Below, one piece after another: positions 1-61,750 of a stretch of 61,750 bases of DNA (positions within the stretch are counted from its first letter, which is position 1; the number at the start of each line of letters is the position of its first letter). Location: positions 1-61,750 of the IMG/VR virus record IMGVR_UViG_3300044941_000295; one strand, written 5' to 3'. The notes below the pieces were generated by a model. That model was not told where the DNA came from, ran no database searches, and worked only from the letters and a program-made list of their open reading frames with translations. The position numbers and the translations under genes were made by a program. This DNA is from a virus (Duplodnaviria > Caudoviricetes).

Positions 1-2559
1 CAATATAATGATAAAATTAAAAATAACATAAATGTTGTAGAGCCTAGCAAAAAAACTTTTAAATTTGTACAAGGTGTCGAAAAACCAAATAGACATTGGT
101 TTGGTTTGGGTAAAGGTTCTTGTAAAAATGAAGGTAAGGCGATGGGGCATTGCGGAAACGTTCCTTCGGAAGTCGAAGGGGATGAAGTTTTATCCTTTAG
201 GACTGAACATAAAATTGGAAAACGAACTTACCACGAACCTCACCTAACATTTATTTATAACAATGGTTTCCTTGGTGAAATGAAAGGTAGAGGAAATGAA
301 AAACCAGCCAAACATTATCACCGTGAAATTGCTAACTTACTGAAACATCCTAGGATTAAAGGAATAATGGGAGGAGGGTATGAGGCTAAAAATAATTTTC
401 ATTTTACCGATCTTTCTCCAGAATTACAAAAAGAAGTTTTAAACGCAAATCCAAACTTAATTACAATGGACGGTAGTGATGAGGATTTGCATAGAATTTT
501 GTATGGAAATGTTGATTTTCCAGAAAAACATAGAGATATTTTAAAAGAAATAGCCTATAACCCTAACCTTGACCCAAAACATCATGAAAGGTTGGTTAAT
601 GATGAAAACTGGGCTGTTCGTAGTGCAATAGCTTCTAACCCAAACCTAGACCCAAAACATCATGGAAGGTTGGCTAATGATGAGTCATGGCGTGTTCGCG
701 AGGCAATGGCCTCTAACCCTAACCTTGATCCAAAATTACATGAAAGGTTAGCTGGGGATGAAAACCTTTACGTTCGTGAAGCAATAGCTTCTAACCCAAA
801 ATTAGACCCAAAACATCATGGAAGGTTGGTAGGGGATAAGTCTGAAGATGTTCGTACAGCAATAGCAATTAACCCAAACCTTGATCCAAAATTACATGAA
901 AGGTTGGTTGGGGATGAAAATGAATATGTTCGTAAAGCAATAGCCTCTAACCCAAACCTTGACCCCAAACACCATGAAAGGTTAGCTGGGGATAAAAACC
1001 TTTACGTTCGTACAGCAATAGCCTCTAACCCAAATTTAGACCCAAAATTCCATGAAAGATTGGTTGGAGATAAAGAGGATAGTGTTCGTACAGCAATAGC
1101 CTCTAACCCAAATTTAGACCCAAAATTCCATGAAAGATTGGCTAATGATGAGGATTCGATTGTTCGTGAAGCAATAGCTTCTAACCCCAACCTTGACTCA
1201 AAACATCATGAAAGATTGGTTAATGATGAAAATTTGTTTGTTCGTAAAACAATAGCATCCAACCCAAACCTTGATCCAAAATTACATGAAAGGTTGGTTA
1301 ATGATAATTCATCGGTTGTTCGCGATACAATAGCTTCTAATCCCAACCTAGATTCAAAACATCAGGAAAGGTTGGTTGGGGATAAAGACAAATATGTTCG
1401 TAAAGCAATAGCCTCTAACCCAAACCTTGATCCAAAATTACATGAAAGGTTGGTTAATGATGGGGATTCGTTTGTTCGTAGAGCAATAGCCCTTAACCCC
1501 AACCTAAATTCAAAACTTCATGAAAAGTTGGTTGGGGATGAGGATTGGGCTGTTCGTAAAGCAATAGCTCGCAACCCCAACCTTGATCCAAGACTTTACA
1601 ACATCTTGCTTAAAGATAGTAATTCAGATGTTCGTGCAGCAATAAAAAAGAATCCTAGCTATATTAAATGGAAAGAAGAACAAGAAAAATCTAAGAATAA
1701 TATAAACAAATCAGAAAAAATTTTAGTGAAAAATACATATAATTATAAAATTCATAGAGATGAGGATAGGCCAGAAAAAATTTATGGAATTACGGCTTAC
1801 CACAATGGTAAGGAAATAGGCTTTGCAACTATAGATCACAAAGCGCAACATATAGACGACCCTTCTGAAATTTCCATAGACAGAGTTTATGTCAAACCAA
1901 AGCACAGAAGAAAAGGGGTGGCGACTTCTATGTATAAGTTACTAGAGGAACATTCTGGAAAAAAAATAATCCCTTCCGAAAATCAATCCCCATTAGCAAT
2001 AAAGCTTTGGAATAATCCCAATAGACCGTTTGGAAAAAGCGAGGGCTTTGCAAAATCTTCAAAAAGAAAAAAGCAAATACTAACAAAAAGCGAAAAATCA
2101 GATTTAAATAAATCCGATAACTTTATAAGAAGAGGGATTTTATTAGCTGCGCTTGCTGGAACCGTTCAGCATGTTCATGACAAATTGCAAGGACAAAAAG
2201 AGGAAGCGAGCAGACCCTACGCCTCCCAAGAGGTTGCGATAGAAAAGCCAAAAACAGAATCTGAAAAGGCTTTTGATGAGGCGCAAAAACAAGCCTTTGG
2301 TATTGCAGCAAAGGGTTGGCCGCTTTCCAGAAAATTAGCAAAAGAAACAATTAAGGCATATCCCGATCTTCATCAGCAGCACGGATACCTTCTTCACCTA
2401 TCCCCTTCTGCTTTTAAAGAAGTAATTAACAACAACCCTGAAATTAAAAAAGATATTGCACTACGTCATTACGATAAGTTACATGAAATGTTTAACGGGG
2501 ATAAAGATAAAATATTTGACGCATATAAAGCTAAATCTATGAAAACAAAAGAATTATAA
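1..2559 (+). CDS. 5'-truncated multidomain virion-associated protein: PcfJ-like motif, 14 x 26-aa helical (LRV/HEAT-like) repeats, GNAT acetyltransferase domain, C-terminal domain
   Basis: Frame is open from base 1 (QYNDKIK...), so the true start lies upstream of the window. EGKAMGHCGN motif; tandem IASNPNLDPKxHERLxxDxxxxVRxA repeats; GNAT motif A VKPKHRRKGVATSMY. Confidence 0.8.
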   Translation, partial: QYNDKIKNNINVVEPSKKTFKFVQGVEKPNRHWFGLGKGSCKNEGKAMGHCGNVPSEVEGDEVLSFRTEHKIGKRTYHEPHLTFIYNNGFLGEMKGRGNEKPAKHYHREIANLLKHPRIKGIMGGGYEAKNNFHFTDLSPELQKEVLNANPNLITMDGSDEDLHRILYGNVDFPEKHRDILKEIAYNPNLDPKHHERLVNDENWAVRSAIASNPNLDPKHHGRLANDESWRVREAMASNPNLDPKLHERLAGDENLYVREAIASNPKLDPKHHGRLVGDKSEDVRTAIAINPNLDPKLHERLVGDENEYVRKAIASNPNLDPKHHERLAGDKNLYVRTAIASNPNLDPKFHERLVGDKEDSVRTAIASNPNLDPKFHERLANDEDSIVREAIASNPNLDSKHHERLVNDENLFVRKTIASNPNLDPKLHERLVNDNSSVVRDTIASNPNLDSKHQERLVGDKDKYVRKAIASNPNLDPKLHERLVNDGDSFVRRAIALNPNLNSKLHEKLVGDEDWAVRKAIARNPNLDPRLYNILLKDSNSDVRAAIKKNPSYIKWKEEQEKSKNNINKSEKILVKNTYNYKIHRDEDRPEKIYGITAYHNGKEIGFATIDHKAQHIDDPSEISIDRVYVKPKHRRKGVATSMYKLLEEHSGKKIIPSENQSPLAIKLWNNPNRPFGKSEGFAKSSKRKKQILTKSEKSDLNKSDNFIRRGILLAALAGTVQHVHDKLQGQKEEASRPYASQEVAIEKPKTESEKAFDEAQKQAFGIAAKGWPLSRKLAKETIKAYPDLHQQHGYLLHLSPSAFKEVINNNPEIKKDIALRHYDKLHEMFNGDKDKIFDAYKAKSMKTKEL
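550..1641 (+). repeat. 14 tandem coding repeats of 78 nt (26 aa)
   Basis: Counted directly. Units around 1006 and 1084 share a long identical DNA stretch. Confidence 0.95.
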
Positions 2560-2566
2560 GAAATAG

Positions 2567-2595
2567 TTGCAGTCTCCTTGCTTATATGTTAAAGT
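2567..2595 (+). promoter_or_regulatory. sigma70-like promoter TTGCAG-17-TAAAGT with TG extension, embedded in a hairpin covering the RBS of the SLT gene
   Basis: Hexamers at 2567-2572 and 2590-2595; inverted repeat 2571-2584/2596-2609. Confidence 0.6.
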
Positions 2596-2611
2596 TAAGT
2601 AGGGAGACTTT

Positions 2612-3106
2612 ATGAAAGCGTTTTTTTTATTATTTTTATGTCAAGTTTCTTTAGCTGATACTGCACTTTATAAACAAATTATTAAAAACAAGCCAAATAT
2701 TGACAAAAAATATGCAAAGCAAATCGCTCACCACGTTAACATGGTACATATTAAATATAAAATCCCAAAAAGGGTTTATGTGGCAATTTTAATGCAAGAG
2801 AGCAGTTACAATTTAAAAGCAGTCAATAAATCTTCCTCGGATTTTGGCATTGCTCAAATTAATTACAAAACAGCTACAGCCTTTAAATTTGACATAAAAA
2901 GACTGACAACTGATTTGCGATATTCGATTGAGGCAGGAGCTATTGTTATGGCCGATTTTTATCGGATGTACGGCAAAAAAGACCCTCTCTGGTTTACCCG
3001 CTATCACCATAGCAAGCCATCGCTTCGCAAACAATACCTTAAAAGTATCTCTCGTTGGATGACTAACGATTTGAAAGTATCTTATAGCCAATACTATGAA
3101 AACTAA
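2612..3106 (+). CDS. lytic transglycosylase (SLT domain) with N-terminal signal peptide
   Basis: ILMQESS catalytic Glu motif, DFGIAQIN motif, MKAFFLLFLCQVSLA leader. Confidence 0.85.
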   Translation: MKAFFLLFLCQVSLADTALYKQIIKNKPNIDKKYAKQIAHHVNMVHIKYKIPKRVYVAILMQESSYNLKAVNKSSSDFGIAQINYKTATAFKFDIKRLTTDLRYSIEAGAIVMADFYRMYGKKDPLWFTRYHHSKPSLRKQYLKSISRWMTNDLKVSYSQYYEN

Positions 3107-3389
3107 AAAAGAACATGAAGAGTTTTTAAAGATTGCAGAATGGGACGATGTTGCTGAAATTCTCGTTGATTTGGAACAGCATAGGCATCGTTTTAAAAAT
3201 GAAATGACCAAACAACAGCTCCAAGATTTGGATGAAATTATAGAGCTTTACGATAATTATCGAGCTGTATTGCTTGACAAAATTTCAAAAGAAACCTCTT
3301 TTAATCGCACTATGGGGTTAGAGATAAAAGAGGCGATTAATGAGATGACGGTCGGGACAGAGCTATCTGAGGATGATGACGTCTTTTAA
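3096..3389 (+). CDS. hypothetical protein
   Basis: 97-aa ORF overlapping the previous stop. Confidence 0.7.
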   Translation: MKTKKEHEEFLKIAEWDDVAEILVDLEQHRHRFKNEMTKQQLQDLDEIIELYDNYRAVLLDKISKETSFNRTMGLEIKEAINEMTVGTELSEDDDVF

Positions 3390-3394
3390 AAAGC

Positions 3395-3402
3395 AATCTT
3401 TA
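3395..3402 (+). promoter_or_regulatory. putative late promoter motif AATCTTTA
   Basis: Same octamer recurs just upstream of 7 structural/lysis genes. Confidence 0.65.
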
Positions 3403-3418
3403 AAAGAAAGAGGTTTTT

Positions 3419-3946
3419 ATGGACATAAAATCAGAAGACGTCGCAGAAATCGTCGAAGTTGGCGAGCTAAATGGCGATAAAGTCAAAATGATCAAAACTT
3501 GGGGTGGTCTCCACGTAATGGTCGGAAAAAAAGACAAAAATAGTAAAAAGCCAGACGCCCTTGCTGCGGCAAGCCATAAAGCGTTGGCAGTTCACCAACT
3601 TGAAAAAATGTATGGTAATGATTTTAGACCTTCTATAATGAAATCAGAGGGTTACAATTCTGAGCAAGTATCTGATTTTCAAGTCACTCCCGAAATGTCC
3701 AAGGATCATCTGGAAATTCAGGCTATTCAAAAAAACAATCAAGTTGAATTTGTTGTCTCTAGGTTTGGTCTGATATTGGCTAAATATGGCTGCGAAATCC
3801 AAAAAAACGAATTAGTTCTGCTTGGATATCAAAAAAACAGTAAGGCTTCTGAAACTTTACAAAAGAATCAAGAGGATATTACAAAGTCTATCCAAAAAGC
3901 TATGACGGCTTTTATTGAAAAGAACAAAATCAATTTCAAAGTATAA
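3419..3946 (+). CDS. hypothetical virion-region protein
   Basis: AGAGG RBS; internal IMKS motif. Confidence 0.75.
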   Translation: MDIKSEDVAEIVEVGELNGDKVKMIKTWGGLHVMVGKKDKNSKKPDALAAASHKALAVHQLEKMYGNDFRPSIMKSEGYNSEQVSDFQVTPEMSKDHLEIQAIQKNNQVEFVVSRFGLILAKYGCEIQKNELVLLGYQKNSKASETLQKNQEDITKSIQKAMTAFIEKNKINFKV

Positions 3947-4164
3947 TGTCAGTTATTAATTTAGATTCAATTAGACATGCTAAAAAGCAGTCTAAATTAT
4001 TGAAATTGCTAGATTGCAAAGCCTCGCATACAGCTTTAGAAGTGTGCTTAAGCACTTTAAATATGAATAATTTAGAGGAATTAAACGAAGTCAAACAGTG
4101 TATAAAAAGAACTATTAAAAAACTAGAAAAGATAGATCAGGATGCCAAAGAAGAAAACATCTAA
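3946..4164 (+). CDS. hypothetical protein
   Basis: TAATG translational coupling. Confidence 0.65.
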   Translation: MSVINLDSIRHAKKQSKLLKLLDCKASHTALEVCLSTLNMNNLEELNEVKQCIKRTIKKLEKIDQDAKEENI

Positions 4165-5056
4165 ACCACAATTAAGCACATTACCTAAAACGGTTCCTTT
4201 GCCGGAAATGAGCTTTAATTTAAATAAAAGCGACGACTTTGTTAAGTCCTTAGGTGTTAAATTTGAGCATTATAGGGCCATCCCCTCCCCTATTGGCTTA
4301 AACGATCGAGGAGAATATAGGAGAGTTGACGCTCTGGACACAATTGCTGAAAACGGTATGCTTTATAAAAAGTGCGGAGAATTCACCGCAACGCTAGTAA
4401 GTAACAGCTCCAGCAAAAATAAAGTGGAAGGTGGTATATTTGATCAATCGACTGCTCGAATTATACTGCCACGGTATTATGACACCGACAGTCCAACACA
4501 TCCAAATGAAGAAATTCATCTTTGTGTGGGGGATAGAGTCTATATTAAGGACATGGAAGTTAAAGTTGTGAACTATCAAAGATGCGAATATAACCCTAAT
4601 TATTCCGATTACTTACAGTATCCTGCCCTTTGCGTGGAAATGTTGGTAGACTCTCGAGGAATTGAGTATAAAGAAGGGGTAGACTTTAAAATTGATAAAA
4701 ATGGAAATATCCAGTGGACTGGAGCTAAAACCCCCGGCATTGATCCTGACACTGGAAAGGGAAGAGTGTATTCCGTTCGCTATAAATACAACGCTTACTG
4801 GTATATCGTTTCAATTCCAAATGAGGTAAGAATTACGAATACGACCGAAGGTGGGATTAGAAAACCCTCCAGAATGCCGTATCAGGCTTATATCCAGAGA
4901 GAGTATGTGTACCATATTACACCCCGTAAGGATAATGAGCCAGAAAAACCAAGACAAATCGACCCCACCAGAAAAATACCCGAACCTACCACTCCCTTGC
5001 CAGTTAGCGATTATAAGGTAAAGGTAAATGTTGGAAATTTCAGTGAAGACGATTAA
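4142..5056 (+). CDS. putative neck/head-tail connector protein
   Basis: YKEGVDFKID..GNIQW and YSVRY motifs seen in myophage neck proteins; module position. Confidence 0.5.
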   Translation: MPKKKTSKPQLSTLPKTVPLPEMSFNLNKSDDFVKSLGVKFEHYRAIPSPIGLNDRGEYRRVDALDTIAENGMLYKKCGEFTATLVSNSSSKNKVEGGIFDQSTARIILPRYYDTDSPTHPNEEIHLCVGDRVYIKDMEVKVVNYQRCEYNPNYSDYLQYPALCVEMLVDSRGIEYKEGVDFKIDKNGNIQWTGAKTPGIDPDTGKGRVYSVRYKYNAYWYIVSIPNEVRITNTTEGGIRKPSRMPYQAYIQREYVYHITPRKDNEPEKPRQIDPTRKIPEPTTPLPVSDYKVKVNVGNFSEDD

Positions 5057-5061
5057 AAAAC

Positions 5062-5069
5062 AATCTTTA
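5062..5069 (+). promoter_or_regulatory. putative late promoter motif AATCTTTA
   Basis: Intergenic, 17 nt before ATG 5087. Confidence 0.65.
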
Positions 5070-5086
5070 GCTTGAGGAGCTAGTTT

Positions 5087-5557
5087 ATGAAACCTATTTT
5101 TGAATTGCTAAAAAGAGTTGTATCTGGATACGCAAAAGATCTTGGATCTATCTTTAACGAAGCCTACAATGAGCCTTCAGGAGCAATTAAGCAGATCATT
5201 GTAGAGCCAGTTGTGCGTAGGCCTGTAACTGCTTCTGACCTGATTCCTTTTGGGTCTTATGTTAAGGTGACTGGAACTACTTATCAATTACGTCTTTTAG
5301 GTAAGGCATACAACCCGCTTAAAGTTTACAGGAAAAACGAAATGGTTACTCAAGGCGGAAGAGTCTATATTGCTGAAGAAGATGGTATTACAGGAACGTT
5401 TGATGCGTCTAAATGGAATGATGTGGCTCCTGATATAATAGGCCCCATCACCATTCAAGCAGGTTCCGTCGTTTGTTGCGGAAGATTCCACAATAATGTT
5501 AACGCTGCGGGTTTTTTGATTGACGATGACTCAGAGATTAAGAAAAGTGAAATGTAA
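5087..5557 (+). CDS. virion protein with CBM5/12-like carbohydrate-binding motif
   Basis: YNPLKVYRKNEMVTQGGRVYIA...W resembles the CBM5/12 consensus. Confidence 0.5.
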   Translation: MKPIFELLKRVVSGYAKDLGSIFNEAYNEPSGAIKQIIVEPVVRRPVTASDLIPFGSYVKVTGTTYQLRLLGKAYNPLKVYRKNEMVTQGGRVYIAEEDGITGTFDASKWNDVAPDIIGPITIQAGSVVCCGRFHNNVNAAGFLIDDDSEIKKSEM

Positions 5558-6542
5558 ATTTTTTATTAAAAAATATTTAGGTGATAGCTTTGAATCGGAT
5601 ATGTTAAAATCTGAGGTAGGGGCTATTCTAAAGCCAGATGCCAATGCAAACGTACTTCCTCATGAAATGTACGTTTCCCTACAAATTGTGCCAAGGACAG
5701 TCATCTCCTTGTTGGTTCAAAAACTGAAGCCTCTTAAGCCCGGCCAACACACAGATATTGCATGGCCAACCGATTCGGGAGCTATTCACAATATTCATAT
5801 TAACAAAATTTCAAGTGATTTGTATTCAGGAGAGATTACAGGAGAGGGTAAAGTTTTAGCTAAATTTGGGTATAGAAGCTTGCCCGCTGTAGGGTTAGTT
5901 ATTATGTCCACTTATGAGCTGTATGACAAGGAAACTAATAAGCAAGACCTGCAAAACCCCCAAATCGACTATGACAAGGTTCAGAGAATTATTGACGAAA
6001 GAATCAGAATGCAAGCTCTTGTTGAAGATGTTGTAAGTAGGAAATTATCTGAAAGAGACGCCTTACAACAACTTATAATGCAAAGAATTAACGACTACTT
6101 AAGAGTTTCTGAATCAATTAAACAGGAAACACCTCAAGAAAATCAACATAACAATCTAGAACAATCCGAATATATGGAGGAGCATACAGAGGAAGAGTCT
6201 GATGAGCCAGAAATCGATGAGATTGATGTTGATAAAGAAGTGATTGAAGAAGTGGAAAACACTAAAAAAGATAAAAAAAATAAGCTTAAAGATTTTTTAA
6301 ACAAAAAAGTTAAAAAAACTGAAAGTGTTAAAATACTTAAGCAAGAAATTAAATGCCCCTACTGCAGCACAACTATTTTTAAAGGTGGAGATTCGATTGA
6401 TTTGTGCGTATGTTTTGGGGAAGATTTTGGAAACTCAATTAAAATTAAAAAAAACAAAAATAACGAATACACATTTAAATATCCTAAAAACTTTAGCATT
6501 GATAATGCCACCATGCTTTTAGGATTTTTAAAGAAAAAATAG
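5547..6542 (+). CDS. hypothetical virion-region protein with C-terminal Zn-ribbon (start uncertain, GTG 5547)
   Basis: CPYC...CVC; MLKS motif near N-terminus. Confidence 0.65.
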   Translation: MKCKFFIKKYLGDSFESDMLKSEVGAILKPDANANVLPHEMYVSLQIVPRTVISLLVQKLKPLKPGQHTDIAWPTDSGAIHNIHINKISSDLYSGEITGEGKVLAKFGYRSLPAVGLVIMSTYELYDKETNKQDLQNPQIDYDKVQRIIDERIRMQALVEDVVSRKLSERDALQQLIMQRINDYLRVSESIKQETPQENQHNNLEQSEYMEEHTEEESDEPEIDEIDVDKEVIEEVENTKKDKKNKLKDFLNKKVKKTESVKILKQEIKCPYCSTTIFKGGDSIDLCVCFGEDFGNSIKIKKNKNNEYTFKYPKNFSIDNATMLLGFLKKK

Positions 6543-6551
6543 AGGTTTAAT

Positions 6552-8027
6552 ATGGCAAAGGTCTATCTAGCTTTGAATGGCGACAATGTGGGTTCTAAAA
6601 TTAGCGAAACCATTATGTCCAACAACCCTGAAGAAGTGCGTAAGGTATCTGCAAACTTTAATCAAGCTCATGCCGAAATTGACCAGTGGGTAGAAAAGAA
6701 TGGGGGTAGGGTTATTTCCGCTTCAGGAGATGAGGCTATCTACGAAATCGATGATTCTAAAATTAATGAATTGAGCCGTTTAGCTTCTAATTATGAATCC
6801 AAAACAGGGCACACGTTGACCGCAGGGGTTGGCTCCGATATCATGGAAGCGGTAAAAGCTATGGTTTATGGAAAAATGCACGATCCCGGTCAAATCATTC
6901 AGTATGACGAAGAAATCGATGAGGCTATTTCACCTAAAGAGGAAGCTCAAGCGGAAGAAATCGCAGAAGACTTAGATGAAGGCGATATGGAAGAGGAAGA
7001 CGATTCTGAAGAGCTTCCAGAGGACGACATGGAAGAGGACGACATGGAAGACCTTCCAGAAGATGAAATGGAAGAAGAGGATATGGAAGAGCTTCCAGAG
7101 GACGACATAGAAGAGGACGACATGGAAGACCTTCCAGAAGAGGATATGGAAGAAGAAGATGATTCTGAAGAGCTTCCAGAAGATGATTCTGAAGAGCTTC
7201 CAGAAGATGATTCTAAAGAGCTTCCAGAGGACGACATGGAAGAGCTTCCAGAAGAGGATATGGAAGAAGAGGATGATTCTGAAGAGCTTCCAGAAGAGGA
7301 TATGGAAGAAGAAGATGATTCTGAAGAGCTTCCAGAAGAGGATATGGAAGAGGGTGAGGGTACGGATGAAGAATCTGGCGAAGATGAAGATGCTGTGGTA
7401 ATGCCAAAAAACAAATTTATTAACGAACACAAAAAACTTGTTGACACCTTAAGATCTCCAGAGCATGAAGATGATTTGAAAGAAGCTGAAGATCAGGAAA
7501 AAGAATTGGAGGAATTCCAAGGTCGAGACAGCGACGCAGATATGTCGGAAGACGAAGATATGGAAGAAAGCTCTGATATTGACGGCGAGGATGAAGTTTC
7601 TGAAGAAGGGGTTGAACCATCTTCTGATGAAGAAATAGAAGATAATGAGGCGCCCGAAAATATGGAGGATCAAAGCCAATCACCTCTTCCTCATCCTTAT
7701 ATGCTTCATTCAGAGGAGCCAGAAGAAGGTCAAGATGAAGAAATGGAAGGGGAAGAGCAATCCGCCCAAGGCAATCAAGAGCTTAAGCAGAGAGTAATGC
7801 AAACCCTCATGTCTTTTAAGCAAAATAAAGATAAAATTGAAATGATGAAAGAAAGTGACCCAGAAATGTATAGAAATACAATCGATATGCTTAACCGCAT
7901 GATTGAAATGGCAAGACAGCTTCAGGCGTCACCTGATGCGGAAATGATGGAGCAAGCTCAACAGCAGCCGCCAATGCCTATGCAGGAGGAAGCTCCAGAA
8001 GTAAAAAAGCCGCTGGGCGGGATGTAG
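6552..8027 (+). CDS. mCpol/GGDEF-like palm domain fused to long acidic repeat region (0-frame product, 491 aa)
   Basis: VYLALNGDNVG...ISASGDE...TAGVG...AVKAMVYGK motif order; AGAGG RBS. Confidence 0.7.
   Translation: MAKVYLALNGDNVGSKISETIMSNNPEEVRKVSANFNQAHAEIDQWVEKNGGRVISASGDEAIYEIDDSKINELSRLASNYESKTGHTLTAGVGSDIMEAVKAMVYGKMHDPGQIIQYDEEIDEAISPKEEAQAEEIAEDLDEGDMEEEDDSEELPEDDMEEDDMEDLPEDEMEEEDMEELPEDDIEEDDMEDLPEEDMEEEDDSEELPEDDSEELPEDDSKELPEDDMEELPEEDMEEEDDSEELPEEDMEEEDDSEELPEEDMEEGEGTDEESGEDEDAVVMPKNKFINEHKKLVDTLRSPEHEDDLKEAEDQEKELEEFQGRDSDADMSEDEDMEESSDIDGEDEVSEEGVEPSSDEEIEDNEAPENMEDQSQSPLPHPYMLHSEEPEEGQDEEMEGEEQSAQGNQELKQRVMQTLMSFKQNKDKIEMMKESDPEMYRNTIDMLNRMIEMARQLQASPDAEMMEQAQQQPPMPMQEEAPEVKKPLGGM
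6960..7390 (+). repeat. coding acidic tandem repeats (EELPEEDMEEEDDS-like)
   Basis: Recurrent gaagagcttccagaagaggatatggaagaa units. Confidence 0.9.
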
Positions 8028-8065
8028 TCAAGTCAACTCGCCTGCCCAAAAAATCGACTAGACAT
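7984..8065 (+). promoter_or_regulatory. programmed -1 ribosomal frameshift signal
   Basis: AGGAGG 7984-7989; A AAA AAG 8003-8009 in the correct phase; stem TGGGCGGG 8014-8021 / CCTGCCCA 8041-8048; loop TAGTC can pair with GACTA 8056-8060. Confidence 0.8.
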
Positions 8066-8293
8066 ATACCAAAGCCAAGACTGCCGCTAGGATGGGTTAA
8101 AGATGGCAAGATTAAAGTTAAGGATGGCGACACTGGAAAAATTATGTGGCGAGGGGTTCGTAGAGGTCTTAGTTTAGATTTTGACGGAGATCCAACCTCT
8201 GAAAGACATAACTATTCTGAAGCTAAAGTAATTAACACTCATTCGCCAAGATCAGGCAGACCTAGAAAACGCACCCCCGAAACAAGAGGGTGA
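8009..8293 (+). CDS. -1 frame extension (94 aa, AAGRDVVKSTRLPKK...TPETRG) of the 6552 gene; fusion about 580 aa
   Basis: Open frame fills the gap exactly, ending TGA 8291-8293 just before ATG 8295; no start codon between the upstream in-frame stop (7934) and the slip site. Confidence 0.75.
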   Translation, partial: AAGRDVVKSTRLPKKSTRHIPKPRLPLGWVKDGKIKVKDGDTGKIMWRGVRRGLSLDFDGDPTSERHNYSEAKVINTHSPRSGRPRKRTPETRG

Positions 8294-8294
8294 T

Positions 8295-9056
8295 ATGGCC
8301 GATTTTAAGATTACGGTTAATGTTGACGAAATAGCTCAACAACTTAATAAGAAAAAAGAAGAAATCCTATCTCAAACAAAAAAAGCTGTAAAAGGCTTAG
8401 CTATTGCCTCTCACGCCCATGTTCTGGAGCTTGCAGGTGATAAGTTAAAATCTCTTCAATCCAAATACAAAGATGCGGTAGATTTTGAACAGGTTGATGA
8501 TAACTTGTTTGTAGTGTCTTTGTCGAAAGAGGCTATGTGGATTGAAAAAGGACATGGAGCTTGGAGCATGTATGACAAGTTGTCATCTTCTCCAAAAGCT
8601 AAGACCTCAAAAGAAGGCCACAAATACCTGACCATTCCATTTGAGCACTCCAAAAAACCTTCCGAACAATCTGCAAAAGCAAGAGAAATTACCGATCAGG
8701 TTAAAAGCTTTCTTAAAAAAGAAAAAATCCCCTACAAAAAAATAGAATATAACCCCGATGGGTCGCCTAAAATGGGGCTAATTCATAAGTTCGACATTAA
8801 AAGTGCTAAACCTTCTGAAAAAGCTAAATTTCCTACCTTGCAAGGGGTGGCAATTTATCAGCGAAAGGATAAGGAAACGGGCAAAATTAAAAAAGATATT
8901 ATGACTTTTAGGGTGGTGTCTGAAAAAAATAAGGGGGATGGCAGGTGGGAATATCAGCCTAGAGAGGGTGTTAATATTTTTGAGGAAACCTATAAATGGG
9001 CTATAAACACTTGGAATCAACAGATTCTTCCTGCCTTAATTGACAGCTTAAAGTAA
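8295..9056 (+). CDS. putative neck/tail-completion protein
   Basis: Basic 253-aa ORF upstream of sheath; YLTIPF and MTFRVVS motifs. Confidence 0.5.
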   Translation: MADFKITVNVDEIAQQLNKKKEEILSQTKKAVKGLAIASHAHVLELAGDKLKSLQSKYKDAVDFEQVDDNLFVVSLSKEAMWIEKGHGAWSMYDKLSSSPKAKTSKEGHKYLTIPFEHSKKPSEQSAKAREITDQVKSFLKKEKIPYKKIEYNPDGSPKMGLIHKFDIKSAKPSEKAKFPTLQGVAIYQRKDKETGKIKKDIMTFRVVSEKNKGDGRWEYQPREGVNIFEETYKWAINTWNQQILPALIDSLK

Positions 9057-9062
9057 TCTTTA
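9055..9062 (+). promoter_or_regulatory. putative late promoter motif AATCTTTA
   Basis: 14 nt before ATG 9077. Confidence 0.6.
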
Positions 9063-9076
9063 ATTAAAGGAATGAC

Positions 9077-10066
9077 ATGCAATTATACGGACTTTCTACT
9101 ACAGACGCTTTAATTAAAACAGCTATTGAGCTGGCAGTCGAAGATTTGATTAAAAATCCATGGGTTATTGAGCACATGTACAGCTCTTTTATAGAAAATC
9201 CAATACTTAATAAAAAGTATGGGTACAAAGAAATCGCAAGAGCTAAAGAGTTTCTTCTTAATAACAAAATCCATTTTTATCAAAAACATCGGAAAGATAA
9301 AATGGAGTTTCCTTGTATCACCATATCCCTATCTCAGACTTCGGAAGATGCTCAATTGGCGACTTTGGCAGATCAGTCACACATTGTTCATGAATACTCG
9401 CCCGAACAAATTAACAAGCCTATTTCTTATATAATCAAACCCACCCAAATTCTCTCGTATGACCCTCTCACAGGAATTATGGAGATACCAGAAAACGAAT
9501 CCTATAAGTATATAAGTGCTGGAATGTCAGCAATTAACCCTGATACGGGCGAAGGGTATGTAATAGAAGGGAAGGCGGGGGAGCAAGGTTTTCTTATCCC
9601 AAAAAACCTTGAAATCAATTTTGAGCGCATAGCTGTCATCCCCCAATACCTTACTTACCGCGCACGTATGGAGCGAATTGTGACCAAAGAGACCTACTCT
9701 ATTGGATGCCACGCTCATGGAGACCCTTCCTTAACTCTTTTCCTTTATAATTTGGTTAAGTATGCGTTATTACGTTACAGAGAAAGTCTTTTTGAACAAT
9801 TTAATTTTCAGTTAGGTACAATTACGGCTAGCGATACTATTGAGAATGACGCTTTTGGCGCCGATGATGTTTATTCTAGATTCATTACGCTAAGCGGTCA
9901 GGTAGAAGAATATTGGGTTAAAACACCATTTAGAAAATGGGAAGCTATTGATTTTATTGATAGACAGAACGATTTAGTTGTTTCGGGAATTAAGATTTTA
10001 TCTAATAAGACGGACGGAGAAGAGGAAGATGTTTGGACAACCGTTCAGGACAATGAGGAAGAGTAA
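9077..10066 (+). CDS. putative tail terminator/completion protein
   Basis: FPCITISL motif and position upstream of sheath. Confidence 0.45.
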   Translation: MQLYGLSTTDALIKTAIELAVEDLIKNPWVIEHMYSSFIENPILNKKYGYKEIARAKEFLLNNKIHFYQKHRKDKMEFPCITISLSQTSEDAQLATLADQSHIVHEYSPEQINKPISYIIKPTQILSYDPLTGIMEIPENESYKYISAGMSAINPDTGEGYVIEGKAGEQGFLIPKNLEINFERIAVIPQYLTYRARMERIVTKETYSIGCHAHGDPSLTLFLYNLVKYALLRYRESLFEQFNFQLGTITASDTIENDAFGADDVYSRFITLSGQVEEYWVKTPFRKWEAIDFIDRQNDLVVSGIKILSNKTDGEEEDVWTTVQDNEEE

Positions 10067-10072
10067 TCTTTA
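10065..10072 (+). promoter_or_regulatory. putative late promoter motif AATCTTTA
   Basis: 4 nt before ATG 10077, no SD. Confidence 0.6.
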
Positions 10073-10076
10073 GTGT

Positions 10077-10364
10077 ATGGAATCGAAAGATATTAAAATT
10101 ATTAAAAAAATGGTCAAGTCTATGCACAAAGCTTTTTGCAAGGCTTTTGATTATTCAGAAAAAAATAGGAAATCGGGTAAGGATGTCGTACAAGATATTC
10201 TAGACCCTAATTATACTGCAGAGGCAGATGAAAACAAAGTTCCGCCTAGAAGAACTGGGGTTATGTATAAGTCTAAAAAGAAGTATTCTAGATCGGATGT
10301 AGCTAAAAAGGCCACTCAAGCTCTTTTAGAAAAATACAAAAAACACAAAAAAAACAATCTTTAA
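10077..10364 (+). CDS. basic hypothetical protein
   Basis: 95-aa ORF; MYKS motif. Confidence 0.7.
   Translation: MESKDIKIIKKMVKSMHKAFCKAFDYSEKNRKSGKDVVQDILDPNYTAEADENKVPPRRTGVMYKSKKKYSRSDVAKKATQALLEKYKKHKKNNL
10356..10363 (+). promoter_or_regulatory. putative late promoter motif AATCTTTA
   Basis: 20 nt before ATG 10384, GGAG RBS in between. Confidence 0.6.
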
Positions 10365-10383
10365 GGAAAGTTGGAGATTTTTT

Positions 10384-11007
10384 ATGTCAAAAATTTATTC
10401 GCCAGAAGAAGTAGCACGAGCGGTTTTGAAGCGTTGTCAAGAACTTGCAAACCAAAGTAAACTGGTTAAAAAAGAAATTTGCGAATCTAGCAAAGAAGAA
10501 GACGCCAAGGATGCTGCTGAAGAACATAAAAAGAAAGATAAGTCTCATAAAGAAACGAAAGAAAAAGATAAGAAAGCAAAAGAACATAAAGAAAAAGAAA
10601 TGGAAAAATGCGGAGATATGGAAAAATCCGCCAAGCATAAAGAAAAAGAAGTTGAAAAGTGCGGAGATATGAAAAAGTCTTCAAAACTTAAAGAATGGAT
10701 GAAAAAGAAGAAAAAGACCGACCTTAAAAAAATGTTCGGAAGAACTGCAACTTCAGCCGAAGGAAGTGTTGCTCCGCCACCGCCACCAGCGCCGGGCACT
10801 TCCATTGCCGACCAGATTGGTTTTGGTAAGGCTCAAAAAATGGACAAATGCGGAACCATGAGCAAAGAAGAGTCGCTAACATCTAAAGCGGTAGGGCTTA
10901 AGCCAATGGCTTCAGATAAAGTAAAACCGCCAAAAGCAGATGAAATGCCACCCAAACCTAAGGCAGCGACTACTCTTAAAAATTATATGGAAAAAAGAAA
11001 AAAATAA
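10384..11007 (+). CDS. charged low-complexity protein, candidate scaffold/internal head protein
   Basis: Repeated MEKCGDMEKS-like motifs; Lys/Glu-rich. Confidence 0.55.
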   Translation: MSKIYSPEEVARAVLKRCQELANQSKLVKKEICESSKEEDAKDAAEEHKKKDKSHKETKEKDKKAKEHKEKEMEKCGDMEKSAKHKEKEVEKCGDMKKSSKLKEWMKKKKKTDLKKMFGRTATSAEGSVAPPPPPAPGTSIADQIGFGKAQKMDKCGTMSKEESLTSKAVGLKPMASDKVKPPKADEMPPKPKAATTLKNYMEKRKK

Positions 11008-11270
11008 TGGCACGTAAAAAAGATCAAGATATGGACACTGAAGATTACATGGAAGTTGCAAGGCAGCTTAGAGCTACCATGGTGACTATAAAGGAAGATA
11101 ATACGGACACTAGACAGGCTTTTCATAAGTTTTTCATTAAGATAAAAGAAAAATTGAATCTTAAACCTGAAATGGAAATTGTTCTATGGAAACACTTGCA
11201 AGCAACGGAAAACGATAAGCCTGAAAAGTTTGCAGAAGGTGTTCGTAGCTTTGGATATAACTTAAATTAA
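11007..11270 (+). CDS. hypothetical protein
   Basis: Coupled ORF directly before sheath. Confidence 0.7.
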   Translation: MARKKDQDMDTEDYMEVARQLRATMVTIKEDNTDTRQAFHKFFIKIKEKLNLKPEMEIVLWKHLQATENDKPEKFAEGVRSFGYNLN

Positions 11271-11286
11271 TTAGAAGGAGAAATAT

Positions 11287-13431
11287 ATGGCTCAAACTTT
11301 AACTACGTCTTTTATCACTACATCAGTGCCCGGCTCCTACGCTGAAACTCTGGTGAAGTCTGATCCTGTAGGTGTTGCAGCCTCAGGCGTTATTGCAATT
11401 ATTGGTGAAGCTGATGGTGGCGACAGTTTTTCTCAAGAAGAAGATCTAAAAGAAAACTTTTTTGGCCCAACACAGGTAGATCGCGTTACCCAGAAGTACG
11501 TCTCTGGCCCAATCGTTGACGCTGTAAGAATGCTAAGCACTCCTTCCGCTGATGCAGACATTACTGGTGCTCCAACTAGAATTTACGTACTTAAAACAAA
11601 CTCTTCAACTAAAGCAAGCTCCGCGCTTCCTTCGTACGGAACTATCTCTGCTAAAGTTGCAGGTGCCGATGGGAACAAAAATAAATACGAGATTACACAC
11701 GTTGATGATGAAATCGCCCCAGCACTGAGCGGTGCTACTATTACTAACTTTGCTGCCCTGTCTGGTGTGCAGTTTGGTGTTCGTTTGAATGGTGGAGCTG
11801 AAGTGGTTGTTGACTCATTTACAGGTGTACCTACCGACTATGACACAATTGGTGAAGTAATTAACCTTCTTGACACCGACCTTCCTGCGGGAATGTCATG
11901 CGTTGCAGGTACAGCTCCAAACTCAATCAAGATATTGATCGACCCTGACGCAGTTGCTTATCAAAAAGGATGGGGTAAGAGTTTTGAATTGATAGAGATC
12001 ACCCCCGGCGGTCTTGCTGCCTTAGGTTTGCAAGAAGGTCTGGTGGTTTCATCTGTTGAACCAAAAGCTCAAATCGACATTAAGAGAGCGGACATTAACT
12101 TAAATGAAAGCTTTAGCGCTGCCGCAGAAGTTGCACTTGCGTTGGGTTATCAAGGTACTACCGCTACTGTAACAATCACCTCTACCACTCTTTCAACAAC
12201 CGTTACTGGCGGATCTGGTGCTAACCTTACACTTCAATTGTCACAATTCTCAACCATTAAAGAACTTGCAGACTTCATCGCCTCTCAGCCCGGCTATTCA
12301 GCACAGGCTCTAGTTGGCTCTACCTCCCTTCCAGTATCGGCGCTCGACAAAGTAACTGCAGTTGGTATATGCTCAACGGGTGCTGGAAGAAAGTCAGGAA
12401 GAATTAAAAAGTCTGTCCATAACGTTAAAAAAGCTGTAAATGCAAGTCAGGCTGTTGAAATTACTGTCACTGCCAATGCGGGATTGCCAGCAGAGACAGC
12501 TAGCGCAGTGTTTTTGACGGGCGGAGCTAAAGGTGCGACTTTGGCCGCCAATATCGTTAGTGCTATCGAAAAGCTCGAAGGTATTGACGTTAACTTTATC
12601 GTACCTCTCTTTTCAAGAGATTCTGCCCAAGACATTTTGGATGGCAAAACAGAATCAGGCTCTTCTTATACCATCTCAGCTATTAATGCTGCAGTAAAAA
12701 ACCACTGCTTAAAAATGAGCACAGCAAAAAACAAAAAAAGCAGAACCGCATACTTGTCAATTTGGGGTAGCTACTCTGCTGCTAAAGCTGAAGCTTCATC
12801 TCTCTCCCACTACCGCATGTCCTTGGCGTTCCAAAAAGTAAGCCAAGTTAATGCTCAAGGGGAAATTGAAACCTTCTTGCCTTGGATGGCGGCAGTAAAT
12901 GCTGCTGGTATGCAGGCAGCTGGCTTCTATCGCTCTATCTTGAACAAGTTTGCCAATGTAGTTTCTTACATAGATCCTGCTGGATACGACTCTAACAATC
13001 TTGATGATCAAGAAGACGCTCTACTTGCTGGACTTCTGCCTCTAACCAAAGATGTTGCTGGAAATAAATGGTTGAGCGACCAAACTACCTATATCCTTGA
13101 CAAGAACTTTGTTTACAACAGCTCTCAGCTTGTTTACGTATCTGATCTTCTGTCTCTTGATCTCACCGCAAGTCTGCAAAGAGCCTTCGTTGGTAAATCA
13201 CTGGCAGATGTAGATGCAGGTACTGTAAGTGGATTTATAGTAAGCAAGGCAGACTCTTACAAGAAGCAAAAATTGATTGCTGCTTCTTCTGACGCTCCTG
13301 CTGGCTTCAAAAATCTCAAAGTCTCTATCAAAGGAGCGGTAACTGAGGTAGCTATAGAGTTTAAACCTAGCGGCTCTATTTACTTTATCCCTGTAACTAT
13401 CACTCTATCTCAAATAAGCTCAGAAGCTTAA
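11287..13431 (+). CDS. tail sheath protein
   Basis: N-terminal VPGSY, IAIIGEADGG, FLTGG motifs; 714 aa; strong AAGGAG RBS. Confidence 0.9.
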   Translation: MAQTLTTSFITTSVPGSYAETLVKSDPVGVAASGVIAIIGEADGGDSFSQEEDLKENFFGPTQVDRVTQKYVSGPIVDAVRMLSTPSADADITGAPTRIYVLKTNSSTKASSALPSYGTISAKVAGADGNKNKYEITHVDDEIAPALSGATITNFAALSGVQFGVRLNGGAEVVVDSFTGVPTDYDTIGEVINLLDTDLPAGMSCVAGTAPNSIKILIDPDAVAYQKGWGKSFELIEITPGGLAALGLQEGLVVSSVEPKAQIDIKRADINLNESFSAAAEVALALGYQGTTATVTITSTTLSTTVTGGSGANLTLQLSQFSTIKELADFIASQPGYSAQALVGSTSLPVSALDKVTAVGICSTGAGRKSGRIKKSVHNVKKAVNASQAVEITVTANAGLPAETASAVFLTGGAKGATLAANIVSAIEKLEGIDVNFIVPLFSRDSAQDILDGKTESGSSYTISAINAAVKNHCLKMSTAKNKKSRTAYLSIWGSYSAAKAEASSLSHYRMSLAFQKVSQVNAQGEIETFLPWMAAVNAAGMQAAGFYRSILNKFANVVSYIDPAGYDSNNLDDQEDALLAGLLPLTKDVAGNKWLSDQTTYILDKNFVYNSSQLVYVSDLLSLDLTASLQRAFVGKSLADVDAGTVSGFIVSKADSYKKQKLIAASSDAPAGFKNLKVSIKGAVTEVAIEFKPSGSIYFIPVTITLSQISSEA

Positions 13432-13458
13432 AAAAAGGCCCCTTTCGGGGCCTTTTTT
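13431..13458. terminator. bidirectional intrinsic terminator
   Basis: AAAAAAAGGCCCC-TTTC-GGGGCCTTTTTT between convergent genes. Confidence 0.9.
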
Positions 13459-13825
13459 ATTTCATGTCAAATCCTAGACTTTCGGCTTCTTTTTTAGACA
13501 AAAAGTTTCCGCCTTTCTCGCCTTCCCTGCGAGTACGAATATAATCAATCTTTTTAAAAGAAATAAACGTTCCAGTCGGTTCTTGCACCATAAAAACTGT
13601 GCCGTCAGCAGCTTGGAATGTTTCTCCAACCCCCAAACTCATCAAGACCTGCTCTAGTTTAGTGTCCACCTCTTTAAGACGAGCTTTAAGGGCTTCTTTT
13701 TCGGCAACGAGACTCACCATAGAATCGCGTAGGCTGTTAACGGACGTCAATGGAGAGACATCCGCTACGCTTGTTGAGTTTAAGGATTCTTTTAAAGTTT
13801 CTAACTGTTCTTGTGTAAATTCCAT
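13457..13825 (-). CDS. hypothetical protein (coiled coil)
   Basis: AGGAGG RBS on - strand. Confidence 0.75.
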   Translation of the reverse strand: MEFTQEQLETLKESLNSTSVADVSPLTSVNSLRDSMVSLVAEKEALKARLKEVDTKLEQVLMSLGVGETFQAADGTVFMVQEPTGTFISFKKIDYIRTRREGEKGGNFLSKKEAESLGFDMK

Positions 13826-13834
13826 ATTGCCCTC

Positions 13835-14032
13835 CTATTCAATTTCGTTTAAGTCTACTAAAATATTACCAGATCTGTCAAGTATCCCGTGGTTAATTAG
13901 ATTCATAGCATTTCTGCCATAAAAACCCTGCAAACTCCACGCAGCTCCTGTTTTAACCAATTCCGAAAATAATTTAATTTCATCTACTTCCGACAACATA
14001 CCTTCCTCATAAGCGATAACTTGGTCGATCAT
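13835..14032 (-). CDS. hypothetical phage protein
   Basis: AGGAG RBS; AWSLQGFYGR motif common in small phage proteins. Confidence 0.75.
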   Translation of the reverse strand: MIDQVIAYEEGMLSEVDEIKLFSELVKTGAAWSLQGFYGRNAMNLINHGILDRSGNILVDLNEIE

Positions 14033-14235
14033 TGCATGCTCCTTTGTCTAGCCTTTTCTGCTTTATCTAGTAATTCTACAGCATAACTTAAAGCTTTGCA
14101 AGCTAATTTTATATAAATAAAATAGCTAGCGTTTTTTCCTGTTTTTTCAATGGTTTTCTCTATTTTCAACTCACCAAACTCAATGTTTAGAAGCTGAATT
14201 TGTTTTTCAATGGGTTTTTTAATATCTTTAATCAT
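14029..14235 (-). CDS. hypothetical protein, probably leaderless (ATG 14235)
   Basis: TTGACT-17-AAATAT then 6 nt to ATG on - strand. Confidence 0.55.
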   Translation of the reverse strand: MIKDIKKPIEKQIQLLNIEFGELKIEKTIEKTGKNASYFIYIKLACKALSYAVELLDKAEKARQRSMQ

Positions 14236-14273
14236 GACTGTATATTTGCACAAAATGAGCTGAGAGTCAACCG

Positions 14274-14281
14274 TGGTATAT
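14274..14281 (+). promoter_or_regulatory. putative middle promoter motif TGGTATAT
   Basis: 6 nt before ATG 14288; motif recurs before many genes. Confidence 0.65.
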
Positions 14282-14287
14282 CAAATT

Positions 14288-14704
14288 ATGAAAAGAAAGT
14301 GCGCCTATACAGGAAAAGAGAGCCTTTGTACTGATAAGGTTATACCTAGAGAGTTGTCTGACGAAGAAATACATAATTGGACTAACTCTTTGCCGTGTTC
14401 AATTGAGTATAAGGAATCCAAAGGCGCAGATTTCCCTAATGACTTGGAGGCTGAGATTCATGAAACTTTCTATCTTCTGGAAATTTACCGATGGAAAGTT
14501 AAGTATTTAGAAAAAAAGTTAGAAATATTACAACAACAAAACAATACAAGACGGCCAATAAAAAAAACAGGGGCTGCTCAAAAAAAGAAAGAAAAAGCTA
14601 AGGAAAAGCAAATCGAAGCGGCAATAAAAGAAAAACAAATCGTAGAGGATAACTCTTTAAAAATAGAGGAGTTTTTAAATACCAAAAAGAAAACTTTATT
14701 TTAG
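14288..14704 (+). CDS. hypothetical protein (degenerate HNH-like N-terminus)
   Basis: CAYTG...DKVIP motif; start reassigned to ATG 14288. Confidence 0.6.
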   Translation: MKRKCAYTGKESLCTDKVIPRELSDEEIHNWTNSLPCSIEYKESKGADFPNDLEAEIHETFYLLEIYRWKVKYLEKKLEILQQQNNTRRPIKKTGAAQKKKEKAKEKQIEAAIKEKQIVEDNSLKIEEFLNTKKKTLF

Positions 14705-14711
14705 GTGGGCT

Positions 14712-14897
14712 ATGAATTGCGATGGATGCAAAAAAGAGTTTGAAGTGCTAAATGTATTCAGTCCCTATGGGCACGACAATCCCTTTATTAGAGAGGAATC
14801 GGCCAGAAACACGGGGTATTGTGATGTTTGCTTTAATATTAAACTGGAAGAGCTGGAAAGCATGGTATATGAGAATACGGAGGAGAAAACCGCATGA
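14712..14897 (+). CDS. small Zn-finger protein
   Basis: CDGC...CDVC. Confidence 0.65.
   Translation: MNCDGCKKEFEVLNVFSPYGHDNPFIREESARNTGYCDVCFNIKLEELESMVYENTEEKTA
14863..14870 (+). promoter_or_regulatory. putative middle promoter motif TGGTATAT
   Basis: Upstream of the GGAGGAG RBS of the chaperonin. Confidence 0.55.
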
Positions 14898-16660
14898 GAC
14901 GAGTCAAAGAAGCAGAAAAGATTTTTACCAGCGATTTAGATAAAATTCAAAACGTAATTGTTTCTACACTGGACGATGTAGCTAAAATTGTTGGATCTAC
15001 TCTTGGGCCGGGAGGGCGCGTTGTAGCGATTGAAAGTATGCTTCCAGACATCCCCCATTCAGTAACAAAAGATGGGGTTTCGGTATTTAGAAGTTTGGGA
15101 GCTTCCAACGCTCTTCAGCAGCTTATTATTGAAATTACACGTGAAGCGGCTATTAAGACCGTATCCGAAGCTGGCGACGGCACTACTACTTCAACTATTT
15201 TGGCTGCGGAATTTACTAAAAATCTCTATAAGTTTTGCAAAAATAATCCCAAATACCCGCCGCAAAAAGTGGCGCGAATTATTAATAAGCTTTTGAATCA
15301 GAAATTTTTACCCTACATTGATAAAAATGCTATTAAAATTTCAAGCAAGAAGAAAAATCTAGATCTTTTGGAAAAAGTTGCTAATGTGTCGGTAAATGGC
15401 GACTCCGATATGGCAAAAGCTGTAATCTCCGCCTTTGAAATGACAGGTTTTTCGCAGGGATCGCATATTACTATTCAGCAGCTTTCGGGCCCATCTGACA
15501 AATATGAGGTGAGTCTAATTGAAGGCTTCCCCGTCTCGATGGGGTATGAAGAGTCAATTGGTAAATTTCACCCTGCTTTTATTAACGATAAGGGTAAGTT
15601 GAGGTGTGTACTTGAAAAACCACTATTCATTCTGTTTGATGGTAAAATTACCGATATAGTCCAGATCAAGAATGCCTTGGAAGGTATTGGCCAAGAATAT
15701 ACCAATGGGAACTCAGATTTTAAAAACGTGGTTCTTGTAGCTCACGGCTTTTCCGACCAGATTTTGACAACCCTTGCTTACAATTTTAACGACCCAACAA
15801 CCATTAACGTTGTGCCGTTTAAAACTCCAATCAATGCGATTATTAACTCGGAAACACAATTCCTCTATGATTTGGCGGCGTTTACGGGAGCTAAGATTTT
15901 TGATATGAACAACCCTATAAACAATGCTAAGGGTGACGAATTTGGCTTCGGAATGGAAAGAATGGAAATTTATAGATTCCGAGCAACTGTAATTGGAGAC
16001 CCCGATCCCACACTGGTTGAAGTGAGAGCCGAAGAAATTAAACAGCAATCCAAGCAGGCCAGCTCCAAACTAGAAAAAATTCTATTGGAAGAGAGACTTG
16101 GTAAGTTGACTTCTGGAATTGCCGAACTTAAAATCTATGGAGCTTCTGTTGGCGAACTTAAGGAGAAGGCTGATCGTGCAGAAGACGCCGTATTGGCAGT
16201 AAGATCTACTTTAAGTGATGGGTGTCTGCCGGGCGGGTGTCGTACTCTGATCAACCTAGCTTTGGAGTTGCACGAAGACAAAGATCCCATTGTCAATGAG
16301 GTGGTGATTCCTAGCCTATTCGCTCCGTTTTACCGTTTATTGGAAAATGCAGGGTATAATTTAGAAGAAATTGAAAAGATTCTATCTCAAATGATTAGCA
16401 ATAAAGACCTAGTAATGAATGTGGAGACGGGGGAATTTGGTGAAGCGACTGCCTTAGGTATATTTGACGCTATGCAAGCAGTTAGGCAGTCGTTAATTAA
16501 CTCTGTAAGTATTGCCTCTACTTTAGGGACGTGCGGCGGTCTAATTGTTCAACCAAGAATTCGAGAGCTTGAAATTCAAGATGCTAAGGACGAAGCAAAC
16601 TTTAGAAGAACGTTAAATAACGCAGAACACTTTATAAATGAAGCTAATGAGAGGGGGTAA
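14894..16660 (+). CDS. groEL: GroEL-like chaperonin
   Basis: STLGPGG, VTKDGVSV, AGDGTTTS, ERLGKLTSG, LPGG motifs. Confidence 0.92.
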   Translation: MRRVKEAEKIFTSDLDKIQNVIVSTLDDVAKIVGSTLGPGGRVVAIESMLPDIPHSVTKDGVSVFRSLGASNALQQLIIEITREAAIKTVSEAGDGTTTSTILAAEFTKNLYKFCKNNPKYPPQKVARIINKLLNQKFLPYIDKNAIKISSKKKNLDLLEKVANVSVNGDSDMAKAVISAFEMTGFSQGSHITIQQLSGPSDKYEVSLIEGFPVSMGYEESIGKFHPAFINDKGKLRCVLEKPLFILFDGKITDIVQIKNALEGIGQEYTNGNSDFKNVVLVAHGFSDQILTTLAYNFNDPTTINVVPFKTPINAIINSETQFLYDLAAFTGAKIFDMNNPINNAKGDEFGFGMERMEIYRFRATVIGDPDPTLVEVRAEEIKQQSKQASSKLEKILLEERLGKLTSGIAELKIYGASVGELKEKADRAEDAVLAVRSTLSDGCLPGGCRTLINLALELHEDKDPIVNEVVIPSLFAPFYRLLENAGYNLEEIEKILSQMISNKDLVMNVETGEFGEATALGIFDAMQAVRQSLINSVSIASTLGTCGGLIVQPRIRELEIQDAKDEANFRRTLNNAEHFINEANERG

Positions 16661-16770
16661 TGTATAACCCCTCGGTCTTGCTTGAAGTTGGAAATCTTCG
16701 GAAAGAAATAGAAAGAATGAAAGAAAACACTCTTAAGAATAAAATTAAAAGATTTTTTGGGATTAAATGA
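16660..16770 (+). CDS. 36-aa small ORF (MYNPSVLL...) coupling chaperonin and terminase
   Basis: TAATG overlap upstream, ATGA overlap downstream; below ORF-track cutoff. Confidence 0.55.
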   Translation: MYNPSVLLEVGNLRKEIERMKENTLKNKIKRFFGIK

Positions 16771-19700
16771 TTAAAAATGAAGAAATAGAAAAGCTAAAAA
16801 AAGAGCTAATTTTTAAACCTCTTAATTCTAAAGAGGAGCTTAGAGATTGGCTCTATCTTTATTTTGATATCTATTTTCCTATGGGGGTTGTCTACCCCAC
16901 CTCTACTCATGGCCCTATTGACGCTATGTGGAGAATCTATGAGCTTTTTAAAACGGGCGAGACCAAAAAAGTCCCTCAAGCCGTGATGGTAGCTAGTAGG
17001 GACTCATTTAAATGCCAAGCAGAGGGTAGTAAGCTTATAACTAAAGAAGGCATCAAAAACATAGAAGACATTAAAATTGGAGATGTTGTCTGGACAGGAT
17101 TTTCTTGGCAAAAGGTAACTAATTGGATAGATGACGGAATAAAAGACGGGGTTAAAATTACTACGAAATATGGCTACAATTTTACAGGCACCCCAATTCA
17201 CAAATATTGGGCACTTAGGGACGGGGTTGAACAATGGATAGAGTCTAAAGATCTAGATCCCGAAAAAGACCTTATATGTCTTAACTCTAATGTAGATTTG
17301 CAGTTTAAAGTAAACAACGAAAAGTATGATTTAGGCTATTTTTTAGGAATACTTGTCGGCGACGGCTGCTTATCTTTTTTAGATTACGAAAAAAACTCCC
17401 CCTTTTTTGCTCTGACTACGGTAGACAACTATATAAAGGATTTTTTCTTTAATTTTTGTGAGAAAAATTGGGGTTATACACCTAAAATTGCGACCGATAA
17501 GATAACCTACAGAGTAAGCAAAAAAGATGCCATTAATTTTGTAAAAGAATGCGGTCTTAAAAATAGCCTTTCTTATCAAAAAACTGTACCAAAAATTGTG
17601 TGGACAGATAAATCCATTGCTCTTGGCTTTATAAACGGTGTCTTTGATACGGACGGTACGTTTGAAAAAACTAAGAAAAACGCTTTATTTCAGATGTGTG
17701 CCGAAACACTTTTGAGAGAAATGCAAATATTGCTTCTTTCTTTTGGGGTGGTGTCGTCTTTTAGAAAATCTAAAAATTTGGTTAAATTTAAAGACCCATC
17801 TTTAAAACAAAATCATTTGACTTGTTATCTAACGATAAACGGTCACGACCTCGTTAAATTTCAAAAACTTGGCTTTACAAATAAATCCGCAAAAGCTAGT
17901 AAATTTAACAACGACATTAAAAAACCTAACTGCCATGATGTAATAAGCTGGTCTCAATTAGGGTTTTTAGTAGAAGTAATGAACCTTAAAAAAATAACCA
18001 AGAAAACTGCTGGTAGAAAAATAAAAACACCCATTAATCAATATAGAAGTAAAACTTACGGCGGAGTCGCTACAGATAAGTTGGTACGTTTTATTGAGTG
18101 GGCAAAAGAAACTATTGAGATGGGTGGATATAGAGAAGAGGACATTCCTAAAGTAGTTGACTGCATTAAAAGAATAGAGTCGTTGGTTAAAAACAAATGG
18201 CTAACTTTTACTAAAGAGGATGTAAAAGGTGTTCATTTTTATGACCTAACAGTGGAAAATGACCATAGTTATTGGAGCAATGGGTCTATAAGCCACAATA
18301 CTTTATCCGCTGCCGCCATCGAAGTTCTTTTATTTTTGCATTTCAGACTGCCCATGGCACATGCCGCCGCCATTAAATTCCAAGCAGGGGCTTGTGTTAA
18401 CTACGTCAACACAATGTTCAGAAAAATCAGACCGTATCTTGAAGCTCATGGTTGGACAAAAACATCAGATAATAAAACCCTAATTGAATGGCGCACTCCA
18501 GAAGGTGACGATATCTCTCTTACTGTTTTGACTGCAACCAAAGAAGGGTTTAACAGCCGTCACGTACCTCTTATGGTTTTGGACGAGCTAGATCTTATGG
18601 ATGCAGGCGCATTCCAAGAATCTCGAATGGTTCCTTCAATGTATAAAGGTATGCACCCCTTGACGCTTATTCTTTCCACTAGAAAATTTGCATCGGGCCT
18701 TATGGAGTCCCAGATCGCCCTCACCCCAAAAATCGGCGGTGAAGTTTATCGCTGGAACATTATAGATGTATCTGAAAGAATTACGCCCGAACAGGCTGAA
18801 GTGGACAAACCCAAAGTTGTTCGGTATGTAACCGCAAACCTCCCAATGCAAAATTTGTCAGAAGAGGAATGGAAAGCCTTGCCCGATAAAGAAAAAAATA
18901 AATTTGAAAAGTTTGAAGCGTATGCAGGCATAGCAGAACATCCTTTATTGCCTGTTATGCGCCACTATCTTGTTCATAGACCTCAACAAGACCATGGCTT
19001 TTTGTACAAACCTGTAGAAGCTGTTTTAAACAACTTTAGAGGTACAACGCCTGAATTTGCTGATGCCCAGCTTTTATGCAACAAGCCAAGTTCGGCAGGT
19101 CTTGTATATCCCAGATTCGACTCTCATTTAAACGTACTTACTATACCCCAAGCTTGGGAGAAGATCACTGGTAGTGAAAACCGCTATGCTACTTATGAGC
19201 AATTAAGGCAGTTTTTAATAAAACTTGGGTGTGTTTTTATTGGGGGTGGAGATTTTGGGTTTAGCGACTCGACCGCTCTAGTGGTGCTTTGTGTTTTGCC
19301 GGGAGGACATATTTTGTTGGTGGATAGTTTTATAGCTCCCGGCCTTGAACCAGAGGATGTTGTAAAACAGATGCTAGAGATGAACGAAAAATGGCAAATC
19401 GATAGATGGTACACCGACCAAAACCGACCCGACATCATCAAAACTTTTGTAAGAAGGGGCGGCAAGGCTCCTAAATTCGACAAGGATGTTGCAGAGGGTA
19501 TTGGTGCTTTACAGTCCAAAATTGTGGACTCAAATGGCGTTAGAAGGTTTTTTGTTTTAAATGTGCCTGAAAATCAATTTGTGATTGATATGTTTGCTAA
19601 TTATAAATGGGCTCTGGATAGCAAAGGCGAGATTGTGGAAGGAAAGCCCTACCATGATAGAGACGGTGTTTCAGACATGGCTGACGCTATACGTTATCCT

Positions 19701-19913
19701 TTCCAGAACTTATTTGGCGCTTCCAAAAAAGTTACGTTTGCTACTGCAACTTCAGACCCCGCCTTAACAAAGCCTAAAATGACGGGCTCTTTGGAAGAAA
19801 TGGCTAAGCAAGCAAATAAGCAGCTTATGCAAGAAAAAATGAACGAGCTTGTTCCAGAATCTAATCGTCAACCTGAGAAAAAGAAGGGGGCGAGAAAGAT
19901 CCTTTTCATGTGA
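16767..19913 (+). CDS. terL: terminase large subunit containing an intein
   Basis: ASRDSFK|T Walker A-like, MVLDE Walker B, GGDFGFSD nuclease motif, DMADAIRY. Confidence 0.9.
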   Translation: MIKNEEIEKLKKELIFKPLNSKEELRDWLYLYFDIYFPMGVVYPTSTHGPIDAMWRIYELFKTGETKKVPQAVMVASRDSFKCQAEGSKLITKEGIKNIEDIKIGDVVWTGFSWQKVTNWIDDGIKDGVKITTKYGYNFTGTPIHKYWALRDGVEQWIESKDLDPEKDLICLNSNVDLQFKVNNEKYDLGYFLGILVGDGCLSFLDYEKNSPFFALTTVDNYIKDFFFNFCEKNWGYTPKIATDKITYRVSKKDAINFVKECGLKNSLSYQKTVPKIVWTDKSIALGFINGVFDTDGTFEKTKKNALFQMCAETLLREMQILLLSFGVVSSFRKSKNLVKFKDPSLKQNHLTCYLTINGHDLVKFQKLGFTNKSAKASKFNNDIKKPNCHDVISWSQLGFLVEVMNLKKITKKTAGRKIKTPINQYRSKTYGGVATDKLVRFIEWAKETIEMGGYREEDIPKVVDCIKRIESLVKNKWLTFTKEDVKGVHFYDLTVENDHSYWSNGSISHNTLSAAAIEVLLFLHFRLPMAHAAAIKFQAGACVNYVNTMFRKIRPYLEAHGWTKTSDNKTLIEWRTPEGDDISLTVLTATKEGFNSRHVPLMVLDELDLMDAGAFQESRMVPSMYKGMHPLTLILSTRKFASGLMESQIALTPKIGGEVYRWNIIDVSERITPEQAEVDKPKVVRYVTANLPMQNLSEEEWKALPDKEKNKFEKFEAYAGIAEHPLLPVMRHYLVHRPQQDHGFLYKPVEAVLNNFRGTTPEFADAQLLCNKPSSAGLVYPRFDSHLNVLTIPQAWEKITGSENRYATYEQLRQFLIKLGCVFIGGGDFGFSDSTALVVLCVLPGGHILLVDSFIAPGLEPEDVVKQMLEMNEKWQIDRWYTDQNRPDIIKTFVRRGGKAPKFDKDVAEGIGALQSKIVDSNGVRRFFVLNVPENQFVIDMFANYKWALDSKGEIVEGKPYHDRDGVSDMADAIRYPFQNLFGASKKVTFATATSDPALTKPKMTGSLEEMAKQANKQLMQEKMNELVPESNRQPEKKKGARKILFM
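17013..18299 (+). mobile_element. intein (429 aa) with LAGLIDADG homing endonuclease
   Basis: Starts CQAEGS, block B TPIHK, LGILVGDG and INGVFDTDG, ends YDLTV...SHN followed by Thr. Confidence 0.93.
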
Positions 19914-19971
19914 TTTTTCGACAAAAACGGCCAAATAGCCGTAAATTTGCGAAAAAAAAGCTTTAAAAGGC

Positions 19972-19979
19972 AATCTTTA
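19972..19979 (+). promoter_or_regulatory. putative late promoter motif AATCTTTA
   Basis: 19 nt before ATG 19999. Confidence 0.65.
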
Positions 19980-19998
19980 TATAAAATCGGAGAAAAAC

Positions 19999-20931
19999 AT
20001 GGCTAAATTAAATCTTCTAACCTCTATTCAAGTTTATAAAGACTCTTCCCCTACAAACAATCCGCTTCAATCAACCGCTAACTGGACTAATAGTCAGATT
20101 GGGGTTGAGGTGTCCGAACCAGAAACTAAAAACCTTAAAATCCAACCTCAACAGTCAGAAGTGCTGTTTTCTGGAGTTGTACCAACAGACGCAAATAACA
20201 CCACTCTATACAGCATCCAAAAAAAGGTAGGAGTTTCAAATATATACATCCTTTCTGCGGTTGGCGGAACATTGCCAAATTTTAGACAGAATCGAGGAGT
20301 TAACGCCAACAATACTACCCAAATCACTATTTCTAAATCAGGCGCTCTTATGACTTTAACCCATTCTGGAGGGACAGCGCCTAATTTCAGTAACTTACAG
20401 TTTGGAGATATTCTTGAATTGGGTAACTCTTTTGATGTCCTAAACCGTGGAAAATTTAAAATCCTTTCTTATACCTCTAACACTGTAACTGTTGAAAATT
20501 ATGCTGGAGTGGTTGAGGTTGTAACTTTAGCTAATGGAAACGACCTTATTGCTTATTCGGCTAATGGCGTTCAAGTTGGCCAAAAAGTTAAAATTGGCGC
20601 TAACTTTGCTGGTTATACTAGAGGTGTTTACGAAATTACTGATGTGGGCCCAAACCACTTAGAATTTAATTCAGCTAAGGGAATCCCCGCAGAAAGCAAC
20701 GTACTAGCATCAATCGTGGTATATAAAAATAGCAAAAGCTTTCTCTATATTGAATACGATAAAGTATGCTCTCTTACAATTAATGGGGTTGAGAGAAGCG
20801 GCCTAAAACCCCTGTCTGTAGGGGCCAAAAAAGCGGCGGGATTTGTTTTGGAAGTTAGTGATATGTATAGCGCAGAAATTAAAAACGAAAGCACAGATGC
20901 TATGAATGTTTTGCTTATTAGTGCGGAGTAA
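19999..20931 (+). CDS. putative virion structural protein (beta-rich)
   Basis: S/T/N/G-rich 310 aa between terminase and portal. Confidence 0.6.
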   Translation: MAKLNLLTSIQVYKDSSPTNNPLQSTANWTNSQIGVEVSEPETKNLKIQPQQSEVLFSGVVPTDANNTTLYSIQKKVGVSNIYILSAVGGTLPNFRQNRGVNANNTTQITISKSGALMTLTHSGGTAPNFSNLQFGDILELGNSFDVLNRGKFKILSYTSNTVTVENYAGVVEVVTLANGNDLIAYSANGVQVGQKVKIGANFAGYTRGVYEITDVGPNHLEFNSAKGIPAESNVLASIVVYKNSKSFLYIEYDKVCSLTINGVERSGLKPLSVGAKKAAGFVLEVSDMYSAEIKNESTDAMNVLLISAE

Positions 20932-20933
20932 CC

Positions 20934-22724
20934 ATGAGTGATAAGAAAAAAATCATATTGGATGCCGCAGAAGTATCGACAGCTCAAGAAATCCAAGACA
21001 TTTATAATGAAGCTGTTATAGCTAAATCGGCTGCACCAACGACAACCGCCGACCTTATTAAAAGTGCCATGGGTTTTGTTCAATCGGGCAAGCGAGTCCC
21101 CCGACTTGCTTTTAACGAAAATCCAATGCAAAAAGACTCCTACGCAGGCGTCTTTAAGTATAAATCAACATCCCTACCGTTTCAGGTAATTAAAAAAATT
21201 CGAGTTCAAAACCTCTTGGTCGCAGCAATTGTTCGCACCAGAGGCTCACAGATGTCCATGTTTGGACATATTAAAAATAATCGCTTTGATATTGGGATTG
21301 AGCTTAAAATCAAAAAACAATTTAAAGATAGTATCGAACCTGAAGAATTAGAGCAAATCAAGGACAGAATGGATCAGTTCATTAAACTGTTGCTTGATTG
21401 CGGAAAAACCGAAGGTCTTAGAGAAAAAGATAAAATGACTCTTTCTGAGTTTTTAAGCTTGCAATGCCAAAACGGCGTAAGTTTTGGCTGGTTTGGTACA
21501 GAGTTGATTTGGGAAGATCCCGGCACTTACAAAAAACTTCACAGGTTTAGACCAGTAGATTCAGGGAGTATTTATCACGCCCTTAAGCGTGGCGAATATG
21601 CGGAGGGCACTCGACAATCCTCAATCAGGTGGTTAGAAGAACAACAAGGCATTAAAATTAATAAAGACATCTTGCAAAAAGATGAATACGATTATGTGCA
21701 GGTGATAGACGGAACCCCTAGACAAGCATTTACCAGTAAAGAGCTTATTATGTACAATTTATATCCGACTACGGATATTGAACATAATAGTTACCCAATC
21801 ACCCCGCTTGACACTGTAATTAATGCCGTTACAACCCACTCCAGCATTGAAGTGTATAATAAGCTATATTTCCAAAACGGTAAGTCAGCTAAAGGTATGC
21901 TGGTTATTAAATCGGACAATATTGACGAAAATACCATTCAGGATATGAAGCAGCAATTCCAAGCTTCAATCAACAACGTCAATAACTCATTCAAGATCCC
22001 TATCTTTGGTGTCAGCAGAGAAGATGAAGTGGCTTGGATCAGTACCATGCCAAACCGCAAAGACGGTGAGTTTGAATATCTTTTTGATCAAACTACTCGA
22101 AATATTCTTGCCGCCTTTAACATGTCTCCTGACGAATTGCCCGGCTTTGCCCACCTAAGTCGAGGCGCAAACCAGCAAGCCCTGTCTGAAGGAAATAATG
22201 AGTTTAAATTGACAGCGCAGCGTGACTCGGGCATTAGACCGCTAATTCTAAAGTTTCAAGACTTTTTTAATGAAAAACTCTTTCCTTTGCTAGATCCAGA
22301 ACTAAGTCAGCTTTGCGATATCCATTTCTCAGGTCTTGATGCGGAAACCAGACAGCAAGAGTCTAACCTGCTTATGGCGGAAATGCCTATTCACATGACT
22401 TATGATGAAGTTATGGACATCGTAGACAAGACCGCTATAGGTGAGGAATGGGGCGGCCGAGTTCCAATGAACGAAAGGTATCTTCAAGGGATTGACAAAT
22501 ATTCGGACGTATCGGACATTGTTTCAAAGTTCTACAAAACACCGTCAGCGCAAGTAGACCCTGTTCTTAAATATAAACGAGATCAGTTCTGGATGCAGAA
22601 CATGCAGATGCTTTCTCAATTCAACCCTGCAGCTCTAAAAGCGTATTACGCCCCTAAACCACATGCACTTGATATTTTAAAAATGAACGTACAGGACATG
22701 TTAGAAGAAGATGAGGTAGAATAA
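20934..22724 (+). CDS. portal protein
   Basis: RPVDSG, YFQNGKSAKGML, ILAAFNMSPDEL motifs of HK97-like portals. Confidence 0.88.
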   Translation: MSDKKKIILDAAEVSTAQEIQDIYNEAVIAKSAAPTTTADLIKSAMGFVQSGKRVPRLAFNENPMQKDSYAGVFKYKSTSLPFQVIKKIRVQNLLVAAIVRTRGSQMSMFGHIKNNRFDIGIELKIKKQFKDSIEPEELEQIKDRMDQFIKLLLDCGKTEGLREKDKMTLSEFLSLQCQNGVSFGWFGTELIWEDPGTYKKLHRFRPVDSGSIYHALKRGEYAEGTRQSSIRWLEEQQGIKINKDILQKDEYDYVQVIDGTPRQAFTSKELIMYNLYPTTDIEHNSYPITPLDTVINAVTTHSSIEVYNKLYFQNGKSAKGMLVIKSDNIDENTIQDMKQQFQASINNVNNSFKIPIFGVSREDEVAWISTMPNRKDGEFEYLFDQTTRNILAAFNMSPDELPGFAHLSRGANQQALSEGNNEFKLTAQRDSGIRPLILKFQDFFNEKLFPLLDPELSQLCDIHFSGLDAETRQQESNLLMAEMPIHMTYDEVMDIVDKTAIGEEWGGRVPMNERYLQGIDKYSDVSDIVSKFYKTPSAQVDPVLKYKRDQFWMQNMQMLSQFNPAALKAYYAPKPHALDILKMNVQDMLEEDEVE

Positions 22725-23347
22725 TGGAATCAATATACAAAACAAAATACCAAAGCCTTAAACAAAGATATCAAACAGACCTTGATACAGCTTTTCGTTT
22801 GGGATATGAAAAAGGCGCTCAAGACGCCCAAATAGAAGCCCAAATGCAACAAATACAGATGCAGCAACAGCAAATGGCGGCTCAACAGCAAATGGCGGCT
22901 CAACAGCAAGCCATGGGGCAGCCGCAAACGGGCGCACAAGGCGAGGAAATGTCTCCAGAAGAGCAAGCTACTGTAGGCGCACAAGGTGGTGAACAGCAAA
23001 TGCCACCAGAAATGGCGGGTGCGGCAGGAGGCGCTCCGATGGGTGGAGAGCAAATGCCACCAGAAATGGCTGAGCAAGGTGAGCTTGATGAGAAGATTCA
23101 AGAGCTAGAAAGTCTTCTAAGTAAAGGGGAAAAGCCTAAAATCCTTGATTTACGTAAAGTGGTTATGGAGCTTTCTTCTATTAGGAAAAATCAAATCGAA
23201 AACCTTAACAAGAAATCTAAAAAAATTGAAACTAAACAGAGATCTATAGTTAAAAATATTCTAAAAAAGTGGCAAGAAGAGTCAAAATCTGTAACGTCAG
23301 ATCTTGACAAAATTTTAGAAACTGAAGGTTTGAAGCTGGGTGAATAA
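22724..23347 (+). CDS. Gln/Met/Gly-rich hypothetical protein with short internal repeats
   Basis: QQQMAA x2 and GGEQ(Q)MPPEMA x2; LSKG motif. Confidence 0.7.
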   Translation: MESIYKTKYQSLKQRYQTDLDTAFRLGYEKGAQDAQIEAQMQQIQMQQQQMAAQQQMAAQQQAMGQPQTGAQGEEMSPEEQATVGAQGGEQQMPPEMAGAAGGAPMGGEQMPPEMAEQGELDEKIQELESLLSKGEKPKILDLRKVVMELSSIRKNQIENLNKKSKKIETKQRSIVKNILKKWQEESKSVTSDLDKILETEGLKLGE

Positions 23348-24957
23348 TGAGAGGGCTTTCTTATGGCGCCCTTAAAAAAATAGCTAACCTAATAGACCAA
23401 CATTTTGATTCGATTGGTTTAAAATTTTTAGGGCTCATTCCAAAATCTAGAGGTAGCCGCATATTCTTTGACGCTGAACCAGACAGCTTGGTTTCTCTTT
23501 TCTTAGAAGCTCTAGACACTAAATCCCCCACCAAAACCGAGGAAGATACTTTAAAATCCATCCTTACTATAGCAGATGGGTATGTAGATGCCCTAAAAGA
23601 ACGCACAAAAGCTCAGGTGCTTCAGGATATAAATGCTTACGTCAACGACCAAAAACGCCAGAAAAAGCCAATTGATGTCAGCAAGGTGAATGAAATTTTT
23701 ACCGAAAAAATTGATAAAGCAAAGGCGCATTTTGAATTAATAGCGGGGCAGGAGAGCTACAAAACAAAAAACATTGCCTCTGCTTTAAAGTTCACAAGGA
23801 TTGGCGAAAGTTTAGGTGAAAGTGATCCGACAGTGTTCTTCGTGGTTACACATGACGACCGCACGGGCCCGTATGAATACATCCTTCACACACTACCCGA
23901 TAAAGTAACCCCACGCCTTTGGAAACTGTCTGAGGTACAAAGCTCTTATTATAAGCCGGGCGATCAATACCCAAGCTTTTCTGGGCTTCACGTTAATTGT
24001 TTTACTGAAACTCAAAAACTGTACACAAAAGAAGGACTAGTCACCTTCAAAGAACTTTTTGAAACCCAACAAAAACCAACAGTTATGGTTGATGGTAGGG
24101 TGATCAACAAAAAAATTCCAGCAAACCACCTAGGCAAGGAAGTGCCGGGACTGGTAAGGCTAGATCCTCACATTAAAAGGCCCGCTAGATTTTTTGAAAC
24201 AGAGCCAATTTTTTACACAGGCAAACAACCTGTATTAAGGCTGCATTTAACAAGCGGGCATGAAATAGAAGTTACAGAAAATCACGAAATGTGGGTGAGT
24301 ACAGGAAATGCCCAATGGGGAAAAAGAGTGGCTCACACCTTAAAGGTTGGTGATAAAATACCTTTAGCTGCCTATTCCGAATGTTTTGGTAAAGATCATT
24401 TCCCTGAAGAAGCTGAACTTATAGGTAATCTTTTCAGAAAAGATGTTCAAAAACCAAAAAAAGTGCCAGAAAGATTGTTCAAAGCAGACAAAGAAACCGT
24501 TTCCGCTTTTTTAAGAGGATTGTGCAAGGCAGATGAATATTTTGAAAGTAATCGTATAGTTTTATATCAAAATGACTTAGAATTTCTCAAACAAATTCAA
24601 CTGTTAATAAGTATGTTTGGTTTTGTATCTAAAATTCATCATCATAGCAAATCCTCAATGAAAACCATAACTTACTCTGACGACGCAAAATTTAAAAACG
24701 CTAAAATATCAAAAATAGAAAAATTAGGTGAACTTGATACTTATTGTCTTACTGAACCCATAACCAATACCGTCACCGTAAATGGTATAATTACAGGACA
24801 ATGTAGATGTAAACTTAGCTACTTACCTAAAGGTTACGGCTTTGGGAGCGACGGTAGAATCAAATTTATAGCCAAAGATCATGATGAATTTAAAGTACAG
24901 CGAGAAAAGTACGGACTTCCTGAAGTTCCTCAAAAAATATCTAAAAAAAGATCTTGA
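23347..24957 (+). CDS. head morphogenesis (Mu gpF/SPP1 gp7-like) protein containing an intein
   Basis: DDRT and HVN|CRC motif restored by intein removal. Confidence 0.8.
   Translation: MRGLSYGALKKIANLIDQHFDSIGLKFLGLIPKSRGSRIFFDAEPDSLVSLFLEALDTKSPTKTEEDTLKSILTIADGYVDALKERTKAQVLQDINAYVNDQKRQKKPIDVSKVNEIFTEKIDKAKAHFELIAGQESYKTKNIASALKFTRIGESLGESDPTVFFVVTHDDRTGPYEYILHTLPDKVTPRLWKLSEVQSSYYKPGDQYPSFSGLHVNCFTETQKLYTKEGLVTFKELFETQQKPTVMVDGRVINKKIPANHLGKEVPGLVRLDPHIKRPARFFETEPIFYTGKQPVLRLHLTSGHEIEVTENHEMWVSTGNAQWGKRVAHTLKVGDKIPLAAYSECFGKDHFPEEAELIGNLFRKDVQKPKKVPERLFKADKETVSAFLRGLCKADEYFESNRIVLYQNDLEFLKQIQLLISMFGFVSKIHHHSKSSMKTITYSDDAKFKNAKISKIEKLGELDTYCLTEPITNTVTVNGIITGQCRCKLSYLPKGYGFGSDGRIKFIAKDHDEFKVQREKYGLPEVPQKISKKRS
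23998..24801 (+). mobile_element. intein (268 aa) ending in Gly-Gln, with degenerate endonuclease remnant
   Basis: Starts CFTETQ, VTENH block B, AFLRGL remnant, ends TYCLTEP...NGIITGQ followed by Cys. Confidence 0.88.
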
Positions 24958-24982
24958 CGTTTAAACATTCCTGTAGGATAAT
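24954..24982 (+). promoter_or_regulatory. sigma70-like early promoter TTGACG-17-GATAAT
   Basis: Hexamers and spacing read directly. Confidence 0.65.
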
Positions 24983-25012
24983 CTTATTAAGATCAGCAAC
25001 AAAAGGAATGTT

Positions 25013-25315
25013 ATGACAGACCTGACAGTAGCCACAACAATCCTCCAACAACTTGGCGGTAAAAGATTTATCCTTATGACAGGGGCTAAAAATGTAGGTG
25101 GAGGGTCTGACTATTTATCTTTTACACTTCCTAAAAACTCAAAAAAGATTTCCCATGTGCTTGTTAAGTATAACAAGGGAAGTGACACCTATTCTATGAA
25201 ATTTATGAATGTTAGAGGTGTTAACGTTAAAAATGTAGCAACTTATGACGATGTATATTGCGATATGCTACAAGAATTGTTTACAAAAGAAACTGGCTTC
25301 TACACAACACTCTAG
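25013..25315 (+). CDS. conserved-type small phage protein
   Basis: TILQQLGG.RF..MTGAK motif. Confidence 0.75.
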   Translation: MTDLTVATTILQQLGGKRFILMTGAKNVGGGSDYLSFTLPKNSKKISHVLVKYNKGSDTYSMKFMNVRGVNVKNVATYDDVYCDMLQELFTKETGFYTTL

Positions 25316-25324
25316 GAGGAAAAT

Positions 25325-25417
25325 ATGAGACTGCCGAACTGGTATAAATCTTTTGGATGGAAAATTGATGTCCTAATTGTAGTAGCTGCTATGGTATATC
25401 TTTTGCAGAGAATGTAA
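25325..25417 (+). CDS. 30-aa hydrophobic peptide MRLPNWYKSFGWKIDVLIVVAAMVYLLQRM
   Basis: AGGAGG RBS; fills the gap; below ORF cutoff. Confidence 0.6.
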   Translation: MRLPNWYKSFGWKIDVLIVVAAMVYLLQRM

Positions 25418-25418
25418 T

Positions 25419-25634
25419 ATGGATTTAGAAAAAATTAAAAACCACCCTAGAGTTGAGCTTAGAAAAAGACTTGTATCTCTGCATAAAATTACCAAGGGAA
25501 GCTATCTGAAATATTCTTCTACTGGAAATCTTTCCTTGTACAGTAAAGACGGTATAAAAATAGCAAAACTGGTGACTGACTGTGAAGGTGATAGTTATAT
25601 TAAATTTAACAATAGCATGAGTAAATATTTTTAA
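25419..25634 (+). CDS. hypothetical protein
   Basis: 71-aa ORF downstream of TGGTATAT at 25392-25399. Confidence 0.6.
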   Translation: MDLEKIKNHPRVELRKRLVSLHKITKGSYLKYSSTGNLSLYSKDGIKIAKLVTDCEGDSYIKFNNSMSKYF

Positions 25635-25643
25635 GGAGCCTAA

Positions 25644-26072
25644 GTGAAAAAAGGCAAACATAGAACTTATGCCGAAAAAGAACGTGACGGTGAAATTAAA
25701 AGATTAAAAGACTCAAACAGAAGATTGAAAAGTGAAAACGACAGATTAAAATCAGAATTAAAAACGTACCGAGTTGCTTTTGAAAAAAATATTCAATTCC
25801 TAAAAGGTAAAACAAAAGATCTTACGGTTGAAGAGCTTATTGAGGGTGCAAAAAAAGAGCAAAGTCTCAAGGAGATCGAGACCCAAAAAGAACTCACCTT
25901 CAAGGAATTGGAGAAAAAATGGAAGTGCTTTAAATGCGGCACTGGCGTTATGAGGATTATTTCTTATATGCGCCCCGATGGGGCTTGGTACATACGTAAG
26001 TGCTCGAATTCACAATGCACTAACAGAACCAAAGCCCAGCCTTGGAATGACAAAGTAGAAGGCGTAAAATAA
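25644..26072 (+). CDS. coiled-coil plus Zn-ribbon protein
   Basis: CFKC...CSNSQC; AAGGAG RBS. Confidence 0.75.
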   Translation: MKKGKHRTYAEKERDGEIKRLKDSNRRLKSENDRLKSELKTYRVAFEKNIQFLKGKTKDLTVEELIEGAKKEQSLKEIETQKELTFKELEKKWKCFKCGTGVMRIISYMRPDGAWYIRKCSNSQCTNRTKAQPWNDKVEGVK

Positions 26073-26086
26073 TTTTAAAAAATAGC

Positions 26087-26115
26087 TTGCATTTTGTTTT
26101 TGCGTGTTGTATTAT
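26087..26115 (+). promoter_or_regulatory. sigma70-like early promoter TTGCAT-17-TATTAT
   Basis: Preceded by A/T tract; GGAGG RBS downstream. Confidence 0.7.
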
Positions 26116-26134
26116 TTCTGTATCGGAGGAATTT

Positions 26135-26353
26135 ATGAATAACGTAAAAACTCTAAACAGACCACGCTACTCCAACCTTGTTGCCTCTATGTCTAAAACT
26201 ATCGTTAAACAAATGAATGCTTTTGAGTATAAGCATAAAAATATGCTACACTATATTAACCCCGATCTTGAAAAAAGAGCTTGGGCAGCAATTGACTCCA
26301 AAGATACTTTTAAGATGGACAAGATTATTAAAGAATTCGATAGCTTAATTTAG
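26135..26353 (+). CDS. hypothetical early protein
   Basis: Start reassigned to ATG after GGAGG. Confidence 0.7.
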   Translation: MNNVKTLNRPRYSNLVASMSKTIVKQMNAFEYKHKNMLHYINPDLEKRAWAAIDSKDTFKMDKIIKEFDSLI

Positions 26354-26361
26354 GAGGCGGC

Positions 26362-26586
26362 ATGAAAACTAGACTAGAAAGAGTTCTTGACGCTTTAGGT
26401 TGGCAGGGTGGAACCGTCCACCAAGCCCAAGACGAACTAACTAAAATGGGCCTAAAAGGTTGGGAAATACTAGAGGACAGCCCAGCCAGCTTTGAGCACC
26501 TGCTTGAGCTTATAGAGCATAAGGTGAAACAAAAAAACAGAATGAAAGAGCTAAATATAAGTTTTGGTGCACCCAAAAAGGCTTAA
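26362..26586 (+). CDS. hypothetical early protein
   Basis: AGGAGG RBS; LGWQGGTVH motif. Confidence 0.7.
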   Translation: MKTRLERVLDALGWQGGTVHQAQDELTKMGLKGWEILEDSPASFEHLLELIEHKVKQKNRMKELNISFGAPKKA

Positions 26587-26589
26587 AAA

Positions 26590-26814
26590 ATGAACGAAAG
26601 ATTTCGAGTTAAAACCAAAGATATGAAGACCAATAAGGTCTATGGCGGAGTGTTAGTAGGTGAAGTCCAGAAGGATATGCAAGGCAGGATCTGGTGGCAA
26701 AGAGCTAACGGAGAAGTGCAGCAGATTAATCCGCACCCCGACTCCCTTTGGATTGAAAAGGGAAGCGTTGAAGAGTGGGGCTTCCTTAAGCCAGACTTAA
26801 GAATTGTAACATAA
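26590..26814 (+). CDS. hypothetical early protein
   Basis: 74-aa ORF in operon. Confidence 0.65.
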   Translation: MNERFRVKTKDMKTNKVYGGVLVGEVQKDMQGRIWWQRANGEVQQINPHPDSLWIEKGSVEEWGFLKPDLRIVT

Positions 26815-26820
26815 ATAACG

Positions 26821-26856
26821 TGGTCGTAACATTTTGGCGTTACGACCATTTTTTTC
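26821..26856 (+). terminator. intrinsic terminator
   Basis: TGGTCGTAAC-loop-GTTACGACCA followed by T-run. Confidence 0.88.
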
Positions 26857-26891
26857 TTTACTTTCTTTAAAATATCCCGTACAATAAATCT

Positions 26892-27944
26892 ATGGGAAAT
26901 TATCAATACCAAGTAGACAGCGCCCTTAGAGTTTTAAACAACACCCTTAGCGGCAACTATATTGCGGGTGTGGTGGCGGCAGCTCCCGGCGCAGGTAAGA
27001 CCCAAATTTCCTTTATTTATATTAATGAGTATGTTCGGAAGTTTCCGAACGCTAAAGTTCTTGTTCTTACCCACAACATGAATGTCTTAAAAAACCAATA
27101 CTTAAACGACCTCGCCAACGCCCATGTTCGGATTGATTTTACGTTTGGCGATTTCCGAACACAAAACGTACAGGTTAAGGTTGGCATTCCCGCTTCTATT
27201 AAAAACCTTGATTGGACTAAGATTGACCTTCTGGTGGTGGACGAGGCCCATGAATATTGGGGCGAAAAAATGGTTACGGACATCTATAAGCGTTTGGCTC
27301 CAAACCACGTGCTTTTGCTGACAGGTTCTCCTTCCAGCTTTATTATGCACAACCATGCGGTTGACCGTGTTTACAAAAACAATAGAAAATACTTTATTGA
27401 TTTTATTGCAGGGTCTGATTTAGCTAAAAACGACGTATTTGCATCCGTTACCTTGGACTGCATAGATAGTGGTGAGACTACCGCCCAAAGTCTTGAAAAC
27501 GCCCTTAATAGGGCTAAAGCGCAAGGGTACGACATGAGCAAGATTATGATTGCTTGCGCTAATACTGAGCAGGCAAATATTGTTTCCTACCAGATGGGAA
27601 TTAGGGGGCGTAAGGTGGCGCTTTCTACATCCAACAATGACAGTGATTCTGCCGAGTTTGAAGCTTTTTTAAAAGGTGAAAAAGACGTTTTAGTTGTTGT
27701 CCGTAGAGGAATTCTTGGGTTCTCTGACAATAATTTATCTCTTGTTATTGACATGAAGTGCAGCCCTGATTTAGACACAAGGAACCAACTGTTTGCTCGA
27801 GTGCTGCGTAAGAGCCCAAAAGGTATTAAAAAGGCATACATTACCGTACCTTCTAAAGATAAGGTTAAAGGTGAAGTGGCCATGTTGAGAAAACTTGTTG
27901 ATTTTATGAAAAGAGAAAACTTCTCGACTTATTTGGGCGTTTAA
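26892..27944 (+). CDS. SF2 (DEAH) helicase-like protein
   Basis: APGAGKT, VVDEAH, LTGS, QLFARVLR. Confidence 0.8.
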   Translation: MGNYQYQVDSALRVLNNTLSGNYIAGVVAAAPGAGKTQISFIYINEYVRKFPNAKVLVLTHNMNVLKNQYLNDLANAHVRIDFTFGDFRTQNVQVKVGIPASIKNLDWTKIDLLVVDEAHEYWGEKMVTDIYKRLAPNHVLLLTGSPSSFIMHNHAVDRVYKNNRKYFIDFIAGSDLAKNDVFASVTLDCIDSGETTAQSLENALNRAKAQGYDMSKIMIACANTEQANIVSYQMGIRGRKVALSTSNNDSDSAEFEAFLKGEKDVLVVVRRGILGFSDNNLSLVIDMKCSPDLDTRNQLFARVLRKSPKGIKKAYITVPSKDKVKGEVAMLRKLVDFMKRENFSTYLGV

Positions 27945-28333
27945 TAATTCCAGCGCCGAACCTTGTCTTTTCTGGAATCAACGTGAATAAATTTCTTATT
28001 GTGCCTTGCGTCTCCGATCGCTTTGAAATGCTTTTCGCATGCAGCGTACAAGGCATTTAAATCAGACGCTGTAATGTCGGCAGCGTTTCCCTGAGGGTGC
28101 TGGCTTGTATCGGTCGAACCAATTGCCCTGTTGTGCTTAAGACAGCGGTAGCCGCTGGTTACGGTCATGGATTTTCCGTAATCGTCTCGAACTTTTTGAA
28201 GATCCTCAATCAATTCCTTGCTGATTTTTTGGTTTACGCAATCGGCGTTTTTACATTTACACTCAAACTCTAAACTATTGAAATTCTTAGAAAGTTGTAT
28301 TTTTTCACCTTTTTTCCATGTAAAATAACTCAT
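27941..28333 (-). CDS. peptidase M15A family protein, candidate endolysin
   Basis: SGYRC..HN..IG....SQH..GNAAD, FIHVDSR. Confidence 0.88.
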   Translation of the reverse strand: MSYFTWKKGEKIQLSKNFNSLEFECKCKNADCVNQKISKELIEDLQKVRDDYGKSMTVTSGYRCLKHNRAIGSTDTSQHPQGNAADITASDLNALYAACEKHFKAIGDARHNKKFIHVDSRKDKVRRWNY

Positions 28334-28353
28334 TTAAAAATCTCCGTTTTTAT

Positions 28354-28361
28354 TAAAGATT
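28354..28361 (-). promoter_or_regulatory. putative late promoter motif AATCTTTA (minus strand)
   Basis: 20 nt upstream of the M15 gene start. Confidence 0.65.
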
Positions 28362-28369
28362 GCCTATTG

Positions 28370-28377
28370 TGGTATAT
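28370..28377 (+). promoter_or_regulatory. putative middle promoter motif TGGTATAT
   Basis: 6 nt before ATG 28384. Confidence 0.65.
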
Positions 28378-28383
28378 CTGATC

Positions 28384-29862
28384 ATGATAGAATTTGAAAT
28401 TATATCGCCATCAGTGGCACTTATACATAATTACCAGCAACACCTGCCGTCTTTGCGTAAGGAATTAACCTATAGAAATCTTACAAACGTTTACGCGTAC
28501 AATAAGCATAATCAGAAAAAATGGCTTCAAAGAAAAGACCCGATAGCGTTTGAGGAGGAGGCGGAAAGGCTTAAAAAACTTATTTATCAAAATATTTTAT
28601 TTAACCATAATGGAAAGCTCGCTACTTACCCGGGCATCATCCCTTACCTAAAAACCCCGCACAAAGTAGTCAATCGAATTGATTACCCGCCATTCAAGCC
28701 CCTTCCGTGGCAAGCTTCCCTACCCTTTAACCCTTATAGCTATCAAGAAGAAGCTGTGCGTAATCTCTTAGAGGCCAAACATGCCCATATCAGCGCTGCT
28801 ACTGGACTAGGGAAAACCCTTATTATTCTTATGCTGGCAAGAAATGCGGGGCTAGATATGGTGATTACAACCCCCGCACAATCTATTTTTGCTGATCTAC
28901 TAAAAGAGTGCGAAACCTACCTTGGGAAGAACGTAGTTGGAGCTTACGGCGATGGAAAAAAAGATCTCACTAAAAAAATAACTGTTGCAATTAACAGATC
29001 ACTTTCGATGGTGAAAGAGGGTACTCCAGCTTGGGAGTTTTTCTCAAAAAAGAAAGTTATGATCGTAGACGAAACACATGCGTTTGGCAGTGAAGATTTG
29101 TCTAAGACCGCGTTCGGATTACTTAAAGATATCCCCTATAGATTTTTTTTAAGCGCTACGCCAATCAGAATGGATGGAACGCAAACCTTGTTAAATGCCA
29201 TTATTGGTAAATGTGTTTTAGATATGGATTTGGAAAAGGGGATTAAGGGCGGTTATCTATCGCCCTTAAAATTTAAGATAATAAATACCAGAACCCCTAA
29301 TACTCTAAACTTTCAAGATCCGATTGAAGCTAAAAGAGAGTATTTTCTTAGAAACCCAAATATTGCAGAAATTGCAGGTAGACTTGGTAACGCCAATTGG
29401 ACGGTGAAGGGTGAGAACACCCTGATTCTGGTTGAAGAATTGCAACAGATTCAAATGATAGCCAAACATCTAACCGTTCCGTACGGATATGTCCATTCTG
29501 GCTCAAAAGCTGAAGCTGAGTCCTATGGCCTCAAGAAGGTGAACGCTACGGAAGAGATCGAAAGATTCAACAAAGGGGAAATAAAAGTCTTAATAGGAAC
29601 AAGGTCGGTCGCTACGGGAACGAATATTTTTTCTCACCACACCATCAACTGTATGGGCGGGACTTCGGAAGTCGCCACAATGCAAGGCGCAGTCGGCAGA
29701 TCCACAAGACAGACGGATAAGAGCAAATACGCCCAATATCACAAGCCAAAGCATTTTTGTGTTATTTACGATTTTAACGTAACTAACAGTGAAATAATGG
29801 TGCGACAGCTAGAGAAAAGGATTGAATTTTACCGACAATCAGGTGAGGACGTGGTATATTAA
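28384..29862 (+). CDS. UvsW-like SF2 DNA helicase
   Basis: YQEEAV, ATGLGKT, VDETH, SATP, QGAVGRSTR. Confidence 0.85.
   Translation: MIEFEIISPSVALIHNYQQHLPSLRKELTYRNLTNVYAYNKHNQKKWLQRKDPIAFEEEAERLKKLIYQNILFNHNGKLATYPGIIPYLKTPHKVVNRIDYPPFKPLPWQASLPFNPYSYQEEAVRNLLEAKHAHISAATGLGKTLIILMLARNAGLDMVITTPAQSIFADLLKECETYLGKNVVGAYGDGKKDLTKKITVAINRSLSMVKEGTPAWEFFSKKKVMIVDETHAFGSEDLSKTAFGLLKDIPYRFFLSATPIRMDGTQTLLNAIIGKCVLDMDLEKGIKGGYLSPLKFKIINTRTPNTLNFQDPIEAKREYFLRNPNIAEIAGRLGNANWTVKGENTLILVEELQQIQMIAKHLTVPYGYVHSGSKAEAESYGLKKVNATEEIERFNKGEIKVLIGTRSVATGTNIFSHHTINCMGGTSEVATMQGAVGRSTRQTDKSKYAQYHKPKHFCVIYDFNVTNSEIMVRQLEKRIEFYRQSGEDVVY
29852..29859 (+). promoter_or_regulatory. putative middle promoter motif TGGTATAT
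   Basis: 6 nt before ATG 29866. Confidence 0.65.
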
Positions 29863-29865
29863 GTT

Positions 29866-30942
29866 ATGAAAAGTAAAAAATTTCATGTAGATACAGATTT
29901 TCAGCAACTAGCTCAACTTGTGGACTTTAAGCTCACCCAAAACAATTATAAAAAAATGTCTAAAAAAGAGCTTGAAAAAGTGCAGGAAAAACAAGTTAAT
30001 AACGTCTTCTCTTTGGAAGAAAGTTTTAAAAACACCCTTCTGACGAACGCAGAAGGTAAGCTTGTTTCAGTGTATCAAAAATTCATAGATTATATAAAAA
30101 AGGATGTTGGGAATATTTTGGTAGCTCAGTCGTATTTTAGAGAAAAGCAAAAGCATTTTACTAAAATATCTTCTTGCATTAAAAATGACCGACCCAAAGA
30201 TCTGACGGAATTTCATATAAATTACAATCTAATCTCCTTTATTGTGCAAAATTGGGGAGGGCCGCTTCCTCTTAAAGCTCAAGATATTTATGATCGCTTT
30301 ATAGAAGCCAGACAAGTGTTAATTGAAAACAACATGCCATTAGCAATTAACAGAGCTTTGACTTTTTATCGCAAAACCAACGAGAATGATTTGTCATTGC
30401 TTGATCTAATTAATATTTGTGTTACAGGGCTCGCTGTTGGAATTGATAAGTATTCGGGCCCATATTCTAAAGTTTGGCGATCCGTATGTATTGGTCGCAT
30501 GGTTGGATTTATGATTAAAGAGTATAGTGAAACATTTGTTAAGCTATACCCTACCGATAAAAAAATTCTTTACAGGGCGAATATAATTAAATATCGCCAT
30601 AAGATTGAGGACTTTGAGGAGTTAGCGGAGGCAGTTAATAAAAGTTTCTTAGAAGATAAAGCTAAGGGTATGCCAATCCCAAAACTACCTATTTCGGCCC
30701 ATACAATAAAAAGCCTAATGAATGCGGCCCATTACATTAGCACTGACAGTAAAATTAACGAAGACAACGAGATTTCTGATGAAGGTGCGGGGGTTTATGA
30801 TTACGTATCAGAATATGAAGGCTCGATAGATATGAGCGAAGAAGCTGAAAATCGAGATAGTTTGCTTAAATTAAGCATGGCTATTAAAAATTTGGACGTA
30901 TTGCCAAGAAAAATCATTCGTTTAAAGGGAGTTTCTGTATGA
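29866..30942 (+). CDS. sigma70-family factor (regions 2-3) lacking region 4.2
   Basis: LIENNMPLAINRA...DLINICVTGLAVGIDKY region 2; ends at KNLDVLPRKIIRLKG. Confidence 0.75.
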   Translation: MKSKKFHVDTDFQQLAQLVDFKLTQNNYKKMSKKELEKVQEKQVNNVFSLEESFKNTLLTNAEGKLVSVYQKFIDYIKKDVGNILVAQSYFREKQKHFTKISSCIKNDRPKDLTEFHINYNLISFIVQNWGGPLPLKAQDIYDRFIEARQVLIENNMPLAINRALTFYRKTNENDLSLLDLINICVTGLAVGIDKYSGPYSKVWRSVCIGRMVGFMIKEYSETFVKLYPTDKKILYRANIIKYRHKIEDFEELAEAVNKSFLEDKAKGMPIPKLPISAHTIKSLMNAAHYISTDSKINEDNEISDEGAGVYDYVSEYEGSIDMSEEAENRDSLLKLSMAIKNLDVLPRKIIRLKGVSV

Positions 30943-31247
30943 TTAGTGTCAATAACAAAATCTTTTGCGAAGCATATTCTGGAGGTAAGTCCTTGAAATC
31001 AGAGGTTAAATCGGGATTTGCCACAGTTCAGCAAAAAAACAACTTAGTCGGGCTTAGGGTTCTGGCTGATGCGACAGTCGCTTTTGGAACTAAGACCCTT
31101 GATATTCCCAAGGGTTCTGTGGTATTCTTTAATGAAGAAACATTGTATATCCACCAACAATACCATGCGCCTATTAAAAACAACGTTTTTGATGAGCCGT
31201 GCGTTGTTGCCGACTTCAACCATGTAATAGGGGTAAAAATTGGCTAA
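30939..31247 (+). CDS. GroES/Cpn10-like co-chaperonin
   Basis: 102 aa; VNNKIFC, KSGF mobile-loop-like segment, RVLA, KGSVVFF, VIGV pattern. Confidence 0.55.
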   Translation: MISVNNKIFCEAYSGGKSLKSEVKSGFATVQQKNNLVGLRVLADATVAFGTKTLDIPKGSVVFFNEETLYIHQQYHAPIKNNVFDEPCVVADFNHVIGVKIG

Positions 31248-32241
31248 ATTATTGGTGTGTGGCGACCCCCACACAATGATATCAAATCTAGAAGATTCTC
31301 AAAAGCTTTTAGATTTTATACTTGAAAATGCCTTAAAAGCAAAGGTAGACGGAGTTGTTTTTACTGGAGATCTTTTCCATAACCATGCGGTTGTTAGAAT
31401 TGAGGTTACGGACTTTTGGGTTAGAAATCTTCTAAAGCTGACTGAAAATAATTTAAAATGTATTATAATAGCAGGAAATCACGATATGGTGGGCGATAAA
31501 GCCAAGGAAGGCAAATTTAGCGCCGTAACCTCACTTGGCTTAATTCCAAACGTAATGGTAATTGATCAGAAAGATATAGTTACGTTCCCTGACAAAACAG
31601 TTTTGGCGCTTAGAGCTTATACAAGTGACCATGCACTTTTCATAAACGACTGTGCTGAAATGAAGGCAAAAGGCGCTAACTATTTAATTGCCCACCAAAC
31701 TTTCACTGGAGCGACCTATTCTAACGGTTTTTATGCTTCGGACGGTATTGATCCTTCACTTGTAGCTCAGGATCATGTTATTTCAGGTCACATCCACACC
31801 TCCATGCAGATTGGTAATTGCTTTTATGTTGGCAGCCCTAAAGCCGACAATATGGCAGACGCCAATATCCCCAAAGGGGTTTGGATTTTAAATTTTAAAC
31901 AAGATGGTTCTGGTTATAGCAAGGAATTCCTCTCAACAGATGCGGTAGTCACCTGCTATAAAAAGTTTAAGATTGTGGAAGGTGAGGATTTTCCTGTTTT
32001 AAATCCAGCGCACAAAAACTATCTAGAATTAGAGGGATCGAATATTTGGATTACTTCTATGAAAAAAAAGCTCAAGAATATGCAAAACCTACAGATTAAG
32101 GCAGTCCCAACAGACACAAAACTGTCCACATCAAAAGCAAGAGTTACAGATATAGAGGATTTCCTAACAAATCAATTTAAGCCAATCAACGGTCTAAAAA
32201 TAGAAGAGGTTCGTCAATTTATTAGGGGGCTTGATGAGTAA
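31240..32241 (+). CDS. SbcD/Mre11 (gp47-like) nuclease
   Basis: GDPH, GDLFH, GNHD, SGHIH, YVGSP. Confidence 0.88.
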   Translation: MAKLLVCGDPHTMISNLEDSQKLLDFILENALKAKVDGVVFTGDLFHNHAVVRIEVTDFWVRNLLKLTENNLKCIIIAGNHDMVGDKAKEGKFSAVTSLGLIPNVMVIDQKDIVTFPDKTVLALRAYTSDHALFINDCAEMKAKGANYLIAHQTFTGATYSNGFYASDGIDPSLVAQDHVISGHIHTSMQIGNCFYVGSPKADNMADANIPKGVWILNFKQDGSGYSKEFLSTDAVVTCYKKFKIVEGEDFPVLNPAHKNYLELEGSNIWITSMKKKLKNMQNLQIKAVPTDTKLSTSKARVTDIEDFLTNQFKPINGLKIEEVRQFIRGLDE

Positions 32242-32650
32242 CGATAATAGCACAATTGTTGATAGTCATCGTAATATGCTGATGCTATCTAAAAACCTAA
32301 GCGATTTTCAAATTGAAAATCTAAGGCAGTGGCCATTTGTTTTTTTTAATGGCGTAGAAAATGTATCCGTATCTTGGAACTTTATAGAAGAAAAAGATGG
32401 AGAAGAGCTATTTAGTCCGGGATTTGTAACTTTTGACATTACAACCCAAAAAACAAACGATCTTGCAACATCGGTCGTGTTTTTAGAGTCTTGTGTTAAA
32501 CTTATGTTTTGGTCAGATACTAAAGTAAACATTTTAATTAATGGTGAACCATGGAACAGTCAAACAAAGTCATCAAATACCAAGAAGACTTCTCGGAAGA
32601 AGAAAACAAAGCGCTCCAAGAATTCATTAAAAATGGATGTCCCGGCTTAA
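32231..32650 (+). CDS. hypothetical protein
   Basis: 139-aa ORF in operon. Confidence 0.65.
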   Translation: MMSNDNSTIVDSHRNMLMLSKNLSDFQIENLRQWPFVFFNGVENVSVSWNFIEEKDGEELFSPGFVTFDITTQKTNDLATSVVFLESCVKLMFWSDTKVNILINGEPWNSQTKSSNTKKTSRKKKTKRSKNSLKMDVPA

Positions 32651-33195
32651 CAAAAGTTGACGAGGACAGGACATTTGAGTGGTTTCGGCTTTACATGTCG
32701 GGCAAAAACTATGGAGAAATAGCCTCCATCTGTAACGTCAAAAAAGAACTTGTCCTGTATATTGGGAACAAGCTTAAATGGAATGAAAAAAGGATGTCTT
32801 ACTACTCAGAGATATCCTCAACCCTTCTTCAGAAGACCGTGACTGTTAAGGCAGAAAGTGCCAACACAATTGCTACTATGGTATCGGCCCTTAACCAGTA
32901 TTTTGGGGATAAATTTATCAATTATCTTAGAACTAAAGATGCTAAACATATTGACGGTATTGACTCTAAGATGCTGGCGCAATACTACAAGTCCTTGGAA
33001 ATGTTGGATAAATTGGTTCCAAGCTCCCCATCAGTTGCTGCAACCCCTGCCGTCAATATTAACGTTGGATCAAATGCCAAAATTGAGCAATCCCCTAATG
33101 GAGACGTCACTGTAACGACTGACGACTCCGCTAAAGAAATCTTGTCTGCATTAGCAAAATATAAAAAGAAATTGAGCGAAGAAGACGAGGGTTGA
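32551..33195 (+). CDS. HTH-containing protein, possible terminase small subunit
   Basis: LYMSGKNYGEIASICNV HTH, helical middle, VNINV tail. Confidence 0.4.
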   Translation: MEQSNKVIKYQEDFSEEENKALQEFIKNGCPGLTKVDEDRTFEWFRLYMSGKNYGEIASICNVKKELVLYIGNKLKWNEKRMSYYSEISSTLLQKTVTVKAESANTIATMVSALNQYFGDKFINYLRTKDAKHIDGIDSKMLAQYYKSLEMLDKLVPSSPSVAATPAVNINVGSNAKIEQSPNGDVTVTTDDSAKEILSALAKYKKKLSEEDEG

Positions 33196-33220
33196 CCTGC
33201 CCAAAATCCCATGATATGAT
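33192..33220 (+). promoter_or_regulatory. sigma70-like promoter TTGACC-17-TATGAT with TG extension
   Basis: 6 nt before ATG 33227 (leaderless). Confidence 0.7.
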
Positions 33221-33226
33221 TTTATC

Positions 33227-33601
33227 ATGGGTTTCTTTATTGTATTCCTAGTTATTCAATCTTTTGGTCAAAATAACTCAACTTTTGACTACCTTCCCCC
33301 TCATAGGAGAGCTAGCAGGGCTGTGGACACAACTCAGAGAGCTATTTTAGCCTACCCCATGCCCAAAACAATTAAAAAGAATATCGAAACCAAGTTTATT
33401 AATTTAGCGGGAAAAGAATTCTCATCAACTATGGGGGTTTTTTATCTAATTTTTGAGAGAAAAGAAATTAGCACAAGATATTTTAACGGCTTAAGGCTTC
33501 CCACCCCCTTTTTTCAGGGATCAATAAGACCTGATTTAGGCTATAACTTTGAAACAAACAATGCCTACGGAGGCATATTTTACATAGGAGATTTTCCATG
33601 A
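33227..33601 (+). CDS. hypothetical exported/membrane protein
   Basis: Hydrophobic N-terminus. Confidence 0.6.
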   Translation: MGFFIVFLVIQSFGQNNSTFDYLPPHRRASRAVDTTQRAILAYPMPKTIKKNIETKFINLAGKEFSSTMGVFYLIFERKEISTRYFNGLRLPTPFFQGSIRPDLGYNFETNNAYGGIFYIGDFP

Positions 33602-33840
33602 CACATTTAATTTTTGGCTTTATCCTTAGCTCAATCGGGAAAAATCCTGATATGGCATGTTTTGTGCCAAATAACGACACTGCTTACATGAGAGAAAGCT
33701 CTAGTCTTGAGAAAAAAATTGAATATAAGAACAACAGGGCGTTAGTTACAGAGAAGACTTCGCTAACTAACGGTTGGGTTTCCATTGAAAAGTATGGTAA
33801 AACAATTACCTTTCCCTTTGTCTGCAAAAAAATTAAGTAG
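33598..33840 (+). CDS. hypothetical exported protein
   Basis: Hydrophobic N-terminus; ATGA overlap. Confidence 0.6.
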   Translation: MTHLIFGFILSSIGKNPDMACFVPNNDTAYMRESSSLEKKIEYKNNRALVTEKTSLTNGWVSIEKYGKTITFPFVCKKIK

Positions 33841-33844
33841 ACAA

Positions 33845-33852
33845 TGGTATAT
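33845..33852 (+). promoter_or_regulatory. putative middle promoter motif TGGTATAT
   Basis: Intergenic, upstream of GGAGG RBS. Confidence 0.6.
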
Positions 33853-33891
33853 TCACTTAAGGCATTATCGCCCAAACTACGGAGGAAAAAA

Positions 33892-34860
33892 ATGTTTAAA
33901 TTTATTTTATTAATGTTATTTACGATGTCGGGGGTTTTTGCCGCGGCACATAGCACAAAAAAAGATCTTCCAGATCTTACGGAAATCATTCTCACTGACG
34001 ATAACGTGATTTCTATGAAATCAGCTTTTACGTCAGATTCTGTCTCAGAGCTTATTGAGCAAGCGGCAAAGCTTGACTCGCGCCTGCCGGGCGGCCAGCC
34101 GATTTACCTGTTTTTGCGCACTCCCGGAGGTTCAATCCAAGCAGGGCTGGAGCTTTTTGAATACCTCAAGGGCCTTAATCGTCCTGTACATACTATCACT
34201 CTTTTTGCAGCCTCCATGGGATTCCAAACTGTTCAGCAATTGGGTAAGCGTTATATTTTAGAAAACGGCGTATTAATGAGTCACCGCGCCCGTGGTGGAA
34301 TTGACGGTGAGTTTGGTGGGGGAACAGCCCAGATGGATACTCGGTATGGTTTATGGCTTCGTCGAATCCAAGCTTTAGATGCTCATACCGTCAAACGCAC
34401 TAACGGCAAACAAACACTCAAGTCTTATCAGGCGGCGTACGCTAACGAATTGTGGCTTAACGGCAAAGAAGCTGTAGATCAAGGCTATGCTGATGCTGTA
34501 GTAAAGGTTAAGTGCGATGCGTCTTTAGAAGGAAAAGTAGAAAAATTGTCAATGAATTTTATTTTTATAACCATTGAAGTAACTATCCCAAAGTGTCCAT
34601 TGCGCACACGAATCATCAATACCCAAAGCAACATCCACACCAACCGTGGTGTAATGAAAATGCAGGATTTTGTCGCTATCAACCCTTCGTTTAAGACTTG
34701 TGAGCAAATTGAAAAAGAAAACGCCGCCAGCTCATACGCCTCAAAAGAGGTTGTATGTGCGCTAGATCCAAATCTAAACATGACTACAATTAATAACGAA
34801 ATCAAAAAAGCTACAGATTTTTTAATTAAGGACTTGTCTGAACATGTAATTAGAAACTAA
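33892..34860 (+). CDS. ClpP/S14-like protease with signal peptide and Cys-rich C-terminal extension
   Basis: TPGGS, AASMG, MSHRA, WLNGKEAVDQGYAD; MFKFILLMLFTMSGVFA leader. Confidence 0.8.
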   Translation: MFKFILLMLFTMSGVFAAAHSTKKDLPDLTEIILTDDNVISMKSAFTSDSVSELIEQAAKLDSRLPGGQPIYLFLRTPGGSIQAGLELFEYLKGLNRPVHTITLFAASMGFQTVQQLGKRYILENGVLMSHRARGGIDGEFGGGTAQMDTRYGLWLRRIQALDAHTVKRTNGKQTLKSYQAAYANELWLNGKEAVDQGYADAVVKVKCDASLEGKVEKLSMNFIFITIEVTIPKCPLRTRIINTQSNIHTNRGVMKMQDFVAINPSFKTCEQIEKENAASSYASKEVVCALDPNLNMTTINNEIKKATDFLIKDLSEHVIRN

Positions 34861-34869
34861 GAGGTCTAT

Positions 34870-35115
34870 ATGTTGATTAAATTTTACTGCAATAATCCAG
34901 ACTGCAAAAACGAAATATCAAAGTTTTTTAAGTCTTACAAAGACATCCCACCTTTTTTGGATTGTGGAGCTTGTGGTGTAGGCAAGATGGAGAGGGAGTA
35001 TTCTGCTCCTTCCTCCAAGTCAACTATTGTGGTAGATAACGGCTTTCAGTCTAAATCCGTCGAAGTGTTGACCGAAGTAGTTGAAAGAGAGGAAAGAAAG
35101 GTTAATCATGATTAA
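34870..35115 (+). CDS. FmdB-like Zn-ribbon protein
   Basis: CNNPDC...CGAC, MEREYSAP. Confidence 0.65.
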   Translation: MLIKFYCNNPDCKNEISKFFKSYKDIPPFLDCGACGVGKMEREYSAPSSKSTIVVDNGFQSKSVEVLTEVVEREERKVNHD

Positions 35116-37186
35116 ATTGTTGAAGCTTAAATTTCAAAATGTGGGTCGTTTTGTAGAAATGCAAAGTATTGATTTCACTAATAAAAGTAAGCTTCTTCAA
35201 TTTGACGCCAAAAACGAAAATACGGGAGGCTCCTCAGGTTCTGGGAAGTCTACCGTATTTCAATGTATTGATCTTCTTTTAGGAATTAATGGTGCTTCGG
35301 CTGCCACCCTACAAAGCCGCCTCACAAAGTCGGGTTTTTTTATAGAAGGGGAGTTTTTAATCAACGACATTCCAGTGACAATTTCTAGGTCAAAAAAAGA
35401 CGGCCTGATTGTAAGGACTCCAACAGAAACAGTCGAAGGAAATGCAAAAATAGCCTAATAAAAAATCGACTCGCTGTTAGGTATTCCTCGTAAATTGTTC
35501 GGCAAAATGGTTCATAAAAAACAGAAAGAGGGTGGGTTTTTTCTAGAGCTTACAGCCAAGGAAAGCTATGACTTTATGGTCGATTGTCTAGGACTTCAGG
35601 AATGGGAGTCTAAGTTGGACAAGATTAACGCCTTTTCTAAAGAGAAGGAGTTAACACTTATTCAGCTTCAAAATCAAATCAAAAACAACGAAGAGTTGTT
35701 GGGTAAATACGAATCTGATTTGTCGTCAATTACTAAACCTGCCGAGATAGATCAGAACGACTTGGATACAAAGCTAGATATCGCTTTAAGGGCGCTTGAT
35801 CAAGCCAAATCCAACATAGACACATTCAAAAATCAGCTAGCTCAGGAATTGCAAAACATAGAGCTGGAAAAGAATTCTAAGATCCCTCCCAAGCCTGAAA
35901 TGGCCGTTGATAAGGAACTTGACGTTCTTAAACAAGAACTAAACAGTATTGCTTCTAAGGAGCTAGAGGAGCGATCTGCGCTTAATAGCGCCCCAATAGA
36001 AGAAAAAATTAAAAACGCCCAGATCGCTCTCACTAACATTTCAAAAAAAGAGGTTGAGCTAGAAAATAAAGTTAATAAGGTTAAAGAGCTTAAAAAACAA
36101 AAAGAACATATTGTAGCAGCCACCTGCCCCACCTGTTCGCAAAAATGGGTTGGGGAATCTGCCGTAAAAAAAGTCGAACAGCTTTCAACAGAAATTGCCA
36201 ATCTTACGGCGGAAATTGTTCAGTTTAAAGACATAATAAGTAAAAAAGACATCATCACTAAAGCGCTGGACGGTCTGCGCCTAGAGAAAGAAAATAATGA
36301 TAAAATGTTATCAGAAATTGCTGTTAAATATGCGGAAATAAAAGCCGCTATTAACAATAAGATTTCCAACCTTAAAAATCTTGAAAGCCAAGCGCTTATT
36401 GAATGGAATTCCAAGAGGTTAGAGGTTATTAATAAATATGACAACCTAGCCCGAGAAAAAGAGAGACATTTTCAAAATCTTATCGGCGTCAATCAAGAAA
36501 CCCAACGGATGTGCGAGAATGACATAAACAACATTCGATCCTTAAAAGACAATTATCAAAAACAGCTAAGTGCTTATAATCAAATGACTTCAGCAATTGG
36601 CGTTAGGATTTCTGAGCTTAAGGAAAAAATAGCCCAAGATCGAGCATCAGAAGCTATTATCCAAAAAAACCTTTTGGTGGCAGCAGAATCTCACAGAGCT
36701 GTAAAAAATTACACTTTACAAATATTCCAAGATACGCTAAACTTTATTGGGGAATATGCAACTCAAATTTTGAATGCAGTTCCTGCCATGTCCAATGCGA
36801 CCTTGTATTTTGAAAATTGCAAAGAAACTAAGACGGGCAAGATCAAGGACGAGATTAATTGTATTATTAATTTAGATGGAGAGAATAATATTAACATTAA
36901 AACTTTATCGGGTGGAGAAAGAACGGCGGTGGATCTAGCGGTAGATTTAGCGGTTATTGAGGTGCTTGAATCTCAAGCAGGTAAGGGTGCTGACTGGATT
37001 GTGCTGGACGAACCTTTTACAGGTCTTGACTCGGTAGGGTGCGAAGCAGCTATAGACATTATTAAACAAATTGGACTTAAAAAAAGAATTATAATTGTAG
37101 ATCACAATCCAGAAGTCAAAGAAGTTATTGAAGAATCTATTATGGTACACAGACGTGGTTCCGAAAGCAACATTGTAGGAGGATAA
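35108..37186 (+). CDS. SbcC/Rad50 (gp46-like) ATPase interrupted by two in-frame TAA codons at 35456-35461
   Basis: Walker A GSGKST, Zn-hook CPTC, LSGGE, VLDEP, IVDH all in one frame. Confidence 0.85.
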
Positions 37187-37534
37187 GTGGAAGATTTAGA
37201 AATGCAAATCAAACAAGACATTCTCCAGTACATGAATATTTCGGAAAAAATGTCTTACAATGATAAAATTGATTTTTTGATGATGATTTTTAAAAAACAC
37301 ATCCTCATCAACAAATCCGACGTGATGCTTCATAAAAAAGATTTACAAGAGATCATTTCTAGATCTAAGCAGCTTTTTTCTGAAATGCCAGTACCAGTTG
37401 AAATGGATGGTTCGGACACACCTCTTAATCAAATGGAGATTCCAAATTTGTGCGTGGTTGAGTCCACTATAACATTTCTAAACAAAAATAATTGCCTTAA
37501 AAAGTTGCCAAAATTTAAATATAAGAAGAGATGA
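37187..37534 (+). CDS. hypothetical protein
   Basis: GGAGG RBS, GTG start. Confidence 0.7.
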   Translation: MEDLEMQIKQDILQYMNISEKMSYNDKIDFLMMIFKKHILINKSDVMLHKKDLQEIISRSKQLFSEMPVPVEMDGSDTPLNQMEIPNLCVVESTITFLNKNNCLKKLPKFKYKKR

Positions 37535-37800
37535 ATACGATTGAATTTAAAAAACCAGACCCTTACTGGAAAATCCAAAGGGTAAAACTCTATGCTGATA
37601 TAGGTACGTACACTTCTGTAGTTGAATTTGCGGACGGAATGTGCCATATCGTGGTAGATCAAGGATGTTGGAGAGTTGTTAATTGTGGTAGGTTTACCGC
37701 TCTATTGACGCCCTATTCAGTAGATTTATTAAAAAAATTACCAAGCAATCCGTACGATTATAAGCCGTACATGGATAGTCTAAACATACCAAAGGAGTAG
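37531..37800 (+). CDS. hypothetical protein
   Basis: ATGA overlap. Confidence 0.65.
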   Translation: MNTIEFKKPDPYWKIQRVKLYADIGTYTSVVEFADGMCHIVVDQGCWRVVNCGRFTALLTPYSVDLLKKLPSNPYDYKPYMDSLNIPKE

Positions 37801-37802
37801 AT

Positions 37803-38093
37803 ATGTCAGAGCAAGACGCAGCAGCACTAAAAAAGAAAATGCAGAAAAAAGATTCCACTTTTACCGATTCTGTAGACGGCCTCCCAGCTACAGACATCAA
37901 ACAGAACATTCTTCTTTATTCAAAACATTTACACGACACCGAAATGGCGCTTAAAAATGACGAGGACATCAAAGAAGCTCAGGAGGCCCTTAAAGAAATG
38001 AAAGCTCCTTACACGGAAACTATGAAGATGTTGAAAGAAAAAATTAATTATCTACATCTGATTCTGAAGGACAAAGAGCTTGAAAAAGAATAA
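37803..38093 (+). CDS. hypothetical helical protein
   Basis: AAGGAG RBS. Confidence 0.7.
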   Translation: MSEQDAAALKKKMQKKDSTFTDSVDGLPATDIKQNILLYSKHLHDTEMALKNDEDIKEAQEALKEMKAPYTETMKMLKEKINYLHLILKDKELEKE

Positions 38094-38721
38094 GGCTAAG
38101 GATAAGCCAATTTACGACAAGGATGGTCGTTGGGTTGAGGAGCGGGGGCGGATAAAGGGTGCTATTAGACGCGCCTTTCGCCTCCATCCTGCCTTAAAAG
38201 AGCTTCTTCAAGAGGCTAGGGTAGAGCTACCACCCAAGACTTTAAAGGACGGCTCTCTTGGCAAAAAAAATCAGGTGAGGTATAGATGCGCCTCCTGTGG
38301 TGAGCTTTTCAGTCAAAAAAATGTTCAGGTGGATCATATCAACACCGTTATTCCCTTGGACAAGTCTGAATCGGAAATGTCTTTTGAAGAGTGGATTGTG
38401 CTTACTGTTAGGGGTATTTTTTGTAAAAAAGAAAACCTCCAAGTGTTGTGCTCTACAAAAAAGAAAGACTTGCCTGCAGGAAAGCAGAGCTGTCATGGCG
38501 CAAAAACAGCTAGAGAAAACTTTATTCGTGAAGAGTTTAAACGTATGAAAGAGAACTCAACATCTTCTATTTACAAAGAGTTAGACGGCAAATCTACACA
38601 AGAAAAAATTGCTTTTTTTTCTAAAATGTATGATGATTACATGGTACATAAAGAAGAAGAGAGATTAGCAAAAGAGCGTAGAAAGCTTGAGCGTCTTGCC
38701 AAAAGAAAATCAAAAAAATAA
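38080..38721 (+). CDS. HNH endonuclease
   Basis: CASC, VQVDHI, NLQVLC, CH..KT. Confidence 0.8.
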   Translation: MKKNKAKDKPIYDKDGRWVEERGRIKGAIRRAFRLHPALKELLQEARVELPPKTLKDGSLGKKNQVRYRCASCGELFSQKNVQVDHINTVIPLDKSESEMSFEEWIVLTVRGIFCKKENLQVLCSTKKKDLPAGKQSCHGAKTARENFIREEFKRMKENSTSSIYKELDGKSTQEKIAFFSKMYDDYMVHKEEERLAKERRKLERLAKRKSKK

Positions 38722-38735
38722 CAAAAGGATACACA

Positions 38736-39695
38736 ATGTCAATGACAACACCGAGGGCTACGTATAAGCCTTTTGTGTACGAACAGGCGTATAAGTATTG
38801 GGAACTACAACAACAGGCTCATTGGTTGCACACCGAAATATCAATGGCTGGGGACATTGCAGACTTCAAATCAAAACTAACCGAATCAGAAAAACATGTT
38901 ATAGGCCATATTCTAAAAGGATTTACACAGTCTGAGATCTTTATTGGCGAGTATTGGTCAAATAAGGTAGCAAAGTGGTTTAAGCACCCAGAAATTCAAA
39001 TGATGGCGTCCACTTTTTCCTCATTTGAGTCTATCCATGCGGTGAGCTATGCCTACCTGAACGATAGCTTAGGCCTTGACGATTATGAGGCTTTTTTGCA
39101 CGATCCAACCACTAAAGCCAAAATCGACAGGCTTATTACTACCAAAGGAAAAACTAAACAAGAAATCGCCAGATCTTTGGCAATTTTCAGCGCCTTTAAT
39201 GAAGGCGTAAATTTGTTTAGTTCTTTTGCGGTGCTTATGAACTTCCAACGTTTTAACAAAATGAAAGGACTTGGGCAAATTATTGCCTTTAGTATTCGTG
39301 ACGAAAGCCTTCATTCGGAGGCAGGCGTATGGCTTTTTAGGACGTTTGTTGCGGAAAATCCCGACATTTGGACAGATGAGCTTAAAAAAGATATATACGA
39401 CGCAGCCCGACTTACTGTTGAGCTAGAAGATAATTTTATCGACAAAGCTTTTGAGTTGGGTGATGTTGAGGGGCTTACAAAAGAAGATTTGAAAAACTAT
39501 ATCCGATTCAGGACTAACACCAAGCTCCAAGATTTGGGGCTTAAAATGAATTGGAAAAACGTCAATAAAGAGAGTATTGAAAGGATGATGTGGTTTGATG
39601 TTTTGTCAAATGGTGTCGAAATGCAAGACTTTTTTGCTGGTAGAGTTTCGACATACGCTAAAGGTTCAATTGATTGGAGTAAAATGTATGAGTAA
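38736..39695 (+). CDS. nrdB: ribonucleotide reductase class I beta subunit
   Basis: ESIHAVSY, EGVNLFSSF, RDESLH, DFFAGRVSTY. Confidence 0.93.
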   Translation: MSMTTPRATYKPFVYEQAYKYWELQQQAHWLHTEISMAGDIADFKSKLTESEKHVIGHILKGFTQSEIFIGEYWSNKVAKWFKHPEIQMMASTFSSFESIHAVSYAYLNDSLGLDDYEAFLHDPTTKAKIDRLITTKGKTKQEIARSLAIFSAFNEGVNLFSSFAVLMNFQRFNKMKGLGQIIAFSIRDESLHSEAGVWLFRTFVAENPDIWTDELKKDIYDAARLTVELEDNFIDKAFELGDVEGLTKEDLKNYIRFRTNTKLQDLGLKMNWKNVNKESIERMMWFDVLSNGVEMQDFFAGRVSTYAKGSIDWSKMYE

Positions 39696-41400
39696 CCTAG
39701 AAACACTTCAAAGACTTGGAAAAGCCCCTACTTGGTTAAAAGAGGAAGGTCTAAAAACCTTACAAAGTGGCTACCTTCTTCCATCTGAAGATCCAATTGA
39801 TATGTACAGAAGAGTTTCTGCGGCGGCGGCAAAGCAACTGAATAGACCTGAACTAGAAATCGAATTTTTTGAAATTATCTGGAATAATTGGCTGTGCCTT
39901 GCTACCCCCGTAGCCTCAAACATGGGAACAGATCGGGGTTTGCCAATTAGCTGTAACACCATCCACGTTGGAGATTCGGTAGATTCAATCTTTATGAAAA
40001 ACCACGAGCTGGCTGTCCTGTCTAAAAATGGGGCTGGGGTAGGGATCTATTTGGGCGATGTTCGCGGAAGAGGTACTCCTATTAAGGGTAATGGTAAGTC
40101 CGAAGGGGTTATTCCGTGGGCAAAAGTTTACGACACTACTTGTCTTTCTGTATCCCAAGGCTCTACAAGACGCGGAGCTGGAGCTGTATATCTTGATATT
40201 AGCCACCTTGACATTGAAGAGTTTATCAATCTTAGACGTCCTACTGGGGACATTAATCGTCGCTGTTTAAATCTCCATCATGCGGTATGTATTGATGATG
40301 AATTTATGAAAAAGGTAGAAAATGGAGACGAAAAAGCCCGCCACCTTTGGATGGAAATTATTAAAGCCCGTTTTGAGACAGGTGAGCCGTACCTATTTTT
40401 TAAAGACAATGTAAACAATCAGCGTCCAGAATGCTATATTAAGAATAATTTAATAATTAAATCTTCCAATATTTGCAACGAAATTTATCTTTATACAGAT
40501 CCAGAACATACGTTTGTCTGCTGTTTGTCAAGCTTAAATCTTGCCAGATATTTTGAATGGAAAGATTGGAAATCTAAATCAGGCAAAAGCCTTGTAGAGT
40601 TGACCACTTATTTTCTTGATGCCGTGTTGGGTGAATATATAGCAAAAGCCCGTTCAATTTTTGGTTTGGATTCTGCCGTTCGCTTTGCGGAAAAATCAAG
40701 AGCTATTGGTATTGGGGTTTTAGGGTGGCACACATTCCTGCAAGAGCAAGGGTTGCCTTTTGATAGTTTTCAGTCTATGATGTACAACAATATGATTTTT
40801 AAACAAATTAGAGAGCAAGCGGATAAGGCTACTGCGGATTTAGCTCGGGAATATAGCGAACCTAAATGGTGTAGAGGGTTTGGGCGCAGAAACACGCACT
40901 GTATTGCCGTTGCTCCTACCGTTTCAAACTCAATTATTTCAGGCTCCGTATCTGCAGGAATTGAGCCAATTGCTGCGAATGTATTTGCCCTTAAGTCCGC
41001 AAAAGGCACTTTCCTTAGAAAAAACCCTACTTTAGAAAAACTGTTGGAGTCAAAAAACAAAAACACACCAGACGTTTGGAAATCAATCTCTCAAAATGAC
41101 GGATCTGTTAAACATTTAGATTTTCTAACTCAAGAGGAAAAGGAAGTCTTTTTGACTGCTAGAGAAATCAACCAGTTTGCAATCATTAAGCAGGCGGCTC
41201 AGCGTCAGAAGTATATTGACCAAGGTCAATCCGTAAATCTGTTTTTTGCCAAAAACTCAGACCCTAGATATATTCACCAAGTGCACATGGAGGCATGGAA
41301 ACAAGGTTTGAAAGGATTGTACTATTGCAGAGCCGAATCTATTCTTAAAGGGGATATGGTAAATAGGCAGAAAGATGAATGCGCCGCCTGCGAGGCCTAG
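39688..41400 (+). CDS. nrdA: ribonucleotide reductase class I alpha subunit (no ATP cone evident)
   Basis: SNICNEI, CCLSS, APTVSNS, DQGQS, LYY, C-terminal CAACEA. Confidence 0.93.
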   Translation: MSNLETLQRLGKAPTWLKEEGLKTLQSGYLLPSEDPIDMYRRVSAAAAKQLNRPELEIEFFEIIWNNWLCLATPVASNMGTDRGLPISCNTIHVGDSVDSIFMKNHELAVLSKNGAGVGIYLGDVRGRGTPIKGNGKSEGVIPWAKVYDTTCLSVSQGSTRRGAGAVYLDISHLDIEEFINLRRPTGDINRRCLNLHHAVCIDDEFMKKVENGDEKARHLWMEIIKARFETGEPYLFFKDNVNNQRPECYIKNNLIIKSSNICNEIYLYTDPEHTFVCCLSSLNLARYFEWKDWKSKSGKSLVELTTYFLDAVLGEYIAKARSIFGLDSAVRFAEKSRAIGIGVLGWHTFLQEQGLPFDSFQSMMYNNMIFKQIREQADKATADLAREYSEPKWCRGFGRRNTHCIAVAPTVSNSIISGSVSAGIEPIAANVFALKSAKGTFLRKNPTLEKLLESKNKNTPDVWKSISQNDGSVKHLDFLTQEEKEVFLTAREINQFAIIKQAAQRQKYIDQGQSVNLFFAKNSDPRYIHQVHMEAWKQGLKGLYYCRAESILKGDMVNRQKDECAACEA

Positions 41401-41403
41401 TGA

Positions 41404-41411
41404 TGGTATAT
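41404..41411 (+). promoter_or_regulatory. putative middle promoter motif TGGTATAT
   Basis: Intergenic, before GAGG RBS. Confidence 0.65.
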
Positions 41412-41430
41412 AAATAAAAAAGAGGTGTCT

Positions 41431-42435
41431 ATGAAAAACATATTTAATGAAGAATCACCAGTAAGCGAATACGACTTGCTTAACCAAAACGAAGTGGAGG
41501 ATCAGGTAGCTTTGGCACCTCGCACACAACCCCGTCGTCAATCCTATAGCCAGCAAATAGAGGATATTGCTGAAATGATGTCTCCGCCAAGCACAGAAGA
41601 TATTGCTTATGAGCTTGAAGAGGAAGAAATGAACGTAGTGGGCGAGGCTATGGTTCGGCTAGAACAGGCACGTCTTTACGATATGCTTATTAAGCACAAC
41701 CTATTTGAAGGGGTGGAAGCAAACCCAATTGCCCTTAAAAACGTTCAGGATGAGCTTAAAGCTTACATTGTGGAGCGTTTACAGATTCTTTTAGGGATTA
41801 AGCAGGAACAGCAGCCTGTCACTTCTATGCGAGTTGAGCTACCCTTTAATAAACTGGAAATTCAAGCGCTTAAAGATTTAGCGCACAAGCTGACAAAAGG
41901 CGCTACTGAAAAGATTCAGGAAAAAGAGACGGTAGAAGCGGTGCCTGAGCGTTCAGAACAGGCAATCAAACCCCTATCCAAACCTAAAAAATCTCAAGGA
42001 CTTAAGCCGCTAGCTGCTAAAAATCAACCTACAAAACAGGTTGCATTACCACCAAAAGAGGTTGCTCAGCCACGACAACAAACGCCTGTGGTGGTTAACA
42101 AAACCAAAAGAAAGGCTGTACCCTTGCCAAAAGAAAAAATTATAGCTCCAGACGGCTCGGTTTTAACCCAAGAAGAGCTGGCAATTGCTCAAGAGCAATT
42201 GGAAAAAGAAATGGAACTAGGAAAGTCCAAAAATCCATACGAAATGACTCATGACGAACTCATTGAAAGAAGTAAAAAAATTAAAGGACAAACCAAGTCT
42301 AGCAAGGTGAGGGGTTTGCCAATGCCTACGCCAGAACAAATGGCTGTGGTATATCAACAAAAACAAATAGAAAGATTAAGCCAAGACGAAAAAATGACCA
42401 GTATCCTTAATCGGGTACTAAAACAACAATCATAG
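41431..42435 (+). CDS. hypothetical protein
   Basis: Long ORF with RBS. Confidence 0.75.
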   Translation: MKNIFNEESPVSEYDLLNQNEVEDQVALAPRTQPRRQSYSQQIEDIAEMMSPPSTEDIAYELEEEEMNVVGEAMVRLEQARLYDMLIKHNLFEGVEANPIALKNVQDELKAYIVERLQILLGIKQEQQPVTSMRVELPFNKLEIQALKDLAHKLTKGATEKIQEKETVEAVPERSEQAIKPLSKPKKSQGLKPLAAKNQPTKQVALPPKEVAQPRQQTPVVVNKTKRKAVPLPKEKIIAPDGSVLTQEELAIAQEQLEKEMELGKSKNPYEMTHDELIERSKKIKGQTKSSKVRGLPMPTPEQMAVVYQQKQIERLSQDEKMTSILNRVLKQQS

Positions 42436-42443
42436 GAGACTGT

Positions 42444-42998
42444 ATGACAAAAATGACCAAAACCAAAAAAGAAAAGAAAAACCTCTCTAGCACAGGCACT
42501 CTTACCGCTGCACAGCGCCTTGAAATGCTAGAGAAAACACTCCAAACTCATCGTCAAATGATCAATATCATTGCCGAGGAAATGGACAAAATTCAACAAA
42601 CTCAGCTAGCTCTTGCACAAAAAGTGGAAGCTACTATTAAGGTTTCTGAGCAACAAGATCTTGAAAAAAAGGTCACCCAGTTTATGGTTGACCAGCAAAT
42701 CAAGGATCTCAAAAGTAAAACAGATCTGCTGATTTCTCAAGGCGCATTAACACCGTCAGAAGAAGTAACCCAAAACAGCTTTGTTGTAGGAAAGGAGCTT
42801 ACTAAAGAAGGTGAAGTGGTATCTCCACGCACCCAAGCGTCAGTAGCCTCTCTTCCTGAAGAGGTACGGGAAAAACTAAAAGGTAAAAAAGTAGGCGATC
42901 TGGTTAGCTTTGGAGAAGACAAGCTTTCCTTTATGCTAGAAGAGGTGTATGAAATTGCAAGCGCTGTAGAAAAGCAGTTAGAACAAGCAGGTGCCTAA
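42444..42998 (+). CDS. coiled coil plus GreA/FKBP-like C-terminal domain
   Basis: LKGKKVGDLV motif. Confidence 0.45.
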   Translation: MTKMTKTKKEKKNLSSTGTLTAAQRLEMLEKTLQTHRQMINIIAEEMDKIQQTQLALAQKVEATIKVSEQQDLEKKVTQFMVDQQIKDLKSKTDLLISQGALTPSEEVTQNSFVVGKELTKEGEVVSPRTQASVASLPEEVREKLKGKKVGDLVSFGEDKLSFMLEEVYEIASAVEKQLEQAGA

Positions 42999-44240
42999 AT
43001 GGAACTAATTACGGAAGCAGAAGTATCCATGATCGTAGAGCTAAAGGAAAAAGGCTTTACGTGGGGAGAAATTGCTGAAAAAATAACCAAGAAGTTTGGA
43101 ATTAAAAGAACTTTGGATAGCGTCCGTAACTCATACCGACGCTATTCCGATATCGAAAGTACCCCTCAGAGTGTTGTCCGAAACATTAAGGATGCTCACC
43201 GAGCGCGTAGAGGTAAGGCGTCAATTGCGAGAGACAATAAAATTCTTATAGAAAATCAAATTCGTCAGGAAGATTTTTTGCAAGAATTTGAGGCTTTAAT
43301 AAAAAAGAACAAGCCAATTCTTTATAAGCCCGCCAAACCTGTCAGCAAAAAAAGCACAGAAAGGGTAGTGGTTATGCACCTATCTGATATGCACTTTCAA
43401 GCTCAAATTGATGAAGGTGAGATGGGCGGGCTAAACAAGTACGGATCTGCCGAAGAGGCAAGACGCCTAGCTTTGTTTACTCGGGAAGTGGCGGATTACA
43501 AACTTCAGCATCGAGACCATACGGAACTTATGATGGTAATTAATGGTGATATTCTGCAAGGGGTTATCCATGATATAGAATCTACGCCAACAATTACCAC
43601 TCAGGTTTCTGCCACTATGCACCTTTTAGGGCAGTCCATTAGCTACCTATCTAACTACTTTAAAAAAGTGAAGGTTGTGTGCACTTCGGGCAACCATGAG
43701 CGAATGATGCACAAATCCAATAAAGGCCGCCAAACAAGGCAAAAATGGGATTCATACTCTACAATTGTCTATGCAGGTCTTAAAATGGCCTTAGCTGCAC
43801 ACAAAAATGTGGAGTTTGTTATTCCAGAAACACCCTACGCTTATGTTGACGTTTTAGGCCATAAGTTTTTTATTACACACTCTGATACGGTATTGAATAT
43901 TGGATATCCCGGCAAGTCTATCGACATTCAACGTGCCAAAAACATAATCAACGACCTAAAAGAAGGTATTGGCGAAATTGACGTGGTTCTGGTAGGGCAT
44001 GTTCATGTAGATTGTAAGAACATCCTTCCAAATGGAACCGTTCTTATGTCTAACGGGTCTATGTCAGGGATTGACGAGTTTGCACTTAGCCTCGGAATCA
44101 CCTCGAACAATCCAACACAACAGATTTTCGAGGTGACAAAAAATCACCCCGTAGGCGACATGCGTAGCGTTAAACTTTCGGTAGCGGACAAAAACAAAGA
44201 TCTCGAAAAAATTATTAAACCTTTCAATGGAAAATTTTAA
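42999..44240 (+). CDS. HTH plus metallophosphoesterase
   Basis: SDMH, NGDI, GNHE, GHVH. Confidence 0.8.
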   Translation: MELITEAEVSMIVELKEKGFTWGEIAEKITKKFGIKRTLDSVRNSYRRYSDIESTPQSVVRNIKDAHRARRGKASIARDNKILIENQIRQEDFLQEFEALIKKNKPILYKPAKPVSKKSTERVVVMHLSDMHFQAQIDEGEMGGLNKYGSAEEARRLALFTREVADYKLQHRDHTELMMVINGDILQGVIHDIESTPTITTQVSATMHLLGQSISYLSNYFKKVKVVCTSGNHERMMHKSNKGRQTRQKWDSYSTIVYAGLKMALAAHKNVEFVIPETPYAYVDVLGHKFFITHSDTVLNIGYPGKSIDIQRAKNIINDLKEGIGEIDVVLVGHVHVDCKNILPNGTVLMSNGSMSGIDEFALSLGITSNNPTQQIFEVTKNHPVGDMRSVKLSVADKNKDLEKIIKPFNGKF

Positions 44241-44245
44241 TTTTT

Positions 44246-44656
44246 ATGCGCAAAAAGACACTCAGCGACGAGTTAAGGGAAAAACTGTTTGATATAGAAG
44301 TGTCGTTATATCTGAACCAAGAAGATATGGGGGAAATAGCCGCTAAATTGACTGTGTTGAATCGATTGCAAAAAGATCTGATTTACAACATTGATTTGCA
44401 CAAATCAGGACTTGTGGTAACTTCTATAGATGAATATAAAAAAACGCTGAAAGATTTAAAAAAGACACGAGAGGAAATTGAAAAGATTTTAAAATTACAA
44501 AAGAAAATCGAAGATTCGATAAACAAATTGGTTGCTGAACACGAAAGGTATAACACACAATACGAACAAATCAGCGCTTTTGAAGAAAAAACAAAAGTTG
44601 TCAAAATGGAAGACTATGCAAAAAATAGACGAAATAAAAAAAAGAATAATGAATGA
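44246..44656 (+). CDS. coiled-coil hypothetical protein
   Basis: 136-aa ORF. Confidence 0.65.
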   Translation: MRKKTLSDELREKLFDIEVSLYLNQEDMGEIAAKLTVLNRLQKDLIYNIDLHKSGLVVTSIDEYKKTLKDLKKTREEIEKILKLQKKIEDSINKLVAEHERYNTQYEQISAFEEKTKVVKMEDYAKNRRNKKKNNE

Positions 44657-44837
44657 CGAGGACTTTATTAATAGTCCTAACCACAAAAACTCATTGAAGT
44701 GTTTTATCGCCAAAAACCCTGAAGGTGTTAGTAACGATAGAATTGCCAAGGTTTTGATGATTAGTGAGGAAGAAGTGGAAGAAATTTACCTTTCTGCCAT
44801 TGAAAAGCTAAAAGAAGGACTTGCGAGGTTTAAATGA
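44616..44837 (+). CDS. stand-alone sigma region-4-like HTH protein
   Basis: SNDRIAKVLMISEEEVEEIYLSAIEKLK; start reassigned to ATG 44616. Confidence 0.55.
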   Translation: MQKIDEIKKRIMNDEDFINSPNHKNSLKCFIAKNPEGVSNDRIAKVLMISEEEVEEIYLSAIEKLKEGLARFK

Positions 44838-45469
44838 TTAGAGTTTGGATGGATTGCGAAACGTTTGGAATGAATCCCCGCGTAAATCCCGTAGCTACGG
44901 TCTATATGGCGCTGTACACTGAAACGGATGACTTCATTGAAGATATCGACCTTAAGGTTAAGCCAGATAGTATGGAGGGTGTGGAGATTGATCGTAAAAC
45001 GACAGAAATCCATGGGATTGTTTGGGAGGAGCATATTGCAAACCCCGAAACAATCACCTACTCGCAAGCCAAGGAAAAAATCCAACAGTTTTTGGAAAAA
45101 CACAAGCTTCCTAAAGTCAAAAAAAGCTTTAAGCCATGCGGACAAAACGTAGCGTTTGACATTAACTATCTTAAAAACACTATTTTTTCTCACGACGAAT
45201 GGGAAAAGTTGTTCCATCATCGGTTTCTAGATACTCTTGTCGTTCTCAATTTCTTACAGGATTTGGATTTAGTACCGTCTGATTTGGGCAGTCTTACGAG
45301 CTTAGTAGAATATTTTGATCTTAAAACAGGTGATTTCCATGACGCAAGAGCTGATATTAAAATGACTGTGCAGGTTTACAGAAAACAGAGGGAGTTGATT
45401 TTAGGCTTAAAAAGAGCTAGTATTATATCAAACGTAAACCTAGATCTGCTCAAGGTTGTGGAAGATTGA
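44834..45469 (+). CDS. DEDDh 3'-5' exonuclease (DnaQ-like)
   Basis: DCET, QNVAFD, HDARAD. Confidence 0.88.
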   Translation: MIRVWMDCETFGMNPRVNPVATVYMALYTETDDFIEDIDLKVKPDSMEGVEIDRKTTEIHGIVWEEHIANPETITYSQAKEKIQQFLEKHKLPKVKKSFKPCGQNVAFDINYLKNTIFSHDEWEKLFHHRFLDTLVVLNFLQDLDLVPSDLGSLTSLVEYFDLKTGDFHDARADIKMTVQVYRKQRELILGLKRASIISNVNLDLLKVVED

Positions 45470-48400
45470 TGCACTACGTTAACATTTGTCACCATACAGA
45501 GTCGTACCTGACCGCATCTACGCTAAACGCTATGATACAAAAGGTCAAAAAAAACGGCTCGAATTATTTTGCCGTTGGTGAAAACGGCAGTCTTATATCT
45601 GCTCTTAAAGTGTATTACGCCGCATCTGCCGCTGGACTCAAGCCTATTATTGGGATTGATCTGTATTTTAAGGATGAGTTTTGTTCAATTATTAACGGCA
45701 CCCCTTCCGAACAAGCTAAGTATTTTAAATTACTAATGTTTTTTAGAGATCAGGCGGCATACCAGACGATGGTTTCAATGATCTCGGATAAGGGGAGAAA
45801 GAAAGTTAAGATAGGAGAAGATCACGAATACCCTCTTTTTAATTGGACGGACTTGGAGCGGCTATCTAAGCTTAATGTGTTAGTATCTTCCTCAAACATT
45901 GAAGATATGGTATCTAAACATTTGTTGTTTGATAGGCCAGATCTTTCCAAGAGATATTATGAGAGGCTGGTTGAGCTGTTTGGTGACAGATACACTCCTG
46001 CAATTTGCCCGTTTGAACACACCCATTATCAGGAAAGATTAATTGAGTTCACCTTAATTGGCAACAAAAAGATCCGATTGCCTCTGAATACTAGGGTAGA
46101 TACTGATTCTAAGGGTTTCAAAACTAAGGCGATAGATATCTATAAAAACCCAAAACGTTACAAAAAACTTTTAAGAATTTATTATAACGGACTTAAGTCC
46201 ACTGTTAAACTGGAAAATCAGGACATACTTGGCGTTGAAATGGTCAAGGATTTTGTTCAAATAGACAGGGGAGATATCCAAGCTTTAGCCAACAAACAGT
46301 TCATTGAGCTGCATGGAACAAATCTTCTTATAAACGATTATGCTTATTACGCGGATAAGGATGATAAAATTGTTCAAAACATGAAACTTGGGGAGGATGG
46401 GAAATGTCTTCACCAAGACTTGTACATTAGAAGTGCTGCTGAAACAGCTCTATATCTTAAAAACTTAGGATTGGCTCCTGAGCAAATTAAGGGCGTCTTT
46501 GAAAACACTCAAAAGTGGGCAAGTCAATTTGATGATTTTAAATTGAAGTATGATATTAAGTTGGTGGATTACGGCCCTGAACCCGAAAAGCTTTTAATAA
46601 AGGCTATTAAAGAGCGTGGGCGTATGAAGTGGGACGACCCACGATATGTAAAGCAACTGAAGGAAGAGCTTGATTTGCTGGTTAACAACGGCGTTGTCAA
46701 CCTATCCCCATACTTCTTGCCTTTGATTGAAATTTCAGACTACTACGTTAAAAATCACCGTCTGCCCGGCCCTGCCCGTGGATCTGCTGGTGGATTTTTA
46801 ATATCATATTTGGCAGGAATTACGCAAATTGACCCTATCAAATACGACCTAAGTACGGAGCGCTTTCTTACCAAAGATCGAGTTCAGCAGGGTAACTTCC
46901 CCGATATTGATTGGGACAGTGAGGGACGGGAGCTTTTGGTTGGGGAGGATGGAAATAGCGGGTTCCTGAAAGAGCGATTTGGTGATAAGTACGCTCAAAT
47001 TTCCACCAGAAACCTGCTACGCATTAAATCGGCTATTCTAGACGCCAATCGTTTCCTGCATGGCGAGGTGCAGCCTGAGATTCAGAAATTTTCCAAATCT
47101 CTTCCAAACACCCCTCAAGGGATTACTGATCACGATTTTATTTTTGGATATGAAAGCAATGACGAGCATGTGGCTGGGTTGTTTGAAATAAATGAAGACC
47201 TAAAAAAGTACGCCGAAGAAAGACCTAAGGAATGGGAAATTGTGAAAAAGGCTGTATCTCTATCCAGACAGGTTGGGCGTCATGCTTGTGCGCATATTTT
47301 GTCTAGCGAGCCTATCTCTAATATTGTGCCTGTTGTTAAGGTGGGAGAAATAGATCAGGTGACGGCTTTTGAGGCTAAAGAGTGTGAAAAAGCAGGACTT
47401 ATAAAATACGACTTTCTTGTAGTGTCTGCAATTAAAGACATCCGCATGTGTATTGACAATATTAACAGGAAAAATGGCGACAAATTTGAAGTAGGGTATT
47501 TTAATCATAAAGGTCAAAAAACCTATGTTTGGGATGTGCCCGAAGACACGGATGTGTTTAATATGATGGGGATGGGGGAAACGGAAACTGTGTTCCAGTT
47601 TAACACTACATCAGTCACCCCATTTGTTAAAGAAATCAGACCAAAATCAATTATTGAGTTGGCGACGATTACGGCGCTTGTTCGACCCGGCCCTCTGGAC
47701 TATATCGACAAGGATACTGGTAGAAATATGGCGGAGGAGTATATTGAAAGAAAAAGGGGAAGAAGTTTTTCTGACATTAAAGTGCTGGATAAGCTTATTC
47801 CCGAAACTCATTCGATTCTAGTATTCCAAGAGCAAATCACTAAAATTGCTAAAGAGCTGGGTGGAATGTCTATTGTAGACGCCGAAAACGTGCGTATTGC
47901 GATGGGTAAGAAAAAGCTTAAACTTATGGATTCTTTGAAGCCAAAGTTTATTGAGGGGGCAAAAAAGGTTATTTCCGAAGAAGAAGCGAACAAGGTTTGG
48001 GATATGATGGCAACGTTTGGGCGCTATGGCTTTAACAAAAGCCATTCCGTTGCTTATTCTGTAATTGGCTATACTTGTGCGTTTCTTAAATACCACTACC
48101 CTTTGGAATGGTGGGCTGCAGTACTGACTAATGCGGATACCAAGGAAATTAACGAAGTGTTTTACAAATATGTAAAAGATATTATGCTTCCTCCAGACAT
48201 CAACCTGTCTAAGGAAGAGATTACGATTGACTATGAAAAACAAAAACTGCGTCAAAAGCTTTCCGCCATTACAGGGCTTGGCGGAAAAGTGGCGGAAAAG
48301 ATTATTGCTGCAAGACCATTTAAGGATCTTAAGGATTTTGTTATTAAAAAGCCATGTGGCCCTGCTATGACTCGCCGCTTAATCTACATCGGCGCACTTG

Positions 48401-49080
48401 ATAGTCTTATGCCTGCCGAAGCCAATACAATGCTTAAGAAAATGTGGCTCTATGAGGAAACTGTAAAGCAGGTGGAGTGGGAAGCGAAAATTGAAGAATT
48501 GATGAAACAACCTGAATCTGAGGAGCGTAACGTCAAACTTCAAAAACTTAAAGATAAGGGGCGCAGCAAGGCCAAAATTGACCCATATTACATGGTCATT
48601 GATCCCCTTAAGGACTATCTCATTAAGAAAGAGATCTGCCCTACAATGAATTTGGATTTATATGAATTAATTAAAAAATATGCAAAAAACCTAACCATTT
48701 TCCCCCGAAATGGTGCGCACATGGCGATTGACAATAGAGGTTTTGAGGTATATTTAGCAGGGCCAAACGTTCTGGAAAAGATGGATTCTGCAGTTATTGA
48801 TAGGAACGCTTATTTTTGTGTGCCGGGTTACGTAATCAAGGCGGAAACGTTTACTTATGCCAAAAACACCAAAAAGGCCTATAAATTGATTATTGACAGT
48901 TCTGGATATATTTCAGAAAAGGTTATCTGGCCTGACTATGATACTGGCGAACTTAAATATCCCAAGTCCTTGAAAAAAGGATGTTTAGCTTTCTTCTTCT
49001 ACCAGAAGCGAGCTGAAAAAGAAGGGGTGAACATCTACCATTCGGTTGTTGAAGTTGAGGGTATTGACGAGGATGAGTAA
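45466..49080 (+). CDS. dnaE: DNA polymerase III alpha subunit (family C)
   Basis: PHP domain, PARGSAGG, FPDIDWD, GRHACA, IKYDFL, YGFNKSHS. Confidence 0.93.
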   Translation: MMHYVNICHHTESYLTASTLNAMIQKVKKNGSNYFAVGENGSLISALKVYYAASAAGLKPIIGIDLYFKDEFCSIINGTPSEQAKYFKLLMFFRDQAAYQTMVSMISDKGRKKVKIGEDHEYPLFNWTDLERLSKLNVLVSSSNIEDMVSKHLLFDRPDLSKRYYERLVELFGDRYTPAICPFEHTHYQERLIEFTLIGNKKIRLPLNTRVDTDSKGFKTKAIDIYKNPKRYKKLLRIYYNGLKSTVKLENQDILGVEMVKDFVQIDRGDIQALANKQFIELHGTNLLINDYAYYADKDDKIVQNMKLGEDGKCLHQDLYIRSAAETALYLKNLGLAPEQIKGVFENTQKWASQFDDFKLKYDIKLVDYGPEPEKLLIKAIKERGRMKWDDPRYVKQLKEELDLLVNNGVVNLSPYFLPLIEISDYYVKNHRLPGPARGSAGGFLISYLAGITQIDPIKYDLSTERFLTKDRVQQGNFPDIDWDSEGRELLVGEDGNSGFLKERFGDKYAQISTRNLLRIKSAILDANRFLHGEVQPEIQKFSKSLPNTPQGITDHDFIFGYESNDEHVAGLFEINEDLKKYAEERPKEWEIVKKAVSLSRQVGRHACAHILSSEPISNIVPVVKVGEIDQVTAFEAKECEKAGLIKYDFLVVSAIKDIRMCIDNINRKNGDKFEVGYFNHKGQKTYVWDVPEDTDVFNMMGMGETETVFQFNTTSVTPFVKEIRPKSIIELATITALVRPGPLDYIDKDTGRNMAEEYIERKRGRSFSDIKVLDKLIPETHSILVFQEQITKIAKELGGMSIVDAENVRIAMGKKKLKLMDSLKPKFIEGAKKVISEEEANKVWDMMATFGRYGFNKSHSVAYSVIGYTCAFLKYHYPLEWWAAVLTNADTKEINEVFYKYVKDIMLPPDINLSKEEITIDYEKQKLRQKLSAITGLGGKVAEKIIAARPFKDLKDFVIKKPCGPAMTRRLIYIGALDSLMPAEANTMLKKMWLYEETVKQVEWEAKIEELMKQPESEERNVKLQKLKDKGRSKAKIDPYYMVIDPLKDYLIKKEICPTMNLDLYELIKKYAKNLTIFPRNGAHMAIDNRGFEVYLAGPNVLEKMDSAVIDRNAYFCVPGYVIKAETFTYAKNTKKAYKLIIDSSGYISEKVIWPDYDTGELKYPKSLKKGCLAFFFYQKRAEKEGVNIYHSVVEVEGIDEDE

Positions 49081-49092
49081 ATGAGTTATAGT
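49064..49092 (+). promoter_or_regulatory. sigma70-like promoter TTGACG-17-TATAGT
   Basis: 6 nt before ATG 49099 (leaderless). Confidence 0.7.
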
Positions 49093-49098
49093 AAATGT

Positions 49099-49809
49099 AT
49101 GAAAAATATCGCAAACATTTTTGCTATTCTTGTTTTACTTACGGTTTTTCTCTCGCAACCCTCGCAAGAGTGGGAATTTAAAAAAGCCCAAGCAAGCACC
49201 GCCCCTTTAGCCGCTATAGAGACTAGGGGGCGTATCGCTGTAATTGATACAGGAATTTCTACAAAACAGCTAAATTCTGATTACATGTGTAAGGACATGC
49301 CCGTTTTTACTGTTAATAACAGAACAGGTCTAGACTACAACGGGCACGGCACAAACGTTGTTGGATTGATTGCGGAAAGAATAGATAAAACCAAATACTG
49401 CATAACATCTTATTCTATGACACCCGGCAATTCCACTTCTGAGTATATGTATTTTCTTAGAAAGGTTTTGGAGCATGGTGCTGTAGGCGTAAATATTAGC
49501 CTTGAAGGGCCATTTGTAATTGAAGGAGAGGCCGAACTGCTAGAAAAAATTACAGAAAAGGCCAAGGTATTTGTAGCGGCTGGAAATGCAGTAGTTGATC
49601 TTGACGAACAGTGCAACGCATACCCTGCTTGCTACAGATTGCAGAACAAAAAAATAAATGTTGTAGGGAATAGAAGATTTTTTTGGAAATACAGTAATTA
49701 CGGTGACATAGTTAATATCTGGAAAGATGGTGTTAACAAAGGATTTCCTGCACTTACAGGATCTAGCCAATCAACTGCGATTGCTACTGGAGAGTTCTTT
49801 TCTAAATAG
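49099..49809 (+). CDS. subtilisin-like S8 protease with signal peptide
   Basis: VIDTG, HGTNV, AAGN, GSSQS; hydrophobic leader. Confidence 0.85.
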   Translation: MKNIANIFAILVLLTVFLSQPSQEWEFKKAQASTAPLAAIETRGRIAVIDTGISTKQLNSDYMCKDMPVFTVNNRTGLDYNGHGTNVVGLIAERIDKTKYCITSYSMTPGNSTSEYMYFLRKVLEHGAVGVNISLEGPFVIEGEAELLEKITEKAKVFVAAGNAVVDLDEQCNAYPACYRLQNKKINVVGNRRFFWKYSNYGDIVNIWKDGVNKGFPALTGSSQSTAIATGEFFSK

Positions 49810-49811
49810 CA

Positions 49812-49819
49812 TGGTATAT
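49812..49819 (+). promoter_or_regulatory. putative middle promoter motif TGGTATAT
   Basis: Intergenic before GGAGG RBS, heads the SSB/UvsY/RecA cluster. Confidence 0.65.
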
Positions 49820-49836
49820 TACTGCACGGAGGAATT

Positions 49837-50562
49837 ATGATAACAGAAATTATTAAACAAATTAGAGACCAACAAAGCCTTTTAAAAAAAGAGATCGTAC
49901 CTGACCCACGAACTATGGCAACCCAATTAGGAAACCTTAAGCGAGCTGAAAACGAAATTAATCACCTATTTGTTGACCTCCGTTCGGAAGTTCAGAAAAA
50001 TCTAGTTCTTATCCTTGCAACGGGCAAAAACTCTAGTCAGTTTGCATCTATTGCAGAACAAAGCTTTGGATGTTTAAGTTTTAAAGCAGAGTCGGTTTAT
50101 GAGCGTCTGGCACAAAACGTTCATGAAACTTTTTTGGGCAAGCCAGCATCCCCGTCGATTGTAGAAATTGCTATTAGCAATATGAGCGATCTTGCGTATG
50201 AAATTGGAATTGTGGGCTATAATATGCCTATGTTTAAGTCTACTGACACGGTACAGCTTAACACACAGGAAGATGTCCAAAATTTAATCCAAACAATCTT
50301 TGTGCGTGACGTAGGCGCTGAGCTAGTAACTTTAATGGCAGTACATGATGCTGCTAAAAAGATCCTAGAAACCGACTTTGAAGGGAAACGAGTGCCAGTC
50401 ATTCTTCATACAACAAATAAAGAATTGGCGGATGCAATTGCAAAAGATTCAACCCGATTGACAAATAAAATTTTTACTGTAAACTGCACTAAGGAACAAA
50501 CTGAAAAAACAGTAGAAGATAAACTTAAAGAGCTTAGTAAAAAAGCCCAAGGAGGAGAATAG
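49837..50562 (+). CDS. hypothetical protein
   Basis: 241-aa ORF with RBS. Confidence 0.75.
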   Translation: MITEIIKQIRDQQSLLKKEIVPDPRTMATQLGNLKRAENEINHLFVDLRSEVQKNLVLILATGKNSSQFASIAEQSFGCLSFKAESVYERLAQNVHETFLGKPASPSIVEIAISNMSDLAYEIGIVGYNMPMFKSTDTVQLNTQEDVQNLIQTIFVRDVGAELVTLMAVHDAAKKILETDFEGKRVPVILHTTNKELADAIAKDSTRLTNKIFTVNCTKEQTEKTVEDKLKELSKKAQGGE

Positions 50563-50563
50563 T

Positions 50564-51586
50564 ATGGAAATTGGAAAAGCAAATTACGAAGGATCTAACA
50601 AAAAGAACCGTTTTAAAATTAAGGACGGCAACAATGTTTACCGCATTTTGCCACCAATGGGGAGCTTGGCTAAAAAAGGCAAATGGAGCCAATACTGGTC
50701 GGTTGTCTGGGGCTACCAAAACGCTGCTGGCAAAAACCGCCCGTTTGCGGATTGCCGAGTTGTCAACTTTAATACTAAAATGGTAGAAGTTGAGTCTGAG
50801 GCTTTTTTGCGCTCACAAAAGCTTAAAAAGGCTTTTGAAGATCTTAAATTTAAACTTAAAAACGGAGAGCCAGTAGACCCAAAACTTTTGGAAAAGTCCG
50901 AACAATTGAAGGATCGTTACAATATTGAAAACAAGCACTATGTAAACGTAGTAAACCTGCAAGGTGAGATTGGCCTTTTGAAGCTTGGCGCAAAAGCCAA
51001 AAAGCTTCTTGAAGCTGAAATCAAAAAGCTTATTGCTAAAGGTGTAGACCCTCTTTCTCTTGACAATGGTCGCTTCTTTAATATTTTCCGTGAAGGTCGT
51101 GGAAATGACACCGTATATCAAGTTACGGAATACAAAGAAAGTGTTATGATGAACGGTCAAGAGGTGGATGTGCCAAAAGTTCACAAAATGGATGAGGCTT
51201 TCATTTCTCGCTTACAGACTGAAGCTTTTGATCTTGGCAAGCTGTATGTAATTCCTACGGCAGAACAGGTTAAAGCTATTGTGGAAGGTGCAGACCCTGA
51301 CGTTGTGCTTGGTTTGAACAATCAGGAAGAAGTTGAGGAAGAAGCTGATTCTGACGAAGAAACATCCTCACCTGCGAGCAGCGCTGTACTCGAAGCAGCA
51401 CGTCTTGCAGAAGAAACACGTAAAGCTGAAGCTGCCCAACGTGAACAAATGGCAGCTTTAGAAGCTAAGCGTAAGGCTGAGGAAATGGCAAGGCAGGCAA
51501 CAGAAACCAAAGTGTCGCCAACTCCCGCCACAAGCATGAGCACAATGAGCGATGAAGAGTTTTTGAAGCAAATGGGGATTGCGTAA
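50564..51586 (+). CDS. single-stranded DNA-binding protein (gp32-like)
   Basis: FKIKDGNNVYRILPP motif; acidic C-terminal tail. Confidence 0.75.
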   Translation: MEIGKANYEGSNKKNRFKIKDGNNVYRILPPMGSLAKKGKWSQYWSVVWGYQNAAGKNRPFADCRVVNFNTKMVEVESEAFLRSQKLKKAFEDLKFKLKNGEPVDPKLLEKSEQLKDRYNIENKHYVNVVNLQGEIGLLKLGAKAKKLLEAEIKKLIAKGVDPLSLDNGRFFNIFREGRGNDTVYQVTEYKESVMMNGQEVDVPKVHKMDEAFISRLQTEAFDLGKLYVIPTAEQVKAIVEGADPDVVLGLNNQEEVEEEADSDEETSSPASSAVLEAARLAEETRKAEAAQREQMAALEAKRKAEEMARQATETKVSPTPATSMSTMSDEEFLKQMGIA

Positions 51587-52090
51587 ATGTCAGATATTTC
51601 TAGAGGAGTCGATCTTGTAATACCCAAGTTCGGCTCCTCCGAACAAATTGTACTCCCAATGAGTGCCATTAAGGAAGGCGAAAGACGGCTGGTTGAGGCT
51701 AAAATTGTCAATCCAGCCACTTATTCCGAGTTGGAATTTGTTTTTGGGGAGGGTTATCGTGAGGCAAGGAAGAATGTCACGGTGATTGGTTACGAAATAT
51801 CTAAGGCGGAAAAAGCCCTCAGAGAAGCCAAATCAGTTGCTATATTGGATGATTATCCTGAATTTCTTAAGGAAAAAGGGTTAAAGGATAACGCTACGGT
51901 TAGGGATGCTTTCTTGGAAAAGCGTCCCGAGTATGTAGCGGCACAGGATCGCATTGATATGCTCAAAGCCATGCTCGATCTCATGGAAGGGAAGATCAAG
52001 GTGTTTGAGAATGTCACTAGGTATATGCGCAAGGAAATGGATTTGGTTATTAGAAGCGGTTCTGTTGACAGCAACAGATACATAAGATAA
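51587..52090 (+). CDS. UvsY-like recombination mediator
   Basis: Helical 167 aa between SSB and RecA. Confidence 0.45.
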   Translation: MSDISRGVDLVIPKFGSSEQIVLPMSAIKEGERRLVEAKIVNPATYSELEFVFGEGYREARKNVTVIGYEISKAEKALREAKSVAILDDYPEFLKEKGLKDNATVRDAFLEKRPEYVAAQDRIDMLKAMLDLMEGKIKVFENVTRYMRKEMDLVIRSGSVDSNRYIR

Positions 52091-52098
52091 GGATATTT

Positions 52099-52260
52099 AT
52101 GAAATTTAATATTATTCAAACAGATTTGCTCACAAAAGAAACTCGCGTGGTTTTTTCTACAGACGATCAAGAACTGATGGAAATGATGTTAAAGGATTAC
52201 GTCCGATGGTCTACAGATCACCACGCTTATGAAGTAATTGAAAAAATGTCGGAGGAGTGA
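52099..52260 (+). CDS. 53-aa hypothetical protein (MKFNIIQTDL...)
   Basis: AAGGA RBS; fills the gap; below ORF cutoff. Confidence 0.6.
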   Translation: MKFNIIQTDLLTKETRVVFSTDDQELMEMMLKDYVRWSTDHHAYEVIEKMSEE

Positions 52261-52261
52261 T

Positions 52262-53308
52262 ATGGCAACTAAATGGGCAAAAGCACTAAGAAGCAATGAG
52301 GCTGCGGTTGATATGAAGTCAGACCCGTTTGCAAAAGAAAATGTTTTGCAATCCCCTAGTCCTAGTCTAAATTGGATTTTTGGTAAGGCAAACGGTCTTC
52401 CAAAAGGGGCGAGTATTATCACTTATGGCCCTGCTAAAGCTGGTAAATCACTTATTTCATACCTTTTTACTCAAAACGTTATGAATACAGACCCTGAAGG
52501 GATTGTGATTCGTTTTGATACTGAGATGCGGGCTAAATTTCAATCTACAAACATGTGGGGTTTTGACCCTGACCGTTTTATCGCTTATGACACAAATAAA
52601 CCTTCTGAAATTTTTGATTACATTGTGAATGAAGTGCAGCCAATGCTTCAGGACGGCATGCCCTTACGAATGATCATAATCGACTCCCTAACCGCAATTC
52701 AGGGTGTTCGTGAAGGCACGGCGACAGGTATTGAAAATCACCAAATCGGTGATAACGCATTGACCATCCAGAAAGGTTTGAAAATGATCCTTCCTGTAAT
52801 TCGCCGCTATAATGTTGGCCTGTTCTGTACATCCCATATTCGAGCCAACTTGGATGCGGGTATGTATGGGCCTAAAGAGAAAATGGCAGGCGGATACGCC
52901 CAAAAACACTTCTTTGAGTTCTTTATGTCGGTCAGACGTGACGGATCAAAAGAAGGCAAAGTAGACCTCTTGGGTAACGACCTGTCTAACAGCGATATTA
53001 AAGATATGAAAGGCAATAAAGAGCAAACGGGACACAAAATCTACGCCACCATGGACGATAGCTCTTTGGGAAGTAAGGGGCGCTCTGCCGAGTTTACTCT
53101 GGATTATTCTAGAGGACTGATTAACGTCCACGAAGAAGTGTTCCAGTTGGCGGTGAATACTAACGTAGTAGAAAGACCGAACAATCGAACCTACATATTC
53201 GGCGGCAAAACCTACACGTCCAAGGCTGACTTTATTACAGCTATTCGCGATAGTGAGGAAATGCAGCAAGAGTTGATGAAGAAAGTTTTACAAGTTTCTA
53301 ACGGCTAG
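52262..53308 (+). CDS. RecA/UvsX-like recombinase
   Basis: YGPAKAGKS, FDTE, IIDSL, MAGG. Confidence 0.88.
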   Translation: MATKWAKALRSNEAAVDMKSDPFAKENVLQSPSPSLNWIFGKANGLPKGASIITYGPAKAGKSLISYLFTQNVMNTDPEGIVIRFDTEMRAKFQSTNMWGFDPDRFIAYDTNKPSEIFDYIVNEVQPMLQDGMPLRMIIIDSLTAIQGVREGTATGIENHQIGDNALTIQKGLKMILPVIRRYNVGLFCTSHIRANLDAGMYGPKEKMAGGYAQKHFFEFFMSVRRDGSKEGKVDLLGNDLSNSDIKDMKGNKEQTGHKIYATMDDSSLGSKGRSAEFTLDYSRGLINVHEEVFQLAVNTNVVERPNNRTYIFGGKTYTSKADFITAIRDSEEMQQELMKKVLQVSNG

Positions 53309-53315
53309 GAAGGTT

Positions 53316-53645
53316 ATGAAAGTACCTGTAGACATTGAGGTTTACAATACAAACGAAATCAAAGCAGGGAATGGCGTTTTAGATTTTGACGTAATGTTAT
53401 GGAAGACAAATAAGAAGGGGTTTGCTTGGGAGATTTACCTACCCAAACAGACCCTTTCTTTTCACACAGAAGTTTACAACCCTATTTCCGACGAATCGGT
53501 ATATCTATGGGAAAACATAGAGTTTGACCCATTAGAGTATGAGGTTAAAATCAAAAGCGATATAGGGGTGATTGGATTAGGAGGGTTTTATCCAAGTAGG
53601 GTTGAAGTGTATCCGAAAGAGAAGAAGTTAATAATTGTGTTTTAG
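53316..53645 (+). CDS. hypothetical protein
   Basis: 109-aa ORF with RBS. Confidence 0.65.
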   Translation: MKVPVDIEVYNTNEIKAGNGVLDFDVMLWKTNKKGFAWEIYLPKQTLSFHTEVYNPISDESVYLWENIEFDPLEYEVKIKSDIGVIGLGGFYPSRVEVYPKEKKLIIVF

Positions 53646-53663
53646 CCGATAAAGGGGGAAGGA

Positions 53664-54461
53664 ATGCGGCCAGAAGTGGACTTTAATGATTTAGTCATAC
53701 GCAAAAACTATTTGATCAAAACGTCAGGTAGAAATCTTGATCAAAAAATAAAAAAATTTGAAAATAATATTAAGATTACATCGAGCATGATGTATAATAA
53801 ATTTATTCATTCCTTCCAGAGGTCTGGGTTTGATCATGATGATATTTTCTCTCTTTCCAAGCTATACTCCCTTTACTATTTTGACCTGTACATGGACGAA
53901 AAAGACGGGGACGAGAAAAAAGAAAAAAATGGCTTAATTACGTTTATTCGTCAAAGAATGGAGTATTTGGCGAATGTGTGCGAAAGACAGTCCTCAAATT
54001 TCCATGTAAGCAAAAACCTTAGCGGTTTTTACGCTAAAACAAGCCAATCTAAAGATCTTCCCGACGACGTAATTATCGCCAACCCATCCGAGTATGGATA
54101 CCGCAGAGTTTATGAAACAGAACTTAAAAGAATTAAAAAATCCAGCAAGGGCGCTTGGGTCGATGCGGACGGCTATGAAGTTGTAAAATTAGAATTTTAT
54201 GATAAAATAACACCTGAAGAGTATCGGGATGTTTTGTACGCCAACACAGATCAGACCCCCGAAGATACAATATTAAAATTACAGGAAACGGAAAAGTTTC
54301 AGGCAAAAGTGATACAATTTGAAGAAAAAAGCATGGTAGATAAAATAAAATACCTTAACAATATCATCAAAAGAAGTAAAGACGCAGACAAAGTTCGCAG
54401 TGCAAAAGAACTATTAAAGATTATTAAAAAGAAAAATGAAGCAGCTTCTAGAGAAATCTAA
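53664..54461 (+). CDS. possible second divergent sigma-like factor
   Basis: GFDHDDIFSLSKLY...LITFIRQRM resembles sigma region 2; TPED region-3-like segment. Confidence 0.35.
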   Translation: MRPEVDFNDLVIRKNYLIKTSGRNLDQKIKKFENNIKITSSMMYNKFIHSFQRSGFDHDDIFSLSKLYSLYYFDLYMDEKDGDEKKEKNGLITFIRQRMEYLANVCERQSSNFHVSKNLSGFYAKTSQSKDLPDDVIIANPSEYGYRRVYETELKRIKKSSKGAWVDADGYEVVKLEFYDKITPEEYRDVLYANTDQTPEDTILKLQETEKFQAKVIQFEEKSMVDKIKYLNNIIKRSKDADKVRSAKELLKIIKKKNEAASREI

Positions 54462-54792
54462 CTTATTAAAGTGTAAGCATAATGAAATGCAGGGGGAGCT
54501 TATCTCCCTGCTATCTTCTTACGCTAAGACAAATTCACTTCAAAAATCAGACTTCCGCGTTGTGGCAACAGAGATCTTGGATTTTATTTCAGCAAGATGT
54601 AAAGATCAGGGCTTATTGGATAGCTATAAGCTATTTATCTTAAATAAGATCAAGTTGGCGTTTAATTGTGCGCTTAAAGTCCCAAAACAGGAGTTTGAGG
54701 TTTCGGACGATATGATGGATATCCCTATTGAGGAGTTCGAGGGAGCAAAGACGGACGAAGAATTTGTCAAACTCATGGGATGGGTAGAATGA
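54436..54792 (+). CDS. hypothetical protein
   Basis: 118-aa ORF. Confidence 0.65.
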   Translation: MKQLLEKSNLLKCKHNEMQGELISLLSSYAKTNSLQKSDFRVVATEILDFISARCKDQGLLDSYKLFILNKIKLAFNCALKVPKQEFEVSDDMMDIPIEEFEGAKTDEEFVKLMGWVE

Positions 54793-55907
54793 ATAAGCAA
54801 CTGACCAAAGAGATAGTTGAAGAATCTTTAAAGATAGTGAAAGATCTATCTCAAAAAGAATTTGAGCTTAAAAAAGCTCGAATTGAGGTTCAGCATGAAA
54901 TTTTGTCCCAAAAGGCCAAGGAATTAGAGGGCTTTAAAAGCTTTAAGATTGGCGGAAATGACGAGCGAATTCATAAGCTTAGAGAACAAAACAAAGAATA
55001 CATTGAGCTTGCCAAAAAGGGCTCAGTCTTCTTAAAAAATGACGAGTTTAAGGGTCTTGTGCCCTTGTTTCCTAGAAACATGATTTTGGTGGGAGCGCAA
55101 ACAGGTGATGGAAAATCTACTCTCACCGCCAATATGACATACCAGTTTTTGGCTCAAGGTGAAAACGTTCTGGTAATTACAAACGAAGAGCACCCAACAG
55201 ATATCATGAATCGTGTTATCTGCTTAACTAAGGGGTGGTCATACCACGACCACACTAGCATTACGCCTGAACAGCAGGCTGAGTTTGATAGGATGTATCC
55301 AATCCTATCCCAAAAACTAGAGATTATTGATGATAACTACAATGGCGTAGGCGGCCTTACTACTACTCTGGAAGGTATTAAAGCTATTCAAAAAAGTCTT
55401 TTGGAAAACGAAAAAAAGTTTGGAATCATCATCTACGACTATTTCCAAAACACTAACACGTCCAACAAAAACCCATCCGCTTCAGGGTTTGAGGTCTTGC
55501 ATGAAGTTGGCAGGTCTTGGGATATCTTTAAAAACCAATATAACGCGCCAATCATCATTTTATCGCAGCTTAAGGCAGCTAGCGAAGAGGATAAAACCCC
55601 TTTTAAAGAAAGAATTGAAGGTAGAAAGTCCATTTACAACTTCTGTACTTGTGCTATCGAAGTAAAGGCAAACAAAGAAACCAGCACTACCGAATGGATT
55701 TTTAAGAAGTCGCGCTTTGCAAAGGCCATGGGGGTTACGGTTAAAACAGGGTTTGACAGGGGTAGATATGTGCCGTATAATAGGGAATTCGCAGCCAAAG
55801 TAGAACGTGAAAGAATGGAAAAGCAAATGGCTGAGATTAGAAAAAAAGATAGCGCCAAAATTAACGAGATTTTGGGCGCAAAACAAATGGAGGTAGAAAA
55901 TGCGTAA
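54789..55907 (+). CDS. DnaB-like (SF4) replicative helicase
   Basis: GAQTGDGKST, TNEE, YDYFQ, LSQL, KSRF. Confidence 0.85.
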   Translation: MNKQLTKEIVEESLKIVKDLSQKEFELKKARIEVQHEILSQKAKELEGFKSFKIGGNDERIHKLREQNKEYIELAKKGSVFLKNDEFKGLVPLFPRNMILVGAQTGDGKSTLTANMTYQFLAQGENVLVITNEEHPTDIMNRVICLTKGWSYHDHTSITPEQQAEFDRMYPILSQKLEIIDDNYNGVGGLTTTLEGIKAIQKSLLENEKKFGIIIYDYFQNTNTSNKNPSASGFEVLHEVGRSWDIFKNQYNAPIIILSQLKAASEEDKTPFKERIEGRKSIYNFCTCAIEVKANKETSTTEWIFKKSRFAKAMGVTVKTGFDRGRYVPYNREFAAKVERERMEKQMAEIRKKDSAKINEILGAKQMEVENA

Positions 55908-56358
55908 ATTAAATCAATTAAATTTAGTAGAATTTTTATATGCAGGAGTGTTAACTTTTCTGCAAGAAGTCCTTATGAAGTTTTCCCTTTTATCTAAAGG
56001 GAAGCTCGAAAAAATCCTCCTTAACATCTTTGACAGAGTGAGCGCGGCCCATTTTAAGTTATTTTTTCAAATGGATATTAAAGAAGTTTGCAAACAAATT
56101 CAAAGCCCCACATTAGATTCTCAAACAAAAAATTCTTTAATTTTTAATGTTGTTTTACCTTTTGCTAAAAGACAAGTTCGGATTCAAGCTAAAACCTGCA
56201 GGCTGTATTTGGGAGAAAAAATAGAAAAACAAATGCAAGACTTTTGGGTAGCGGTGTTGACGGCATCCATTTTTACAGGCCGCTCATTCAACGAAATAAG
56301 GGATGAAATGTTGAAAATGTTAGAGGAAAAGACTAATGCAACAAAAAAAGCTAATTGA
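55900..56358 (+). CDS. hypothetical protein
   Basis: GGAGG RBS. Confidence 0.65.
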   Translation: MRKLNQLNLVEFLYAGVLTFLQEVLMKFSLLSKGKLEKILLNIFDRVSAAHFKLFFQMDIKEVCKQIQSPTLDSQTKNSLIFNVVLPFAKRQVRIQAKTCRLYLGEKIEKQMQDFWVAVLTASIFTGRSFNEIRDEMLKMLEEKTNATKKAN

Positions 56359-57202
56359 GCTTTTATTTAACGAGGGGGAGACGGTTTGTGTTTCTCCCAA
56401 CAAGCTAGGCTATCATAGCATTAGTCAGGACATGGTTTGGGGCGAAAATATCAAGCTACAACCGCCTCCAGAAGCTTTTGACAGTACAGTTCGATGGTGT
56501 CACAGGAAAGACATACAGTTGATTGCCATAAACCCAATTAGCGGCTTTAGAAGAGATGAAAATGTAACGGCTTTTAGAAGCTTTTTGATTGAATTGGACG
56601 ACGGCGGATTAAAAGATCAGTTTGATTATATTAAATCTATAGGACTCCCCTATTCCGTCTGTATATTCTCGGGCAGCAAATCTTTACACTTTGCCGTCAC
56701 TCTAAATGAAGATCTTCCAGACGAGGATACTTATCGGCTATATTCTGAGTGGCTATTGAGGGTGGTTTCGAGGGCAGACCAAAAGACTAAAAACCCTAGT
56801 CGGTCTATTCGTTTTGCTGGAAATCTTCGACGTGAAACGGGTAAGGAAATGAAGATAGTTGACTTTAGGGGCAGGATTCCTCTTGCAGATCTTATGTATT
56901 TTTTATCCAAGCATCCTGACAAAGACCCTCGGCTAGAATATGTAAAGAGGTCTGTTGAGGTGACGGCAGAAGTAAATGGCGTGCCTGACTGGATCTGGAG
57001 AAAACTGGCTTCTGGGATTGATGAAAGCAAGGGGCGAAATAATGAGTGGTTTGGCATATTTATGGAATTTGCCAAGGCGGGGTATGACTACGAAAGCATG
57101 GTAAATATTCTAGAGGAGTATTTTACTCCTGAGCGGGATTTTACACGCAGGGAATGGAAAACAATTGCTAAAAGCGCATGTAAGAGGTTAAAAAATGGCT
57201 AA
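56336..57202 (+). CDS. archaeo-eukaryotic-type primase (AEP) with C-terminal helical domain
   Basis: LIELDD, FSGSKSLH, DQKTKNPSR, GRNN. Confidence 0.8.
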   Translation: MQQKKLIELLFNEGETVCVSPNKLGYHSISQDMVWGENIKLQPPPEAFDSTVRWCHRKDIQLIAINPISGFRRDENVTAFRSFLIELDDGGLKDQFDYIKSIGLPYSVCIFSGSKSLHFAVTLNEDLPDEDTYRLYSEWLLRVVSRADQKTKNPSRSIRFAGNLRRETGKEMKIVDFRGRIPLADLMYFLSKHPDKDPRLEYVKRSVEVTAEVNGVPDWIWRKLASGIDESKGRNNEWFGIFMEFAKAGYDYESMVNILEEYFTPERDFTRREWKTIAKSACKRLKNG

Positions 57203-57809
57203 TAGAAAACTAAACAATGATGACGTTGAGCATTTTATAGATAACGACCTGTATATCCCGACAAGGACAGTTTATGTGGGCCCTACAGGCGAAGACGCCG
57301 AAACTAACGTCCTAATGGCGGAAAGAGCCATTAAAATCCTCCACATTTTGGACAGCAAATCCGACGATCCAATTGAGGTTCTTATGATCAATCCCGGCGG
57401 CTCTTTTGACGACGGCATGGCTATTTATGATGCCATCCAGCTATGCCGTAGTCCAATCACAATTAAAGTGTTTGGTTACGCCTATAGCATGGCTGCAGTT
57501 ATTCTACAGGCTGCTGACGAAAGGCTTTTGGCACCTAACGCTAAACTTATGATCCATTATGGCGAAGACGGTCTTGCCATGAATCACCCCAAAACCAACC
57601 GAAACTGGAAAAAACAAAACGACAAAGACTCTAAATGGATGAAAGATCTTTTTCTGGAAAAAATTAGGGAAAAACATCCCGACTTTCCCGAGTCTAAGTT
57701 AGAGAAAATGCTTGATTTTGATACAATTTTCTCTGCAGAAGAGGCGGTTGCTTTGGGTTTGGCAGACAAGGTTATGGAAGTGGCAAAAGGTCACACTCAA
57801 GAAGAATAG
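57195..57809 (+). CDS. clpP: ClpP-like protease
   Basis: NPGGS, AYSMA, MIHY, SAEEAVALGLAD. Confidence 0.88.
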   Translation: MANRKLNNDDVEHFIDNDLYIPTRTVYVGPTGEDAETNVLMAERAIKILHILDSKSDDPIEVLMINPGGSFDDGMAIYDAIQLCRSPITIKVFGYAYSMAAVILQAADERLLAPNAKLMIHYGEDGLAMNHPKTNRNWKKQNDKDSKWMKDLFLEKIREKHPDFPESKLEKMLDFDTIFSAEEAVALGLADKVMEVAKGHTQEE

Positions 57810-57811
57810 CG

Positions 57812-57840
57812 TTGACAAGTTCTAGGTCGTGTTGTAAAAT
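57812..57840 (+). promoter_or_regulatory. sigma70-like promoter TTGACA-17-TAAAAT
   Basis: Near-consensus hexamers. Confidence 0.8.
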
Positions 57841-57858
57841 TGCCGCAAGAGGTGACGG

Positions 57859-58041
57859 ATGGAAAAACAGCTAGCAAACCATATTAAAAATCTTAAGAAG
57901 CACATGACAAGAGGGCAATTTGATCGTAGAAAGGTTAAGGATGATTTTGCCTTAACAATTTCGGTCACTTATATTGAAAACGCGATTAAAAAAGGTGAAA
58001 TTACTGAAAAACAGTTTAAGCAGGTTTTAAAAGGGAGATAA
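57859..58041 (+). CDS. hypothetical protein
   Basis: GAGG RBS. Confidence 0.65.
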   Translation: MEKQLANHIKNLKKHMTRGQFDRRKVKDDFALTISVTYIENAIKKGEITEKQFKQVLKGR

Positions 58042-58042
58042 C

Positions 58043-58522
58043 ATGGGCAACACACTAACTGTAATTTTGTTTATTCTTGGCGCCATTGGACTTTATCGAG
58101 TTCTTGATTTTTTAATGGCTGCCATTCTTGTAGTTAAGAAAGCTTGGGAAAAAAGCAAAATGTACCGAGAGCTGGAAAATAAAAGAAAAGAGCTGCTTAA
58201 AAAGGGCGAAAACCACTCTTGGGTAGAGGTTACTGGCCCAGACGGAACTAAGATTACAGTTTGTGAAAAAACAGGCTGGTGCCCATCTAGAAACTCATTT
58301 TTGTCCCTTTCTACTATTAAGGCTTTGAAGGCTATCGACAAAACCGAAAGAGAATACGAGGCTTTTAAAAAGCAGGAAATGGAAGAAATTGCGACTAAAA
58401 ATAACATGACACCTGCAGCTTTAGAGTCGCTTTATGTCGAACTTTTGAAAATTAAACCAAAATTCTATCTTATGCGTATGAAAAGTTTTTTAGAAGACGT
58501 AAAGGAAGGAAAAAATGTTTGA
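58043..58522 (+). CDS. membrane-anchored hypothetical protein
   Basis: N-terminal hydrophobic helix. Confidence 0.7.
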   Translation: MGNTLTVILFILGAIGLYRVLDFLMAAILVVKKAWEKSKMYRELENKRKELLKKGENHSWVEVTGPDGTKITVCEKTGWCPSRNSFLSLSTIKALKAIDKTEREYEAFKKQEMEEIATKNNMTPAALESLYVELLKIKPKFYLMRMKSFLEDVKEGKNV

Positions 58523-59459
58523 TTTGGGTTTTGGTGATCCTGTATTGATTAGGTCTTGCCTTAAAAATATGCAGGCCCTGCAATTTGCCAATATGGGCTA
58601 CAGGCTTGAAGACGATTGCGAAAATGAGATTATCGCATGGGTGAAGTCGTACTATAAAAACATGTTCCATAAAGAGTACAAACACATCATGCTAACTCAT
58701 GGCGCTAACGGTGGGTTACACATGGCAGTTAAAACTCTAAAAAAGAGCAAAGACTACTTTTACATTAACGATCTTTCTTTTGCATGGTATAAGAAAATTC
58801 TTCAAACAGAAAAGGTGACAACTGTTTTGTCCAAAGACTTGCGGCAAGAGATGTCGGAAATGTCTTCAGTTTACATCGTAGATAGTCCGTCCAATCCTTG
58901 GGGGCATCAAATTCTTAATGACGATCTTAATAGCTCGACGGTTGTTTGGGATTCGGTTTACGCCTCCCCAATCTTTATGGATGCCTCTATTCTGGCAGCG
59001 CCCAAGCATACCATTATGGTTGGATCTTTAAGTAAGATGTTGGGCCTTTCAGGGCTAAGAATTGGTTGGATTGCAACTAATGACGACTTTTTGGCTGAAA
59101 ATTTGTCGTTTTATATCTCAACCTGTTACTGTGGTCTTTCAACTCCATCTCTTGAAATGGCTAATCAAATTATCCAAGACATTGATCTTAGACATTTTAA
59201 TTTTCAGGCAAAGCTGCACCTTGACTTTAACAGAGAAGAGTTTCAAAAACTAAAAAACATATTCTCTCTAGATGCCCCACCGTTTGGTATGTTCTACATG
59301 GGCGTACTTGATGACTTAAATAGAAAAATTTTGGAAAAAGCCAATGTTAAAGGGATTGAGTTAAGGGCCATGGACGGCTCTGAATATATTCGATTTAATA
59401 TGGCAGACGATTATCAAAAAACAAAGGAAGCTATTAAGCTTATTTTAAAACATGGATAA
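58515..59459 (+). CDS. PLP-dependent aminotransferase (class I/II)
   Basis: SPSNPWG, WDSVY, GSLSKMLGLSGLRIGW. Confidence 0.88.
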   Translation: MFDLGFGDPVLIRSCLKNMQALQFANMGYRLEDDCENEIIAWVKSYYKNMFHKEYKHIMLTHGANGGLHMAVKTLKKSKDYFYINDLSFAWYKKILQTEKVTTVLSKDLRQEMSEMSSVYIVDSPSNPWGHQILNDDLNSSTVVWDSVYASPIFMDASILAAPKHTIMVGSLSKMLGLSGLRIGWIATNDDFLAENLSFYISTCYCGLSTPSLEMANQIIQDIDLRHFNFQAKLHLDFNREEFQKLKNIFSLDAPPFGMFYMGVLDDLNRKILEKANVKGIELRAMDGSEYIRFNMADDYQKTKEAIKLILKHG

Positions 59460-59548
59460 ATGTCAGTTTTATGAAGTATTTTGCGGCTGCGAATGGTGTC
59501 CGTTCCATTTAGACAATTGTGAAAAACCATAAAAAGAGGGGAGCAAAG

Positions 59549-59785
59549 ATGAAACTCTATGAGGCTATAGCTACGGGTAAGCCACACAAAAGAAAGAATG
59601 ATAATTATGTTTATTTTGTCCCTCATGTAGGGGGAATAGGTTACAGCCAGCAGGACGTTATGGCAGATGATTGGGTTGTAAGTGACGGTAAAACCAGCCT
59701 TTTATCTGACACTGGTAAGACAAAAACAGAGCCTAAAGTCCTTAATTTTATGGAAAGATTGGCTAAAAAGTTTAAAAAAGATTGA
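59549..59785 (+). CDS. Tad2/DUF2829-like small protein
   Basis: LYEAIATGK..KRK and SQQDVMADDW motif. Confidence 0.55.
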   Translation: MKLYEAIATGKPHKRKNDNYVYFVPHVGGIGYSQQDVMADDWVVSDGKTSLLSDTGKTKTEPKVLNFMERLAKKFKKD

Positions 59786-59852
59786 CTACACACCGCTCCT
59801 CCGTTTAACTTGTTGTAAAATAAGGGTTTTTTAATTATTTTAAAAATATGTT

Positions 59853-59885
59853 TTGCGTACATTAAATATTTAGTGTACACTAAAT
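59853..59885 (+). promoter_or_regulatory. sigma70-like promoter TTGCGT-17-TACACT overlapped by an 18-bp perfect palindrome
   Basis: ATTTAGTGTACACTAAAT at 59868-59885. Confidence 0.65.
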
Positions 59886-59901
59886 GTATCTGGAGGACGC
59901 T

Positions 59902-60387
59902 ATGCAACTTAACCACATCCTAGTTACTCGCCCTGAATACCAAAAGACTCTGTTTAATAAAGTTGTCGGTAAGAACGGCAAGACCTACTACTACAACGCC
60001 ACTTCTGTTTGGGTTGATGGCGACGGCAAAGGTATGGGCGGCAGAACCGTCACATACGAAATGCTTGAAGGGGGCGAAGAGGTTTTGAAGGGCCCTTGGC
60101 AAACCAACGTAGAAGACTTAAAGCAGCAAACGGGCGTTGATCTGACCGAAAACTTCTTCTCGTTTGGCTTGGTGTTTGCATCTAGACAGGACTCTATTCG
60201 GTTTACGGAAGGTGAAGATGTTGAGCCTCTAGTTTCTGACGCCGACTGGACTAAGGGCAAGTTTTGGGGTGCGCAAGATCGCATGACCGACATGATTTTA
60301 AAAATGGGCTTGGACTATATGTCTGATTTGGATATGGTAGTTATTAACGGTCTAGGTGGTGTAATGACAACACCCCTTAAATTTTAA
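59902..60387 (+). CDS. hypothetical early protein
   Basis: GGAGG RBS; GMGGR...LKGPW motif. Confidence 0.7.
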   Translation: MQLNHILVTRPEYQKTLFNKVVGKNGKTYYYNATSVWVDGDGKGMGGRTVTYEMLEGGEEVLKGPWQTNVEDLKQQTGVDLTENFFSFGLVFASRQDSIRFTEGEDVEPLVSDADWTKGKFWGAQDRMTDMILKMGLDYMSDLDMVVINGLGGVMTTPLKF

Positions 60388-60397
60388 GGAGAACAAT

Positions 60398-61060
60398 GTG
60401 AAAGTAAAACTAATATCAATTACCAAACCTGTTTTTCACGAAATTGAACACTTTACTCCTGAGCAACTTATGGTGTATGTAGCGCGTGTGTCTAACCCTT
60501 CTAATCAAATGAATACTGCTACAGCGTCTAAATTGCTAGGGTATTGTATTAAAAACGGGCACTGGTCGGTATTTGAGCATGTAAGCTTCACAGTTGAAAT
60601 TAAAACTTCTAGGGCTATTGCGGCTCAAATTTTAAGACATCGCTCTGCCGTTTTTCAAGAGTTTAGTCAAAGGTATGCCGAAGCAATGAACAATGAATTT
60701 TATCCAGCTCGTAGACAGGACTTAAAGAATAGGCAAAATTCTTTTGATGATATGTCTCAAGAAGATAAAAATTGGTTTCAAAAAGCTCAAGAGGAAGTGT
60801 GGGACAAAGCTATAAACTATTACAAAGAAGCCCTTAAAAAAGGGGTGGCAAAAGAACAGGCTAGATTTTTACTACCTTTGTCTACTCAAACCACCCTTTA
60901 CATGACCAATAATGTGCGAAATTGGATTCATTATATTGATCTTAGAACTACTGAAGGCACCCAATTGGAGCATAGACAAATTGCAGAAGAAATTAAAGAA
61001 ATATTTAAAAAAGAGTTCCCGGCAATTGCGGAAGCAAAGGGCTGGCTAATATCGGAATAA
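60398..61060 (+). CDS. thyX: FAD-dependent thymidylate synthase
   Basis: HWSVFEH, RHRSAVFQEFSQRY, EQARFLLP, QLEHR. Confidence 0.93.
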   Translation: MKVKLISITKPVFHEIEHFTPEQLMVYVARVSNPSNQMNTATASKLLGYCIKNGHWSVFEHVSFTVEIKTSRAIAAQILRHRSAVFQEFSQRYAEAMNNEFYPARRQDLKNRQNSFDDMSQEDKNWFQKAQEEVWDKAINYYKEALKKGVAKEQARFLLPLSTQTTLYMTNNVRNWIHYIDLRTTEGTQLEHRQIAEEIKEIFKKEFPAIAEAKGWLISE

Positions 61061-61088
61061 ATTAGTAATTAATACAAAAAGGAGATGT

Positions 61089-61229
61089 ATGGAAGCTTTA
61101 TTGAAGAAAAAAGAAGAACTTGAAATTAAACTCGACCATTATTCCCGTACAGATCGGGTCGCTTATGATCGAGTTTTGATGCAACTTTTTGAAGTAGAGA
61201 TGGATATCCTAGAGGCACTTAAACGCTAG
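61089..61229 (+). CDS. 46-aa hypothetical protein (MEALLKKKEE...)
   Basis: AAGGAG RBS; below ORF cutoff. Confidence 0.55.
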   Translation: MEALLKKKEELEIKLDHYSRTDRVAYDRVLMQLFEVEMDILEALKR

Positions 61230-61235
61230 GGTTGT

Positions 61236-61269
61236 TGAAGGATGAAAAGGACTTCATCCTTCATTTTTT
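61236..61269 (+). terminator. intrinsic terminator
   Basis: TGAAGGATGAA-loop-TTCATCCTTCA then T-run. Confidence 0.85.
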
Positions 61270-61420
61270 AAATCTTACGTTTTATTTGAAGTATTTTTAA
61301 AATATTCTATTTAAAATTTAGTGCTAAAAACGTTTAAACTAAAATACTTATATAATTAAAATTACAAGATTTTTTGATATTATATTAAATTTATAAACAC
61401 AAATTTTGATTGCATAGCGA

Positions 61421-61750
61421 CTAAAATTTATTTAAAAATGATGAAAGCATAATATTAATAGGAAATTGAAAACGATTCATTGCCTTACTAAAACTGCCTG
61501 ATAAAATCCTAGCTGTAGTTGAGTTATTAGGTACACAAAATACTCTACCGTCTGGTAACAATACTCCACCATAAAAAGCATTAGAACCCGGATATGTACC
61601 ACTCGGAGTAGTTACAGTATCGGTTACAGGATTATAAATTCTAGCTGTAGTTGAGGCATAAGGTACACAAAATACTCTTCCGTCAGGTAACAACACCCCA
61701 CCAGCAAAAGCACCAGAACCCGGATATGTTCCAGAAGGAGTAGTTAAAGT
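61421..61750 (-). CDS. C-terminal end of a Kelch/beta-propeller repeat protein (starts beyond the window)
   Basis: 42-aa repeats GGVLLPDGRVFCVP..STTARIYNPVTDTVTTPSGTYPGS; frame open to the window edge. Confidence 0.7.
   Translation of the reverse strand, partial: TLTTPSGTYPGSGAFAGGVLLPDGRVFCVPYASTTARIYNPVTDTVTTPSGTYPGSNAFYGGVLLPDGRVFCVPNNSTTARILSGSFSKAMNRFQFPINIMLSSFLNKF

What the first reader, a model, noticed from the sequence alone, without database searches (positions are those of the whole stretch)
7984..8293. Unannotated programmed -1 frameshift adding a cleavable basic domain to the mCpol-like protein
Seen: the 267-nt gap 8028-8294 is a clean -1 open frame of 94 codons with no usable start near its beginning, and it stops 1 nt before the next ATG. 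The 0 frame reads GTA AAA AAG (A-AAA-AAG, 8003-8009). AGGAGG lies 13 nt upstream. An 8-bp stem (8014-8021/8041-8048) follows, whose loop TAGTC can pair with GACTA (8056-8060) to form an H-type pseudoknot. Established: SD plus A-AAA-AAG plus a 3' structure is the dnaX/IS3-family -1 signal. The extension begins AAGRDVVK|STRLPKK, so only the shifted form would carry a putative maturation site and release a basic protein of about 86 aa. Phage frameshifts are best known in tail chaperone and capsid/tail genes; this context looks different.
Basis: partly seen in the sequence, partly recalled or inferred. Interest (0 to 1): 0.88.

Follow-up and report, generated by a model that had tools for sequence, protein, structure and literature searches.

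The report
Conserved frameshift in phage mCpol gene
A large uncultured phage makes two versions of one protein, a short acidic one and a longer one with a basic tail, by letting some ribosomes slip back one base at a signal that dozens of related phages also carry.

Summary

- **Signal in the window:** A_AAA_AAG (8003-8009) lies in the 0 frame of the mCpol-like gene (6552-8027). AGGAGG sits 13 nt upstream and an 8-bp hairpin starts 4 nt downstream. The -1 frame then runs 94 codons to TGA 8291-8293.
- **Relatives:** among 80 related viral loci, 52 have the same -1 arrangement. All 42 distinct -1 sequences (window included) carry an in-frame slippery heptamer in the short permitted overlap, mostly A_AAA_AAG or C_CCA_AAG. 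About 2.5 of 41 are expected by chance.
- **Stimulators:** the hairpin arms covary, and the upstream SD-like element is enriched.
- **The extension is coding:**
  - It is a conserved ~60-aa basic module.
  - It is fused in frame to the same protein in at least 14 other loci and in Myxococcus phage Mx1.
  - 23 of 41 loci have no start codon for it.
  - A natural variant carries 14 of 17 substitutions at its third codon positions.
- **No assembly error:** contigs from four other sequencing runs show no indel at the A6 run.
- **Not supported:** the "cleavable" maturation site and the pseudoknot.
- **Verdict:** a new, widespread member of the dnaX-type frameshift class. The function of the two isoforms is unknown.

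The parts
6552..8027 (+). 0-frame gene for the mCpol-like protein, short form (491 aa, pI 4.05)
   Evidence: ORF list. Pfam mCpol PF18182 at 61.7 bits against a cutoff of 26.4. NCBIfam NF033576. Composition.
6564..6899 (+). mCpol (minimal CRISPR polymerase) palm domain, residues 5-116, with the GD and SGDE motifs
   Evidence: phmmer to solved Panoptes OptS 9mnr_A, E 4.9e-9. Motif conservation in 50 of 62 family rows.
6978..7352 (+). Tandem-repeat DNA encoding the acidic low-complexity linker (EELPEDDMEE-type)
   Evidence: Tandem Repeats Finder rows. Residues 125-330 hold 116 D+E of 206.
7984..7989 (+). Internal Shine-Dalgarno-like AGGAGG, 13 nt 5' of the heptamer (5' stimulator)
   Evidence: Sequence. 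Across 41 loci the anti-SD duplex energy at -19..-7 is -6.55 against -1.67 kcal/mol background, and 28 of 41 are in the best 10% of their own ORF.
8003..8009 (+). Slippery heptamer A_AAA_AAG in 0-frame phase (GTA AAA AAG)
   Evidence: An in-frame heptamer is present in 42 of 42 distinct -1 loci against about 2.5 expected.
8014..8048 (+). 3' stimulatory hairpin (arms 8014-8021 and 8041-8048). The loop holds the 0-frame stop TAG 8025-8027, and the 3' arm is the Leu-Pro codons of the conserved LPxK motif.
   Evidence: Cross-pairing control, 0 of 10000 permutations. Covariation in 6 of 10 pairs.
8009..8293 (+). -1 frame extension, 94 codons plus TGA (pI 11.2). The long form is 580 aa.
   Evidence: tblastn and HMM conservation. 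Variant substitutions fall at third codon positions.
8042..8200 (+). Conserved core of the extension (LPxK..KH..PxG..GKxKVxD..TG..W..G..D.DGDP)
   Evidence: Alignment A3 of 48 sequences. AlphaFold2 model with mean pLDDT 76.6 and a beta-hairpin at residues 34-49.
8144..8293 (+). The 49-aa ATG-started ORF that gene callers report here. It is a truncated mis-call that cuts the conserved module in half.
   Evidence: The protein atlas holds the sequence only from residue 46 on.
8295..9056 (+). Downstream conserved 253-aa gene (phrog_16819, unknown function). Its ATG is 1 nt after the extension's stop. It was used as the anchor to fetch related loci.
   Evidence: Confident model (pLDDT 90.8) but no significant fold match.

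Best explanation
The phage gene at 6552-8027 encodes an mCpol-like protein. It has an N-terminal palm/cyclase-like domain, a long acidic repeat linker and a conserved helical C-terminal region.

Most ribosomes terminate at TAG 8025-8027 and make a 491-aa acidic protein. A fraction, paused by an internal Shine-Dalgarno-like AGGAGG 13 nt upstream and by an 8-bp hairpin starting 4 nt downstream, slip back one base. The slip occurs on A_AAA_AAG (8003-8009), with tRNA-Lys in the P and A sites. These ribosomes continue in the -1 frame for 94 codons and make a 580-aa form that carries a conserved basic module of about 60 aa.

**Shown here by comparative computation:** the signal, its phase, its conservation, the covariation of the hairpin, and that the extension is a coding module belonging to this protein.

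**Inferred:**
- Ribosomes actually shift, and at what efficiency.
- Both isoforms are needed at a set ratio.
- The basic module tethers the protein to a partner (nucleic acid or a virion/assembly component). This last point is a guess based on charge and gene neighbourhood.
For: **1. Signal in the window.** Heptamer phase, SD-like element, hairpin and open -1 frame.

**2. Frame relation is conserved.**
- 41 of 80 related viral loci have a tblastn match to the extension, always between the mCpol-like gene and the 253-aa gene.
- An HMM raises this to 67 of 80.
- In 52 of those 67 the extension is in the -1 frame of the long upstream ORF, in 14 it is in frame, and in 1 it is +1.

**3. Slippery site.**
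- 42 of 42 distinct -1 loci (window included) have an in-frame X_XXY_YYZ inside the short permitted overlap (8 to 116 nt).
- Expected values are 2.5 of 41 (any heptamer) and 0.9 (XXXAAAR type).
- The heptamers are CCCAAAG in 21, AAAAAAG in 15, CCCAAAA in 4, AAAAAAA in 1, and AAAAAAC/AAACCCC in 1.

**4. 3' structure.**
- A hairpin starts 4 to 7 nt after the heptamer in 27 of 30 distinct contexts and in 9 of 9 further ones.
- Own 5' arm against own 3' arm averages -16.8 kcal/mol; against other loci's 3' arms it averages -10.5. None of 10000 permutations reached the observed value.
- In a 13-sequence subgroup 89.8% of cells pair, against 14 to 47% when the partner is slid. Six of 10 pairs change on both sides, and the covariation score is 0.423 against 0.211 (0 of 500 shuffles).

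**5. 5' SD-like element is enriched**.

**6. The extension belongs to this polypeptide.**
- It is in frame at the C-terminus of the mCpol-like ORF in 14 loci.
- It is also in frame in Myxococcus phage Mx1 CDS WNM70340.1.
- It is in frame or internal in proteins P0074, P0094, P0095, P0081 and P0093.

**7. No independent start.** 23 of 41 loci, the window among them, have no ATG/GTG/TTG in the -1 frame before the conserved motif. Where one exists, the SD energies are weak.

**8. Purifying selection in the -1 frame.** A natural variant contig has 17 substitutions in 8117-8218. Fourteen are at third codon positions of the -1 frame. They cause 3 conservative changes there, against 14 and 16 changes in the other two frames.

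**9. No indel at the A6 run** in contigs of four other runs.

**10. Close homologues.** The eight closest gene calls end in KK plus 0 to 5 residues.
Against: - There are no protein, ribosome-profiling or reporter data, and no RNA run holds the stretch. The shift itself and its efficiency are therefore unobserved.
- The window's hairpin alone is only modestly better than shuffles (z -1.94).
- Three of 30 contexts (L008, L020, L026) lack a convincing hairpin.
- 18 of 41 loci do have a possible ATG/GTG/TTG before the conserved motif.
- The loci are related, so the counts are not independent events.
- The cross-pairing tests are partly confounded by differences in G+C between genomes.
- In-frame and extension-less relatives show that neither a fixed ratio nor the extension is indispensable across the family.
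Confidence: 0.88

Rival explanations
1. The extension is an independent small gene, translated from its own (possibly non-canonical) start or by termination-reinitiation after the upstream stop.
For: - Gene callers report 55-111-aa stand-alone proteins for most homologues.
- 18 of 41 loci have an ATG/GTG/TTG between the slip site and the conserved motif. Five of them (L008, L018, L055, L057, L074) have an ATG, 2 to 8 codons before it.
Against: - 23 of 41 loci, including the window and its closest relative L002, have no ATG/GTG/TTG there. The SD energies at the candidate starts are weak, -5.6 kcal/mol or weaker.
- It does not explain why the frame relation is -1 in 52 loci and +1 in only 1.
- It does not explain why every distinct locus has an in-frame heptamer.
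- It does not explain why the module is fused in frame in at least 14 loci and in Mx1.
Confidence: 0.04
2. The frame change happens at the RNA level. RNA polymerase slips on the A run and makes mRNAs with one extra A, and ribosomes read these straight through.
For: - The window has A6.
- Some relatives have longer runs of 8 to 10 A (L003/L005, L008, L020, L070), where transcriptional slippage could contribute.
Against: - 25 of 42 distinct loci use C_CCA_AAG or C_CCA_AAA, which have no homopolymer longer than three.
- The conserved spacing of a 3' hairpin and a 5' SD-like element is the signature of ribosomal, not transcriptional, slippage.
- From recalled knowledge, not tested here: runs as short as A6 slip poorly in bacterial RNA polymerase.
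Confidence: 0.04
3. It is an assembly or homopolymer error, and the real gene is a plain in-frame fusion (A7).
For: - In-frame fusions exist in relatives.
- L006 (in frame) and L008 (-1) are close sisters with long A runs.
Against: - Contigs of four other runs from different samples cover 7850-8233 or more with no inserted or deleted letter. These are assemblies, not raw reads.
- The same arrangement recurs in 42 distinct sequences, most with a heptamer that is not a homopolymer.
- The 0-frame stop follows the heptamer within 0 to 6 codons in every locus.
Confidence: 0.01
4. It is a decaying remnant. A former in-frame C-terminal domain was cut off by a 1-nt deletion and is no longer expressed.
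For: - Some relatives lack the extension altogether (L021, L025, L079).
- At least 9 switches between the -1 and in-frame states are needed on the tree.
Against: - The -1 frame stays open.
- It is conserved at protein level across loci whose neighbouring 253-aa gene is only 33 to 66% identical to the window's.
- It shows third-position substitutions in a natural variant.
- It keeps a slippery site and a covarying hairpin.
Confidence: 0.02

Closest known systems
E. coli dnaX (tau/gamma) -1 frameshift cassette
   Same: - The same heptamer, A_AAA_AAG.
- An internal SD-like element upstream and a hairpin a few nt downstream.
- The 0-frame or shifted-frame stop lies close to the site.
- A_AAA_AAG as the dnaX site and its high shiftiness are stated in passages of PMC5009743. 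The SD spacing of dnaX is recalled, not read.
   Different: - In dnaX the shift truncates the protein: gamma is the shifted, shorter product. Here the shift extends the protein by a 94-aa domain.
- There is no sequence relationship. No Rfam family matches 7900-8150 at E up to 10.
Phage tail assembly chaperone G/GT frameshift (lambda and most tailed phages)
   Same: A conserved -1 shift near the 3' end of a phage gene appends a second domain and gives two products with a common N-terminal part. In lambda the ratio is 30:1 and matters for assembly (passage of PMC5009743).
   Different: - The gene lies upstream of the neck-region and sheath genes, not between the tube and tape-measure genes.
- There is no Pfam, PHROG or NCBIfam chaperone match.
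- The N-terminal part is an mCpol palm domain.
Capsid-protein extensions by -1 frameshift (T3, T7 gene 10, Lactobacillus phage A2)
   Same: A C-terminal extension of a phage protein is made by -1 shifting in a fraction of translations. The cases are named in a passage of PMC5009743 and in the reference list of PMC10885494.
   Different: - Those extend major capsid proteins, often with Ig-like domains.
- Here the carrier is an enzyme-like acidic protein.
- The extension is a small basic module with no significant fold match (best Foldseek E 2.6).
Panoptes OptS / mCpol (PF18182)
   Same: The N-terminal 116 residues match the family above the curated thresholds. They also match the solved OptS structure's sequence at E 4.9e-9. 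The GD and GGDE-type motifs are kept in 50 of 62 family rows.
   Different: - Bacterial mCpol is a protein of about 125-130 aa, encoded beside a 2TM-beta or CARF effector in a defence operon (abstracts and passages of PMC12657218 and PMC12657230).
- This one is phage-encoded and carries a ~370-aa acidic and helical tail plus the frameshift module.
- It sits among virion genes, and no PADLOC model matches it or five neighbouring or overlapping products.

Membership tests
dnaX/IS3-type programmed -1 ribosomal frameshift | X_XXY_YYZ heptamer in the 0-frame phase, inside the overlap of the two frames | tested here: met
   A_AAA_AAG at 8003-8009 with codons GTA AAA AAG. 42 of 42 distinct loci against 2.5 of 41 expected.
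dnaX/IS3-type programmed -1 ribosomal frameshift | The -1 frame is open from the site and encodes a conserved polypeptide | tested here: met
   94 codons. tblastn matches down to 7e-38. HMM hits in 68 of 81 loci. Third-position substitutions in a natural variant.
dnaX/IS3-type programmed -1 ribosomal frameshift | Stimulatory RNA structure about 5-9 nt 3' of the heptamer | tested here: met
   Hairpin 8014-8048 at -16.6 kcal/mol. 27 of 30 and 9 of 9 contexts. Covariation in 6 of 10 pairs. Cross-pairing control, 0 of 10000.
dnaX/IS3-type programmed -1 ribosomal frameshift | Internal Shine-Dalgarno-like stimulator about 10-14 nt 5' of the heptamer | tested here: met
   AGGAGG at 7984-7989. Family mean -6.55 against -1.67 kcal/mol, and 28 of 41 in the best 10% of their own ORF.
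dnaX/IS3-type programmed -1 ribosomal frameshift | Two protein products and a measurable shift efficiency | not testable with these tools
   No RNA or protein data. No RNA holder is listed.
H-type pseudoknot stimulator | A second stem between the hairpin loop and downstream sequence, supported by covariation | tested here: inconclusive
   Own against other loop-downstream duplex energy is -7.9 against -6.4 kcal/mol. The loop definition was crude and composition is a confounder. GACTA overlaps the conserved T-K/R-H codons.
Phage tail assembly chaperone (G/GT) | Position between the tail tube and tape-measure genes, and homology to chaperone families | tested here: not met
   The gene lies five ORFs upstream of the sheath gene 11287-13431. 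No chaperone family appears in Pfam, PHROGs or NCBIfam.
mCpol (PF18182 / NF033576) | Profile match above the curated threshold | tested here: met
   61.7 bits against 26.4. 45.2 bits against 40. PDB OptS E 4.9e-9.
mCpol (PF18182 / NF033576) | Palm active-site motifs (metal-binding Asp; GGDD/GGDE-type loop) | tested here: met
   The window has NGDNVG and ASGDEA. 50 of 62 aligned family rows keep D plus GD[DE]; the 12 misses include truncated rows and GDQ variants. Catalysis itself was not tested.
Panoptes defence system | mCpol gene paired with a 2TM-beta or CARF-TM effector | tested here: not met
   No PADLOC model hits the protein or the five neighbouring or overlapping products tested. The neighbours are virion-module genes. 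The rest of the window was not scanned for effector families.

The most novel reading that the evidence does not exclude
The frameshift sets the ratio between two forms of the phage's own active mCpol cyclase. One is a free acidic form. The other carries a basic tag that tethers it to DNA or to a neck or virion component, so that some enzyme is packaged or positioned for delivery. Its cyclic-nucleotide product would then feed or jam host signalling immunity early in infection. For example, it could keep a Panoptes-type guard silent while the phage depletes CBASS signals. That would be a phage counter-measure of the kind that the discussion of PMC12657218 says is still to be found.
Probability: 0.1. 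Interest if true: 0.85.

Novelty: new member of a known kind. Interest (0 to 1): 0.62.

Why it matters
**Annotation.** Gene callers currently report either a truncated 49-aa ORF or orphan proteins of about 55-110 aa. The finding corrects this for a whole family of roughly 150-170-kb environmental myoviruses related to Myxococcus phage Mx1.

**Recoding.** It adds a well-supported recoding site outside the usual tail-chaperone and capsid contexts. All three stimulators are conserved. Natural in-frame and extension-less variants offer a ready-made evolutionary experiment on why a ratio of isoforms is kept.

**Phage-host signalling.** It draws attention to a phage-encoded mCpol-like protein with conserved active-site motifs. 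Bacterial mCpol was shown only in 2025 to make decoy cyclic nucleotides in Panoptes defence.

Tried and rejected
**Searches and tests that led nowhere**
- blastn of 6000-10000 against 50,697 phage records found nothing.
- A single-protein scan of viral contigs gave 17 pattern hits but no relative. The alignment-based scan worked.
- tblastn of the extension against cultured phages found nothing. Mx1's in-frame copy was found only through the neighbouring gene.
- Pfam, NCBIfam and PADLOC give nothing for the extension. PHROGs gives only a weak phrog_12339 hit at E 0.008.
- The extension model (pLDDT 76.6) has no significant PDB fold match (best E 2.6).
- The 253-aa neighbour gave a confident model (pLDDT 90.8) but no fold match (best E 0.51) and no profile match to solved structures. 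The 329-aa neighbour also has no useful match.
- Rfam finds nothing in 7900-8150.
- The protein atlas gave no usable hit.
- The pseudoknot test was inconclusive.
- No RNA holder is listed for the stretch. The runs laid were contigs, not raw reads, so rare A7 variants cannot be excluded.
- One consensus structure over all loci (alignment A2) was abandoned. The 3' arm sits in three different registers on the LPxK codons. Covariation was therefore counted on a 13-sequence subgroup chosen by eye for a shared register.
- In one search the LP motif of L009 was mislocated by the script.

**Literature**
- 'mCpol' + 'phage' gave 22 papers; I saw the listing and abstract starts of 15.
- 'mCpol' + 'frameshift' gave 2 papers, listing only, neither on this subject.
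- 'Myxococcus phage Mx1' + 'genome' gave 0 papers.
- 'Mx1' + 'myxophage' gave 7 papers.
- The Mx1 genome announcement has 0 occurrences of 'frameshift' (passages).
- I saw only passages of PMC10885494, PMC5009743, PMC12657218 and PMC12657230.
- On these searches I found no report of this frameshift or of a phage-encoded mCpol.
The supplements of PMC10885494 (PRFect), which list predicted frameshift genes by function, could hold relevant cases that I could not see.

Full report
**What is in the window**

The window is a 61,750-bp viral record estimated at 39% complete. All long ORFs are on the + strand. They include a tail sheath, a GroEL-like chaperonin, a portal and terminase-like proteins, so this is a large contractile-tailed phage.

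The ORF 6552-8027 encodes a 491-aa protein.
- Residues 5-116 match the mCpol (minimal CRISPR polymerase) domain above curated thresholds: Pfam 61.7 bits against 26.4, and NCBIfam 45.2 against 40.
- They also match the sequence of the solved Panoptes OptS structure at E 4.9e-9.
- The rest is a tandem-repeat-encoded acidic linker followed by a helical region. The whole protein has pI 4.05.

The 0 frame reads GTA AAA AAG at 8001-8009, so A_AAA_AAG is in slippery phase. The other elements are:
- AGGAGG at 7984-7989
- the 0-frame stop TAG at 8025-8027
- a -1 frame open from 7937 that, from 8009, runs 94 codons to TGA 8291-8293, one base before the ATG of the next gene

The first ATG/GTG/TTG in that frame is at 8144. 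The stem 8014-8021/8041-8048 is the minimum-free-energy fold at -16.6 kcal/mol and z -1.94. On its own, though, the window would be only suggestive.

**Related loci**

The downstream 253-aa protein has 64 database relatives. An alignment of 34 of them retrieved 80 viral loci. The pattern scan had found 86 stretches, 84 of them confirmed as relatives.
- tblastn with the 94-aa extension hits 41 of the 80, always just upstream of the 253-aa gene.
- An HMM built from those hits reaches 67 of the 80.
- In 52 of these 67 the extension is a separate stop-to-stop ORF in the -1 frame of the long mCpol-like ORF.
- In 14 it is simply the in-frame C-terminus of that ORF.
- In one (L056) it is in the +1 frame.

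Thirteen loci had no HMM hit.
- Four are cut off upstream.
- Four (L042, L048, L073, L075) show an extension-like in-frame C-terminus. This was judged by eye only.
- Three (L021, L025, L079) have no extension.
- Two are unclear.

The only cultured relative found is Myxococcus phage Mx1. There the module is in frame at the end of CDS WNM70340.1.

A full HMMER scan of 1.8 billion representative proteins gave 31 hits. Most are 55-111-aa gene calls. Some are long mCpol-like proteins with the module in frame at the end or inside (P0074, P0094, P0095, P0081, P0093). The extension is therefore a genuine module of this protein family.

**The slippery site**

The -1 loci, with the window, give 42 distinct sequences after removing identical ones. 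Every one has an X_XXY_YYZ heptamer in 0-frame phase inside the permitted window. That window runs from the upstream stop of the -1 frame to the 0-frame stop and is 8 to 116 nt long.
- Sampling windows of the same size and phase in the body of each upstream ORF gives an expectation of 2.5 of 41 loci for any such heptamer.
- For the XXXAAAR type the expectation is 0.9.
- The heptamers are CCCAAAG (21), AAAAAAG (15), CCCAAAA (4), AAAAAAA (1) and, in L026, AAAAAAC/AAACCCC.
- The 0-frame stop follows within 0 to 6 codons.
- The eight closest database homologues of the short form end in KK plus 0 to 5 residues.

Half the family uses a heptamer with no homopolymer. This argues against sequencing error and against transcriptional slippage as the general mechanism.

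**The stimulators**

A hairpin begins 4 to 7 nt after the heptamer in 27 of 30 distinct contexts. The mean z of the 30 printed values is about -2.3 by my own sum. L008, L020 and L026 are the exceptions. A hairpin is also present in 9 of 9 further contexts.

In most loci the 3' arm is the Leu-Pro codons of the conserved LPxK motif, and the 5' arm lies in the variable linker. The 5' arm changes to match the 3' arm, for example GGCAGG/CCTGCC, GGTCGG/CCGACC, GGGTAGG/CCTACCC and GGAAGACC/GGTCTTCC.
- Pairing each locus's 5' segment with its own 3' segment gives -16.8 kcal/mol on average.
- Pairing it with other loci's 3' segments gives -10.5. None of 10000 permutations reached the observed value.
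- This control is partly confounded by G+C differences between genomes, and relatedness works against it.

I also counted pairs on 13 sequences that share one register, a subgroup I chose by eye from alignment A2.
- 89.8% of cells pair, against 14 to 47% when the partner is slid by 1 to 3 columns.
- Six of 10 pairs change on both sides.
- The covariation score is 0.423 against 0.211 (0 of 500 shuffles).

Upstream, the duplex energy with the anti-SD sequence at -19 to -7 averages -6.55 kcal/mol, against -1.67 for in-phase windows elsewhere in the same ORFs. In 28 of 41 loci the site is in the best 10% of its own ORF. All three parts of the dnaX-type signal are therefore conserved.

The proposed pseudoknot is not established. 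The loop-to-downstream test gave -7.9 against -6.4 kcal/mol with a crude loop definition. GACTA also lies in conserved codons.

**Coding and sequence accuracy**

Contigs from four other runs cover the site without any inserted or deleted letter. One of them is a diverged strain with 17 substitutions in 8117-8218.
- Fourteen of the 17 fall at third positions of the -1 frame.
- They cause three conservative changes there, against 14 and 16 changes in the other two frames.

In 23 of 41 loci, including the window and its closest relative, there is no ATG, GTG or TTG in the -1 frame before the conserved motif. Where one exists, the SD energy is weak. The 49-aa ORF from ATG 8144, which is what databases hold, starts in the middle of the conserved module.

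**Evolution**

A quick maximum-likelihood tree of the neighbouring 253-aa protein has 80 rows. Two truncated loci dropped out under my length filter.
- A basal group of 11, including Mx1, contains only in-frame, extension-less or unclear loci.
- A clade of 69 (SH-aLRT 98) holds all 53 -1 loci, 11 in-frame ones and L056.
- At least 9 changes between -1 and in-frame are needed, and at least 4 between the A-type and C-type heptamers.

The root is at the midpoint only, so gain and loss cannot be told apart.

**What it does**

The mechanism of expression is well supported. The biology of the two isoforms is not.
- The extension is basic (pI 11.2). It models as a short beta-hairpin with extended flanks (pLDDT 76.6) and has no significant fold match.
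- The mCpol-like domain keeps the GD and GGDE-type motifs in 50 of 62 aligned rows, so it may be catalytically active.
- No PADLOC defence model matches it or five neighbouring or overlapping products tested.
- The gene sits between a 'virion structural protein' (phrog_1004) and the conserved 253- and 329-aa genes that precede the sheath.

My working inference is that the shift fixes a ratio between an untagged enzyme-like protein and a form tethered through the basic module. This is analogous in logic to lambda G/GT, where the ratio of 30:1 matters (passage of PMC5009743). The segment concerned is variable and is constrained at the RNA level by the hairpin.

**Novelty**

The mechanism is the known dnaX-type -1 frameshift. 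The gene family, the context and the breadth (42 distinct sequences) appear to be unreported in the searches I ran. Supplements could not be seen. I file it as a new member of a known kind, with moderately high interest. The interest rises because the carrier is a phage-encoded mCpol-like protein.

Noticed in passing
window 6552-6926 and loci L002-L080: A phage-encoded mCpol-like domain keeps the palm active-site motifs (D, GGDE/GGDEF-like) in 50 of 62 family rows. It sits in the virion-gene module of large myoviruses. The passages of the Panoptes papers I read mention no phage-encoded mCpol.
   Followed up: partly
L056:3660-3850: In this one related locus the extension is in the +1 frame of the mCpol-like ORF. 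The usual C_CCA_AAG is replaced by TCC CCA CAG CAG TAA, followed by a hairpin. This could be a different recoding event or an assembly indel.
   Followed up: partly
window 6978-7352: Nested tandem repeats (periods 15, 24, 39, 42, 78 and 114 nt) encode the acidic EELPEDDMEE-type linker. A near-identical database protein (P0097, 483 aa) differs by repeat content, so the array length varies between strains.
   Followed up: no
window 14894-16660: A phage-encoded GroEL-like chaperonin (phrog_5725, E 6e-89) lies between the sheath and tube region and a helicase/terminase-like 1048-aa ORF.
   Followed up: no
window 8144-8293: The ORF that gene callers and the protein atlas hold here (49 aa from ATG 8144) is a truncated call that begins inside the conserved module. 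Many of the 55-111-aa 'orphan' proteins in public databases are probably the same artefact.
   Followed up: yes
L006 and L008 (sister loci): These two close sisters differ in state. L006 is an in-frame fusion. L008 is in the -1 arrangement with a 10-A run and no hairpin. It is a recent switch or a homopolymer assembly problem in one of them.
   Followed up: no
window 8276-8297: The extension's last codons contain the SD-like AGAGGGTGA for the next gene, whose ATG is 1 nt after the stop. Only frameshifted ribosomes translate through this junction, so translation of the 253-aa gene might be coupled to the shift. This was not tested.
   Followed up: no
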